The notes beneath the pieces are model-generated. The model worked only from the letters and a program-made list of their open reading frames with translations. It searched no databases and was not told the origin of the DNA. Source: Lingula anatina (Eukaryota > Animalia > Brachiopoda). From it: a stretch of 64,000 nucleotides of DNA. Shown piece after piece: positions 1 to 64,000 of this stretch. Position numbers and translations under genes: made by a program. Positions within the stretch are counted from its first letter, which is position 1; every line of letters starts with the position of its first letter. The stretch covers positions 7,006,001 through 7,070,000 of the forward strand of contig CM120643.1 of the NCBI GenBank assembly GCA_051362555.1, in the 5' to 3' direction.

Positions 1-528
1 CCAGATCTAATAGACTCTTTTACTGTGAAGGAGGCCATAAATAAATTCTGTCAAGGTTGCCTAGATCCAGAAGCAGGCAATCATGCCCGTCTCTCACACC
101 CTATTTCCATGGAAGACGCCATAAATAAAGTTTGCTACTATCAGCACGTCTGTCAGGATTCCTCTGATACCTAAAAGCATGGGAGAAAATCCTGTGACGA
201 TTTAGTTATTAATCAGATGGAACCGGAGCAGTCTGTTGATGAAGGTGAACCCCCATCCAAAATTGAACAATTGTTAAAGAGCATTTTAGAAGAACAAACT
301 GAAATTCTACCCCCCCCCCCCAAACAACCCTCAGTCAACTCCCTCGAAATCAAATCTTTAGAAGATCTTGAAAAAATAATAGAACAAGTCATTTTAAAGC
401 ACAAATCTACTGAATCGGCCTCTCAGTCAAAAAGACCTGTTCAGACTTGTTATTTTTGTCAAAAAGCTAACCATTTTAAGAGGGATTGTCCAAAGTATAA
501 ATTTTGGTTGAAAAAACAAAAAGCTTAA
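1..528 (+). pseudogene. Degenerate Ty3/Gypsy gag C-terminal remnant (runs off window start)
   Basis: Frame 1 reads ...AINKFCQGCLDPEAGNHA...SMEDAINKVCYYQH..., has one in-frame TAA (172-174), then continues as the 217-528 ORF with a CCHC knuckle CYFCQKANHFKRDC. No intact pol follows. Confidence 0.7.
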
Positions 529-3500
529 TTGGCCCAATCCAACAGTGTTAATTATAATATAAAAGCCTAGGGGCCAGGGTAATTGACCGTATCCCTGGTA
601 CCCCATCCCTTCACGGTCAATCAGTGACTCAAACCATACCTAACTCATTTGTGCATGAAAGAGGGAATCTTGCTAGTGGTTCTAATGCCTCTACTCACTC
701 CAGTCAGTCCAATATTCAACAATATTCAACCCCCATTATGGAGTCCCAGCCTTATAATACCCTAGCAGTACAGTATGCCTTTCCATAATGGCAGGGGGAG
801 TGGTGGTAGCAGTTCTGCTTATTACAAGACCAGACGTCTATCCATTCTTGAAACTCAAGAGATTCTTCTAATGTAAGGAAAAGCAAAACACTGTCAAATC
901 TAAAAGATGATAACCTCTCATGGAGTGAAGATATCATGAAACTCCTATCCGAAACAAATTTGGAGATATATGGTTAAAACAGATATCTTCACATAAAATT
1001 CCTTAGCACATGCAAAAAAACACATCATCAGTGGCTTGCACAGTAAACTTGAAGACAAATCTAAATCCAGCATCAACTGCCAATTCAAAAATACATTAAA
1101 AAAAAAAAAATTAATATCTGGACATTGTTCAAGATGATGAAAAAAGAAGAAGTCTTAGTTGTTTTCGCACCAGTGGGCATAAACTCCACATTGAAACAGG
1201 CAGATACACTAACACCACTCCTGATACACAAACACATCTACATTTCTGCTTTAATTTGATATACTCAGGACATACTGTAGCATCATATCCAAGCTGCTAA
1301 CAATAACAAAACAATATCATAAAATAATCATGCTGATTTTCTAGAGGAATTTAAAACAAAAATACAGTTTATCAGTATAAGGGTTAACAACAGATGTGTC
1401 ACAAAGTGATGACTATGGCAATGACACTGGACAGACACAGTGATCAGAATATAGACAGACTGAAAGTGTCTGTATATAATAAATATGTCATAAAACTTGC
1501 AATTATACCTTAATGAACTAGCAATGATCATCTATAACACATCATATCTGAACTGAAATATATCTCGCTGTATATGCTATCTCTTCTAGACTAAGTACTG
1601 TAATAGTATCCATGCATATAGGGAAAATTATTATAACATATCACAACTGAGCTGAAATATCAATTCACTTTTAAACATTTCCATTGTGTCTATTCATCTT
1701 CAGTGATAGAGTATTGTCTAACACAATCTCCTTGCTTTATATACCCTGCCTCTATAGTTTCTATGCATATGGGGGAAATTGATTCTTTGTGTTACCTGGA
1801 ACCCACATTTGTTGTGTAATTGTACTGTTCCATATAACTGGCTCCACAGGATCTGCTGTGTTTGGAAGTCTTGTTCTGGGGGGTTCTGGCAGCACTCTCT
1901 AAAATCATAAATGAAATGGGTGTAACTGTTTGCAGTGTAACCGTTTTCATGTGAATCCTCTCTGTAATATCCTTAACAATTCTTCGTGCATCTAGTATAA
2001 ACTATTATCAGAAACAATTCAATGATAAGTAATTCAAATATAGGATGCTCTTGTAAAATGCACAAAATCATTTTTGTACCACCATACTTGATACTTATAT
2101 CTTGATACTGCTCGTATGTAATGGTGATCAAATTAAAATATAAGTATTCATTTTATATGCGTTTTGTGCATACAAGATGAATTGGTTCAAATTCTTAACA
2201 AATGACAGGTGTGATCAATAAAGCACTTGATAAATATAAAACTTATACATTACAATTAAAGCAGTGAAACATTAATTTTATTCATAATAAAAAATAATCA
2301 TTTCATCACTCCCGCCCCCCCCCCCCCCCCCCCCCCCAAAAAAAATGTTACAATTGGTATTTGTGGCTTTACAAGGAAAGAGGGGAAACAAATTTATTTA
2401 TTTATTTGTATCTAAAAATAAAAACAACCAGACATTTTGTCTGCTTCAGCAAGAGGTCCAGTTACCTGTGACTCTTGCACAACTGGGAGAGATGAAGATG
2501 TTCCTGTTGCTGTCTTTTTATTTCTGCTTCATATGAAATACATGTCCCCCATGTTCAGCCAGGTAAAGTCAGTTCACCTAGAAGACACCATGCTGTATGG
2601 AGACTGGAGCTGGAAAAAGAGACATGGCAATGTATAAGTGAAAGAACACAGATTATCTTAACACAAAGAAAAGACAAAAACCTGACAGTCCACCAGAGCC
2701 AGTCGGGAAAAATATTAAAACTATGGTACACTGCCAAGTGCCCACCTTATATGGTAGACATCATTGTTGTGGTGATTGAACTGTGGTAAGTTAAAAATGA
2801 CTTTGCCTTTTAGAGGCTGCTGGGCACAATTGTGACTGCCGAGACCAGCACATTCTCAGATTGAATACAGTTTAATAATCAGAACTCTGCCAAATCTGTT
2901 GGAATTAATGTGAAATTTGCACACAAAATGCTTAACATCTGTAAAAATTTGGGATAATTATATCAATTGACTGCAACTAATTGAAAGATGTTTTCTGAGG
3001 AGTAATTTGAGTCACTAAAGAAATTACTAATAATAATGACAAAATTACTTCAACTTAAAGGAAACAAAAAAATATTATAACTGCTTTCTTTCTCTACAGA
3101 GGAAGATTAGGAGACCAATTATATATTGTCACATGACTTGTAAAACACTATCAACCATTAGTTTAATGTAGCACCTGCCAGCAGTCCAGTTACTGTCATG
3201 ACAATGGGTCATCCCAGGGAAGTAATGAGCACTGCTCCACTTTGGGTCCAATTTATTTCATCCCAAACTGACCACATCAAGCAGGCCACTACAGAGACCA
3301 AACGCGTGTGTAAACTGGAAAAAATATAAACATATATTAAACAAGGCAATCAACCACTTGACCACTGATGATAAGAACTAATAAAATTGAGTGCTTCAGC
3401 CAGCCAAAGAACATGAATTTCAGACACTATGTTTAAAGCACATGCCATATGAACCACATTTTAATTGAACTATTTTGTACAAAAGACTAATGGTTTAAAC

Positions 3501-4223
3501 TAAACCAATTAATTGTCGACAAATGAGAGATATGGATCAAAAATGCCATTAATGACTATAAAGATACAATGCAAATTACAATTTTAACTTTTTTTAATAA
3601 AGAAGAGTGGATAATTACAAAAACCCATGCTTTTCAAGTCACATTGGAAACCACTGGATTCCAAAATTTTTTGTCTCTACAGAGGAATGAAAGAGACCTA
3701 TTATACCCACTGTTACTTGAAAAAGAAAAACTGTTCATTTTGTGTACAACCTGCAAGAAGTCCAGTTCCCTGTTTACCATGGCTGTCCTGTCTCTGGCTC
3801 TTCACAACCCATTCATCCTGAAACTTGCTGTGTCTTGCACAACTGTGTGAGATGAAGGGATATTCCTGCAGCTTCTATTTCCTGTCTATTTCATATTAAC
3901 AATACATGTCCTCCATTTTCAGCCAGGTAAAGTCAGTTCACCTAGAAGACACCATGCTGTATGGAGACTGGAGCTGGAAAAAGAGACGAAAGATTATATT
4001 AATGAAGTGACATAACTATCTTAATAAAAAGACAGAACCCTGACAGTCCACAAGAGTCAGCAGAGCTAAACCTACAATACCAGTATACTGCCTAATGTCC
4101 ACCTAATATGACAGACATCACAGTTGTGGTGACTGCACCAAGACAAGTTTAAAATGTCTTTTGGAGGCTGCTGGGCACAATTGTGACTGCTGAGTTGAGC
4201 ACAATCTTAGATTAAACATAGTT

Positions 4224-7200
4224 AAACTAGAGGATCAGAGAGGCGATACCGCCTCCGAATATTGTACCACCAGCTGGAGCAAGCGCATTCGTATAGACCC
4301 CCACATACACAAAATAAGGGACACAGTCACCAGTCTTGTGCTTGACAAGCTGTAAACATGCAATCAACAAGAATTTTCAATATATGCAAAAAATATATGA
4401 AACTAAAAATGGTACAATCAAATTTAAGTTCATCGGAAGGTAGGTGAAAGGTCATTTTCAAGGTCACAGTAAATTGCCAGTATATGACTTCCTATTCAAG
4501 TTCAATAGTAACTAAGGACCTATCTCTGCCAGGTTTGGAGTTAAAAGAGAAAGAAATTAGCAGAGTTCAGTTCATGATAATAAGTAGATCAAAGGTCAAT
4601 TTCAAGGTCACACTTAGATTGCCAGTATATGACTTCCTATTCAAGTTCAATAGTAACTATGGACATATCTCTGCCAGTTTTAGAGATAAAAGGGAAGCAA
4701 AATTTGCAAAATTCAGTTCATGGTGAAAAGTAGGTCAAAGGTCAATTTCAAGGTCACAGTAAGATTGCCAGTATTTGACTTCCCATTCAAGTTCAGTAGT
4801 AACTATGGACATATCTCTGCCAGTTTTGGAGATAAAAGGGAAGCAAAATTTGCAAAGTTCAGTTCATGGTGAAAAATAGGTCAAATGTCAATTTCAAGGT
4901 CACAGTAAGATTGCCAGTATATGACTTTCTATTCAAGTTCAATAGTATCTATGGACCTATCTCTGCCAGTTTTGCAGATAAAAGGGACTAAATGTTATAA
5001 TTTTGGAGTTACCATAATGTGCCATAAATTTCCTACAGAAAAGATTAATTAAAATAAAGAAAACATCATTTTGGTCAAAATTCTTAAAATAGGAGGTGCT
5101 CTGAAGTTCCAGAAGTTCAAATTTGATGAAATAATGTCATTTTTGACCACAAGTTGTCTGCTTTGCCAAGCCTTATGTATTATTTTTCCAGAGTTCAAAA
5201 TTTATTATCCATTACCGTACTGCACATTTTGCTTTCACCACCAATATGTATTTTTTGATACAGTGTAACTTTAGAGATAAAAGGGAAGCAAAATTTACAA
5301 AGTTCAGTTCATAGTGAAAAGTAGGTCAAAGGTCAATTTTAAGGTCACATTTAGCTTGCCAGTATATGACTTCCTATTCAAGTTCAATAGTAACTATGGA
5401 CCTATCTCTGCCAGTTTTGGAGATAAAAGGGAAGCAAAATTTGAAAAGTTCAGTTCATGGTGAAACGTAGGTAAAAAGTCAATTTTAAGGTCACATTTAG
5501 ATTGCCAGTATATGACTTCCTATTCAAGTTCAATAGTAACTATGGACCTATCTCTGCCAGTTTTGGAGATATAAGGGAAGCAAAATTTGCAAAGTTCAGT
5601 TCATGGTGAAAAGTAGGTCAAAGGTCAATTTTAAGGTCACATTAAGATTGCCAGTATATGAATTCCTATTCAAGTTCAACAGTAACCATGGACCTATCTC
5701 TGCAAAGTTCAGTTCATGGTGAAAAGTAGGTCAAAGGTCAATTTTAAGGTCACATTTAAATTGCCAGTATATGACTTCCCATTCAACTTCAATAGTAACT
5801 ATGGACATATCTCTGCCAGTTTTGGAGATAAAAGGGAAGCAAAATTTGCAAAGTTCAGTTCGTGGTGAAAAGTAGGTCAAAGGTCAATTTCAAGGTCACA
5901 TTTGGATTGCCAGTATGTGACTTCCTATTCAACTTCAATAGTAACTATGGACCTATCTCTGCCAGTTTTGGAGATATAAGGGACTAAATGTTATAATTTT
6001 GGAGTTACCATAATGTGCCATAAATTTCCTACAGAAAAGATTAATTAAAATAAAGAAAACATCATTTTGGTCAAAATTCTTAAAATAGGAGGTGCTCTGA
6101 AGTTCCAGAAGTTCAAATTTGATGAAATAATGTCATTTTTGACCACAGGTTGTCTGCTTTGCCAAGCCTTATGTATTCAGGCATGAGATTTGGTTTTGAT
6201 AAAAAAGTCTGAAAGATTTTTCAAAGAAAAATCTTAACGCACACGTAGGCTAGGCCTATACATGTAGGAATAGTTTGATTGACAGTATACACTATAATAC
6301 AGTAACACACACACACACACACACTCAGTGACACACACACACACACCAGTGACTGAGTGAGAACGTTACTGATCTCTAATTCAGCATTTAATTCTGTTGA
6401 TGTACATTTAAACCATGTCATAGATCTAGTACAACTATCGTTTATACTATTACTAGTGACAACACCGTCATCACATCAGACGATCAGTAGATTTAGTGAT
6501 TCAACAGTTGGGCACAATTTTAAACGAGCGACAAGTCGACAACTCAAAACATGAAAATTTTCAAATGCAAGTTCAATGTCTTCATACGACATACACACAA
6601 CCGATCTAGTAAAACAACCTATCTGAATTTATTCTTAATCCCTTTATCGATTTCTCTGACTCTATCGTCGTTTACACCGGCCTCAAGTAGCTTCATTTTC
6701 CAAAACGCAAAAGCGACACACGATACCACATGGAAAAAACCGCGCAGCGCTATATGAACAGGATACAGGCCGTTTTACGGTAATTGCATTCAATGACTGT
6801 ATAAATGTCGTATAGATGTCGCAAAAGTTTCCCCCTTGATAACAGTGCGTCCCAGAATCGATATATATGTACGGTTGGTAACGTTTTTCAGCAAGGTCAA
6901 AATTGAAAACATGCGAGTGCCGATGAGTGAAGGGTCTCGCCGGGGAAGGGAAGGGTACCCCCCCCCCCCTGAAATTTTCTCAACGGATTTGCAATGATAT
7001 AAAAAATGACATTTTTGAAGGAAAAAAGTCGGAATTCCGCCAAAAGACTCATGCCTGTGTATTATTTTTCCAGAGTTCAAAATTTATTATCCATTACCGT
7101 ACTGCACATTTTGCTTTCACCACCAATATGTACTTTTTGATACAGCGTAACTTGAAAATCGTATGGAATACAAAAAAACGGAGACCACCTCCAGTGTTGG

Positions 7201-7861
7201 GCTTTACATGCTCTACAAAATGCAAAAAAGAATGGGTCTCTAGCATTAACGGTTCCCGAATTAGAGACAGTTTTCAGTTTCGGTACTTTATGGCCGCTAC
7301 TCCTGTGAAAATGCACCGATTGACCCCAAATTCACGGAGATGAAAGATGACCCAAAGGGTTACACTTTCCAATAATATTATTGGTTAAGTCTGTGTGGTA
7401 TCTGAATAACAGGGCAAAAAAATTTTTTTTCGTAAAAAAATTCATTTTTTTGAAAATTTTGGCCCGTTTGACCTTGAAATAAAGGTCAAAGGTCAAATCC
7501 AAGGGCATATTTGAAATCTACACATATGACTTTTGGAAAGCTGTCTGTAGAAATTTTTCCCATAACTCCTTCCGTAGGGTAGATAATTAGCATTTAATTT
7601 TGCCATTTTTAGACAAGGGTGCATTGCAATGAGTGCCACACCTAGACCCCAATACCGACAAAGCCCAAATTTTACGTGGAACGAGTTGAGATTATAGGTG
7701 ACCTAAATCCAAGAGATGGGTACAGGGGCCCTCACCGTCTAGGAGGAGAAGCGGTAACGGTGACTTGGCGGCGGAGCCGCAGGAGCCGGCGGAGCCGGCG
7801 GAACATACGGGTCGGGACTAAAACCATGGGTACCGCCAGCGCCTACGCTGGTGGTACAATA
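4224..7861. mobile_element. Non-autonomous Helentron/HINE-type element with internal ~146-bp satellite array
   Basis: Starts AAACTAG; 5' hairpin GAGGCG-ATAC-CGCCTC (4240-4255); subterminal inverted repeat ATTGTACCACCAGC (4261-4274)/GCTGGTGGTACAAT (7847-7860); 3' hairpin 7830-7857; GC microsatellite 7767-7801; cleanly interrupts the duplicated flank. Confidence 0.75.
4440..5985. repeat. ~146-bp satellite array (aggtcaaaggtcaatttcaaggtcac... unit) in two blocks
   Basis: Unit starts recur at e.g. 4731 and 4877; the block after the first array (~4984-5180) is repeated at ~5981-6177. Confidence 0.9.
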
Positions 7862-8484
7862 AGCAGAACTCTGCCAAATCTGGAATTTCTGTGAAATTTG
7901 CACACAAATTGCCTAACACCTGTAATAATCTGGGATAAGTATTTCAGTTAACTGTGCCTTGTTAAAGTACATTTTGTAAAGAGTAACATAAGAAAAGTGA
8001 AAAAAATTATTTAAATTTACAGAAAACACAAAATATGATAACTGGTTTGTTGATCTACATGGGAAGGATAGAAGACAAATTATCTATTGTAACACAACTT
8101 GTAAAACAAAACCAAGCAATTATTTTGTGCACTACCTGCAAGGAGGTTTTTTTGGCATGGTGATGGGTGACTGTGGGTAATGACCACTGCTCCACCTTGG
8201 GTCAAATACATATCACCTGTTATGACCAGGTCCCGTGGGTCTCACTTGCCATGTGCTTCTTTCACACTCGTTCCCATTACCACATCATCCACCAGGTGGT
8301 GGCCCCAGTCAAGACGCCACTAATCGGCAGCCGTGTATTGGATATAACATTCCTCCCAACCTTAATTTTTTTCTACAACATATAAGCTTAAAAATCATTA
8401 TCCTTGAATATTTTGAATCCTGAAGAATTTTCAGTTTTCATATTGTATAAAGTCACATCTTGAGTGCTATATGCTCAAGCCTTT

Positions 8485-8940
8485 CAGGACAGCGATCCGC
8501 CTTCATCCTGATTAAATATCAATTATCTCAGATTACTTTTTTTCAGGACAGCGATCCGCCTTCATCCGGATTACATTAAAAAAAAATCTCAGATTACTTT
8601 TTTTTTAGGACAGCGATCCACCTTCATCCTGATTACATAGAAATAATCTCAGATTCCCTTTTTTTTTTTAGGACAGTGATCCACCTTCGTCCTGATTAAA
8701 TATCAATTATCTCAGATTACTTTTTTTTAGGACAGCGATCCGCCTTCATCCTGATAAATATAAATTATCTCATATTCCTTTTTTTCAGGACAGCGATCCG
8801 CCTTCATCCTGATTAAATATAAATTATCTCAGATTACTTTTTTCAGGACAGCGATCCGCCTTCATCCTGATTACATAGAAATTACCTCAGATTACTTTTT
8901 TTCTCCTCAGGACAGCGATCAGCCTTCATCCTGATTACAT
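8485..8940. repeat. Tandem array of 8 x ~58-63-bp hairpin-containing units
   Basis: Core aggacagcgatccgccttcatcctgatt recurs at ~8486, 8545, 8607, 8670, 8729, 8787, 8845, 8909. Confidence 0.95.
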
Positions 8941-8959
8941 ATAAATGATTGAACTGTCA

Positions 8960-9930
8960 CTTTAATACATAATCTTTAAAGTAACCGGTCTTCTGATCGT
9001 TCTCTATGGTCTAGTGTAATTGGTTCTGCAATATGATCAATGTTTTTCTCTTGCTGTGGCATCTTCTCATCAATTGAATTCTGTGTATTTAATGCAATAT
9101 CATCTAAGTTTGGAATATTCTGTGTGTCTGTTGCTGCATTGTCACTTTTCACTGTAATATATCACTAAGTTACAATTCACATGCATCATCTTGTCTTCTC
9201 ATCTCATTTGTGTTTTCTTTCAAATATAAGTCTGCTGGAATTTTCATTCCATTATCTGTTGTGTTTATGACATTGTTACACAGTTTGAATTGACTTGCGT
9301 CTCTGCAGATTGTTCTTCTGTCTGTAACTCTTCTGGCAGTAACTTGAGAACCATGTATTTCCATGACGATATAGAAAATCAGTTCATATGGTGTTGAGAG
9401 TTTGTTTCTTTTGTTCTGTTTAACTAAAACATAGTCACGTATAATGAGTGTATTCTCCCTCCAAGTTTGATTAGTGTTGGGTCAGTGAGTGTTTTCTCTG
9501 CTATCTCAGCAAGAATCGCTGCATTTTCAGATTTGACCATCCATCTGATCATCTTCTCTGTACTATGACCACCCATTTGTGGCAGTGGCTGTCTGGAGAG
9601 ATAATCTGGGTCTGCATCATTCTTTTCTGGCTCATATACCACTTCATAGTCAACATCTTGTAAGTCCATCACCCATTTCTCTAATTTCTTGGTGGTAATT
9701 TTGCTTGTGCTTTGTTAAACATGGGTACTAATGGTTTGCGTGCTTCAATAATACTAAATTCTTCTCTCATGTCCCAGTATGGTTCAATGTCCTTATCTTT
9801 TCTGTATAGATTGCTGATTCCAATCTCCTGTTGAGATTCTCCCTCCAAGTTTGATTAGTGTTGGGTCAGTGAGGGTTTTCTCTGCTATCTCATTGAGAAT
9901 CACTGCATTTTCAGATTTGACCACTCTGTC
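8960..9930 (-). pseudogene. Deleted/degenerate Ty3/Gypsy pol fragments (RNase H end, linker, integrase C-terminus)
   Basis: KPLVPMFNK..KLPPR, MDLQDVDYEVVYEP..DADPDYLSRQPLP, EIHGSQVTARR..RDASQFK and a terminal RRP/GYFKDYV motif, broken by stops, frameshifts and an internal duplication (9455-9540 vs 9836-9922). Confidence 0.75.
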
Positions 9931-10719
9931 AAACTGTGTGCCTGAGCTGAAAAAACAAAAAAAGAGAGACACTCATTATAAACATTCAACAGGCCTGTAG
10001 CCAGCTATTTCAAAAGTTTTTTTTTTCCCTAAAAAAGTGGACATTTTACCATGAAACCATTGTGTACCTAAATGAAACTTTACCCAGAGGGAACTTTTCC
10101 CGGCAAAAAGGGCTGTTCGTTCACATGTCTAAACTGGCAATGGTCCTGGTCAAAGTCAAACTTGGCAGCTTCCTCATATTCACAGAAATTTGTACTTTCA
10201 AAAAATTTCTAATATCCATGATGTTTTGCTATGACTTCATGTAAAAAAAATCAAACTTAAAATTGTCATCATTTTATATTGGCAATTTAAGCTAAATTTA
10301 GGGGGACATTTGTTGTGACTTTGCATCTTAAGCGGCCCAACATGCCTCAAAATGTGTCACAACACTATATTCAATGCAGGAATCGTGCACTCCAGATGTA
10401 ACATTGTAATAATGTGAGGTTATACTTGGCTACATACTGGGGTATGTATGAATTCCTAACATGCAAAGCCATTACTTCACTCCAGTTGGAGGGCTATGGC
10501 TAAATAGAGAGTTATAAAGATACCTGATAGGACAAAGTGAACACTGCAAAAATCCCCATGGCATAAATAACTTTTTAGGACAACATATAGAAACCCTATT
10601 GCTCCCTAACTCTGCTAGAACTTTTTTACGTTTTACCTCAGATATTTCCAGGAATCCAGATCTACTGAATAACACTTATAACGCTCCCTTTAACTATCCT
10701 CTAGCTCTTGTATCTGCAG

Positions 10720-10752
<33 letters not shown>

Positions 10753-12521
10753 ACCCCGCCCAACTATGGCTTTCAATCCCAGGACTTCCGGTTCCAGATC
10801 ACTGCAACAAAGTACTCACCTTTCTGTCATCAAGAATGTCTTTGCATGCATATAAAAGGTTGCTGGAATCGTGAAATGTCATACTGCTTCAGATCAAACT
10901 TTTATGGTAACTCATAAATATATCTTGGCCTTAGTATAACGTTATTTCATAACGTGTAAAATTTTCCCGCTCCGCCGCGCTAAGCCTAAGTAGGTCATTT
11001 GCAAACTCGCAGTGAATAAGTTGGGTCACATCTCGGCACATCCGGTCACATGATGCTCGCCGCAGTTTTACTCTGCTTCCCAGTTATTATATCTTTTGAT
11101 TTTTCGTATAGATATGATATTATTGATTATTGATTGAGAATAAATTATTACAAAAAGGTAATTATAAATTCTTTTTTATTGTTATTATTACATATTTTCT
11201 TTTTGCTTCAACGGATCTCAGCACTACTAACACAACGTTCAATTTGAGCAAATGGAGCATTTAAGGACCCTCGCATTTAGAGAAATTAGGGCCTACGATT
11301 TAAAGTATAATAAACAAACTAGAAAATATTCTAAAGTCAATTTTGCCTGCACAGCAGCTAGTACCTGTATTTTACGTTAATAGACTGCGGTAGAGACTGC
11401 GCTAGTAAGCTTATATTAGATGCGCGTTAATTTTTTTCTTTTTTAACGTCTAAAACTTTCCCTCAATTCCAAGTATATTTTCTCAATGCCTGGTAACGAA
11501 GGTTTTGCAAATGGCTTTCTAATAGAATGCAGCTTTGTCGTGTTTCGTGTAAAACATTTCACTGTGCCCTATTAACATATCGTCCAGCTAATCATGAGGG
11601 CCCGCTGGGAAGGGGGGGGAGGGGTTAGTGATCACAATTCACGGCCACATTAAATAAAATCATCAAATCACATAAATTAATTAAAAACTTTATTCGTATC
11701 TCATTGAAAATGCTAGTCTGGCGAGCTGAAAATTACATATCACCGAGTATAATGACTTCGTTCCACTAAGGACGAGGGACAGAAACCCGCAATTCATGAT
11801 TCACAGGAATGGGGTGCTTCACACCTCGGAGAATGATAAGTGGCTGTTACGGGCAAGGAAAATACCCAACGGGGCCTTCGGTCCTTGTCTTAACTAAAAT
11901 GAATATTTAATTAATTTTTCTAAAATATTTCAAAACATTAAAGCAACTAAAATTAATGATCTAGAGCAAAAGTACGCCACGAAGGATTTTTCAGCTTTCA
12001 AAAGTAGCAAGTTATTTATTGCGTTATCTAAGATAAACAATCTAGACATTTTCTGACGTTAGACATTAGGTCTATACTTGCTTCCAAACAAGTATCTTAT
12101 TTTTCTACTTTATTGAAAATAAGGCAAATCTGAGATGGTGTTGCAAACGACAGTAACGAAGGTCTAAGAATGACTCTGCATTTCGTGTTTTAAATATGAT
12201 TAGCACATGTGCTCAGCTAACTTATGCGACGATTTTCGTGTGCATCGAAAGACTCACCAAAGAAACAGCGAGAGAGACAAAATGTTGTTATTATTCATCT
12301 ACACAACGTACCTCCGACCGTGTTGGGAATTCGACCCCTTTTAGGACTCTATGATACCTGTCGTCAATACTGCTTCTACATAACGTAGCAAACGCAATCG
12401 TCCTTTGCACTCAAATCATAAACAGAAATCTTTCTTCAAAAATTATTAAATACATCCTTACATTTTATACATGTCTATGAATATCTAGTGAAAACTCCAT
12501 CTGTGACTCTGGTAGAGTGTA

Positions 12522-13958
12522 GGGGAGACCGGGGCTAGTTGGACCCCGGGGTAAGTTGGCCCCCCGTCAATTTATGAAAAAGTAACTACGAGGTAAAAAA
12601 ATTGGCCACATGCTCTTGCAAAGTGACCGTAGCCTACAATGCTAAGGAAGTGTCGGACGTCAAAAAGTTTTACTTAAGCGGTGAGTCGAAATAAACGATT
12701 TTTTCACCTAAAAGTAATTTTGTTTAAGAGATTTAAAAATCTATTTTCATAGGCTTTTGATCGAATATAAGATATGTATAGGGCATCAAACTGAAGCTCA
12801 TTGTTTCAAGTTTCACAGAGATGTATCATCGTTGCTCATTCTAGCACCATATATGGCTACCATCCTTTAAAATAAATAATGTGCACCTGGGGCTAGTTGG
12901 CCCCCTTGACTCGGGGCAAGTTGGACCCTCATATTACCCACAAACCTTTGCGCGCAACGCTGTTTGAAATAAGCAAGTTGGTGAAATTGACAAAGCTTGC
13001 CGGTGTCTATTACCGTCTGATTGATTTTTTTAATTTTCTCTCTGGTGACTTTTATATTAGAAATATTCTGTTGCTTGTAAGTATTAAAAAGCAAATCCAT
13101 TGGACTTTCCGTAGAAAAACATTTATTTTGCCTTAATTCATTGTAAGGGGATTCCCTTTGTATTTATAGTGTTATATGCAGGGGCGGATCCAGAGATATT
13201 TTCTGAGAGTCTTCAAAATTATGTTTGTTGATCCATCCCCCATTTTTGACCGTCTTCCATCAGAAAAAATAGATACCCGTCAATGTAAACTTGAAAATCT
13301 GACCGTCTTCCGGAAGACCCGGCCAGAAGACGGCCTAAATCCGCCCCTGATATGTGTCCCCAAGGGGATTTTCCACCCCTCCCTAGCTAGAGACCATTGT
13401 TGAAACAAACTCAATGGTTTAAAACTGAATTTGTTACTGTCTTTTAAAAAGAAACTTTATTATTCGTTTTTTTATTTCATTAAAAACCTTCTTTATAACA
13501 TTATTTATTTATTCTAAATGAAAACAAAACACATTTTATTGATAGATATTTTGGTCCTTGCAACACATACCCCCCCCCCCCCAACAACGTGACGTACGGA
13601 AACCTCAATAAATCTGCCTCATTTGAACTTTTTGTTCATCAAAGACTCTCAAAAATCAATTAAATAAATTAAAAATTTATAAAAATGTATTTCAAGGCGT
13701 TTACATGGGATATATACTTCATTTTCGTATAGGGGGGCCAACTTGCCCCATGGCGGGGCAAGTTGGACCCCCTGACGTCACTTGCATTTTTTGTCAAATT
13801 GTGAGCCACCTGGCATCATATTTGAAAAATAATGACGTTGCATACGTAGCTTAGTTCATGGGGCTTACTTTGAAACTGGTTTTGTTACTCTAACCCACTC
13901 CTAGTTGGCTCTACAAGGCCAAAAGTGTCTAACTGGGCCAACTAGCCCCGGTCTCCCC
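12522..13958. mobile_element. Non-autonomous Tc1/mariner/pogo-type DNA element
   Basis: Perfect TIR GGGGAGACCGGGGCTAGTTGG / CCAACTAGCCCCGGTCTCCCC flanked by TA on both sides; internal copies of ggggcaagttggacccc. Confidence 0.85.
13179..13349. mobile_element. Small MITE nested in the TA element
   Basis: TIR CAGGGGCGGAT/ATCCGCCCCTG, flanked by ATATG on both sides; an inverted, diverged relative lies at ~28630-28790. Confidence 0.75.
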
Positions 13959-14116
13959 TACTTTCTCTCTCTCTCTCTCTCTCTCTCTCGCTCTCTCTCT
14001 CTCTGTCCGGTTGTCTCTGGTCGAATTCACAATCAGTTGATCCTCGGACCAGAATCAGATAACAAACCTGTTTTATGATAATTAACTGTTATGACTATAA
14101 ATGAAACTACATTTTT

Positions 14117-14670
14117 TCATTCGACAGCATCTTCCGTATCTTTACGAAAAAAATATATTGAAAACGCATCTGTAATGATTAACTCTGAAAGATAAAAAAA
14201 GCTTTTGGCTTGTGAACCTTCTTCTGGTACTAAAACAAGAATAAACAAGCAAACTACAGGGATGCGTGACGTATGATGCATGGAAAAGGGACACGAAGTT
14301 AGAAGTGCGTGATAAAGGTTAACGTCTTGAAGATTACGTAATAATAAAATAAGAATAATATTCGTTGAGATATTCATTGTCTCTATAAAGTCCTTTTTTG
14401 AAGTGTCTAATATTTTTATGAACTTCTTCTCGACAATCCGTCTTTGTCTTGTGTCGCGTATGTGTCCCTTTAAAAATGGTGACTTTGTACTGTGGTGGTT
14501 CTTGATGCGAGTTTTAAGGGCGTAAGACAGCTTTTTTCTATCGTTTTCACTTTTAATTACTATTAGTTCTATTACTGTACATAGCAACCAATTATCAGCG
14601 CTTTAAGCTTGTACTTTTTATTACAGATACAAGCAAGGCAAGCAAAAAGTCTCTGGCAGTGAATTGTGAA
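14117..14670 (-). mobile_element. Decayed Penelope-like element fragment (GIY-YIG C-terminus plus degenerate hammerhead motif)
   Basis: LKTRIKNH and RQRRIVEKKFIKILDT resemble the PLE GIY-YIG tail, followed by CCAGAAGAAGGTTCACAAGCCAAAAGC (14201-14227), a mutated CUGANGA...GAAA core. Confidence 0.5.
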
Positions 14671-14842
14671 CTGTTGCTGCTACCACTCCTACATAAAGTA
14701 GATATTGCAAACATACATCGGCACATGAATCAATAAGATATCAGACAACTTTCATGGAAAATAAACTGAAATTAAAGCTGGATATTCTTTTATCTATTAT
14801 TATTATTTCGCATTTACGTTAAATCTCGGCACGTAGGCCTAC

Positions 14843-15066
14843 GGGTGCTTTCCCAGAGATTTAGATCGATCTAAAGATTAAGTTTTAGATAGACCTAACT
14901 CCCTGGGGGTTCACGCTAAATTGCAGTCAGCCGAGCGGGCACCATAGTTAATTACCCCCTTACAGCTTTTAGTAGGCGGGACAGACGCTTTAGCGGGCCA
15001 AGCTGACAGTAATCTAGTGAGACTCCCCACAGTGATAGATCGATCTAAAAATCTATGGAAATGGGG
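14843..15066. mobile_element. PIF/Harbinger-like MITE (inverted copy at 55610-55824)
   Basis: Imperfect TIR cccagagatttagatcgatct / agatcgatctaaaaatctatgg; internal sequence is the reverse complement of 55610-55824. Confidence 0.65.
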
Positions 15067-15730
15067 TGTACGTCTTCATCACCATCATACTTCCGTCGCA
15101 GTCCGAAGCGACGAAGTTCAAACAGCACATATCCGCATCAAAACCATATATAGGAGATCCTTACGTAGGAAACCACGCGCTAGAGAACAGCATTCTTGTT
15201 GGCGGTATTGTCACTATAATTTATAGAATCATGAACAAATCTGGATGACTCTATCTATAACAAAGTAATTATTACGTAAAAATAAGAAAATTACTTTTCA
15301 GAATAATGCAAGAAAAATTAATGAAAAGAACAAAGGCAAAATAATTTTAAATTAAAAATGGAATCTGAACAACAAATACAGCTTCAAGCAAATGAATATA
15401 CACACCCTTGACTTTCGAGTTAAGCTACAATTAATTTTTAAAATAATGTCGGTACCTTGTCAATGTATGGCAGGACTACGTGAAAACGACTTACACCCTC
15501 CCCTACACTAAACACACACACATACACGCGCACACACACACACACGCACAGGCTCATCGTCGAAGAGGGGGAGAACCAAATCCAATCGTCGAAGTTGTAC
15601 ATCGGTTCACTATTTGTCCTAAGTAAATCATCATAAAATAAACGAATCAGATCAAAATTACAATAAAGCGCGGAATGTGCAGACCAGCATAATCAACAAC
15701 TGTGGGTTTGGATACAAAACTGCTCTTCCC

Positions 15731-17251
15731 CGTTGTCAACGCTATCAATTCAGGTCTATCTTTTAATAAAAATGTTTTAGGCCTATATACATGTAGAACA
15801 ACAGACTTCGGTCTAGCTGTGTGTAGCCCCAAATATGTTATACATGTAGCATTATCAAAATAGAAATACCATATCTTCTTGAACATGAAAAGTCACATTA
15901 GAATCCCCCCCCCCCCGTCCCACCAATACGCCCCTTTTCTACATGATACCATACAAACTCAGCGTGTGTAGGAGTGTGAAAACTAAAGTAGATCAAAAGT
16001 TCACGGATAGGATATGCCATGTAAGGCTTCATAGGGGAGATAGGTTATCTCCTTTTGCTCTTTTTTTTAACCTGTCAATTTTGAGAAGAAATACAGTGAA
16101 TCGGCGTCTCTCATTGCACTTAGTCAATATAAATTCAAATATGTAAAACATCTTTCCTTTATCACGCAATTCGTCAGATGTAATAAAATTCAGCATTTCC
16201 CTACAAAACCTTTACCCCCTCTTGTGAATGCAATGTGCCGTCTGCAGAGCTCAGCGTCTGCTACCTCGCTGGATGCTTCGCGGTTCCCGGGATGTGAACA
16301 GTTAACGAGGTCCGAAGAATTTTAGGGAGAGTCAGATGAAATATAGAGGGACCGTGGCATCTATAAAGTCCTACATGATGAAGCTGGAGATTGGGCTAGT
16401 TTTACTCTTTTCTTTCAAAGTTTGCAATATACTCTGGCTTTCAGTACCCCCATGCAAGCAAAATATTTTGCTGGTATCTTGATACATCTCCCACTTGTGT
16501 CTCCCCCCTAAAACGGTCCACACTAAAAAATCAATAATCGTATGGCAATTGTATACAGGCAATTGACCTACTTTTATACCCGTACAGCTATTGTCAAGTT
16601 TTATGGCTATGGAGTGAAAACGTGATACACGTCTGTGAGATAAAAATTATTTCTAATTACATGATTTACAAACAGTGCATTTGGAATAAAGGTGTACAGA
16701 TTTGTGAGCAAAAGATGACATTGCTATTTGAAAATAATGAAAAAATTGGAGACAAGCCTAAATCAGAAAAAATGCATTTTTTCTCTTATATGCAAATTAG
16801 GTTCCTTGAAGTAATATAAGACTGGCCGGAAGTGATGTTCAGAGATTTGTAACGATGATGATCTTGATGGCCTTGATGATCTTAATGGTGGTTCAAAAAA
16901 ATATTATCAAAGTTTTCAGTTGTCATCTGGTGAGAAAGAAATTTTCTGCACTAACGCAATCATTCCACGAGTGAAAAATAATTAGTAAACGCGCTTCAGA
17001 GATGCGCTGCGAAAATCACACGCGACATTTCGTCATAATTATTTGATATAGGTAAAAACTGTGATTGAAAATGGATATCGGCAAAGCATTAAAATTTTGA
17101 CAGCATTTCTGTTTATTTGTGTTCGACAAGGATGAATTAAATTAGAATATCCCCTCTCTCTCTTTTTAAGCGAATATAAAGGAGAAAGTCGAGCGAAAAA
17201 ATAATACGCATAACAGTCAAAATATTCAGAAGTAAAAAAAATTTAGAGTTA
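15731..17251. repeat. ~1.5-kb non-coding repeat; uninterrupted paralog of the LTR element insertion site
   Basis: Colinear with 32205-32804 + 40831-41716; carries a single ATAC at 16429-16432. Confidence 0.85.
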
Positions 17252-18095
17252 CACATGCAAAATTTTAAGGCAACTTGTAACCTTTTCAATTAATGTTGTA
17301 AAGTAAATGACTTACACTTTCACTAACTGCAGATAAAGATTATAACGGAATCAAACAAGTTCAAGAAAAGGGAGTTATTGAGTGTTGCGCCGACAGACAA
17401 CTCACAACGTAAATAACAACAACAACAACAACCTACATGTACATGCAACATGGTAACGCAGTGGCGGATTAAGAGGTTTCTGAAAAATATAACGCACCAA
17501 TATTCCCCTCTTGAAATTAGAATTTTGTCTAACCTTTGTATATTTTTAATTGGAAAATCTACTTATTGATATTATTCCATTTTTTCACAAAAATTATTTG
17601 TTTTTCTAAAAATTAAAGTGAAAGGGAAAAGATTAGAGGGAGAAAAAGATCAACAATTGAACATACATATTTTCCTCAAAATATCCTTTATTACAGTGAA
17701 ATAATGAAGAACATACATACTATTGGCATGCATGTACCAAAAACAAAAAGACTTTCACTAGTATCTAAAAATGAAAATCAATATATCTTCATACATAAAG
17801 AACAATGCACCACCTCCAAAAGAATTAACAAAATTTAAAGTATGGCAATACAGTATGGACAGACCTCTATTCAAATAAATAAAAATACATCAATAGAACA
17901 ATTTTAAATATCTAATTTCCTTGATCTGAAAACAGTAAAGGAACGAACCTGACAAACTACACTGATATCATTTTATTTCCATTTCTTATTCTTTATTTCA
18001 CAATACACGCTAACAGATTTACCATCATTTTAATATAAACAACTAACAAAATTGTTAAGATGCAGAAAATGTCAAAAGAACGTGTTTACATATGC

Positions 18096-18366
18096 AACTA
18101 AAAAAGCACTCAGAGAGCACAGACCTCTGCCAAGTCAGCAAAGTCTCCACCCAATGCCATTTCACCCCTAAATTTTCATTCTAAAATGATTTAGTCTTTT
18201 ACTTTTGATTATTGATTGATTATTGATCCGGATCACCACCAAAAACTATTCATCTGTTCTTTGGCCCATTCTGACAGTTCCTGAAAATTTCATAAAAATT
18301 GGCTTTTTGAGTTATGTGGATGACAGACAAACAGGGGTGAAAACATAACCTTTTTGGCGGAGGTAA
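18096..18366. mobile_element. Short Helentron/HINE-type element
   Basis: AACTA start, subTIR ACCTCTGCCAA (18123) / TTGGCGGAGGT (18354-18364), GACA microsatellite before the 3' end. Confidence 0.65.
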
Positions 18367-19377
18367 TTAGTTCAATAATGAAACGGTTAACATGCCAAAG
18401 AATTGAAAGTAGCATAGGTGACAGCAATGTACGGACATGGCTGAAAATAAAAATCATATTTAAGTGAATGTTGCAATGGTGTGGGACAAATTTTCTTCCA
18501 GCCTTCTTAAAGCTTTTATATTTGTACAACATTAATAAAATTTCCATCTGAAGACATCTATACAAATGTCATATGACATACAGTTTAAAGCCAGAAGGAA
18601 AAAGCATTATTATGTCTTGTATACTGTAAAATTAAAATTTATCTTCTACCCTTTTCTGAACCAAGACAACAGTTCTGGGAATGTTGAGTACACCAAGGAA
18701 GCCAACACAGATATGTATTTCTAGGATAATGTATTAAAACAAACTGCAAAATGCCATTTTGGATTTTCATCTGGATTCTTAATTTCAACTCAGCTGTTAC
18801 ATTAACTAAGCTGTATCATTTTCCTCACATTTTTAAATACAACAAAAATATCATTATTACGGGTCAGATAATACTTGTCATGGAACTTTTTTGTTGGTTG
18901 TATTTGCCTTAGCACTTCTTTTAATTCAGTCCCTTAATCCAGTTAATACATGTGCTAACTACTATGTAATAATACAGTCTCATGGTTACGTCTTGCAATC
19001 TGTAAAGCCTACAGATTAATCAAGATTTTAAAAATCTGTTAACTGATTTCTTATTGTTAAATTAGCAACAAATAAACCAAATATTGGTATGAGAGTTCTT
19101 TGAGGAATATTTTATGTGCAAGCATGAGGGCTAAAGTTTCTGCAAACAGAACATCAGCACAAACACTATATTCAAACAGGAGGACTGACTCTTTAATAGC
19201 GTAACATTTTATCTGGAATTATTTAGTAAACAGGAATTCCAATTCTTCATCAGAGTTGGAAAGCTTCACCCATAAAAGAACAAATATATCATATGGGTTT
19301 AATATAACACTTCATAATAAAGTTCCATCATAACTACCAACATCTATTCTGCTTTGTGCGAGACATATTTCCTCTCA

Positions 19378-22300
19378 ACACATGGATAAGACAAAGTGCT
19401 GCTCTTGGTGCTGTCTTTCACTGCCTGCTTTTTCATGGTAAGGGTACTCTGAAAAAAGAACAATATAACTGAAAAAACTGAAAATTACATTGGAAAGACT
19501 AGCAAATCCAAGGACTTAAAATAGTTAAACGTTAATAATTTTGTCAAATCTTGTCTAATATTTCTGAAATTTGTACAAATGATGCTTAACAACAATAAAT
19601 ATCTGTGATTAGATGATCTGTTGACTGTATCCAATGAAAAGTGTTTTTTGGGACAATTAATTTAGGACAACTGAAATTTACATTGAAAAGACTGGCAAAT
19701 CCCATGACTTAAAATAGTTAAATGTTAATAATTTTGTTTCTGAAATTTGTACAAATGATGCTTAACAACAATAAAAACCTGTGATAAGCTGATCAAATGA
19801 CTGTGTCTAATGAAAAATATCTTCTTTCGACAATATCCTTGAAAAAACTGAAAAGTACACTGAAAAATCTGGCAAATTCTATGGCTTAAAATAGTTAAAT
19901 GTTAATAATTTTGCAATGTGATTATAAAATAAAATAGCAAACGTGATGATTTGAGGTTGTTTGTGTAGGAGGTTGCAAATTACCTATAACTGTTATCTGG
20001 AAAACAATATATACCCAAACAAGACTTCTCCTTACTATCAATGTCAGATGCAGATTACTCCTTACAATCGGTTTCTGGAATGGGTTGTTATTATCACAAC
20101 ATTTGACAATGTCCTAAATCTTGCCACATATCATGTATTGTACACATGGATAAGACATAGTGCTGCTCTTGGTGCTGTCTTTCGCTGCCTGCATCTTCAT
20201 GGTAAGGGTACTCTGGAAAAAGAACAATATAACTGAAAAAACTGAAAATAACATAGAAAACGCTGGCAAATTCCATGACATAAAATAGTTAAACGTTAAT
20301 AATTTTGTCAAATCTTGTCCAATATTTCTGAAATTTGTACAAATGATGCATAACAATAATAAAAATCTGTGATAAGCTGATCTGTTGACTGTATCTAATG
20401 AAAAATGTTTTTTGGGGCAACATATTTGGGACAACTGAAATTTACATTGAAAAGACTGGCAAATCTCATGGCTTAAAATAGTTAAACATTATTAATTTTG
20501 TCAAATCTTGTCCAATATTTCTGAAATTTGTACAAATGATGCTTAACAACAATAAAAATCTGTGATTAGATGATCTGTTGACTGTGTCTAATGAAAAGTG
20601 TCTTTTTGTGACAATATATTTGGGAAAACTGAAATTTACATTGAAAAGACTGGCAAATCCAAGGACTTCAAATAGTTAAACGTTAATAATTTTGTCAAAT
20701 CTAGTCCAGTGTTTCTGAAATTTGTACAAATGATGCTTAACAACAATAAAAACCTGTGATAAGCTGATCAAATGACTGTGTTTAATGAAAAGTATCTTCT
20801 TTCGACAATATCCTTGAAAAAACTGAAAATTACACTGAAAAATCTGGCAAATTCCATGGCTTAAAATAGTTAAATGTTAATAATTTTGCAATGTGATTAT
20901 AAAATAAAATAGCAAACGTGATGATTTGAGGTTGTTTGTGTAGGAGGTTGCAAATTACCTATAACTGTTATCTGGAAAACAATATATACCCGAACAAGAC
21001 TTCTCCTTACTATCAATGCCAGATGCAGATTACTCCTTACAATGGGTTTCTGGAATGGGTTGTTGTTATCACAACATTTGACCATGTCCTAAATCTTGCC
21101 ACATATCATGTATTGTGCACATGGATAAGACATAGTGCTGCTCCTGGTGCTGTCTTTCACTGTCTGCCTTTTCATAGTAAGGGTACTCTGGAAAAAGAAC
21201 AATATAACTGAAAAAGCTGAAAATTACACTGAAAAAACTGGCAAATTCCATGGCTTATAATAGTTAAATGTTAATAATTTTGTCAAATCTTGTCCAATAT
21301 TTCTGAAATTTGTACAAATGATGCATAACAACAATAAAAATCTGTGATTAGATGATCTGTTGACTGTTTCTAATGAAAAGTGTTTTTTGGGACAACATAT
21401 TTGGGACAACTGAAATTTACATTGAAAAGACTGGCAAATCTCATGGCTTAAAATAGTTAAACATTATTAATTTTGTCAAATCTTGTCCAATATTTCTGAA
21501 ATTTGTACAAATGATGCTTAACAACAATAAAAATCTGTGATTAGATGATCTGTTGACTGTATCTAATGAAAAATGTTTTTTGGGGCAACATATTTGGGAC
21601 AACTGAAATTTACATTGAAAAGACTGGCAAATCTCATGGCTTAAAATAGTTAAACATTATTAATTTTGTCAAATCTTGTCCAATATTTCTGAAATTTGTA
21701 CAAATGATGCTTAACAACAATAAAAATCTGTGATTAGATGATCTGTTGACTGTATCTAATGAAAAATGTTTTTTGGGGCAACATATTTGGGAAAACTGAA
21801 ATTTACATTGAAAAGACTGGCAAATCTCATGGCTTAAAATAGTTAAACATTATTAATTTTGTCAAATCTGGTCAAATGTTTCTGAAATTTGTACAAATGA
21901 TGCTTAACAACAATAAATATCTGTGATAAGCTGATCAGTTGACTGTGTCTTATGAAAAGTGTCTTTTTGTGACAATATATTTGGGAAAACTGAAATTTAC
22001 ATTGAAAAGACTGGCAAATCTCATGGCTTAAAATAGTTAAATGTTAATAATTTTGCAATGTGATTATAAAATAAAATAGCAAATGCCATGATTTGAGGTT
22101 GTTTGTGTAGGAGGTTGCAAATTACCTATAACTGTTATCTGGAAAACAATATATACCCAAACAAGACTTCTCCTTACTATCAATGCCAGATGCAGGTTGA
22201 CTGGCAAATCTCATGGCTTAAAATAGTTAAACATTATTAATTTTGTCAAATCTGGTCAAATGTTTCTGAAATTTGTACAAATGATGCTAAACAACAATAA

Positions 22301-23515
22301 AAACCTGTGATAAGCTGATCAGTTGACTGTGTCTAATGAAAAGTGTCTTTTTGTGACAATATATTTGGAAAAACTGAAATTTACATTGAAAAGACTGGCA
22401 AATCCAAGGACTTCAAATAGTTAAATGTTAATAATTTTGTCAAATCTCGTCCAGTGTTTCTGAAATTTGTACAAATGATGCTTAACAACAATAAAAACCT
22501 GTGATAAGCTGATCAAATGACTGTGTTTAATGAAAAGTATCTTCTTTTGACAATATCCTTGAAAAAACTGAAAATTACACTGAAAAATCTGGCAAATTCC
22601 ATGGCTTAAAATAGTTAAATGTTAATAATTTTGCAATGTGATTATAAAATAAAATAGCAAATGTGATGATTTGAGGTTGTTTGTGTAGGAGGTTGCAAAT
22701 TACCTATAACTGTTATCTGGAAAACAATATATACCCATACAACACTTCTCCTTACTATCAATGCCAGATGCAGATTACTCCTTACAATGGGTTTCTGGAA
22801 TGGGTTGTTGCTATCACAATATTTGACAATGTCCTAAATCTTGCCACATATCATGTATTGTACACATGGATAAGACATAGTGCTGCTCCTGGTGCTGTAT
22901 TTCACTGTCTGCCTTTTCATAGTAAGGGTACTCTGGAAAAAGAACAATATAACTGAAAAAGCTGAAAATTACACTGAAAAAACTGGCAAATTCCATGGCT
23001 TATAATAGTTAAATGTTAATAATTTTGTCAAATCTAGTCCAATATTTCTGAAATTTGTACAAATATTGCTTAACAACAATAAAAATCTGTGATAAGCTGA
23101 TCTAATGACTGTGTCCTATGAAAAGTATTTTTTCAAGAGGATATATTTGAGAAAACTGGAAATTACACTGAAAACACTGGCAAATCCCATGACTCAAAAC
23201 AGTTAAACAAATATTGTCCAGGCCCGTAGCCAGTGGGGTTTCGGGGGGTTCGAAAGAACCACCCCTTTTGCTGGGAAAAGGTCCACTCTGGGTAAAATTT
23301 TGAAGTGTCAAATTTATGGGAAATTGATAATCAGAAGAATGAGAACTGACCAAAACAAATATTGCAATGTATTATTTACTCTCTTTACTTTGAAAGAAAA
23401 TAGCAAATGTAATGATTTGAGTTTGTTTGTGTAGGAGGTTGCAAATTACCTATAACTGTCATCTGGAAAACAATATATACCCATACAAGACTTATTCTTG
23501 CTATCAATGCCAAAT
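19378..23515. repeat. Composite tandem array: 193-bp A units interspersed with ~320-bp B units
   Basis: A unit period 193 (21411, 21604, 21797); B units at ~19910, ~20885, ~22055 (truncated), ~22630, ~23395 (truncated). Confidence 0.9.
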
Positions 23516-24350
23516 GTGATCCATGACAGCCAACCTGCTGAGAGTGAATGGCACCCTATGTGGACAAGTTGGGAATGCTGGAATTGATAACAGGTGACTA
23601 CATACATCTTTTTCAATAGCAGTATATGAATCAGCTTTGAAACAGTTTTAGAAATGGACCAATATCTGTACTTTAAAGCTGGAACATAATTTTATATCAT
23701 GTTTTCAAACAAAGAAGTTGGTATTTTCTGGTCAAATGCACCCATTACTCGTCTCTAAATTCCAGAGTTTACTAAATTGACAAGCAATCTTTACAGCTTC
23801 AGTAAGGTCGTAACCCACTACCTGACAACCCATTTCTTTGATATCCATCTTCATTCTAAGCAATACTTACTACACCCTTCCTCATTGCTGTCATTGCTAC
23901 AGTCATTGCTGTGGTAACATCTCCAAGTTAAGTCGATACAGCAACAATATTACCACATACAAACATATATGGATGACGTGTGATCAACAGGAAGACAATA
24001 AAAAATACATCTTTAAAACAATCTACTTTATTTTCAAGTGTCTTAAAACTGTTCCTTCACTTTCTTTGACAAAGCATTAAAATACCTGGGTAATTTACAT
24101 TAAAATTCTTACATCACTAGCAGCACAAATCCACCTAAATATCAGGCATTTCACTGCACAAGATGAAAAACTTGCTGAAAGGCTGTGATTAAGCAGCATT
24201 ACAGATTAAAAAATTCACTGAAATAAAGTGAAATATGTAAAGATCCAGAAGACAATGAGATCTACTTATGAAGATTTATGAAACTCATGTTGTTATCTGA
24301 CCATCTTGAAAATAAGCCTGCGGTTATTGTGTTTTATTATTTTTTATTTT

Positions 24351-24695
24351 AGTATAGTCCTATGCCTCCTATTACAGTGTAGTAGTCTGGAGTCATTGTG
24401 TTCCATTGTGGCAGTATAGTCCTGTGCCACCTAGTACAGTGTAGTAGTCTGGAGTCATTGTGTTCCATTGTGGCAGTATAGTCCTGTACCTCCTAGTACA
24501 GTGTAGTAGTTTGGAGTCATTGTGTTCCATTGTGGCAGTATAGTCCTGTGCCTCCTAGTACAGTGTAGTAGTCTGGAGTCATTGTGTTCCATTGTGGCAG
24601 TATAGTCCTGTGCCTCCTAGTACAGTGTAGTAGTCTGGAGTCATTGTGTTCCATTGTGGCAGTATAGTCCTGTGCCTCCTAGTACAGTGTAGTAG
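24351..24695. repeat. 62-bp minisatellite, ~5.5 near-identical copies
   Basis: agtatagtcc starts at 24351, 24413, 24475, 24537, 24599, 24661. Confidence 0.95.
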
Positions 24696-25802
24696 AGTGT
24701 AGTGTGCAGTGCAGATGATGAACTGGAAAAGACAAAAAAGTCAATGACCAGGGTTTTTCCTCAAGATCCAGAATATTAGAATTACATCAAATAAACTGCA
24801 AAGAAATATTTTATAAAATAAAATTTACCAAAAAAGTGTTGATGTAAGTCAAGGCTGAAGCATACACCAGTACTGATAATAAAGAGATGGGTTTATTGTG
24901 CTTTCTGAAACTCGGGATGGTAGTGCTAGTTCACATAAGTGGACACGCCATGGGAAGTTTCAGTTGTTCATAGTTAAGTTCATATATTACTATTTCGACA
25001 GATGACTCAAAAGAAACAAGAAAAAGGCCCACTTAAAAATTATATAAGAAGGAATAACGTCAGTTCTTCATTTTATTGCCTCACCTTCATAAGGCATTGG
25101 GTAGTTGCAGATGAAACGGGAATGTCAAAACTGAAGTAGATGATTGCGTGCAATCTTGCTAGATCTCCAAGAGCGTTTTAATCTACAGCGTCAACATTCT
25201 GAAGCCTTTTGTAAAATCTTCACCAGCACATTGCATCGTGATGTGAACAGTGAACAACTGACACAGTCGATACCATATGTATCCGTCACTTTAGATGTCT
25301 CATTCTGAATTCACCGATTAAGTTTGGCAATAGAATCTATAACAAAACCCTCTAAGAAAAGTGTCCTGATGTATGGTGAAACACAGTGTGCAGAACGTTT
25401 GATAAAAATTTCGACTTTTCAGCGTCACCCTTTGCCTAGTCTACTCCATATAAAAATTGCTTAGTATAGATGGCGCTATGCAAGAGGTGAGACTTAGGAT
25501 TTGTGAAGGACTGTGGCCAGTATCAGCAACAGGTTCACCGCCTGCTTTCTAAGAAACTCTTGCGAGGAGGGAGAGAGTTCTGGAACCGCAATAGATATGA
25601 CCAGGGTCCAGGCACTGTGATATATATTACGATAAATTGTGAATTCTATTTAGTAGTTCTAAAGACTCAAGGTCGAGAGCTTCTACAAAGCGTCAATTTG
25701 ATTGGTTTAAAGTTAAGGAAACAATACAGGAACCGTCCAATGAAATTCTTTTATGCAATAATTATTCCTGTTTATTGTTTTAGTAAACAAAGCAAAGAGA
25801 CA

Positions 25803-28800
25803 ATGTCTACACAGTCGCTGGTAAGTTTTATTTTTTATTCAAAACTGAAATTCTGTAGCAAGTTCAATGTAAGCCCACACAACGCCTTTTTACCTTTTCA
25901 TGATTTTTTATGTGGTTAATTTTTATTCTTAAAAAATTCATGTCACACGTTTTGCTGATCATTCTGATAATGGTACAAATGCATACATCACAAACTACCA
26001 AATAAAGATACAGGTGCCGTATTCTCAAAACTTTGTAACTTAACAACAATTTGTAACAATTTCGAGAATACGGCCCCAGAACTCCATGATTTGTATCTTG
26101 TTTAAGATGATTTCATATATTTATTGTACATATTGCAGATGACAGCTGATATGGGAATTGAAATTAATAAAGAAGAACAGTGTGCTCGTAAGTTGTGTGT
26201 TTGTATAATCAGACTGTATATGTATGTGTTTTATAATACAATATGGGCCTAAACTACTCTTGCAATTATTTTGTTGTTACTAAAAAAAAAAAAAAAAAAA
26301 ACATTTTATTTGCTCATAATATGAAAATAAGATAGATATTTATCTTTCTTTATTCACATTAATTGAAGGGATAATAATTAACTCTTTGTATGAGATCTAT
26401 ATTTTACAATAAAAACATTGTGAAGAACTCATATAATAAAATATAATATAATATAATATAATATAATATAATATAATATAATATAATATAATATAATCTG
26501 TTTTACCTCAAAAACAGACGTTATAGCTATTATTCTGATATCTGAGCTTGTCAGCGGACCACGTGAACTCCATAGATGGCTATATTCTGTAATATGAGAT
26601 TATAACAAAAAAAAAAAAAAAAAAACTTTGTAGGAAAAAAAAACAAAAAAACAGGGACTAACTTTGAATGTAGAAATGGATTCATTAACCATTGGTAAGT
26701 ATGGGAAAATTGTTGTTTACCCCAGGAAAACACATTTTTTGGTCAAGACGAACAGTTATTATCCCAGTGATCAATTTGAATGTCTGTAGTGTAAATATCA
26801 AAAAGATATATTGATAGGTAAAGATATATTGTGATATTTATTCTTTTTATTTTTAATAGCCATGGCCACAGTCAGAATTGTTTTAAAAAACAATTTATTG
26901 AAAGCAAAAGTGGTGGGCAGGGGAACTGCCCTCGGGGGATGGGACCCCCAGCGAGGAGTGAACCTGTTAAGGTTCACCGATCAGAGTATCTCCTGCCCAA
27001 GGGCTCAAATATGGTATGGAAATTCATTAAGCCACAAAATGTAAGTATGAAACTTTTTTTTTTTACAAAAATAATGATCTGAGGTAAAAATGATAATCTT
27101 TCAAATTAAAAAGAAAATTTAAAGTCCAATACGTTTAAGTGTTTATTTATTCATACCTTCATTCATTTCTTCTGGTGTATTTGATTTATCATTTATGGTA
27201 TATATATATATTAACATTTTACTTTTAATTTTAGACATTAACATATCATCAAGTAATTTATTTGTTTGTTTGTTTGTTTGAGTGTTTGTTTGTTTGTTAT
27301 CGTTCATTCATTCATTCATTCATTCATTCAGCCTTATCACCTTGGGTGTGGCTGGACATGGGAGCCTGAACCCTTTAGGAACAGGCGCCTCCAGGTGACA
27401 ACTAAGGACAGCATGGAAGTGACCTGTACTTGGGGAGAACTGGACATGGAAATAAAAGGTGCTTGATCTTATAATTCTCTCTCATATAACCAATGGAAAT
27501 CAAAGGTGAATTAACCTTTTAATTTTTTCATGCATAACATATTGAAATAATTATGATTTGATCCAACAATCCTATAAAGTATAACCTATGGGAAGATATG
27601 ATGAAATGGTCCTTTAATATTGCCAAATACATTTAAGACTTTATTTTAGTGTATATCATAACTTGTAAATAATAAATAAATGTGCCATCTTATTCCAGAG
27701 TGGGACTACATGTACAAGCCTGAAGTCCACACCAGAGGTAAGTCCACACCATTGCTCTATTCAATCAACTTGATGCATTTTTTATCTTTTAGAAAGGATT
27801 CATGAAATAAAATTACAACAACATTTTGACTCTCAGGGTGCAAGGCTGGACCCTCAGGGGCTGTTGGCAATGAATTTGGAGACCTAGCTAATGCGCACTA
27901 ACTCCATGGGAACTCTCACTGAATACAATCAGATTAACAGACTAACACGCTTCTCTTTGTTTCAAACATACTCCAACATACTCACATAATTGGTATTCCT
28001 TAAAATTCAATTCTGTTCTTTCAGGTGATACCAAAGAAGAGAATAATGTAGCAATTGTTAAGACCCTAAGCATTGAGGAACTAGGTAAGGCTGGAATCAC
28101 AGTAAAATAATAGTGTTATGAATTTTAATATACTTGTACACACACACATACACTAACAAACACACATACACACGCACATATATTAATTTTTAAGTCAATT
28201 AAATCTTAGAATGTGTCTTCATCAAATTGTAATAAGTCTACTGAATCCTTTTTGAACATGCACAGATATGGAATGTTACATGTAAGTTTTCATTTGCTAT
28301 CATTTTTCTCTTTTGCTGATATCAAAGACACAAAGAGTGTGTCAGATGCTGAGGGCAGTGAGGAGAGAGGTAAGACAGTAAGGTCACTTTAAGGGAGGAA
28401 TGTACCCAAATATCGCTAAAAATCATCATTTTGGGTTTTTTATGTCTAATTATTGGTCAAATGTGTATCTAACATGTAACGGAATAACCTTTTTACATTT
28501 TGAACAAAAGATATGTTTTTTCTGAGGATTTTGATGCTGCACTCATCGGCACCGGTGGCTTGGTCTTTTCATTTAACACACTTTAAAATGTACACACACA
28601 CACAAACATACTCTCAGACACAAACAGATTGAGGCTGGGGTCTTCTGGGTCTTCTGAAGATGTCCAGAATTTTTTATGTTTACATTGATCAGGATCTAAT
28701 TTTTTTTGTCAGAAGACAGTCCATAATGGAGGATGGATCAACAAACATAATTTGCAAGGCTTTCAGAATATATTTCTGGATCCAATCCTGACAAGCACTG

Positions 28801-29018
28801 TTTAATTTTAATTGAATATGTCTTTGACTATGTAAAATAATGTAATAAATCTTTGTTGTGCACAGACATGGAATGTTTAATTTGTGTTCCATTTTTTCCT
28901 TCAGTTGATGTCAAAGACACAACAACTATGACAGAGGACGTGAAGGAGAGAGGTTAGACAGCAGGGTCAATAGAATAGGGATCTATTTATTACACTGATG
29001 ACGTGATTGTACATGCAT

Positions 29019-29059
<41 letters not shown>

Positions 29060-29972
29060 GGTACTGTACTTGCATGCATGTTGCACAAGCAAAGTTTGGC
29101 CTTTGACAGATTTAAGAAGATACTTTATCTTCTGAAAATTGATGTTTTTGTTGTGTACAGATTGAACACACATAATGTTGATGTGAAAATTCAATTTAAT
29201 TCTGATCTTTCAGTTGATACCAAACTGAAAGACAAGAACAATGTAACACCTGTAAACCCACTAAGTATGGAGGAGATGGGTAAGAGAGGAATCTCAGTAA
29301 AATAGTTATGACTTTTAATATACTTATGAAACATGCATGCACACACACACATACACTAACAAACACACACACATACATACACTAACAAACACACACACAC
29401 ACATACACACCACAAGCATGTTGCTCAAGCAGCCTTTAGCATACTTAAGAAGATAATTGATTTTAAGTCATTTAAATATTTGAATGTGTCTTCCATAAAT
29501 TGTAATACTGAATCCTATCTGAACATGCACAGATATGGAATGTTAAGTTTTTATTTGATATCATTTTTCCTTTAGCCAATATCAAAGACACAAAGATTGT
29601 GTCAGATGCTGAGGGCATCAAAGAAAAAGGTAAGGCAATAAGCTTAGGACAATTTAATGGGAATTCATTTAACACACTTAAAAATGTAAACACACACAGA
29701 TGGACTTTAGGGGGAGACTCTCATGCAAAAACACTGAGTTTAAATTCTCTGTTCAGTGATCTAAATCTTTGAATGAATCGATGACTTTGTTAAGTAATGT
29801 ATTGAATTCTTGTTGTGCACAGGTATGAAATGTTTCATTTGTTTTCCTGTCTTTCTTCAGTCAATATCAAAGACACAAAACCTGTGACAGTGGACGTGAA
29901 GGAGAGAGGTAAGACAGTAGGGTCAATAGAATAGGGGTCTATTTATTACACTGATGGAATGTGATTGTGCAT

Positions 29973-30013
<41 letters not shown>

Positions 30014-30236
30014 CTCTCTCTCTCTCCTTATGTTGTGCCAACACAGTTTGTGCTTTTGGCAAGTTTAAAATGATACTTGGCAATTTTGTTTATTCCAAAT
30101 ACTGGTAAAAGTGTTCATTTAAGCTTCATACACGAAATATGATATTGCATTGACTATTTATTGAACATTATATACTTATATATTCTTAGTAAGGAATATT
30201 GTATTATACATTTCAGCTCCAAAGAATCGCCGCTAA
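25803..30236 (+). pseudogene. Multi-exon CBM20 (starch/glycogen-binding domain) gene with short repeat exons; frameshift and two broken splice sites
   Basis: Hand-spliced exons 25784-25820 (ATG 25803), 26139-26187, 26860-27040, 27332-27458, 27699-27737, [27837-27887], 28025-28084, [28316-28369], 28905-28952, 29214-29279, 29576-29629, 29861-29908, 30217-stop 30236. Motifs VVGRGTALGGWDPQRGVNL, LPKGSNMVWKFI, WEPEPFRNRRLQV..VTCTWG fit the CBM20 pattern. Phases are compatible except for a one-base frame offset inside the 26860-27040 exon. Confidence 0.7.
26367..26765. mobile_element. Kolobok-like MITE copy in a CBM20 gene intron, with (ATATA)n expansion
   Basis: Homologous to 53940-54286 and 48636-48906 (ttatagctattattctgatatctgagcttg core). 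Confidence 0.7.
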
Positions 30237-30977
30237 TCTAGGTGGAGGAGGCTATTGAATCTGTTCACGTCTTGCTTCAGACGCAGGCCAAGGACATAAA
30301 TAGTTATTATTATTATTATTGTTTTTGTTGTTGTTGTTGTTGTTGTTGTTGTTATTATTATTATTAATTAAATTCTTAACTCCTCAGACATTAAGAAATG
30401 AAGAAAAGTCAACAGTATTTTTAAAAGAATACATTTATTATACATTTACAGAGAAGTTCTTTTTGTTTGTCTCTTTGTTTTGATGGTATCATAACTAAGT
30501 AAGCTTTCAGTTTTTTAGAGGAAAATTATGTCAAACAGCTGGTAAAACTGTACATTAAAGCAGTAATTATATGATAGCAGCCAGGAGCTGGTGGTTTTAG
30601 AGTTACTGTCAACATCTATTTACACCTAAATGAATACACATTTTAACTGAATTACATTGTAATATTTTCATCTTTTATTTTTCAGGGTCGTCAGTGCAGA
30701 ACTATCATTGCCTCTGAAGAAGCCAGTTAAAAACTGCAAAATGTCATTCTCTTAATTTTATGATAATATATTAATTTTTTGTAATCAAATGAGTTTTGTT
30801 TTTCTTTCTTTTCTTAATTGAGGGTACCATTAGGGAGGGGTGATCATAGTTCATGGGAAAGAAAATCATTAATTTACAAATCACAGGAAACAAAACTTTA
30901 TGCATATAACACTGACAATACCAGTTGAAAATCCTGAAAATTATCTGAGAATTGAATCCTGCAAATCCTGAGAATTG

Positions 30978-31113
30978 CTACCCTCTACCAGGGCGACAGA
31001 TTGATTTTCCACAGATATTCACAGATATGTCTCTAGATAAATATAGACAGTCATTTTGGCTGTCAGTCAGCAAAAAAAGTCCACAATAATAACTGCGGCC
31101 CTGGTAGCGGGTA
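30978..31113. mobile_element. Short palindromic MITE (second copy 54811-54940)
   Basis: TIR TACCCTCTACCAGGGC / GCCCTGGTAGCGGGTA; same termini at 54811-54940. Confidence 0.6.
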
Positions 31114-32804
31114 ACGAATTGCCGTGTATAAGGCTTTGTTTCACGAAGGACAAAGAATAAAAAGCCGCATTTACGAGCCACGGGAATGAGGTGCTTCACA
31201 GATCACGCTAAATAATATGGACATTTCACGGCTCAATTACTGACAACTTCAGTTTTGCATTAATATTCCATTATGTTCATGTTTATATACAATAGATATA
31301 TAGTTCAAACTCCTAGGAATTCGCATTAAAAGTGAACTATTGCTTTAGACGACAACTGCTTTCTAGATCACTTGCAACTTTTACAGATAATGAGCCCGTT
31401 TTAATTAACTTTTATACGTGTAATATTGAGAGTATTCATGTTGATTCACCGTATAGATATTGATAAAAATAGGAGTATATATATATTGATGAACCTTGAA
31501 AGATCTACATTATAGTTGTTAAATGCAATCCGAGCTTCAATATATATACTTCTATATTGAGAGTACTGTATTTAACATTTAATACATCTGGTGGCTACAG
31601 TGGAGGAACGGGGGAAACACCCCAACGTTATTAACATTGCCAGTAAAATAATTGGAAGAGATCTCCCCCAACTGGATGGTATCACTAAAGACAGAATGGA
31701 GAAAACAACAAAATGAATTATTGGGATCCCACCCACCCAGAAAGTTCTCTTTTTAAATTTTTATCCAGCAACAGTAGACTTCTGAGGGCCGTAAGCGGTT
31801 TGAAGTAGTTTTTTGTCTCTCTTTAATTCCACTTTTAGGCCTAGTTCATAATTTTTTATTGTCCAGTGTTTTATCTTAGTTTTATCTCTCAAAGGATAAC
31901 AATTGCTGATATTTATATTAAAATATTTTTATTGGCTGAATAAATTCTTACTTTATCGTATCTTACTTGCACTATTGCTATAGCCATGTTACATGTATTA
32001 TCATAAAAAAGTACTGTAAATAGCGGCAACAAGTTCTTTTTTAACACAATTCCTTTTTTGTCATTTTCAAAATGATTAAAGGGTTTTAAATCTTTTACAA
32101 CACCCTGCTGAGGTACGATTTTTTTATCTCTTTTACACACAGTACGCTATAAAATGTGCTCGAAGTGGCTACATCTCTTTACTTTACGTTTATCATCCCA
32201 AAAACGTTGCCAACGCTCTCAATTCAGGTCTATCCCTTAAAGTAAAATGTTTTATTATTTAAAATATAACATGAGTAAAACCATAACGCTATATTATAAT
32301 CGAAATTCCACCCCCCCCCCCCCCCCTCAATACGCCCCCTTTCTACTGCCCTGGTACCATACAAACTCAGCGTGTGTGGGAGTGCGAGTAGATCAAGTTC
32401 ACGGATAGGATATGCCATGTAAGGGGAGATAGGTTATGTCCTTTTGCGTTTCTTTATTCTGTCAATTTTGAGAAGAAATATCAGTGTCTTGTACTACACT
32501 TAGTCAATATAAATTTTAAAAGGGTCAATTTTCCTTCTTCTATCACGTAATTCGTCAGATGTAATTAAATACAATAAATTCCTACAAAACCCTTACCCCC
32601 TCTTGTGAATGCAATGTGTCGTCAGCGTCTGCTACATCGCTGGATGCTTCGCGCTTCCCGGGAGCTGAACAGTTAACGCGGTCTAAATAATTTTAGGGAG
32701 AGTCAGATGAAATAGAGAGGGACCTTGGCATCTATAAAGTTCTACATGGTGAATCTGGAGATATGGACTAGTTTTACTCTTTTCTGTAAAATTTTGCAAC
32801 ATAC

Positions 32805-33190
32805 TGTACTGGGTTCTTTAATATACCACCGGGTATAAAATTACTTCTAAGGGCTCTAACGCAAACGTGAAGTTCCAAGGTTCGGTACACGATTCCCGAC
32901 TTGAGTTATGCTCAGAGAGAATATCAACGCAACACCACTGTTTCGTTACAAAATCACAAACTGAATTTTATTTGGCTTCGTAGCCTTCTTTATACTTAAA
33001 ACCGGCGTGCCAGACCTTTAAGTTTACGAGTTTAAAGATAAGAAGAGCGTCTAAAGATAAGAGTGATTACTGCGATAGGGTAGAGGGAAAGAGCGTCTAA
33101 AGATAAGAGTAATTACTATAAACTAATTGAGCCGCGTGCACATGCCCGCGACTCTGATCAAAGGAAATTTAAAATATACTGGTCTGAACA
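32805..33190 (-). repeat. 3' LTR (386 bp)
   Basis: No mismatch to 40445-40830 found on base-by-base reading; internal direct repeat aagagcgtctaaagataagagtRattact. Confidence 0.98.
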
Positions 33191-33204
33191 CGCCTTCCGT
33201 TTTT
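33191..33204 (-). other. Polypurine tract
   Basis: Minus strand AAAAACGGAAGGCG immediately precedes TGTTCAG of the 3' LTR. Confidence 0.75.
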
Positions 33205-33393
33205 ACCAGAAAAAAAAAACACATTTTTTTTTTCATTAATTACGTTAAAGACATTCATTCTGGATAGTATTTACAATATATATACATGACGAATCGGCCC
33301 GGGGGAAAACCAGAGATAAAACCCTTTGATTTATGTCTTTGAATAAAGGGAAAAAAAATAACTCTGGAAACCGGGCAATTGACGTTTTATAAT

Positions 33394-33654
33394 TTAAAGT
33401 CTTTGAAGATTGATATTAGAGTCTTTCAATCGTCGGTAAACGGCAGGGTGAAGTTCGAATAATTTCCTCATCGGAGGGTCCACCATAACTTTTGCTGTGG
33501 GGTCACACTTATTTCCGGGATGCAGGGCTGATGGGTCAAATGGATCGAAGCGCTTTCGTTTTACCGGCGGAACGTTAGCGAGGCGAAGTGCAGTGGACAT
33601 CGGCGATGATGGATTTCGGGTGGAACGGTCGCTGTTGGCGGAGTCTACCATCAT
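33394..33654 (-). CDS. Candidate accessory ORF downstream of env (86 aa, basic/Pro-rich)
   Basis: ATG-initiated ORF in a GC-richer island between AT-rich flanks; PVKRKR NLS-like motif; no recognisable domain. Confidence 0.35.
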   Translation of the reverse strand: MMVDSANSDRSTRNPSSPMSTALRLANVPPVKRKRFDPFDPSALHPGNKCDPTAKVMVDPPMRKLFELHPAVYRRLKDSNINLQRL

Positions 33655-33812
33655 CGAGTTTACGGGTCAAAAGTATGGCTACCGTAGGCCCAGGGTCATA
33701 ATCTGAAAAATTCAAAAGTAAAAACGCTCCCCACACCGGGAAATTATCCCTGAAAAATAATCTATACTAAGATATTGTTATAAAATTCATTATAATTGAG
33801 CTCGCCATTAAT

Positions 33813-35855
33813 TTATTTTATTTCGTTGTACATCAACATCCCATCTCGCTGTGGGGTGTACAACGCCTGAAGTGGGCTTGGTCCAGAGTTTGCGGTCATT
33901 TTGTTCCTAGGGATAAATTGAATTTCATTAGGTGCCGAGTCCTTAATTAGGGTGGCAGATTCCGGTTCTGTTTCTATGGTAATTGGTCTCGGCTTCGATC
34001 TTCCCTGAAATTTCTTCAAACATTTAGTTAGCCACCATTTCCGTATAATTATGATAACTATTCCAATGACAATCACAATTAAAGCAAAAGTGCCCAAATA
34101 ACCCCACACATTACTAGAATCTGGTATAAAATCTTCCCAAAGGCTTTTGTCATTCCACGTAATTTGTTTTAAAGGGACGGTCGATTGGAGGGCTAGGTCT
34201 TTCTGATTTAAGTTTTTCAACAGTTTGAGAGCGTCGTTTTCGCGTATCGTATCGGTTAAATTTAATCCTTTAGAGAAATTTAATTGAATAGGGTGGATTT
34301 CGATTTTCCCAATTTGGTGAACTACGCCGGGTAAAATATAATTATCCCCCTGAATTTCGCATCCGTTTTCTACATTTAATAAATAAGTTCCGGGTCGAAT
34401 TTTCACAGAATGTTCTACCGTATTGTCGCATCTCGTGTACAAAGTCTCCCCCCAAGTAACAATAACATATTGTCCCGGTTTAATTTCTTTGGCAAAGCCT
34501 TTGTCTAAACTTTTGGAGATTTTAATTTCACATGCTTCCCTATGTTTTTCATCCCCTGCGATTATTGCCCGTTCGCATTTTTGACCAGTTTTATAAAGGG
34601 GTCCGGAACTACAAACCACAGGATTTTCGCCTGCACAATTTTGAGGAAAAAATATTTGTCCCGTTTTTGGAAATAAACCTATCATTTCATGGTCCAATTG
34701 GACATGTGCCGAAAGTCCGCTTGAATTGTAGGGGACGGGGAAAGTCAAAACGTTATGAAGCCAATACTGTACGCTACTCACGAGGGGTAATTCCACCTTA
34801 TAAATTAGGGTATCGACATCGTGAATGGGAGATACTGGCATGTAACGGTAATACCAGGTGAGATCTACCATGGGTTTTAATTGTTTCCCCCGTACTGCAA
34901 CGGTAACAATCTCGCGAAGCTTCCTCGGTGGAAGTAATAATTCGGTTAATCTCCCTAATTCTAACGACATTCTTTGCCTGTTGTATCGGTCCAAAAGCAA
35001 AATTTGGTGATCGATTAATTTTTCAAAATTGCTTACCGCTCGCTCTACGTTAAATGAGACCATTAATTTCGTTAGACTTTCTTGTGTGTTATTTAAATTT
35101 CGAATTAAACCATTTATCCTGTTAAAAACGCTTTCTTTTAAGTAATGTTGGATGGCGTTTATGTGTCGTATGTTCGTGTTCATGGTGTTTACCGTTTTAT
35201 TTACCACTGAAGCCAAAAATTCTACCCTGTGAGCGATTTCTCGATTTTCTTTCCTTGTCTGTGTAACCAATTTTCTACACTGTTCTACCGATTTGTCCGT
35301 ACTGATACCGAATAAGTAGCTGCTAGCTTCACCGATGAAGTCGAAGAGCCCGCGTTTAGATCGAAACGTCTGGCCAGACCCATTTCGATCCACCTTACTG
35401 GGGGTGTCCGCCACCCAGCCATGCAAGGCTGTCTGCGAGTCCTCTAATTCATAGAAAAGGTGCAAACTACCTATCAGTCTCTTTTTCCATTGTTCTTTTG
35501 CCGCGGTGTTTATGTACCGGCCTCTGTGTGCCCAATTTATTTCCGTTATGATGTCTGTGAATTTAGCCGTAACATTATTTCTGTTTAAACGCGGTTTATC
35601 GATAGTAACTAAAACTGTCCATACAGCTTTAGTTATTTGTAACTGCTGCCTCTGAGTAATTAAAACTCCATCAGGTAGCTGATTTAATTCGGCCTGTGCC
35701 ATTCTAAACATTAAAAGAACCACTAACACCTTTAAAGCGCGCGCGAGGTGATAGGCGTTCGATTTAAAGTTTACATTTCCATTGGCTCGTGGACTACGTC
35801 CGGGCAGTCCGTTTTTCGCGTTTTTATCGGCAGGGATAAATGTTGTTCGCGACAT
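33813..35855 (-). CDS. env: Envelope class I fusion glycoprotein (baculovirus F / errantivirus Env-like), 680 aa
   Basis: Signal-like LKVLVVLLMFRMAQA; furin site RSKR (35352-35363) followed by fusion peptide GLFDFIGEASSYLFG; heptad region; Cys-rich ectodomain; several NxS/T sites; TM WGYLGTFALIVIVIGIVIIII then RKWW; tail ends YNEIK. Confidence 0.93.
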   Translation of the reverse strand: MSRTTFIPADKNAKNGLPGRSPRANGNVNFKSNAYHLARALKVLVVLLMFRMAQAELNQLPDGVLITQRQQLQITKAVWTVLVTIDKPRLNRNNVTAKFTDIITEINWAHRGRYINTAAKEQWKKRLIGSLHLFYELEDSQTALHGWVADTPSKVDRNGSGQTFRSKRGLFDFIGEASSYLFGISTDKSVEQCRKLVTQTRKENREIAHRVEFLASVVNKTVNTMNTNIRHINAIQHYLKESVFNRINGLIRNLNNTQESLTKLMVSFNVERAVSNFEKLIDHQILLLDRYNRQRMSLELGRLTELLLPPRKLREIVTVAVRGKQLKPMVDLTWYYRYMPVSPIHDVDTLIYKVELPLVSSVQYWLHNVLTFPVPYNSSGLSAHVQLDHEMIGLFPKTGQIFFPQNCAGENPVVCSSGPLYKTGQKCERAIIAGDEKHREACEIKISKSLDKGFAKEIKPGQYVIVTWGETLYTRCDNTVEHSVKIRPGTYLLNVENGCEIQGDNYILPGVVHQIGKIEIHPIQLNFSKGLNLTDTIRENDALKLLKNLNQKDLALQSTVPLKQITWNDKSLWEDFIPDSSNVWGYLGTFALIVIVIGIVIIIIRKWWLTKCLKKFQGRSKPRPITIETEPESATLIKDSAPNEIQFIPRNKMTANSGPSPLQALYTPQRDGMLMYNEIK

Positions 35856-38800
35856 CGTCGTTTAAACCGAGTGTTGTGTGAGTGAGTAGGTGTTTCGCGA
35901 AGCGTCCGCGTGTGATGTACACCAATTTCGTTATCGTCACTCTCTGTGTCGGAATGTTCAACGTCCTGATCAGTCGGCACTTGCTCAACTGAATTACTAA
36001 CCTGAGTGGAGACTGGGTTTTCGATCGGCTGAGCGTCCTCGGGTTCCCCAGGGGCTTCGGTGTTGACTGGGTCCTGTACCAGTTGCAACTGACCCACGGC
36101 TGGGACTACTCTCCGTTTATAAACCCGTTTGGCTCTTGGGGCCACGTCGTCCCAAGGCAGTCCCCTATCTACCAGTTTTAATCTCCGACGATTAACCACA
36201 CGCGTTTTCCCTGTTTCTTGATGAGATAACCAAAATGCGTTGCCTCGCGATCTGATTACCGTGTAAACGGGATCGTATCTTGATCCGAACGTGACGCTGT
36301 CTGGAGCTCGAACAATGACGCTATCTCCGACATCTATATGGCCCGCGTTTGCCTTTGCATCATACCGCCTTTTATTTTCCAATCGCGATGCTTGGAGATT
36401 GTCTCTCGCGGCTGTTAACGCGTCCGATAAGTCACTCAAACGCCCCTTTAATGGGTCTGTTTGAGCATTCACGTTTAGCACCTTCGATAAGGGCATTCGA
36501 GGATGGCGGCCATAAACTAGAAAGAAAGGAGAATAATTTGTGGCTGTTGATACGCTTGTCCGATAAGCCAACAAAGCATTTCCGATCGCCGCTTCCCAAT
36601 TCTTTGTGTCGTTGTTCACTAAACGCGCAATCAGGTGTTTGATTGTTTTATTGAAGATTTCCGCGCGCCCGTTGGATTGGGGATTAAACGGAGCTGTTCT
36701 TCTTTGCTCAATACCTACACCGGATAGGTACGCCATGAATTCATGTGCGCTAAATTCGCTACCGCGGTCAGATATTATAATTTCGGGAAATCCGTGAGTA
36801 GGGAAGTATTGGGTAGCTAACGCTGTTTCTACTGCACAAGCAGTTTTATTTTCAATTGGATAGCATTCGGCCCACCCAGACAAATGATCTACAACTGTTA
36901 AACAGTATTTATTCCCCTTTGGTGATGTTACAAATGGACCAATGAGATCCATCCCTACTATTTGAAAAGGGTAGGCTGGCATAGGCATTTCACCTAGCCT
37001 CGGCCTGTCTGGTTTGCTTTTATGTACTAAACATGTGGGGCATCGTTTTATCCAGCGCGTCACTTCCTTTTTCATCCCTTTCCACACATACGCCTCCTTA
37101 ATTCGAGCCATTGTTTTGAAAATTCCCGCATGACCCACGTTTTTGTGACAATTCGAAATTACCTGATCTCGAAATCGCGAAGGTAATAATAAACGCGGAT
37201 AGTCTGGCTCATATTGAGACGGGGCGCGTGTTGAATATAGTAAGCCTTTAAAGACTTCGTAATCTGATTCCTCATCTTTAGCCTCGTCGATTTCCGCGGG
37301 AAATTCCTTCCTTTGCTCGGCTTGAAGATCCTCGATGATCAACCCGTCGGCTTCTATCGGAATGTTAATTGCGGGGTCATTGTCACTAAAAGCCCTTACG
37401 TCAATCCATTCTTGAGTGTCGATTACCGCGACCTGATCTGCATCGGGCAAAATTTCGTGTGGTAATCTACTCAGATAATCCGCGCAAGTGTTCTTTGTCC
37501 CTTTGATATATTCTATTTTCGCGCTGTATTCTGATAAAATCGCACACCAACGCTGTAATCTGCTGTTTTGTACTCGCGATGAGAACATAGATTTGAGCGG
37601 TTTGTGATCAGTATAAATCGTGAAATCTGCACCAAAAAGATAAGGTCGTAGTTTGTTCACCGTGTACATAATTGCATATGCTTCTTTTTCAATTGTTGAA
37701 TAATTTTTCTGCGGTGGGGTAAATTTATGACTGACGTATTGTACAGCCCTATCGCGACCTTTGTCATCTGTCTGCACTAAAACCGCGCCTAGTGCATTGT
37801 CACTCGCGTCTGTGTACAATTTGTAAGGTTTATCAGGCTGCGGGTGAGCCATTACCTTGTTTGATACCAAAAGTTCTTTCAAACGATCAAAACTCCGTTG
37901 GTGTTCGGGCCTCCATTCAAATTTCACGTGTTTCTTTGTCAAATTATGCAAAGGGGCTGCTATTCGCGCAAAATCTGGGATTGTTCGCGCATAGTAATTA
38001 ACCATGCCCAGAAACGATCTCACGTCTTTCGCTCTCTTAGGAGTTGGCAAGTTTTGAATGGGTTTGATTTTATCAGGGTTGCTACGGATTCCGTCTTTGT
38101 TTACCACGTAACCCAGAAGGTGTACCTCGTCTTTGGCCCATTCACACTTTGAGGGTTTTATCTTCAGATCGGCTTTGCGGAACCGGTCGAAGACTTCGCG
38201 CAGGTGTTGTAAATGTTCGCTAAGGCTGTTTGAATACACAACGATATCATCGATGTACGCGAACGCGCATTTGCCTATTAATCCCGATAAAACGGTATCT
38301 AGTACCTTCTGAAAATGCGGAGGTCCGTTTTTTACCCCAAAAGGCACACGTTTATACTCAAATAATCCGCGATGACAAATAAATGCTGTTTTATGAATGT
38401 CTTCGTCGGCGATTGTGAGTTGTGTGAAACCACTTTTCAAATCTAAGACCGAGTAAATTTTCGCGTTACCCAAGTTTTCAAAGATGTCATTTATCAAGGG
38501 TAAAGGGTAGCGGTACTGTTTTGTTCGTTCGTTTAATTTTCTGTAATCCACGCAAAATCTTACAGAATTGTCCGCTTTTGGCACAATGAGGCAGGGTGAA
38601 CTCCACTGACTTTGACTGGGTCGTATTATGTCATTATCAAGGAGGAATTGAATCTCTTTGTCGATAACATCGCGCTTTGTTAGAGGTGTCCGATACGCGT
38701 GCTGTTGCACTGGTTCGTTATCGCCCGTGTCTATAATCATCGGGATTATATCACACTTACCTAAGGGATTCTTATCAGTGCTGAAAACGTCGCGGTATTC

Positions 38801-39267
38801 CTCGATTAATTTATCTATTTCCGCGTTCCCGGACGGCGGCGGCACCTCTATGATCTCAGCGACGCGATCTGGCCCATTGTATTCTTTCAATGGCCAATCT
38901 TTATTGAATAAGCGCATAATTTTTCGCGGGCAATCTACCGTTGCGTGTCCCTCGCGTAGGACATCAATGCCGATAATCATCTCGTGATTAATACCGTCGA
39001 CTACTACCACGTCGCAATACGTCGCGCCATCAATTTTGACTTTCGTTCGTCCTTTTACATCTAGCTTCTCCCCTGAGACGCTAAAAATCTCGTTTGTTTT
39101 CTCCAGCACCGTTCTTCTTCCCGTGGCTTCGCACACTTTTTTGAAAATGTCGAGGCGAAGGCAGGTACAGCATGCACCAGAATCAATCAGGGCCCTACAC
39201 CGTACTCCACTAAGACCTAAAACTACAGCTAATCTACTGATTGAGAGTGCCTCTGTACCCGCCACGT
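35771..39267 (-). CDS. pol: Pol polyprotein (protease, RT, RNase H, integrase), made as a Gag-Pol fusion by -1 frameshift
   Basis: ALIDSGA protease; FCVDYRKLN, LDLKSGF, YIDD RT; LYTDASD RNase H; HHCC plus MDLIGPF / ISDRGSEF / NGRAE integrase; Gypsy domain order. Confidence 0.97.
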
Positions 39268-39655
39268 CTAGTTTAAAGACTTCTTATTTTTTAATGTCGA
39301 CAGCTGCCGGCATTCTCTCTTTGAGTGCCCTACTTTGTTACAGTTGTAACAAATCACCGTACCGTCATTCGTCCAGCCAGAATTTCTTTTTGTAAAAGGC
39401 CGTGAATTGTCAAATTGGCGTTGTTTGGTGTGTGGCCGCGGGGAGGGAGTGTTGTATACTCGTGTTTCTATTTTCGCCATTCTTGTTTGTAATTTTTCTA
39501 AACAGTTGGCTGTTTTGTGCATTTGTTCTAGTAGGAGTGTGTTTGTGTCAACCGCAGAGATGTCCATAGGCTCTTCCCGCCTTTCCGATTGTTGCATTTG
39601 TGCTTGATGTGCCAGCACGTTTGTGTGAGGGAAAACTATTTGTTGCTGTTGCGGC

Positions 39656-39686
<31 letters not shown>

Positions 39687-40359
39687 GACCGACGATTTGA
39701 CGGTAAATTTCTCTACCGGAGTCTTCTTGTACGGCCCAGGTCTGGGCTTCTACCAACGTTCTCGGGCGACCCCTCACGAGAAGGTCTTCAGCTAGTCTCT
39801 TATCTAAAAGAGCTCTTATGTACGCGCGAAGAATGGTCCGTTCTGCGTCTTCGTTACGCGGAATTGGGTAGGCCCTGTTGCTGGCCTCCAAAAATCGCCG
39901 ATTAAAAGTAGTTATGCTCTCATAACCCGACTGCGTTATGATTTCTAGTTCCGATTTTAATTTCTCCGGCTCGTGCGGAGAGAGAAAAGACCGTTGAATA
40001 TGCTCTCTTATCGTGGGCCAGACCGTCGCATTCCTATCCGGTTGGGAATTTAAAAACCGTTCTAAATCCCTTCTCAGAGCCCCCCTCGCCGATTTGACGA
40101 CTAACCTAACTACTCCCCCCGGAATATTCCGTAACGTTTCATTCAAGACATCTATTTCATCAATGTAATTTCGTACCTCCGACAGGACATTTCCGTCACA
40201 CGGGCTCACACCCGTGGCAGCCTCGTCTATTTTACTCTGCCTAATAGTACGATGTTGCTTACCTTGCATGTCCGTGACTAATATCTCCAGCGTTTGAACC
40301 AGTCGGTGCATTTCCATTCCGGGCTGGATTGTAATTTCTTGATTGCGTCCCTCGGCCAT
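39268..40359 (-). CDS. gag: Gag (363 aa)
   Basis: Capsid-like helical region, polyQ tract, EPMD motif, CCHC knuckle CYNCNKVGHSKREC; first ORF after the PBS. Confidence 0.93.
39271..39277 (-). promoter_or_regulatory. -1 ribosomal frameshift slippery site U UUA AAC
   Basis: Gag ends TCT TTA AAC TAG; the heptamer is in X XXY YYZ phase and pol is in the -1 frame. Confidence 0.85.
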
Positions 40360-40422
40360 CGTTGATAGTGTGTGCTACGTGTTCAATTCTCCCCGAATAT
40401 AACTAAATCGTTTAGCGGAATC

Positions 40423-40440
40423 GTGTGCGAGCTTTCGCCA
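40423..40440 (-). other. Primer binding site
   Basis: TGGCGAAAGCTCGCACAC begins 4 nt after the 5' LTR; TGG matches tRNA CCA. Cognate tRNA not identified. Confidence 0.75.
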
Positions 40441-40444
40441 AATT

Positions 40445-40830
40445 TGTACTGGGTTCTTTAATATACCACCGGGTATAAAATTACTTCTAAGGGCTCTAAC
40501 GCAAACGTGAAGTTCCAAGGTTCGGTACACGATTCCCGACTTGAGTTATGCTCAGAGAGAATATCAACGCAACACCACTGTTTCGTTACAAAATCACAAA
40601 CTGAATTTTATTTGGCTTCGTAGCCTTCTTTATACTTAAAACCGGCGTGCCAGACCTTTAAGTTTACGAGTTTAAAGATAAGAAGAGCGTCTAAAGATAA
40701 GAGTGATTACTGCGATAGGGTAGAGGGAAAGAGCGTCTAAAGATAAGAGTAATTACTATAAACTAATTGAGCCGCGTGCACATGCCCGCGACTCTGATCA
40801 AAGGAAATTTAAAATATACTGGTCTGAACA
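40445..40830 (-). repeat. 5' LTR (386 bp)
   Basis: Identical to 32805-33190; followed on the minus strand by PBS and gag. Confidence 0.98.
40600..40634 (-). promoter_or_regulatory. LTR core promoter: TATA box, AATAAA and Inr
   Basis: Minus strand TATAAA (40634-40629), AATAAA (40612-40607), TCAGT initiator with A at 40602, 32 nt from the TATA start. Confidence 0.65.
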
Positions 40831-42496
40831 ATACTCTGTTTTTCAGTAGCCCCGTGCATCCAAAATATTTTGCTGGTATCTTGATACATTTTCCACTTCT
40901 GACTCCCCCTAAAACGGTCCATACTAAAAAATCAATAATCGTATGGCATTTTTATACAGGCAATTGACCTACTTTTATACCCATGCAGCTATTGCCGAGT
41001 ATTATGGCTATGGAGTGAAAACGTGATACACGTCTGTGATATAAAAATTATTTCTAATAACATAATTTACAAACAATGTATGTGGATCAAATGTGTCCAG
41101 ATTTGTGAGCAAAGGACAACAATATACTTTTTGAAAATGATGAAAAATTTGAAGACAAACCAAAGTCGGAAAAAAATGCATTTTTTCTCTTATATGCAAA
41201 TTAGGTCCCCTGAAGTAATATAAGACTGGCCGGAAGTGATGTTCATATCAGAGATTTGTAATTATGATTATCTTGATGGTCTTGATGATCTTAATGGTAA
41301 TTCCAAAAATATTATTAGAGTTTTTAGTTGTCATCTGGTGAGAAAGAAATTTTCTGCACTAACACAATCATTCCACAAGTGAAGAATAGATAGTAAACGC
41401 GTTTCAGAGATGCACTGCAGACGTCACTGCTTTTGGGTGAAAATTACACGCGATATTAGGTTATAATTATGATATATAGGTAAAAAAAACTGCTTGTCTA
41501 ATGTTTTCAAGTGAGTGGACATGGATATAAGCAAACCATTAAATTTTGACTGCATTTCTATTTATTTGTGTTCGACAAGGGTGAATTTTATTGGGATATT
41601 CTCTCTCTCCCTCTAGTCTCTCACTTTTTTTAAAGCTAATATTACAGAGAAAACCGAGTGAAAAAATAATAACTATAACAGTCAAAATAATCAGAAGTAA
41701 AAAGATTTTAGAGTTAAAAATCTTTTGGCCACTATAGTTTCTCGTCGTAGAAGTTCACGGGGGAAATTTTTAAGACATCTTTTAATTGCATTCCGAGATG
41801 TATTTTTCAAAATTATACACACATATTTCAGCTTGTCTTTCTCCATTTTAACAAATATCATTTCTATAAATATCAAAACGATACAAAGACATTATTACCA
41901 CACAATGAAATGGCTCCTCATTTCTCATGATGGCACTCTCTCCATGCTCTGCGGTCCGCATACTTATTGCAAAACAGTCATTGAGTGTGTTCCCTTACAA
42001 TCACGAATTACTCAATAAATTCATTAAGCTGCCTTTTACCATCTTTAAGAAAATTGATATAATTGGCCCTCATTATATGTGCCACCCATTCCAAGCGCGC
42101 ACACACTCACACATACACAAATCCTCGCACACACATTTTCTAATTTTTATATTCTTTTAACAAATTTAAGTACTCAAATTATGTTAGATTTTACATCAAT
42201 TCCCAAATATCATTTCCCATACTTAGACATACACTACTTTAAAAAGATGTCCGTATTGTCATAACAAAATACGACTGATAAATTATTCCAAGAGCTTTGC
42301 GGTTTATAGAGCTTTATTTCGAAGGAATCTACATGTATTGCGATAGAATACAGTTCAAAGCGGGTCCAACCATTGTAGTTCGCATCTTCAAATTAATGAC
42401 AAAATTCCCACATTATAAGTGGACTGTCCATGTGCAGGTTGTGTCAACAGATTTAGTCAGCCAGTGAGTACACACTGCTTTTACACGGGTTACTTT

Positions 42497-43733
42497 AGCC
42501 TCGGTCACAACCGGACGCATGGATTTTAGGATCGCACGTCCCCTACGAATTTTGGGCGCAGTGGAGGCCGTGGAGGCCGTAGAGGTAGAGGAAAGGTTTC
42601 AATGAAAAGGTGCAAGTTTGCCTTGCGAATCGGAGGGGCCACGTGATATGTTCTTTCAAGCTAGTTGCGAATTGCCAGGTGCGATGGCCGTGGCAACTGT
42701 ACTCGTTTCTTGAGTTTCTATTCCTTCCTGCGTACGTGGCACGCACTCACCACTAACGAAGAGAATGCAACGCACGGCGAATGTAGTTCCCTTAAGAGTC
42801 ACTTTTGCTTCACACTTGTCTCAAACGAGGCAAAACTGACGTACTGACGGTGTCCGTCAGTTTTGCCTCGTGTTCTCCCCTTCTTTCTTCGTCCTCCTCT
42901 CTTCTTTTCTGCTCTCTATGCTTTTTTCTCTTGCCTTTTGGAGGCATACAGGGTATAAGAAGTTGAATCGAGCAAAATTTCAGTTTTGAAAATTGTTTTG
43001 CACGTTGCACAGTCGACGTTCTTTGGCGAGACACGATCGTGCGTCGTAAGGATCCTTTTAGGGAGCATTCACATCGAGAAGAACCGAGGTCTAGTAAGGC
43101 CGCGACCTAAAATGGCGGACCTACATGAAAGGAAGACCGCTAATCTTTTAATGATCTCTCCACCTCTCACACGCCCCCCACGCGTTGTCCCTCGACCGGT
43201 TGGATTGAGCTGAATTTTAATAACTGTGCTCCTGCAGGGACGACGCGTGGTGAGGATTAACAGGATGAGCGGTCTTCCTTTCATGTAGGTCCGCCATATT
43301 TAGGTCGCGGCATTACTAGACCTCGGCTCTTCTCGATGTGAATGCTCCCTTATACTCCAGGCGTGAGGGTGAAGCACGTGCGACGCATTCCTGGTGTGAT
43401 TTCGACTTTGTTTGTTAGCTGTGAGGGCGTGCGCCGTACTCAACAATCAAAAGGCACTTGCTCCTTCATTGATTGCTACGTGCGTCTTGGACCACGCACG
43501 TCTCACTGGCGAACTCCTTGTGAACTTGCGAGGTGAGCAAGTCACGCTTGCGGCCTCGCTGTTCGCAGGTTATTCGTAGAATCTTTCGGACATGTCCAAT
43601 ATCCTCCGTGCGTGCTTACGGGCTGTCTGCGAACTCGAAATTTCGTAAGGAGGACTTGCGTGGGACGTGAGATTCTGCGCAAAATTTGGACGCAAACAGC
43701 CCATAAGAGCCCGTACGGCCTGTGACCGAGGCT
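42497..43733. mobile_element. Non-autonomous TIR element (Harbinger-like termini)
   Basis: AGCCTCGGTCACA / TGTGACCGAGGCT termini; GC-richer than flanks; TSD not clean. Confidence 0.6.
43061..43349. mobile_element. Nested PIF/Harbinger MITE with ~90-bp TIRs
   Basis: GGGAGCATTCACATCGAGAAGA... / ...TCTTCTCGATGTGAATGCTCCC, flanked by TTA at 43058-43060 and 43350-43352. Confidence 0.88.
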
Positions 43734-45293
43734 CAAGGTACTTCACTTCCCTAGCAACTGTTGCTAAGCAACCCTTTGAAATTTTTGGCACTACCCTTAG
43801 AAATGATCAGCATAGTCCAAGGAACATTTGTGCTAAGTTTCATGCTTTTTCCACCTTCTGAGTAATTTTTACAGCAATCACATGTAATTATAGGTAAATT
43901 TCCTTGCATGGTTTCCGCACGTTCGAACACTCAAAGCGAAGGCTAGATTTTGCGTTTTAGAGATGATTTCAAACGCCGATTTTATGCCGATTTATGATTG
44001 AAATGATGTTAAATCGCATTTCTACGGAAATATTAAACCTTCAGGATTTTACAGTTATATGAATAATAACAAAATAGTACATGGTAAATGGTAAAGTTAC
44101 AAGCAATAAAAATGTTACATTACAGAAAGAAGTTGGAGTAGTTTTTACATGCTATTTTTCATTTACATTTTAATACCATACCTTGTTCAGATACCTAGAT
44201 TTATCTGCAAAGTTAACGAGGGTAATGTCTTGTCAACATGCTTGCGTCATTGCCAAGAAGACGGCTGAGGGATTATCTTCAGCACTCGAACCTGCTGTAT
44301 CTTGTTCGACATGACACCTTATTAGATACTCAGGAAGGTTCTCCTATTGCGGTATTATCACCCTCGACAAGAATATTTTGCCGGAAACAGGAATGTGATC
44401 TATCACCTGATCTATGTAATTAATGTAATGTTATCTCTGTGCTAGACTGGTGGACGTTAAAAGGTCCACAAAGTTCATTATTATTATAATATTGTCTAAA
44501 AGGTCGTTTTACCACTTCTTGTTTTCTGTAATGCAGTTTGGTTGTTATTCACCTATAGGGGAAGTATCAACAGGTGCTTGTTTTTTATTTCCGGTGTATT
44601 TATTCCATCATGAATGACAAGATGAAAAACAAATGGTCACATAAATAATGACTGATGGTTTTCCTTCCAGTTGGTGTCCCTTTCGGCTGACACAATGATC
44701 GATAGATAATTTTAATAAGATCTAATACGATGACTGAGCACTTGGTCCATAAACTTCCTTTACACATGGTTGGTGTTCAAATCATAATGAAAATTATGCT
44801 CTCTAAACGTGGAAATCAAATAGATGCCAATTCTAGGATGTACAAGTTACATTTCTGTAAAGGGAGCATAGGGCCTAATTGCGAAATTCGCAACCCTCCG
44901 TTTTTTAAAACGTATTTCATCCCCTCCATTTTTTAAAACGAATTTAATCTCAAGTAACATTGCATGCATAAAGACAGAGGGAACAGAGACTGCCTGCTAG
45001 CCAAACAATATTTTGATTTTGTCACTGAAAAACAACTGAGAATATTTTCTGATACAAACACTCCTCAATATTCTTCTTCTCTTTCAGGGAAAACGCCCAG
45101 TGCAGATTCAGACATGACGTATTGACATAACAACCAATGATATTCTTTCACTTGTATATACTGGTATATCTATATTTTGGTATATCTATATATATATATT
45201 TTGCTAAACGAAACGGGAAGCAGATATCTACATTTCAGCTATTAAGCAAACCAAATATCAGAGTTGACTTTAGTTGCGTTGGAGAGATACAAA

Positions 45294-46388
45294 ATGCTGA
45301 ACTATTCAGCTAAAGATTTTATAACAGAGGACGCCAACATGACGCTCAACAAAACGTATACGGTGGCTTCAGCGTGCACGGATCTGGTATCATGCCTGCC
45401 TTTCATCACAGTGGAAGTCATCTTGTTAGTTGCGACGATTGTTGGCAACATCATTTTCATTGCAGCATTTGCAAAGTTTAAGGAACTTCGAGAGCCAACA
45501 AACTATATCTTGATGAGTCTCTCAATTACAGATCTAGTCACTGGCCTCGTTGCCATGCCGATTCACATAGTCACTGTGTATTTCGTTGACAACTTACCCG
45601 GGTTACGTCATCTCGCATCCGAAAAATATTTTTGTCTGTTTAAGACTGCCACTGGATCCGGACTGATACTTATATCACTTTTTCACCAAACATTAATCGC
45701 ATTTGACAGATACTTTAAGATCTGTCGACATGTCCAGCACGTAAAACTATTTAACAAAAAGAGACTGACCTCGGCCATAGTCTTTACATGGCTGTACGGG
45801 TTGGCCCTCTCCATCCCTCCTTTGTTTGGCTGGAATGATTGGTCCCCAGATAAAGAATGCAGGGGTAATATAGTCCATCCAAAACACATGCGATTCTTGG
45901 TGACGCCGCACCTGCCAATCTGCCTCCTGATAACATTCGGGTGTTATTGCGCCATATTTCGACGCGTCCGGCAGCAAAGACAGAAAATTGGAGTGAACCG
46001 CATTCAGATGAATATGCCAGGTACCTCCACCGCGAAGACAGAAAACCAGACCAAACAGGAGAGAGAAGAATTTCGAGGAGGAAAAGCCCTGTCTGTCAAA
46101 CCTGAGGAATCCAACTCGAAAGGATCATTAGATGAAATGCAAGTCAAAGTGGCAAAGATGACTGCCATAATAGTAGGTACGTTTACTTTGTTATTTATTC
46201 CTTATACGCTTCTGTCAGCGTTTGATGGATACATTGTACACAATAGAGTGACCTTTCATATTATTTTTAACATTTCAATCGAACTGTTGATGCTAAGTTC
46301 AGTCACTAATCCCTTGATTTACGGAATTTTGAACAAACGTGTGGGAAAGTTTATGATTGGGGCATGCCAATGCAAGCCCGTAGAATAA
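45294..46388 (+). CDS. Intronless class A (rhodopsin-like) orphan GPCR, 364 aa
   Basis: Seven hydrophobic segments with GN (TM1), LSITD (TM2), C3.25 and DRY (TM3), W (TM4), FTLLFIPY (TM6), NPLIY (TM7); first ATG 45294; upstream acceptor ctttcag at 45087 suggests a 5'UTR intron. Confidence 0.92.
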   Translation: MLNYSAKDFITEDANMTLNKTYTVASACTDLVSCLPFITVEVILLVATIVGNIIFIAAFAKFKELREPTNYILMSLSITDLVTGLVAMPIHIVTVYFVDNLPGLRHLASEKYFCLFKTATGSGLILISLFHQTLIAFDRYFKICRHVQHVKLFNKKRLTSAIVFTWLYGLALSIPPLFGWNDWSPDKECRGNIVHPKHMRFLVTPHLPICLLITFGCYCAIFRRVRQQRQKIGVNRIQMNMPGTSTAKTENQTKQEREEFRGGKALSVKPEESNSKGSLDEMQVKVAKMTAIIVGTFTLLFIPYTLLSAFDGYIVHNRVTFHIIFNISIELLMLSSVTNPLIYGILNKRVGKFMIGACQCKPVE

Positions 46389-47419
46389 GGGTTTAAGGCA
46401 TCAGGCGGTCGGTATATATGATCAAATGTCGTTCTTTCACACAGGCACACATGCACGCAACAAATATATGTTATGAAGGTTATACACACTAATTTAGGGG
46501 ATGGGGAACTTAATTCGGTTTTGATTAGTTCATCAGTTACAGTCTTTTTCTGGTTAGTTGTTGTGTAGAGTACTTGTCCTTTTTACGGGTTTCGATACTG
46601 GTACGTTGTAAAGACCAATATTTGGCAATTTTTTTGTCTCTTTTTTTTTTTTTTTTTTTTTTTTGGCACACTTTTCTTGATGATAATGGAATAACAATCA
46701 CTTTTAGAGCACAACCACCCTTATTTGTTGTCTTATTCATCACCCCCACTCGCTTCTGTATATTGGGTGGTTTATGCTTCGGAGATCACAGCCCCTAATT
46801 ACGGTGGTACCATTAAACAAAGACAATGTTTATCCTCTTTAATGACAGCATTATTAATTCTTTGAAGAAAATATCGATTGTATCCTTACTGTTGTGATTA
46901 ACTAAGCGTTCGAACGGTGTTTAAAGCTGTTCAGGTGAGGGAGATCTGCTCGAAATCGATACGACACGTTTTAACCCAAATCCGCTGTTGTTAGGCATCA
47001 GCTTGAGTTAGCAAATTCATCCCGATGCATTGGCCTATTATATTCATGCGACAGCATTATTTTCTTATATAACAGTGATTATTGCCGTATTGTCCAAGAG
47101 AATAAGGAAAAATCCTAACGTATCGAACCCCTCGAGCTATCATTAAATTGGGTTTACATATCTGATTTTGAATCTAGCTGATTCAGTTCATGTACTTTAT
47201 TGCGCAAGGAGTAATTGTTATATCCATTGCAAATGTAATTAGATAATTATCTTTATATTGTAATTATTGTTCTTTGTTATTGATGTAAGTATGTATCAGG
47301 ATATTTATATTTTTTGATAAGCATGACATTGTAAAGTAATGCCATATAATCTTCTTTTTCGCTGAAGAGCACATTTTCTAGTAATTCGACTTACTATTGA
47401 ATAACACCTTCAGGTTTGT

Positions 47420-48165
47420 CTATTTTTATATACAGACACTGTATATATATATATATTCTGATGGGTCTGTCTGTCCGCGACGTCGCCGTTGCTGTCGCTT
47501 TCCGACACATAACTGCCAAACCGTATTTTTGTTTTACTTTAAATTAGCCGAGTGGCTTTGTTTTGTAAAGAGACGGGTTTGCTTTCGAAAATCAAAATGA
47601 TCATTTTACATTTACGGTAATTATTTGTTTTTTTTTCACGATTTTGGTCACGTTCGCCCCATAACTGCCAAATCGAATTTGGGTTTTACTTTAAGTTTAC
47701 TGAGTGGTTTTGTTTGGTAAAGAGGCAGGTTGATTTCTAAAATCGGCATGATCGGTTTACATTTACGGTAAGTATTTTTTTTTTTTTGGCACAAATTTTT
47801 TGACGTTCGCCATACAGCTTCCAAATCTTATTTTTGATTTAATTTAAATTTACTGAGTGGCTTTGTTTGGTAAAAAGGCAGGTTGCTTTCCAAAATAAGC
47901 ATGGTCAATTTACATTTATGGTAATTATTCTTTTTTGCGTGAAATTTTCACACATTAGCATTCTCAGAGGCTTCAGATCAGATCATATCAGATCAAAAAG
48001 ACTAATATATCATATCATTCCGTTACACATACGTGGAATAAACATATCCAAGGGAATCAGCATTTTTCTTCAGACTCTAGCGTCCCGAAAATAATCTCAA
48101 AGCTTTAAACTAGGGGCGCTGTCAAAACATACGTCCCCAGGGGCACAGCCTTGGATCGTGTTATT
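47420..48165. mobile_element. Probable HINE-type element with three ~152-bp internal repeats
   Basis: Units start ~47510, 47662, 47813; gtct/gtcc microsatellite near the left end. Confidence 0.45.
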
Positions 48166-48635
48166 TTGGTAAGAGTTAGTTAATTAGGTAGGTAGGCAGT
48201 TTAACCAAGGCATGAGCCGACCACCTCCAAACACTTTTTTCTACGTAATGTCTGAACATTTGACAGCTTTGCTGCCTAGTTTCCTGTATGGTGTCTGTAT
48301 ATTTGTCAGCTTTGCTGTCTAGTTGATATTGTATATCTTAGCACTGTGTGGTTCATTTGTTAATATTCAAGATAAAAGAAACTTCAGTTTATTCAGAATA
48401 ACGTAAATTAAGGATCATGGTTATGTGTATAAGGTTATTTTCAAGTTACTCAACAAACACAGAAGGGTGTGAAAACTGTTTTTTAGAGAAAAATAGTATT
48501 TGATATGCTTCAGTCTGTTTTTGTTCTTGTAATGTTTTGCAATCTGAAATAAAATAATCAGTGTATATATTGACAATTAATATTTAAGATTTTATTCCTT
48601 ACTTAATATTGCTAATATATATGAAATATTATTAA

Positions 48636-48906
48636 AGGGATAATAACTCTTCGTTTCGGCCAAAAATGAATTTTCCTGGAGTAAACAACAATTTTCCTTT
48701 ACATTCAAAGTTAGCTTCTGGGTTTTTTTCTAAAAAGTTTGTTTAGAATAGCCAGGAGGTCACGTGGTCTAAACACAAGCTCAGATATCAGAATAATAGC
48801 TATAACTGCCGTTTTTGTGGTAACACAGAATATATTATATTTCTATGAGTTGTTCACAATATTTTTATTGTGAAATATAGATCTCATACAAAGAGTTATT
48901 ATCCCT
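48636..48906. mobile_element. Kolobok-like MITE
   Basis: TIR AGGGATAATAACTCTT / AAGAGTTATTATCCCT with TTAA on both sides. Confidence 0.8.
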
Positions 48907-49761
48907 TTAATCATATCGTTGCAGTGTTCAAAGTTGTAGCAAAGTACGTTACCAGAAGCAGTTTTGATCTGATATTATGATCAGTAATTTTTCTTTTATG
49001 TTCTAATGCCATGTGTTTTAGAACATGCATCACTCCTTCATAAATAACATGTAAAATCCAACTTTTAGTTGCTATATATAATGATTATAATAATTTTTAT
49101 GTTTTCACTGTATCGTTGCATTCAGTTTTGTCAACTATCTGACTACAAGTTACTGTACAATCAAATTATTTCAACATTAGTTGTCATAGCCCAATTGCCT
49201 GATTCACAATAATACTTAATTTAGTTTATTGGCTACAATTTTAGCTTACTAAGGTTAATAAAATTATTAAGTCTGCTATGAATTTAATAATAGTAATTCT
49301 AATAACAAAATACAACAAAGGTGCCTTTTATAAAAATCTTAAAGGTCGCTTAATTGCTTCATTAATTTTGATCTATCAACTGAACCCAATGCTATAACTC
49401 TGATCGTCATTACGATTTGTTTACTGTCACTGGTGACAGTAGCTCATTTAAGTATATGGCCAATACATTTACTGCGTGACAATCAATAAAAATAAATCTT
49501 TAATCACAAGGTTGACCTTGTGTAGTCGGATCTTCAATTTTAGCAGTGTTAACCTTAGCCCAGGAAATCTTTTGTGAAACAAGCTATTCCAGATATTTTA
49601 TTGCAGAAATTGTATTGATGTTGCTTATTGTTCTTACTGAGACTGCGTATTATTAAAACATGTTGTGACAATTTCTGTTGTTTTTGTTCTGAATTCAGTT
49701 TAGTTTTTATCACACCATAGCAATGATTAATAGCTAGAGAAGTAAATACGATGAACTGCAC

Positions 49762-49966
49762 CAGGGGCGGATCCAGGATTATTTGAAGGGGGGGGGCGCT
49801 TAAGGGCCCCGAAAAATTTTGGTATTTTAGAAGGCGAACGGTGCCATTTGGTACGGTTTAGAACTAAGATTCAGCTAGATAAAAATTCTAATTTCAAGAG
49901 GGGACCAGAAATTAAAGGGGGGGGGGGGGTCAGGGCCCCCCTGACCCCCCTCTAAATCCGCTACTG
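49762..49966. mobile_element. hAT MITE
   Basis: TIR CAGGGGCGGAT / ATCCGCTACTG and 8-bp TSD AACTGCAC (49754-49761, 49967-49974). Confidence 0.85.
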
Positions 49967-52349
49967 AACTGCACCCATTTCACATCTCCTCCTTCTCCCG
50001 CGTTTTCTTTGAAATGAAAACGGTTCTACGTCGTCAAAAACTGAAAATATCGAAAACTACCCTTTTTCGTAAATACCAACGTACATTTTTACCCGAATCA
50101 ACTGAGAAAATATATCGAATGCTGTTTTTGAATTGATTTAGGTAAGAACAGGCCAGCGTGCTTTTCTTTCGTCGAGATCCCTGGCACTTGCTGTACTGTG
50201 TTAAGTCATCGCGTTGTAGTTTATTTATAAGACCGTACGAACTTTGATCAGATTAATAGTCCTAGATACAGTTTATTTTATTCATTTATGTATTTTACTA
50301 TCTTTTTAAGAGGGCTGTGTTATGTACAGGGTTCATTTGGGTCTTTACGGTTATTATATTTAAAGATTTACCAAAGGCGTGCTTTCCATACCTGATTGTT
50401 AATTAATTTTCTGTGGAGACACAAAAGTCACTAAGCTATTCTCAGAAAGAGTGTAACAGCATTGTCAAGTAATATGTTATTAAGATTTTGTTCAGCACTC
50501 GACCCTGCTCTTGTTCGACATGATAGATCAACAGGTTTTCCAAGTGCGGCATTATCGCCTTAAAGAAGATTAACTGAATATTTTGCAGGAACGAGGAAAA
50601 CGTCGTGCTTGCCTATCCACTTGTTTTCTGTCTGGCAGATTGCTTATTATAGTTGGTATATGCGAACTCTAATTTGCTAATTATAAATAGCTGTAGATAT
50701 ACATTTATTTATTTATTTTATTTGTGGGGAGTGTCTGGTTTATACGGACTTTGTTCGGGCCTATACATTTTTAGATGTATTTAAGAGGTAAAGGGGTAAA
50801 ATTTCCGCACTCTCACACAATGTCATCAACGGCGTTTTTTTATGAGCTTAAAAATGTCAAAATCATTTTTTAAGTCAAAAGATGACTCCGGCCAACCAAT
50901 GAAAACAACTTACACCATTAAGTTATTCGGCTTGAGCTACTTTTCCAGAAGAGCACATGTTCACGACGCTGGATTAAACTGATAGCTAATTTTGATGGCT
51001 GACCACTTCAAATTGTGCAATGGGGGCATTTTGACATAACAGGCTTCTCTTGAAAACACGTAGGCTTTGTATAATTTGCAATTTTAAGGAAAAATAAACG
51101 TCATCGGAAATGAAGTAATCATCGACGGACTGGTATTTTATTCCGTTAATATTTAGCGAAATCTAGCAATAGAGTTGACGTAAGAATTATAAAAGTTGTT
51201 CCTATGTTTAATCCATCAAAATCTAGGCCGATGTGACAGGAATGCAGTATAGTCCGCCAGGAACCGTAGTCCGTTCCTCATTATTTTGTACAGGTGACAT
51301 ACTATTGACTAACCCTAACCTGTACTAATGTTAAGGGACCACGGACTTCAATTCCTACATGTAGACGTCTGGCGTTGTTTTTCTTATAAAACCAAGGTAA
51401 AATAACCGAAGAGCTAGTATTACTCACCAATTAAAATATATTTCTTATCACCTGTGTCTCCAAAACATGAAATACACGACAAAGCCGAGAGTCCTTGGGC
51501 TTAGACACACCTAAATCAGTGAAATTAAATAAAGATAATGAAGACAATCATGATTTGCTAAAGGGGCTTTACCCCTGTAGAAATGGGCTATTGGTAAAAC
51601 TTGAACTGTGAAAATATCGTGCACTGATTGGCTGAGAGTAGCTGGTGATTGACAGCCAGCCACAGGTCAGCAGATTCGGAGGCGTTGGTTTTCCGCTAAA
51701 ACCTAGATGCGATGTCTGCAGAGGTAATTTTTGCTCACTGATTTAAATGTATTATATTCCTTATAATCTGTGTCTCCAAACCAGATGAAATTAAAGAGCA
51801 AAATTGCGATAAATGAGTTGACATACAATACATCAACTAAAGCCGGTAATAAGTGACTTGGTGTTCCAACTCGCGATGTAAAACGTGATCATTTTTTATC
51901 TATCTATCTATCTATCTATCAGCTATAACGTACTCATACTGTGTTAGCAATAGAATATTGAGAACCGATCTTGTTGTGCTTGAACTTCGGCATAAAAATC
52001 ATTAAATTTGCGCGCATCGTTCCTTTCTCCGCAAATGAAAATTGCTTATATTACTCTAGCAATTTGGTTACAGAAACACTTGACCCGCGCGAGATACATT
52101 TTTTCTTGAAGAGATGAAAGGTGGAGTTAGGCGAGATTCTTTTTTCACTGTTCAGTACTATAATAAGTTAACAATAACGTTCAACCAGGACAAAAACAAA
52201 ACATAATAAAAAACGTTGTCACGATACATTTATGCTTATGCGTTGTCTTTGTTACAACAATAAACAATGATAAAATATAATTCTGGTACCAGTAATAAGT
52301 TGTCTGGGACCTGTTTCAGAAAACTATTGAAGTCCTTTGGCTTCGACAT

Positions 52350-52745
52350 ATCTAAATTGGTTAGATGGCTCAGAGTTGCCGATAAAAGCTAGATAAAAAT
52401 CGCTTACTGCCCTTAAAAACTAAAAGCCTCGAGTTGCTGGGTAAAAATTTTAATAGGGTTTGAGCTGGATCAGTCATGAAGGAAGCTGTCTTATTTTTTA
52501 TTTTTAACCCTATCGAGATAAATGGAATGAATGGGAGTAAGATTCGTTCCAATTACATTACCTGCCGTTTCAACAATCTCTTCTAGTTGTTTTTTATCCT
52601 CTACAGTTTCACGCCCATACCAAACAGTTACAGCGTAAGTTAAAATAATTTTTAAAACACACCTATAAAAGTTCGTTAAAATAGACACATTCCTGGTAAA
52701 AGCTTTCAATTTCCTTAAAAAGTGCATTCACTGTCTTGCTTTTTA
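52350..52745 (-). mobile_element. 5'-truncated LINE (Rex1/Babar-L2 group) RT C-terminal fragment
   Basis: HFLRKLKAF..ILTNFYRCVL..LTYAVTVWYG...DP...LPS...RFLSSFY, with a frameshift. Confidence 0.8.
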
Positions 52746-53074
52746 AAATCATTTCGTGAAGATACTCATCAATATAAAATGTGTGTCCCTATGCTCGGCA
52801 AATGTAAAACAGTGTAGTATGACACAAATGAAAAACACAGTCTCACACTAAGGTATTGTACATTGTAAGTAATACATCTTATTGCAGATATATGAACAAC
52901 TTCATTCTACATTTGTACAGAATGATCTTCTGTTATTTCGGATCGGTAGATGGAGGAACTGACGTCCCAAGAGACGTTCATTAAAGACCTTTTAACGATA
53001 TTCTTTAGTGAGATAAATGGTGATTTGGCCTCCTATTTGTTCATATTTACAGTGGCTAACAGCTTGTCACATCA

Positions 53075-54447
53075 GGACCATTTCCCCCCGGACAGTTCCC
53101 CCCTGGACGCCCCCCCCCCCCCCAAGAAATATATATTTATGTAAAATTATAAAGGAAAGAGTATAAAGTTCAAATCTTTTCATCCATTTTATGAATATTT
53201 CTTAGTGTGATGATGCAACTCAAGGATAGAGAATGCTAATTTCATTAAACAAATCATTTACAAGTACAGACAATTTTAGAAATGGAAGTACAGAAAATTT
53301 AATTAAAAATCTGATCAAAGTATATCTCCAGGTAAAGGTGGGGTAAACAGATGGTCTCAATCTCAGGTAACCCTTTGATGAATTAACTGTTACTTTTAAT
53401 TGCTTCATTCCCCCCCTTGATTAAGTAAGCTTTGAATCAAGGTGCATCTCTAGGGAAAGGTGGGGTATACAGATTCTTTCTTATCTAGGTATCCCTTTGA
53501 TTATCTGTCACTTTTAATTGCTTGACTACTACCCACCTACTCACTACCCACTACCCACTACCTACTACCCACCTACCCACTACCTACTACCCACCTACCT
53601 ACTACCTACCTACCCACTACCTACTACCCACTACCTACCTACCCCACTACCCACCTACCCACTACCTACCTACCCACTACCTACTACCCACCTACCCACT
53701 ACCTACTACCCACTACCTGTCACACTGAAAATATTCATAAAATATCTGTTTACCTGTCCACCTGCTTTCCCCAACTTTACCTGGAGGATAGGTGGTTATA
53801 CTTTTATTAGATTTTAAATAATACTTTCCGTACTTGTACTCAACAAAAAAGGACTTTGTAATGAAGTAATTTGTTTAATGATGAAGTTTTATTATTACGC
53901 TAAAACATTAATAAATTGGATGAAATGTTTTGAACTTAAAGGGGTAATAACTCTTCGTATGAGCTCTATATTTCACAATAAAAACATTGAGAACAACTCA
54001 TAGAAATATAATATACTCTGTTTTACCACAGAAATGGCAGTTATAGCTATTATTCTGATATCTGAGCTTGTCTTCAGACCACGTGACCGCCATTGACGGC
54101 TATACTCTGTTATAATCTCTTAAGAGATTTTAACAAAAAACCAAACTTTTTTGAAAAAAACCAGGGACTAACTTTGAATGTAAAAATAGATTCATTAACC
54201 ATTGGCAAGTATGGGAAAATTGTTGTTTACTCTAGGAAAATTCTTTTTTTTTTAGCCAAAAATTTTAATGAAGAGTTATTACCCCTTTAACACTAATTTA
54301 CTTTATATTTGTATATAAATATATGTTTCTATGGGGGGGGGAGGGGGGGGGGGGCGAATCATCCAGGGGAGAATTGTCCTGGGGGGGAGGGAGAATTGTC
54401 CTGGGGGGGGGGGGGGGTTGTCCTGGGGGGGAATTGTCCAAGGATCC
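53075..54447. mobile_element. Foldback-type element with ggaca(a/g)ttcccccc terminal motifs, containing a CTAC-rich simple repeat (53527-53718)
   Basis: Inverted motif sets at both ends; internal inverted homology ~53280-53355 vs ~53755-53840. Confidence 0.5.
53940..54286. mobile_element. Kolobok-like MITE
   Basis: TIR AGGGGTAATAACTCTTC / GAAGAGTTATTACCCCT, TTAA TSD. Confidence 0.85.
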
Positions 54448-55609
54448 TCTACAGCTCAGGGTAAATCTACTGCTATCAACTTAATAAGTATCTCATGAAT
54501 AAAGGCTAATTATCAAAGCAAAGCCAATTGTCTGTTTGATAAGAACAATATGACAACATGACACATTTTAAGATATAAGAGGTGAACTGTTGATGCGAAA
54601 AATCAATGCAACTCAATCAATGGAACTTGAGTGTGAATTTTTGACTCTTTCTTTTCATGTGCATTTCACAAAAATCTGCATTTCTGCAATAAAAGAATTC
54701 TATTACTGATAGGCTGTTTTTTTAAATCAAGCTGTATATCAGCCCTATTAATCTTTTCTTTGAGTATGAGAATAATTAGTTAGGTTTTCCTTAATATAAA
54801 TAGTCTTCATTAGCCTCTACCAGGGTGGCAGATATTAAAGGCACATTTATCACATTTCCAAAGTCAAATGTCTATCTTTTTATAAGACACATCTGTGAAT
54901 ATCTTGTGAAAAAGCAACCTGTGGCCCTGGTAGAGGGTAGGTCTTTATAGTGACAGTGACCAAAATAGGGTTTTTGTCAATTTTATTGCAATATTACAAA
55001 ATGCTTTATCACCACCAATTTAAATTATGCACAGCAGGTAACATAGATAGTCAGCACATGTGACAAGGAAAAAGTCTTCAGGAACATGGAAGTTCAAGGT
55101 CACAAAATTGTCTAACTTTATGAAAAATGTTTAATTTAGTAATATACATCATTCCTATAAGTTTGAAGAGAATAGGTCAAATAGTTTTTCCTCAAAGGAT
55201 GTTATCTGAATGAATCTAGGTTTAAAAAAAAAGAATATTAATAATAATAAATAAATAAATAAATAAATAAATAAAATCCCTCTGAACATTTATCATGGGA
55301 CCCTACACTTAACCAGCCTGGGGTCCGGGGGCCACCTTAGGAATTGAATTTAAAAACGCAGAAATTCCGCGGTTCCATGGAAAAAGCTCATGTCTGTATC
55401 TGTATTGCATCTATACTGAAGTAAATACAGAAACCAACAACTTATGAAAATAATGGTATAATCAAGTGGATTTTCTAACTCCACCTGTACTTAATGAACA
55501 CTTATCAGTTGTGTAAGTTTGAAGACATAAGTTTACATAGTTTTCTAATAATAATATTTTAGTTAAACCATCACTTGAAATGCACTGCAACTTTTTGTTG
55601 AAGATCTTA

Positions 55610-55824
55610 GGGTGCATTCCCATAGATTTTGGATCGATCTATCCCCATGGGGAGTCTCACTAGATTACTGTCAGATAATCCGGCTTAAATGTCCGTCCCG
55701 CCTACTACAAGCTGTAAGGGGGTAATTAACTTCCGTGCGTGGTTGGCTGACTGCAATTTAGCATGAACCCCCAGGGAGATGGGTCTATCTAGTGAGATCG
55801 ATCTAAATCTCTGGGAATGCCCTC
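55610..55824. mobile_element. PIF/Harbinger-like MITE
   Basis: GGGTGCATTCCCA ... TGGGAATGCCCTC flanked by TTA on both sides. Confidence 0.7.
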
Positions 55825-58800
55825 TTACACTTCCTCTGTAGCTGCTTTTTAATTGCAATACCTTATGTGAATTGGCTTCAGAATAGATGGTTATTTACTA
55901 TGTAAGAGAGCAAGAAAGTTTTATACGTATTTTGTTTCATTTAATTTTTATGGACTTTTTTAAATACAAATTTTTAAAATTATCCTAGTATTTGAAGTGA
56001 AGTTTTTAGCTTTTAAATCTTCAGAGTTAAGACAATAACCCATTTCACGCGTTCAAGTTGGATAATTTTATTTTGTTAGTACATCTTTAGGTTTACTATT
56101 TAGAAAATGATTTCCCATCATATTTGATCTACGTTTCTACCCATAGTAAAACAAAAAAAGCTAAGACGTAGTTTTTTGGTGCACAGAGAATTTCGAGTGT
56201 ACTGTGGGTAAAAGAGACAAAATGTTATAATTACTTAGTTTACCTTTTCAATATACTTTAAGCTTGAAAATGGTTTTTATATTGTTGTTTTTGCTGAATT
56301 TGAGCAACTTTATACAACTCTGATGAATAAGCATTATAGGGCAGTCATCACCTACTTTGATGGAATCAAATATTTCTAATAATATTTTTAACATCTTTTA
56401 TTTCCAGACAACATAAAAATAGGTACAATGCTTTACACCTCTAACAATTCAATTAGTGAAATAACAAATCTAACATCAGAACATTCAACATAATTCACCA
56501 TAAACATTTTCTCTTCTGTAAGCATTTGCCTCATTTTCAATTTCCATATTACTGTGATTACAGGACCAACCTGGAAGGGGGTGATTAAGACACCCCTGCA
56601 CACCCCTTCAACAATCAGTGTGCCCCTATAGCTTTAACACTGTCTTCACACCAAATGTCAGTCACTATGTCAGTGCTCAAAGACAATATAAGAAAACAGA
56701 ATTCATTATTTTTTAAAGTCACATGTGAAGATTTTCAACCATGCATATGCACTATTATGATATGTCCTTGTTTATATTACTAGCAAGACCAAGAATAAAA
56801 AGGCCTAGTTTACAGCTTGTGAACTTGGTTTCAGATTATTGTTCAACATTCATTGGCTCCATTCTTTTTTTAAGTCAGTGGAGAATTATCAAATCCTCTT
56901 CAATGCTGTCAGGAAGCACTTCAAAGGTCTCCTAATTATTGGATAACCTGTAAAAAAGCAAATGAAAAACTTCAATATTTCACAATGAAACAGTACAGCT
57001 AAAAACAGCAAAAAACCTTATGACCTTATTAAAAAAATTATCTAACTCCACACAGAGCTGAAAAATGTTAATTTTGAAAATATTGTACCTAAAACCCTTC
57101 ACACTGGACAGCGTCCATTCTGCTTCCTTTGTGCAACCATGAAACTGGCATTGCTGTGGTCGTAGAAAGGAGGCACAAGCATCACTTTGGTTGCACAATG
57201 AATGCTCAATGATCGGCCAGTTGTCAGAACGTATTTTTTTTTTTAAATTTCAAATGGGGCCGTACTACAGGATGCAGAAAGGACATCGTCCATTGTAAAG
57301 GGGGCTTAAGACAAGAGACAGAAAAACTGGCAAATGTACAGGCACCAGTCTTAGTAAATATAGCCACACAGCAAATATGAAGTAAAAACAAGGCAGCAAA
57401 GCTGTCAAATGTAGAGACACAATAATAAATAATGTTTATAACAGCACAGTCAATCAACACTAAAATTTAATGATGCACAATAGGTAACGTGGTCAATAAG
57501 ATTACAGTTTCAGGATCAACAGAGTTCAAACATTTACCTTTAAACATTATACAAAATCAATTTATGCAATATCACCATTTTTCACATATTGTGAAAAATG
57601 AGAAAAATGACAGTGCATAAAATATTTTTGTATAATGTTTAAAGGTATTAACACCAATATTATAGCTTATGTGGAAATACAGAAAATGTACAAAGCTTCG
57701 GGTCGGAGGGAGTTAAAAGTCACATCTTGAAGATGCCAGTGTTTGAAAAAAAATTAAAATAAAAAATAACAAAAAATATTCCAATAAAGCTGCTATTCAA
57801 ACTTTTAATCTAGTTATATTAACACGATATGAATAACCCCAGTGAGTATGAGGATAATAAGGCACTGTTATTCATCTATAGCAATTATGTTCGCATTACA
57901 CAAAATAATTTTTTTCTTTTGTAAAATTATATGCAATATTAAGCAACCTTTACCTGCATAATTATCACTGATTCCTAATTATGTGACACTGTTAATTTTA
58001 GACTTTTACAAACTGTATCATGCAGAGAGCTAAACATATGGGAGTTTAAAGGGAAATCTCAACATATGTGTAACGTATGTTTACTAATGTAATCTCATTC
58101 AATGGCCAGAAAAATCAACCAATAAGACTTGTTTTCCAGCTAAAGCTGTATTTAAGTCCTGTTTCTTTCCTTTAATTTCAGTCATGATGAAACTGTAGGT
58201 CTGATCACTGATGACCAGCCAAAACTTGTCAAGATGGTAAAAAATTGAACTTCGGCAGTCCAAAGGACCAGCAAGATTTTTTAGTGTCACCATTTTGAAT
58301 TTACAGTCATCATTTGACATACTTCACTAATAAAATTATATATAACCCACAGAGTTTTTCTCCCCTCCATTTACTTATCAGGCAAGATATAAAAAATGAT
58401 AACATTCACAGACAAAGTAAGCTAGCCAATCATAGTATCTGTCTCAAACGAATAGAGTGATTCCCTATGGGGAAGCCCCCTGCTCCCGATATTACTTGCT
58501 CCGGCATTGTCTATTGCTCACGACACACAGACAGCTATCAAGAGAGTGGTCCATGCTGCCGAGCATATGTTAACACGGCAGGGCAAATGTTTCCTGATAA
58601 ACTTTTTTTTTTGAAAATAACGTTGTTAGCATAGAAATGAGGTCACCTGATTAACTCAGTAAATTTGATTTCTCAGTTATTGGTACTTCTGTTTATATTC
58701 AGCCTGCGGCATATCACTGTTTTACGTAAAGATGGTTTAAAAGTTTGGTCGCTTCTTCGAACGCGATTCGTGGTGAAAGAACATAAGGCCACACTTTTTT

Positions 58801-59724
58801 ATTTTAATGGATGACATCCTCTGGGGACCCCGAAATCGGTGTGAGAGGGTGAAAAAAAAAACATTCCAAAAAAAAAAAATAAATAAAATACTGCTTAAGT
58901 AAAGGAATGCTGTAAGTTTCTTGCTAAAAGGTAAAACAGTTTTCCACTTATCATGTTATTGGTGTTGGATACATCCAAAAAAAAAAAAAAGCGAAAAAAC
59001 AGCCTTACTTTTGACAAAATGGCCCAATCATGCTAATTTTTTTAGCTTGACCCACGTTTTATGAATATTCATCAGTTCTGTAAGTTTCAAGCGAAAAGGT
59101 AAAATGGCTTTCCACTAATCGTGTTAACGGTGAAAGTGCATGGCGACGACGACAACGACAGACGCAGGTAACTGCTATATGTAGAGACACATCTGTGTTT
59201 GTACATAAAAGACTGCTGAGATGAGAAAAATATCAATAGAACAATTTTAAATTTCCAATTTGCACCATTTTGAGATTCTGAACATAGTGAGAGATTGAAA
59301 CTGCACTGATGTGACTTTATTTCCATTTTTGACACTTTATTACACACTACAAGATAGCAGATTAACCATCAGTAGTAGTCCAAACAGACTGATTTTAAAA
59401 CTTGACCTGTATTTTATGAATATTCATCAGTTCTGACAAAAGGTAAAACAGTTTTATATATTTTATTTGTATAAGGGTGGATAAAATATGCTGAAAAAAA
59501 AGGAACAATGGTCTGATCAGGTTGATTTTCGCATTTCACTTGTGTTTTTATGAATATTCATCAGTTCTATGAGCTAAATGATAAAAGGTAAAACAGTTTT
59601 CATATTAGTTTACTGTTATATAATAATGAAAGTGCACAATGATGACGACGACAGCATAAGCAAAGGCTATAAGAATATTCATCAGTTCGAAGAGAATAGG
59701 TCAATGTGTCTGTACGTAAAAACT

Positions 59725-60045
59725 GACACCACTTCCAGTGTTGCGCTTGACAAGCTCTATTAAATGCAATTAACAAGATGTCCCTAGCATTTACAGTTCC
59801 AAAATAAGTAGGTGTAAGAGAGTTTTCAGTTTTGGCACCAAATGACTGCTTCTCCCATGGAAATGCACCGATTGACCTCAAACTTAACAAAATGAAAGGA
59901 GACAGTAAGAGTAACTCTTCATTATAATATGACAGCTTAGGTCTGTGTAGTTTCTGAAAAAAGGCACAAACAATTTTTTTTTGCAGAAAATTCCCATTTT
60001 TACATAAATTTGGCCGATTTGACATTAAAAGGATCATTTGCAACA
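59725..60045. repeat. Diverged relative of the internal part (~7180-7495) of the HINE at 4224-7861
   Basis: Colinear matches such as accacYtccagtgttg, ttttcagttt, aaatgcaccgattgacc. Confidence 0.65.
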
Positions 60046-62715
60046 ATTGCTACTAGAAAGAAAGCTACTAGTAAATTAACCTTTTTCATCTTTTGCGGAA
60101 ATACGAAGTGTGCATGACAGGAACCGCGCGCCACAGGGGTCATGGTGGTCCTCTGCTGTTTCCAGCATGGCAATGCTAGGTGTAGATGATGTACAAGGTG
60201 CGCATATAAAAAGGTCGTATGAAGCGTGCATTGCTTTCTGTCAAACTAAAAAGGTGGCTGAAGCACAGAAATGCGTAAACTGTAGGCAAGAAACAGCTAT
60301 TTGGACGGAGAATCAAGCAATTAAATATTTTTTTTCTCAGTTAAAATACAATGCGCTTTACAACTAGACTTCACCTAAGCGTCCGAGCCTTGGCTGCACT
60401 TTCAAAAGTGATGACGAACTAAAGCTACGGAGTTCTTTTAAATGCTTCCGATAATAAAGATATGCGAAAGAGACTCATTGTTTTTTTATATATAAAATCA
60501 AAATAGCCAGTGACTCGTACACAGCTTTCAAGAGTGTGGACAGGTGCGCAGGCCTACGTCTTCACAATTTTATACATGTTCTATGCAAGCTGTGGCGATA
60601 TCACCTCATGTACCGGCAGTGTCAATTCATTACGATTTTTATGTCTTGTTTGAAGGATATCTTAAGAGATTTTTAAAGCGATAAAATGAAAAGATTTCCT
60701 GCATTGTTTGACTCGTAACTACTGTGTATACAGGTAAAACTGACACGCAGATCGTTCGTCGGTGAACTGATTAAATCGTTTGGTACCTGATAAGGCATCA
60801 GGTGTTACTTGTTCAATTGTTCGGTAAGGCGGGCGGCCACAACTACGACCTTTCCTCTGTAATTAAAACCTTTTAAGTGTTAAATAGGTGAGACAGGAAT
60901 TCTCGACTCTTTCCCAGACGATAATTAAAGTTTACCGTGTCTTACTCTAGTATACGCACAAAATTTACGACAGGTAAAAAATGTCAGCCTTTCGGTCTGA
61001 CAAGTATGAAAATTTTGTCAATCTGAAACAAAAACAAAATTATAGCAAGAGCCCAAATTATTTGATTTTTAAACGTTTTTATGCGTATTTTCATCGTTTT
61101 CAATCACAGACAATTAAAACATTCAAATAAAGTGTTTCCCACACATTTCATAGTTTTCAACTATCTTAGACAGTTAAATATAGGCTACGTAGGCCTACTT
61201 TAATACTAAGCATATTTGTATTACTTTACAAATACGTTGTTGGATTATGTTTATTATCCATTTTGTCTTTACCATACATGTATTATGTACGTGTAGCTTA
61301 CAGAAAGGCTTTTCTGCATTTTTTTGTAAAAATATGCCCATTGAATTTTCCAATTCTCTTGTCATTGAGTTCAGAAATAAATAACTTTTTATTTCGCCGA
61401 TAACGCGTTCAACAAGAGCCGATGTACTTTCTTCTTCGTATGTCTCTGTTGATCTTGATAATATGAGCCCCGTTTGTACAAATCAGTAATACGTATACGG
61501 GACTGAATACATAATAATAAAAATTTTATTAACGTCTCACGTTAAAAAAAAATAGAACCCACCCTGCTAAGGGTTATTAGAGACTAAAACCTGTGATGGG
61601 CCTACAACATTTAAAATGATCACTTATCAATAAAACACACACAAAAAGGATATTACATACGAAACTTTTCAAACCTTCTCTTTGTTGTTACACAAAAAGT
61701 CGTGAAAGTTCTTGAATTTTTTGTAAGTAGAATCCCCGTGTAAAACTTCAAAGCTTTTACTTTCTTTTTCCATAATCTCATGCTTGAAGTCTTTTCTTAA
61801 TTTTTAGGCCCCGGCCTATTCTTCAATTTTTTCTTCAAATCTTTATAATGTTTTTTTTTCTCGCATTTTTTACCCCGAGTTCTATTTGCCGATAGTTCGT
61901 TATATCCGTTGTTTAACTAAGCATTTCTGTTTTTTTATTAAAGCACCGTTGATCTCCTAATATTATAGTTTTTCTTCCCGCCTTCGAAATGTTCAGCGCA
62001 AACGCGGTGCCCTGCTTTTGATCCAAACTTGCAATATTTTCCTTTCTTTCTACCATATTTTTTTATTCTAACGGGTTTGTTGGGAACTTATTAAACCTCA
62101 TGTGTCGATCTCGCTTACTGTTATTGTAGTAGCGGGACAAAAAAGCACGTAAACCCAGCCATGGTTTTAAGCACCGCTGTAAGTGTTTCGACGTAGCAGG
62201 GCTCCCCTACCCACAATGCAATTTCCATTTCCGGAAAAGATGAAAAAGGCTAATAGGAAATGTTTGAAAAGAAGACCAAGAACGACATACATGGACAACA
62301 TAAAAGAATAAACTGGTCAAAAAAAAATATAGTTCAAGTATTTGAGAGATGTGGCGATCCATGACAGCCAATCTGCTATGAGTGGATGGCACCCAGTGAT
62401 GATGAAGTAAACTCAATTTATAGAACAATTTTGGGTACTAGTAAATAGTTTTAAGGCCCAGATATCAAAACAAGGATGACTTTTATTGTCAGTTATCAAT
62501 TCCTGTATTCTTATCTTAGTTATGCCAAAAAAATTTACTTTGTGCAAAACAGGCAGCAACCAGCACCCCCCCCCCCCCCGCCCAAACAAGGAAAAAGTAC
62601 AAATAGCAATAAGATTATATCACAAAGTGTTACGTCTACCTCTTTCACAATATTTTTAAAGAATTACTCTGTTCAGAAAACTTACAGTGTTACTTCCTTA
62701 CCTTATGTGAGGGAT

Positions 62716-64000
62716 TTATTTCAATTCCTCCTTCAAAAACTTGTACAAACTTGCAGATTTTTCTTTCACCATAAAAAAAGGCACCTCTAGAACCTCTCTG
62801 TATCCTGCTTGATATAGGAAGTGTTTCTTTGCCTTTGTTTCACCTGGTGAATAAAGAAAACCAAATCAATGTTAACATAAAACATATTTCAATGTCTTAC
62901 TGAGAGGAAATGTGTGCCTGAATGCACTGAAATATTAATATTTACACAAAGAAAACCTGTTCATGTCAAAACTTTATCACATAGACATATAACACATTCA
63001 AATTAAGATGGCCTCTGTTTAAAGCGTGAAATAATACAATGTTTACTGGGAAATGTATACCACAACATGTTGAGATTTAGTGAGGCAGTGGAGTATAGTA
63101 CTTATATTTGACATACATACAACATCAGTTGTCTACATTACTCTCTACTGATACATCATTGTTGTCCTTTGTAACCTATTGTTATTCTCAGTACCCCATT
63201 GTTGTTATGGCTATATAAGCTGGCCCTCAGTGGGTAACCAGCAAGTATATAGGAAAAATAGGCTCAATACACTGAAGTCAAGCTTGTGTTAGTCATAACC
63301 CAAAGCTGCTTAGGCAGCAGGGTGGGCTTACTAAAGCCGTCTCTACATACAACAACCACATTTTTAACTCACCAGTTAACATTGGCTTGTTGATAAAGAA
63401 ATCTTCATCATGAAGAATCCACACTGCTATTCTTCTCCATCTTTCTGGCAAGGCAGACATGTTTTCCATTTTGAGGAACCCATTTTCATCAAAGACTCTG
63501 GGCACCAGCTTCATGTCTACAGGCTCATTCAATTCATTCAAACAAAACTCCACAACAGGACGATATATGGGAAGTACTGGTGTGACTCTTGCCATGTGGG
63601 GACCACCAAGAATCATTTGTACAGCCTCTAAAACAGCCTTCTTTGAGGAATGCTGGCATATATTTTTCAATTTCTCTGTAAAGTATTGAATACCATCTGC
63701 TTTGTAAAGGCTTGGTGGAATCTTCTTAACATACTTGTCAATTTGCTCCATTTCTAACCTTCCACACAACTCCACAATATTTATACACCCTTGAGGCTTC
63801 ATGACATTTAATGATTCCTCCTTCATCAGACCAGACTGGAAACAACTATCAAGTATTCCACTGAAGACTTCATAATAGCCATGATGGCGCATCAAATCAC
63901 AAGTAATGGAAAGCAATTTGAAAGGGGGGATATTTCTCCCTTGGTTTTGCACTAAATCAACCACTTTTTTTAAAAAAGCAATATTTGTATTGCAATCCAT
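62716..64000 (-). CDS. 3' end of a FAST kinase domain (FASTKD)-like gene with C-terminal RAP domain (two exons, 5' part outside window)
   Basis: Exon 64000-63373 ends ...RRIAVWILHDEDFFINKPMLT G|GTGAGT; acceptor ttattcaccag at 62844; phase-1 last exon 62843-62716 reads GETKAKKHFLYQAGYREVLEVPFF...LK*, completing a RAP-type motif. Confidence 0.75.

What the first reader, a model, noticed from the sequence alone, without database searches (positions are those of the whole stretch)
32805..40830. Intact env-bearing Gypsy element: a candidate infectious invertebrate endogenous retrovirus
Seen: complete LTR-gag-pol-env-LTR with no stops or frameshift lesions, all catalytic motifs, and an Env with signal region, RSKR furin site, GLFDFIG..LFG fusion peptide, heptads, Cys-rich domain, TM anchor and a YNEI (YxxPhi-type) tail motif. 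Established: this layout matches baculovirus F proteins and insect errantivirus Env (Drosophila gypsy, ZAM). Inference: the surrounding repeats look like those of a non-insect aquatic invertebrate, where intact env-carrying elements are far less characterised, so this may be a new lineage able to move between cells or hosts.
Basis: partly seen in the sequence, partly recalled or inferred. Interest (0 to 1): 0.88.

Follow-up and report, generated by a model that had tools for sequence, protein, structure and literature searches.

The report
Intact retrovirus-like element in lamp shell
A complete, recently inserted retrovirus-like jumping gene, likely from a lamp shell (brachiopod), carries an intact envelope gene whose protein is predicted to fuse membranes and would likely let it pass between cells; such elements are already described in most animal groups, and this one likely fills the brachiopod gap.

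Summary
This is an 8,026-bp minus-strand LTR-gag-pol-env-LTR element with identical 386-bp LTRs, a 4-bp target-site duplication, open frames and all catalytic residues. Env matches Pfam Baculo_F (E 2e-17), and its model matches pneumo/paramyxovirus F. The insertion is polymorphic (an empty-site contig exists), the family is weakly transcribed, and differences among copies lean synonymous in pol and env. The host is likely the brachiopod Lingula.

The class is not new. Chary & Hayashi (eLife 2026) list 1,512 such 'errantiviruses', including annelid and mollusc F-type elements, and this Pol has their 'ancient errantivirus' mini-domain. The env profile finds 576 clusters at E<=1e-30. What is new is the host: their table has no brachiopod element, and Lingula anatina was scored 'no intact copies'. 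Nothing points to host jumping: the nearest env (65%) is Lingula's own, and all others are below 40%. The YNEI tail motif is not conserved. Infectivity and env splicing are untested. An 86-codon frame after env is an unresolved lead; the scan noted a similar layout in another genome. Verdict: new member of a known kind.

The parts
40445..40830 (-). 5' LTR, 386 bp; TATA-like box at 40634, AATAAA at 40612, initiator-like TCAGTT at 40604 (predicted start about 40602); 46-bp internal tandem duplication
   Evidence: promoter role predicted from motifs, start not seen in reads
40429..40440 (-). primer-binding-site position (TGGCG...), 4 nt after the LTR; primer tRNA not identified
   Evidence: no 12-mer in the eLife tRNA list matched (compared by eye)
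40357..40602 (-). predicted 5' leader; U5 pairs in a long stem with sequence just downstream of the PBS
   Evidence: -74.8 kcal/mol, z -4.36, 0 of 200 shuffles as stable
39268..40359 (-). gag, 363 aa, Retrotrans_gag + poly-Gln tract + CCHC zinc knuckle
39271..39277 (-). slippery heptamer U-UUA-AAC just before the gag stop; predicted -1 frameshift into pol
   Evidence: no stable downstream hairpin (-11.8 vs shuffle mean -14.6), pseudoknots not tested
35771..39283 (-). pol, 1,170 codons: protease, RT, RNase H, mini-domain bridge, integrase (HHCC, D-D35-E); no chromodomain hit
33813..35855 (-). env, 680 aa, F-type class I fusogen (predicted); its start overlaps the end of pol
35298..35363 (-). 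furin-type site RSKR (env 165-168) and predicted fusion peptide (169-186)
   Evidence: R-x-K/R-R in 120 of 128 near-full-length homologues
34026..34106 (-). predicted Env transmembrane anchor (about residues 584-610)
33394..33702 (-). GC-rich (50%) block after env, with a strong splice-acceptor-like site (AG at 33704-33703) and an 86-codon frame (33654-33394); coding status unresolved
   Evidence: no Pfam hit; no joint in reads
33191..33207 (-). purine-rich tract abutting the 3' LTR (predicted polypurine tract)
32805..33190 (-). 3' LTR, identical to the 5' LTR
32801..32804 (.). target-site duplication ATAC, left copy (right copy 40831-40834)
   Evidence: an empty-site contig skips 8,030 = 8,026 + 4 nt

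Best explanation
This is an intact, recently inserted Ty3/gypsy retrotransposon with an F-type envelope gene (an 'ancient errantivirus' in the operational sense of Chary & Hayashi), likely of the brachiopod Lingula, whose Env is predicted to be a furin-activated membrane-fusion protein that would likely carry its particles from one host cell into another. Shown: structure, open frames, catalytic residues, target-site duplication, presence/absence of the insertion between samples, and low-level RNA from the family. Inferred from established retroelement biology: transcription from the TATA/initiator in the 5' LTR; Gag, plus Gag-Pol by -1 frameshift at U-UUA-AAC; reverse transcription in the particle; integration with a 4-bp duplication. 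Inferred by analogy with Drosophila errantiviruses and viral F proteins: Env is made from a subgenomic (likely spliced) RNA, enters the secretory pathway, is cut at RSKR, trimerises and inserts its fusion peptide into a target membrane. The most likely route is soma to germ line within one animal, followed by vertical inheritance. My odds: classification about 0.9; Env still fusion-competent and used for cell-to-cell spread about 0.6.
For: Structure and TSD. Pol is nearest to Ty3 among solved structures (E 3e-111, against about 1e-33 for retroviral Pol). The bridge model (pLDDT 87) shows one RNase H, then helices plus three short strands, as the paper describes the mini-domain. Env: Baculo_F; Foldseek top PDB hits are RSV/paramyxovirus F (E 7e-10) and the top viral hits are baculovirus F (E 1e-20); VIA Z 11.3 to post-fusion RSV F over 321 residues, rmsd 20. 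Recent activity: identical LTRs, and a DNA run from another study holds the empty site. RNA reads map in all 7 RNA runs laid (4 to 141 reads); in X15, 124 reads cover gag, pol and env almost all in one orientation. Listed differences among copies are synonymous in 10 of 15 pol and 9 of 18 env sites, against 22-28% expected (P 0.0003-0.002 and 0.007-0.04), with none creating a stop. Old pol-env partnership: three near pol relatives share contig lengths with related env proteins, and loci L001 and L002 have integrase directly upstream of a 32% identical env. Host: a neighbouring gene's only hit is Lingula anatina, 64% over 223 aa.
Against: No fusion or infection data exist for this element. The eLife authors state that env-based transmission remains elusive outside Drosophila. 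No env splice joint appeared in 7 RNA runs, at mean depths of about 0-9. Expression is low (at most about 13 reads per million records read), and in three polyA runs many reads over the 3' half of env lie in the opposite orientation and come from diverged copies. The Env model is only moderately confident (pLDDT 61, pTM 0.39, TM-scores 0.2-0.35). The synonymous excess in env is modest and rests on the best-supported subset of differences (40 of 85 and 40 of 68 shown). The primer tRNA was not identified. No tree with named Gypsy clades could be built. The host rests on two protein hits plus unreviewed notes.
Confidence: 0.7

Rival explanations
1. The element multiplies only inside cells, and env is an intact passenger that has not yet decayed or is rarely expressed.
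For: No env splice joint and low RNA depth. A DNA contig shows a copy with 33232-36860 deleted, which removes all of env.
Against: That deletion also removes part of the integrase core, so it is a defective copy, not an env-less active form. Env differences lean synonymous. The furin site and cysteines are kept across homologues only about 27% identical.
Confidence: 0.2
2. It is an infectious agent that moves between individuals or species in sea water and arrived recently by horizontal transfer.
For: Intact fusogen, very young and polymorphic insertion.
Against: Of 21 listed runs, the 10 holders all carry one organism label. The nearest env is Lingula's own at 65%, and none of the other 148 long matches exceeds 40%. 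Diverged copies and a sister family with another LTR are present in the same species' reads, which points to long residence. The eLife study argues for mainly vertical descent.
Confidence: 0.07
3. Env was captured recently from a baculovirus-like DNA virus.
For: Best Pfam and BFVD matches are baculovirus F.
Against: F proteins from 7 viral contigs give weak matches (20-36% over the best segment, E 2e-9 or worse) and fall on the other side of a quick tree (SH-aLRT 90, long branches). Retroelement-type homologues are closer and numerous.
Confidence: 0.02

Closest known systems
'Ancient errantiviruses' with F-type ENV (Chary & Hayashi, eLife 2026, PMC13524379), e.g. the annelid and mollusc elements
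   Same: LTR-gag-pol-env-LTR with open frames; F-type env with furin site and fusion peptide; RNase H followed by a three-strand mini-domain; signs of recent copying; PBS often unassigned (361 of 1,512 in the paper).
   Different: The host phylum is absent from their master table, and Lingula anatina LinAna2.0 was scored 'yes - No intact copies'. Their sequences are not in the supplements I saw, so the nearest element and tree position (A1-A11) are unknown. I saw no small frame after env mentioned in the sections read.
Lingula anatina gene model XP_013404375.1 (LOC106169459, 'uncharacterized protein')
   Same: Env homologue, 65% identical over 529 aa; same furin site, fusion peptide and cysteines; sister in the tree (100).
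   Different: A different family or a congener's version, not this element; its N-terminus does not align and it is not annotated as a retroelement env.
Insect errantiviruses (Drosophila gypsy, ZAM, Idefix; PMC12992720 passages)
   Same: Third ORF is an F-type Env with signal region, furin site, fusion peptide, cysteines and TM anchor; serves as the mechanistic model.
   Different: No pseudo-RNase H in the bridge; non-insect host; CCHC knuckle in Gag (recalled as absent from Drosophila gypsy/ZAM Gag); infectivity and spliced env are shown there but not here.
Baculovirus F and pneumo/paramyxovirus F proteins
   Same: Predicted fold and the cleavage-then-fusion-peptide layout.
   Different: 9-16% identity in structural alignments; encoded here by an LTR retroelement.

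Membership tests
Ty3/gypsy (Metaviridae) | pol order PR-RT-RNase H-IN with intact catalytic residues | tested here: met
Ty3/gypsy (Metaviridae) | Pol closer to Ty3 than to retroviruses or caulimoviruses | tested here: met
   Ty3 E 3e-111; next non-Ty3 entry 7e-57; retroviral Pol about 1e-33 (similarity, not a tree)
Ty3/gypsy (Metaviridae) | TG..CA LTRs and 4-6 bp target-site duplication | tested here: met
Ty3/gypsy (Metaviridae) | tRNA primer-binding site | tested here: inconclusive
   TGGCG at the right place; no match in the paper's 12-mer list; host tRNA genes not available
Errantivirus, operational sense (Chary & Hayashi) | uninterrupted gag, pol and env between LTRs | tested here: met
Errantivirus, operational sense (Chary & Hayashi) | F-type ENV with furin site, fusion peptide, F-like fold and TM anchor | tested here: met
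   model confidence moderate
Errantivirus, operational sense (Chary & Hayashi) | multiple copies >98% identical over the three ORFs (usual, not required) | tested here: inconclusive
   no genome held; one copy in the window; reads and contigs show several variant copies
'Ancient errantivirus' group | RNase H followed by a mini-domain (helices, then three small strands) | tested here: met
   against the description
'Ancient errantivirus' group | position in the RT/connection tree with the reference elements | not testable with these tools
   reference sequences are not held; the supplement parts I saw give coordinates, not ORF sequences
Insect errantiviruses (genus Errantivirus proper) | pseudo-RNase H (five-strand) after RNase H | tested here: not met
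   only three short strands between RNase H and the integrase zinc finger
Insect errantiviruses (genus Errantivirus proper) | env translated from a spliced subgenomic RNA | tested here: inconclusive
   no joint in 7 RNA runs at low depth
Insect errantiviruses (genus Errantivirus proper) | Env-dependent infectivity | not testable with these tools
   needs bench work
Retroviridae | degenerate tether domain followed by a second, active RNase H | tested here: not met
   one RNase H with its catalytic residues directly after RT, and no second one before IN
Troyka | CG..CG termini, 3-bp TSD, no envelope (PMC12440569 passages) | tested here: not met
   TG..CA, 4-bp TSD, env present

The most novel reading that the evidence does not exclude
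A currently active, infectious errantivirus of a brachiopod, the first intact one from that phylum, with a 'complex retrovirus' layout: a fourth, spliced accessory gene in the GC-rich block between env and the 3' LTR. The hints are a strong acceptor at 33703, a consensus donor inside gag at 40262, an 86-codon frame with a basic PPVKRKRF patch, and a 33-nt stretch of it kept in a more distant transcribed relative.
Probability: 0.15. Interest if true: 0.65.

Novelty: new member of a known kind. Interest (0 to 1): 0.33.

Why it matters
Whether env-carrying Gypsy elements are infectious outside Drosophila is open; the eLife survey says so itself. A young, polymorphic, transcribed and fully intact copy is a good subject for asking where env is expressed and whether its protein fuses cells. 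It also likely adds Brachiopoda to the phyla with intact elements, which fits the proposed Precambrian origin. It does not reveal a new class of agent, and hundreds of comparable env clusters exist.

Tried and rejected
Whole-genome copy count: no genome is held. Named RT phylogeny: the 120 listed pol relatives are nearly all unnamed, so none was built. Host from the neighbouring GPCR: the exact sequence is not in the collection and the Atlas could not read it, so species versus congener is left open. Homologue search for the small frame: no Pfam family, no tblastn hit in 9 fetched loci, no look-alike in earlier scan notes; synonymous share 4 of 9, P 0.15-0.23, so inconclusive. Splice joints: none in 7 RNA runs. 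The run index listed no RNA holder, which is not evidence either way. Frameshift stimulator: no hairpin more stable than shuffles. YxxPhi tail motif: rejected as evidence. Rfam and tRNA scans of the window: nothing. Sequence search of Env against the PDB gave only weak hits (best E 0.04, a 'fusion protein'). The env tree is the quick version; the careful search did not finish; P0013 was left out of it. Troyka and Retroviridae were rejected (membership table). Literature searches for a brachiopod errantivirus or an accessory frame after env (supplement search) found no such report; subscription journals and Repbase were not searchable, so a Repbase entry for this family cannot be excluded. No complex prediction was run, since a trimer would be expected from likeness to solved F proteins.
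Full report
Observation. The element spans 32805-40830 on the minus strand. Its two LTRs are 386 of 386 nt identical, begin TG and end CA, and are flanked by ATAC on both sides. Three open frames follow in order: gag (363 aa), pol (1,170 codons) and env (680 aa). Pfam finds Retrotrans_gag and a CCHC knuckle; RT, RNase H and integrase domains, with weak aspartic-protease hits; and Baculo_F for env at E 2.3e-17. Protease DSG, RT YIDD, the four RNase H acidic residues, the integrase HHCC and D-D35-E are present. Gag and pol overlap in the -1 frame with U-UUA-AAC directly before the gag stop. No downstream hairpin beats shuffles, and pseudoknots were not tested.

Envelope. Env has a hydrophobic stretch at 37-55, RSKR at 165-168, a hydrophobic peptide behind it, long predicted helices, a six-cysteine region and a TM segment. 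An AlphaFold2 model from 13 sequences is moderately confident (pLDDT 61, pTM 0.39). Its best matches are RSV and paramyxovirus F in the PDB (E 7e-10) and baculovirus F among viral models (E 1e-20). VIA-align gives Z 11.3 over 321 residues at rmsd 20 to post-fusion RSV F. The Atlas places the Lingula homologue P0001 with Baculo_F clusters (score 0.97). Among 128 near-full-length homologues, 120 keep an R-x-K/R-R site and only 3 have a terminal YxxPhi. The furin site is therefore a family trait, and the YNEI motif is not evidence.

Age and activity. Ten of 21 listed sequencing runs hold the stretch, all under one organism label. Four may be the source of the window; five from two other studies hold 82-85% of its words; one holds 5%. 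In run X9 a contig skips 32801-40830, exactly element plus one duplication, so the insertion is absent from at least one chromosome sampled. RNA reads map in 7 of 7 RNA runs laid (4, 48, 85, 89, 97, 124 and 141 reads from 8-12 million records each; two different likeness thresholds). In X15 they cover gag, pol and env almost all in one orientation, which is sense if the library follows the usual convention. Reads cannot be assigned to this copy. No splice joint was seen. Of the differences shown (40 of 85, 40 of 68), those inside frames are synonymous at 10 of 15 sites in pol, 9 of 18 in env, 3 of 8 in gag and 4 of 9 in the small frame, against 22-28% by chance. That is clear for pol, modest for env and uninformative for the other two.

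Host. The frame at 63293-64000 has one hit among 109 candidates, a Lingula anatina protein at 64%. The best of 13 env hits is also from L. anatina, at 65%. Unreviewed notes on other pieces of this genome say Lingula too. I take the host to be a lingulid brachiopod; the species is not settled.

Relatives. An env profile finds 5,554 clusters at E<=0.001 and 576 at E<=1e-30. Of 156 proteins compared, 149 align over 300 aa or more, with median identity 27%, and only the Lingula one exceeds 40%. Pol relatives reach 52%. In a quick tree of 22 rows, the window env pairs with the Lingula protein (100) and the 7 viral-contig F proteins lie on one side of a branch with support 90 and long branches. This is an old pol-env partnership, with no sign of a recent capture or a recent host jump.

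What is known. Chary & Hayashi (PMC13524379) report 1,512 intact env-carrying Ty3/gypsy elements across most animal phyla and split them into insect and 'ancient' groups. I saw the abstract, word-search passages, sections 7, 8, 14 and 22 whole, the first parts of 5, 6 and 9, word searches of the supplements and the last part of the master table. The ancient group has RNase H plus a mini-domain of helices and three small strands; the insect group has a five-strand pseudo-RNase H. A model of the bridge from 74 sequences (pLDDT 87) shows the mini-domain pattern. The master table has no Brachiopoda or Lingula row, and the genome list marks L. anatina 'yes - No intact copies'. For Drosophila elements, Senti et al. 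(PMC12992720, passages) describe spliced env RNA and the same Env motifs. Troyka (PMC12440569, passages) occurs in Lingulida but has CG termini, a 3-bp duplication and no env. PMC11952523 was seen as a search listing only. Searches found no report of a brachiopod errantivirus. Repbase, subscription journals and the paper's GitHub sequences were not visible and may hold this family.

Mechanism. Shown are the anatomy, the polymorphic insertion and RNA from the family. Inferred from established biology are LTR-driven transcription (TATA at 40634, initiator near 40602, poly(A) signal upstream of the start), frameshifted Gag-Pol, reverse transcription and integration. Inferred by analogy is that Env is cut at RSKR and fuses the particle with another cell, most likely carrying the element from somatic cells into the germ line. 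I put this last step at about 0.6. The authors of the survey note that it is unproven outside Drosophila. The main rival is intracellular copying with env as a passenger (0.2). Spread between species has no support here (0.07).

Open lead. Between env and the 3' LTR lies a 50% GC block inside AT-rich sequence, with a strong acceptor-like site and an 86-codon frame. Fourteen reads of a more distant transcript keep a 33-nt patch of it. An earlier unreviewed note describes a small frame at this position in another genome's elements, but no sequence link was found. No homologue, joint or selection signal supports it yet.

Verdict. A real, intact and young element of a described class, probably the first intact one noted from Brachiopoda. 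New member of a known kind; interest 0.33.

Noticed in passing
window 33394-33704 (-) and 40262: GC-rich block after env with a strong acceptor-like site and an 86-codon frame; a consensus donor lies inside gag. 14 reads in run X17 match only 33522-33554 and run on unlike on both sides, so a more distant transcribed relative keeps this patch.
   Followed up: partly
window 33188-33237 and 40384-40450: Loose read ends in several RNA runs show a sister family with a different LTR that shares the tracts next to the PPT and PBS.
   Followed up: no
window 33300-34700: In three polyA runs of one study, many reads over the 3' half of env lie in the orientation opposite to runs X15 and X17 and differ at several sites. 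This may be antisense transcription of a diverged copy, such as a silencing locus; library strandedness was not verified.
   Followed up: partly
window 33231-36861: A DNA contig of run X9 joins these places: an internally deleted copy lacking env and the end of integrase.
   Followed up: no
window 40357-40602 (-): Unusually stable predicted leader in which U5 pairs with the sequence after a non-canonical PBS (z -4.4); it may bear on priming or packaging.
   Followed up: partly
window 40675-41775: The element sits next to a very high-depth repeat (summed contig depth in the thousands, against about 100 inside the element).
   Followed up: no
window 43060-43350: About 290-bp element with long, 95-96% complementary terminal inverted arms, MITE-like.
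   Followed up: no
window 45246-46388 (+): Single-frame rhodopsin-family GPCR gene, 4.4 kb from the 5' LTR.
   Followed up: partly
window 63293-64000 (-): Open frame without a Pfam family; its only hit among 109 candidates is an uncharacterised Lingula anatina protein, 64% identical.
   Followed up: partly
ranks 7 and 26: The Env model also matches uncharacterised proteins of abalone herpesvirus and ranid herpesvirus 2, hinting at F-type proteins in aquatic herpesviruses.
   Followed up: no
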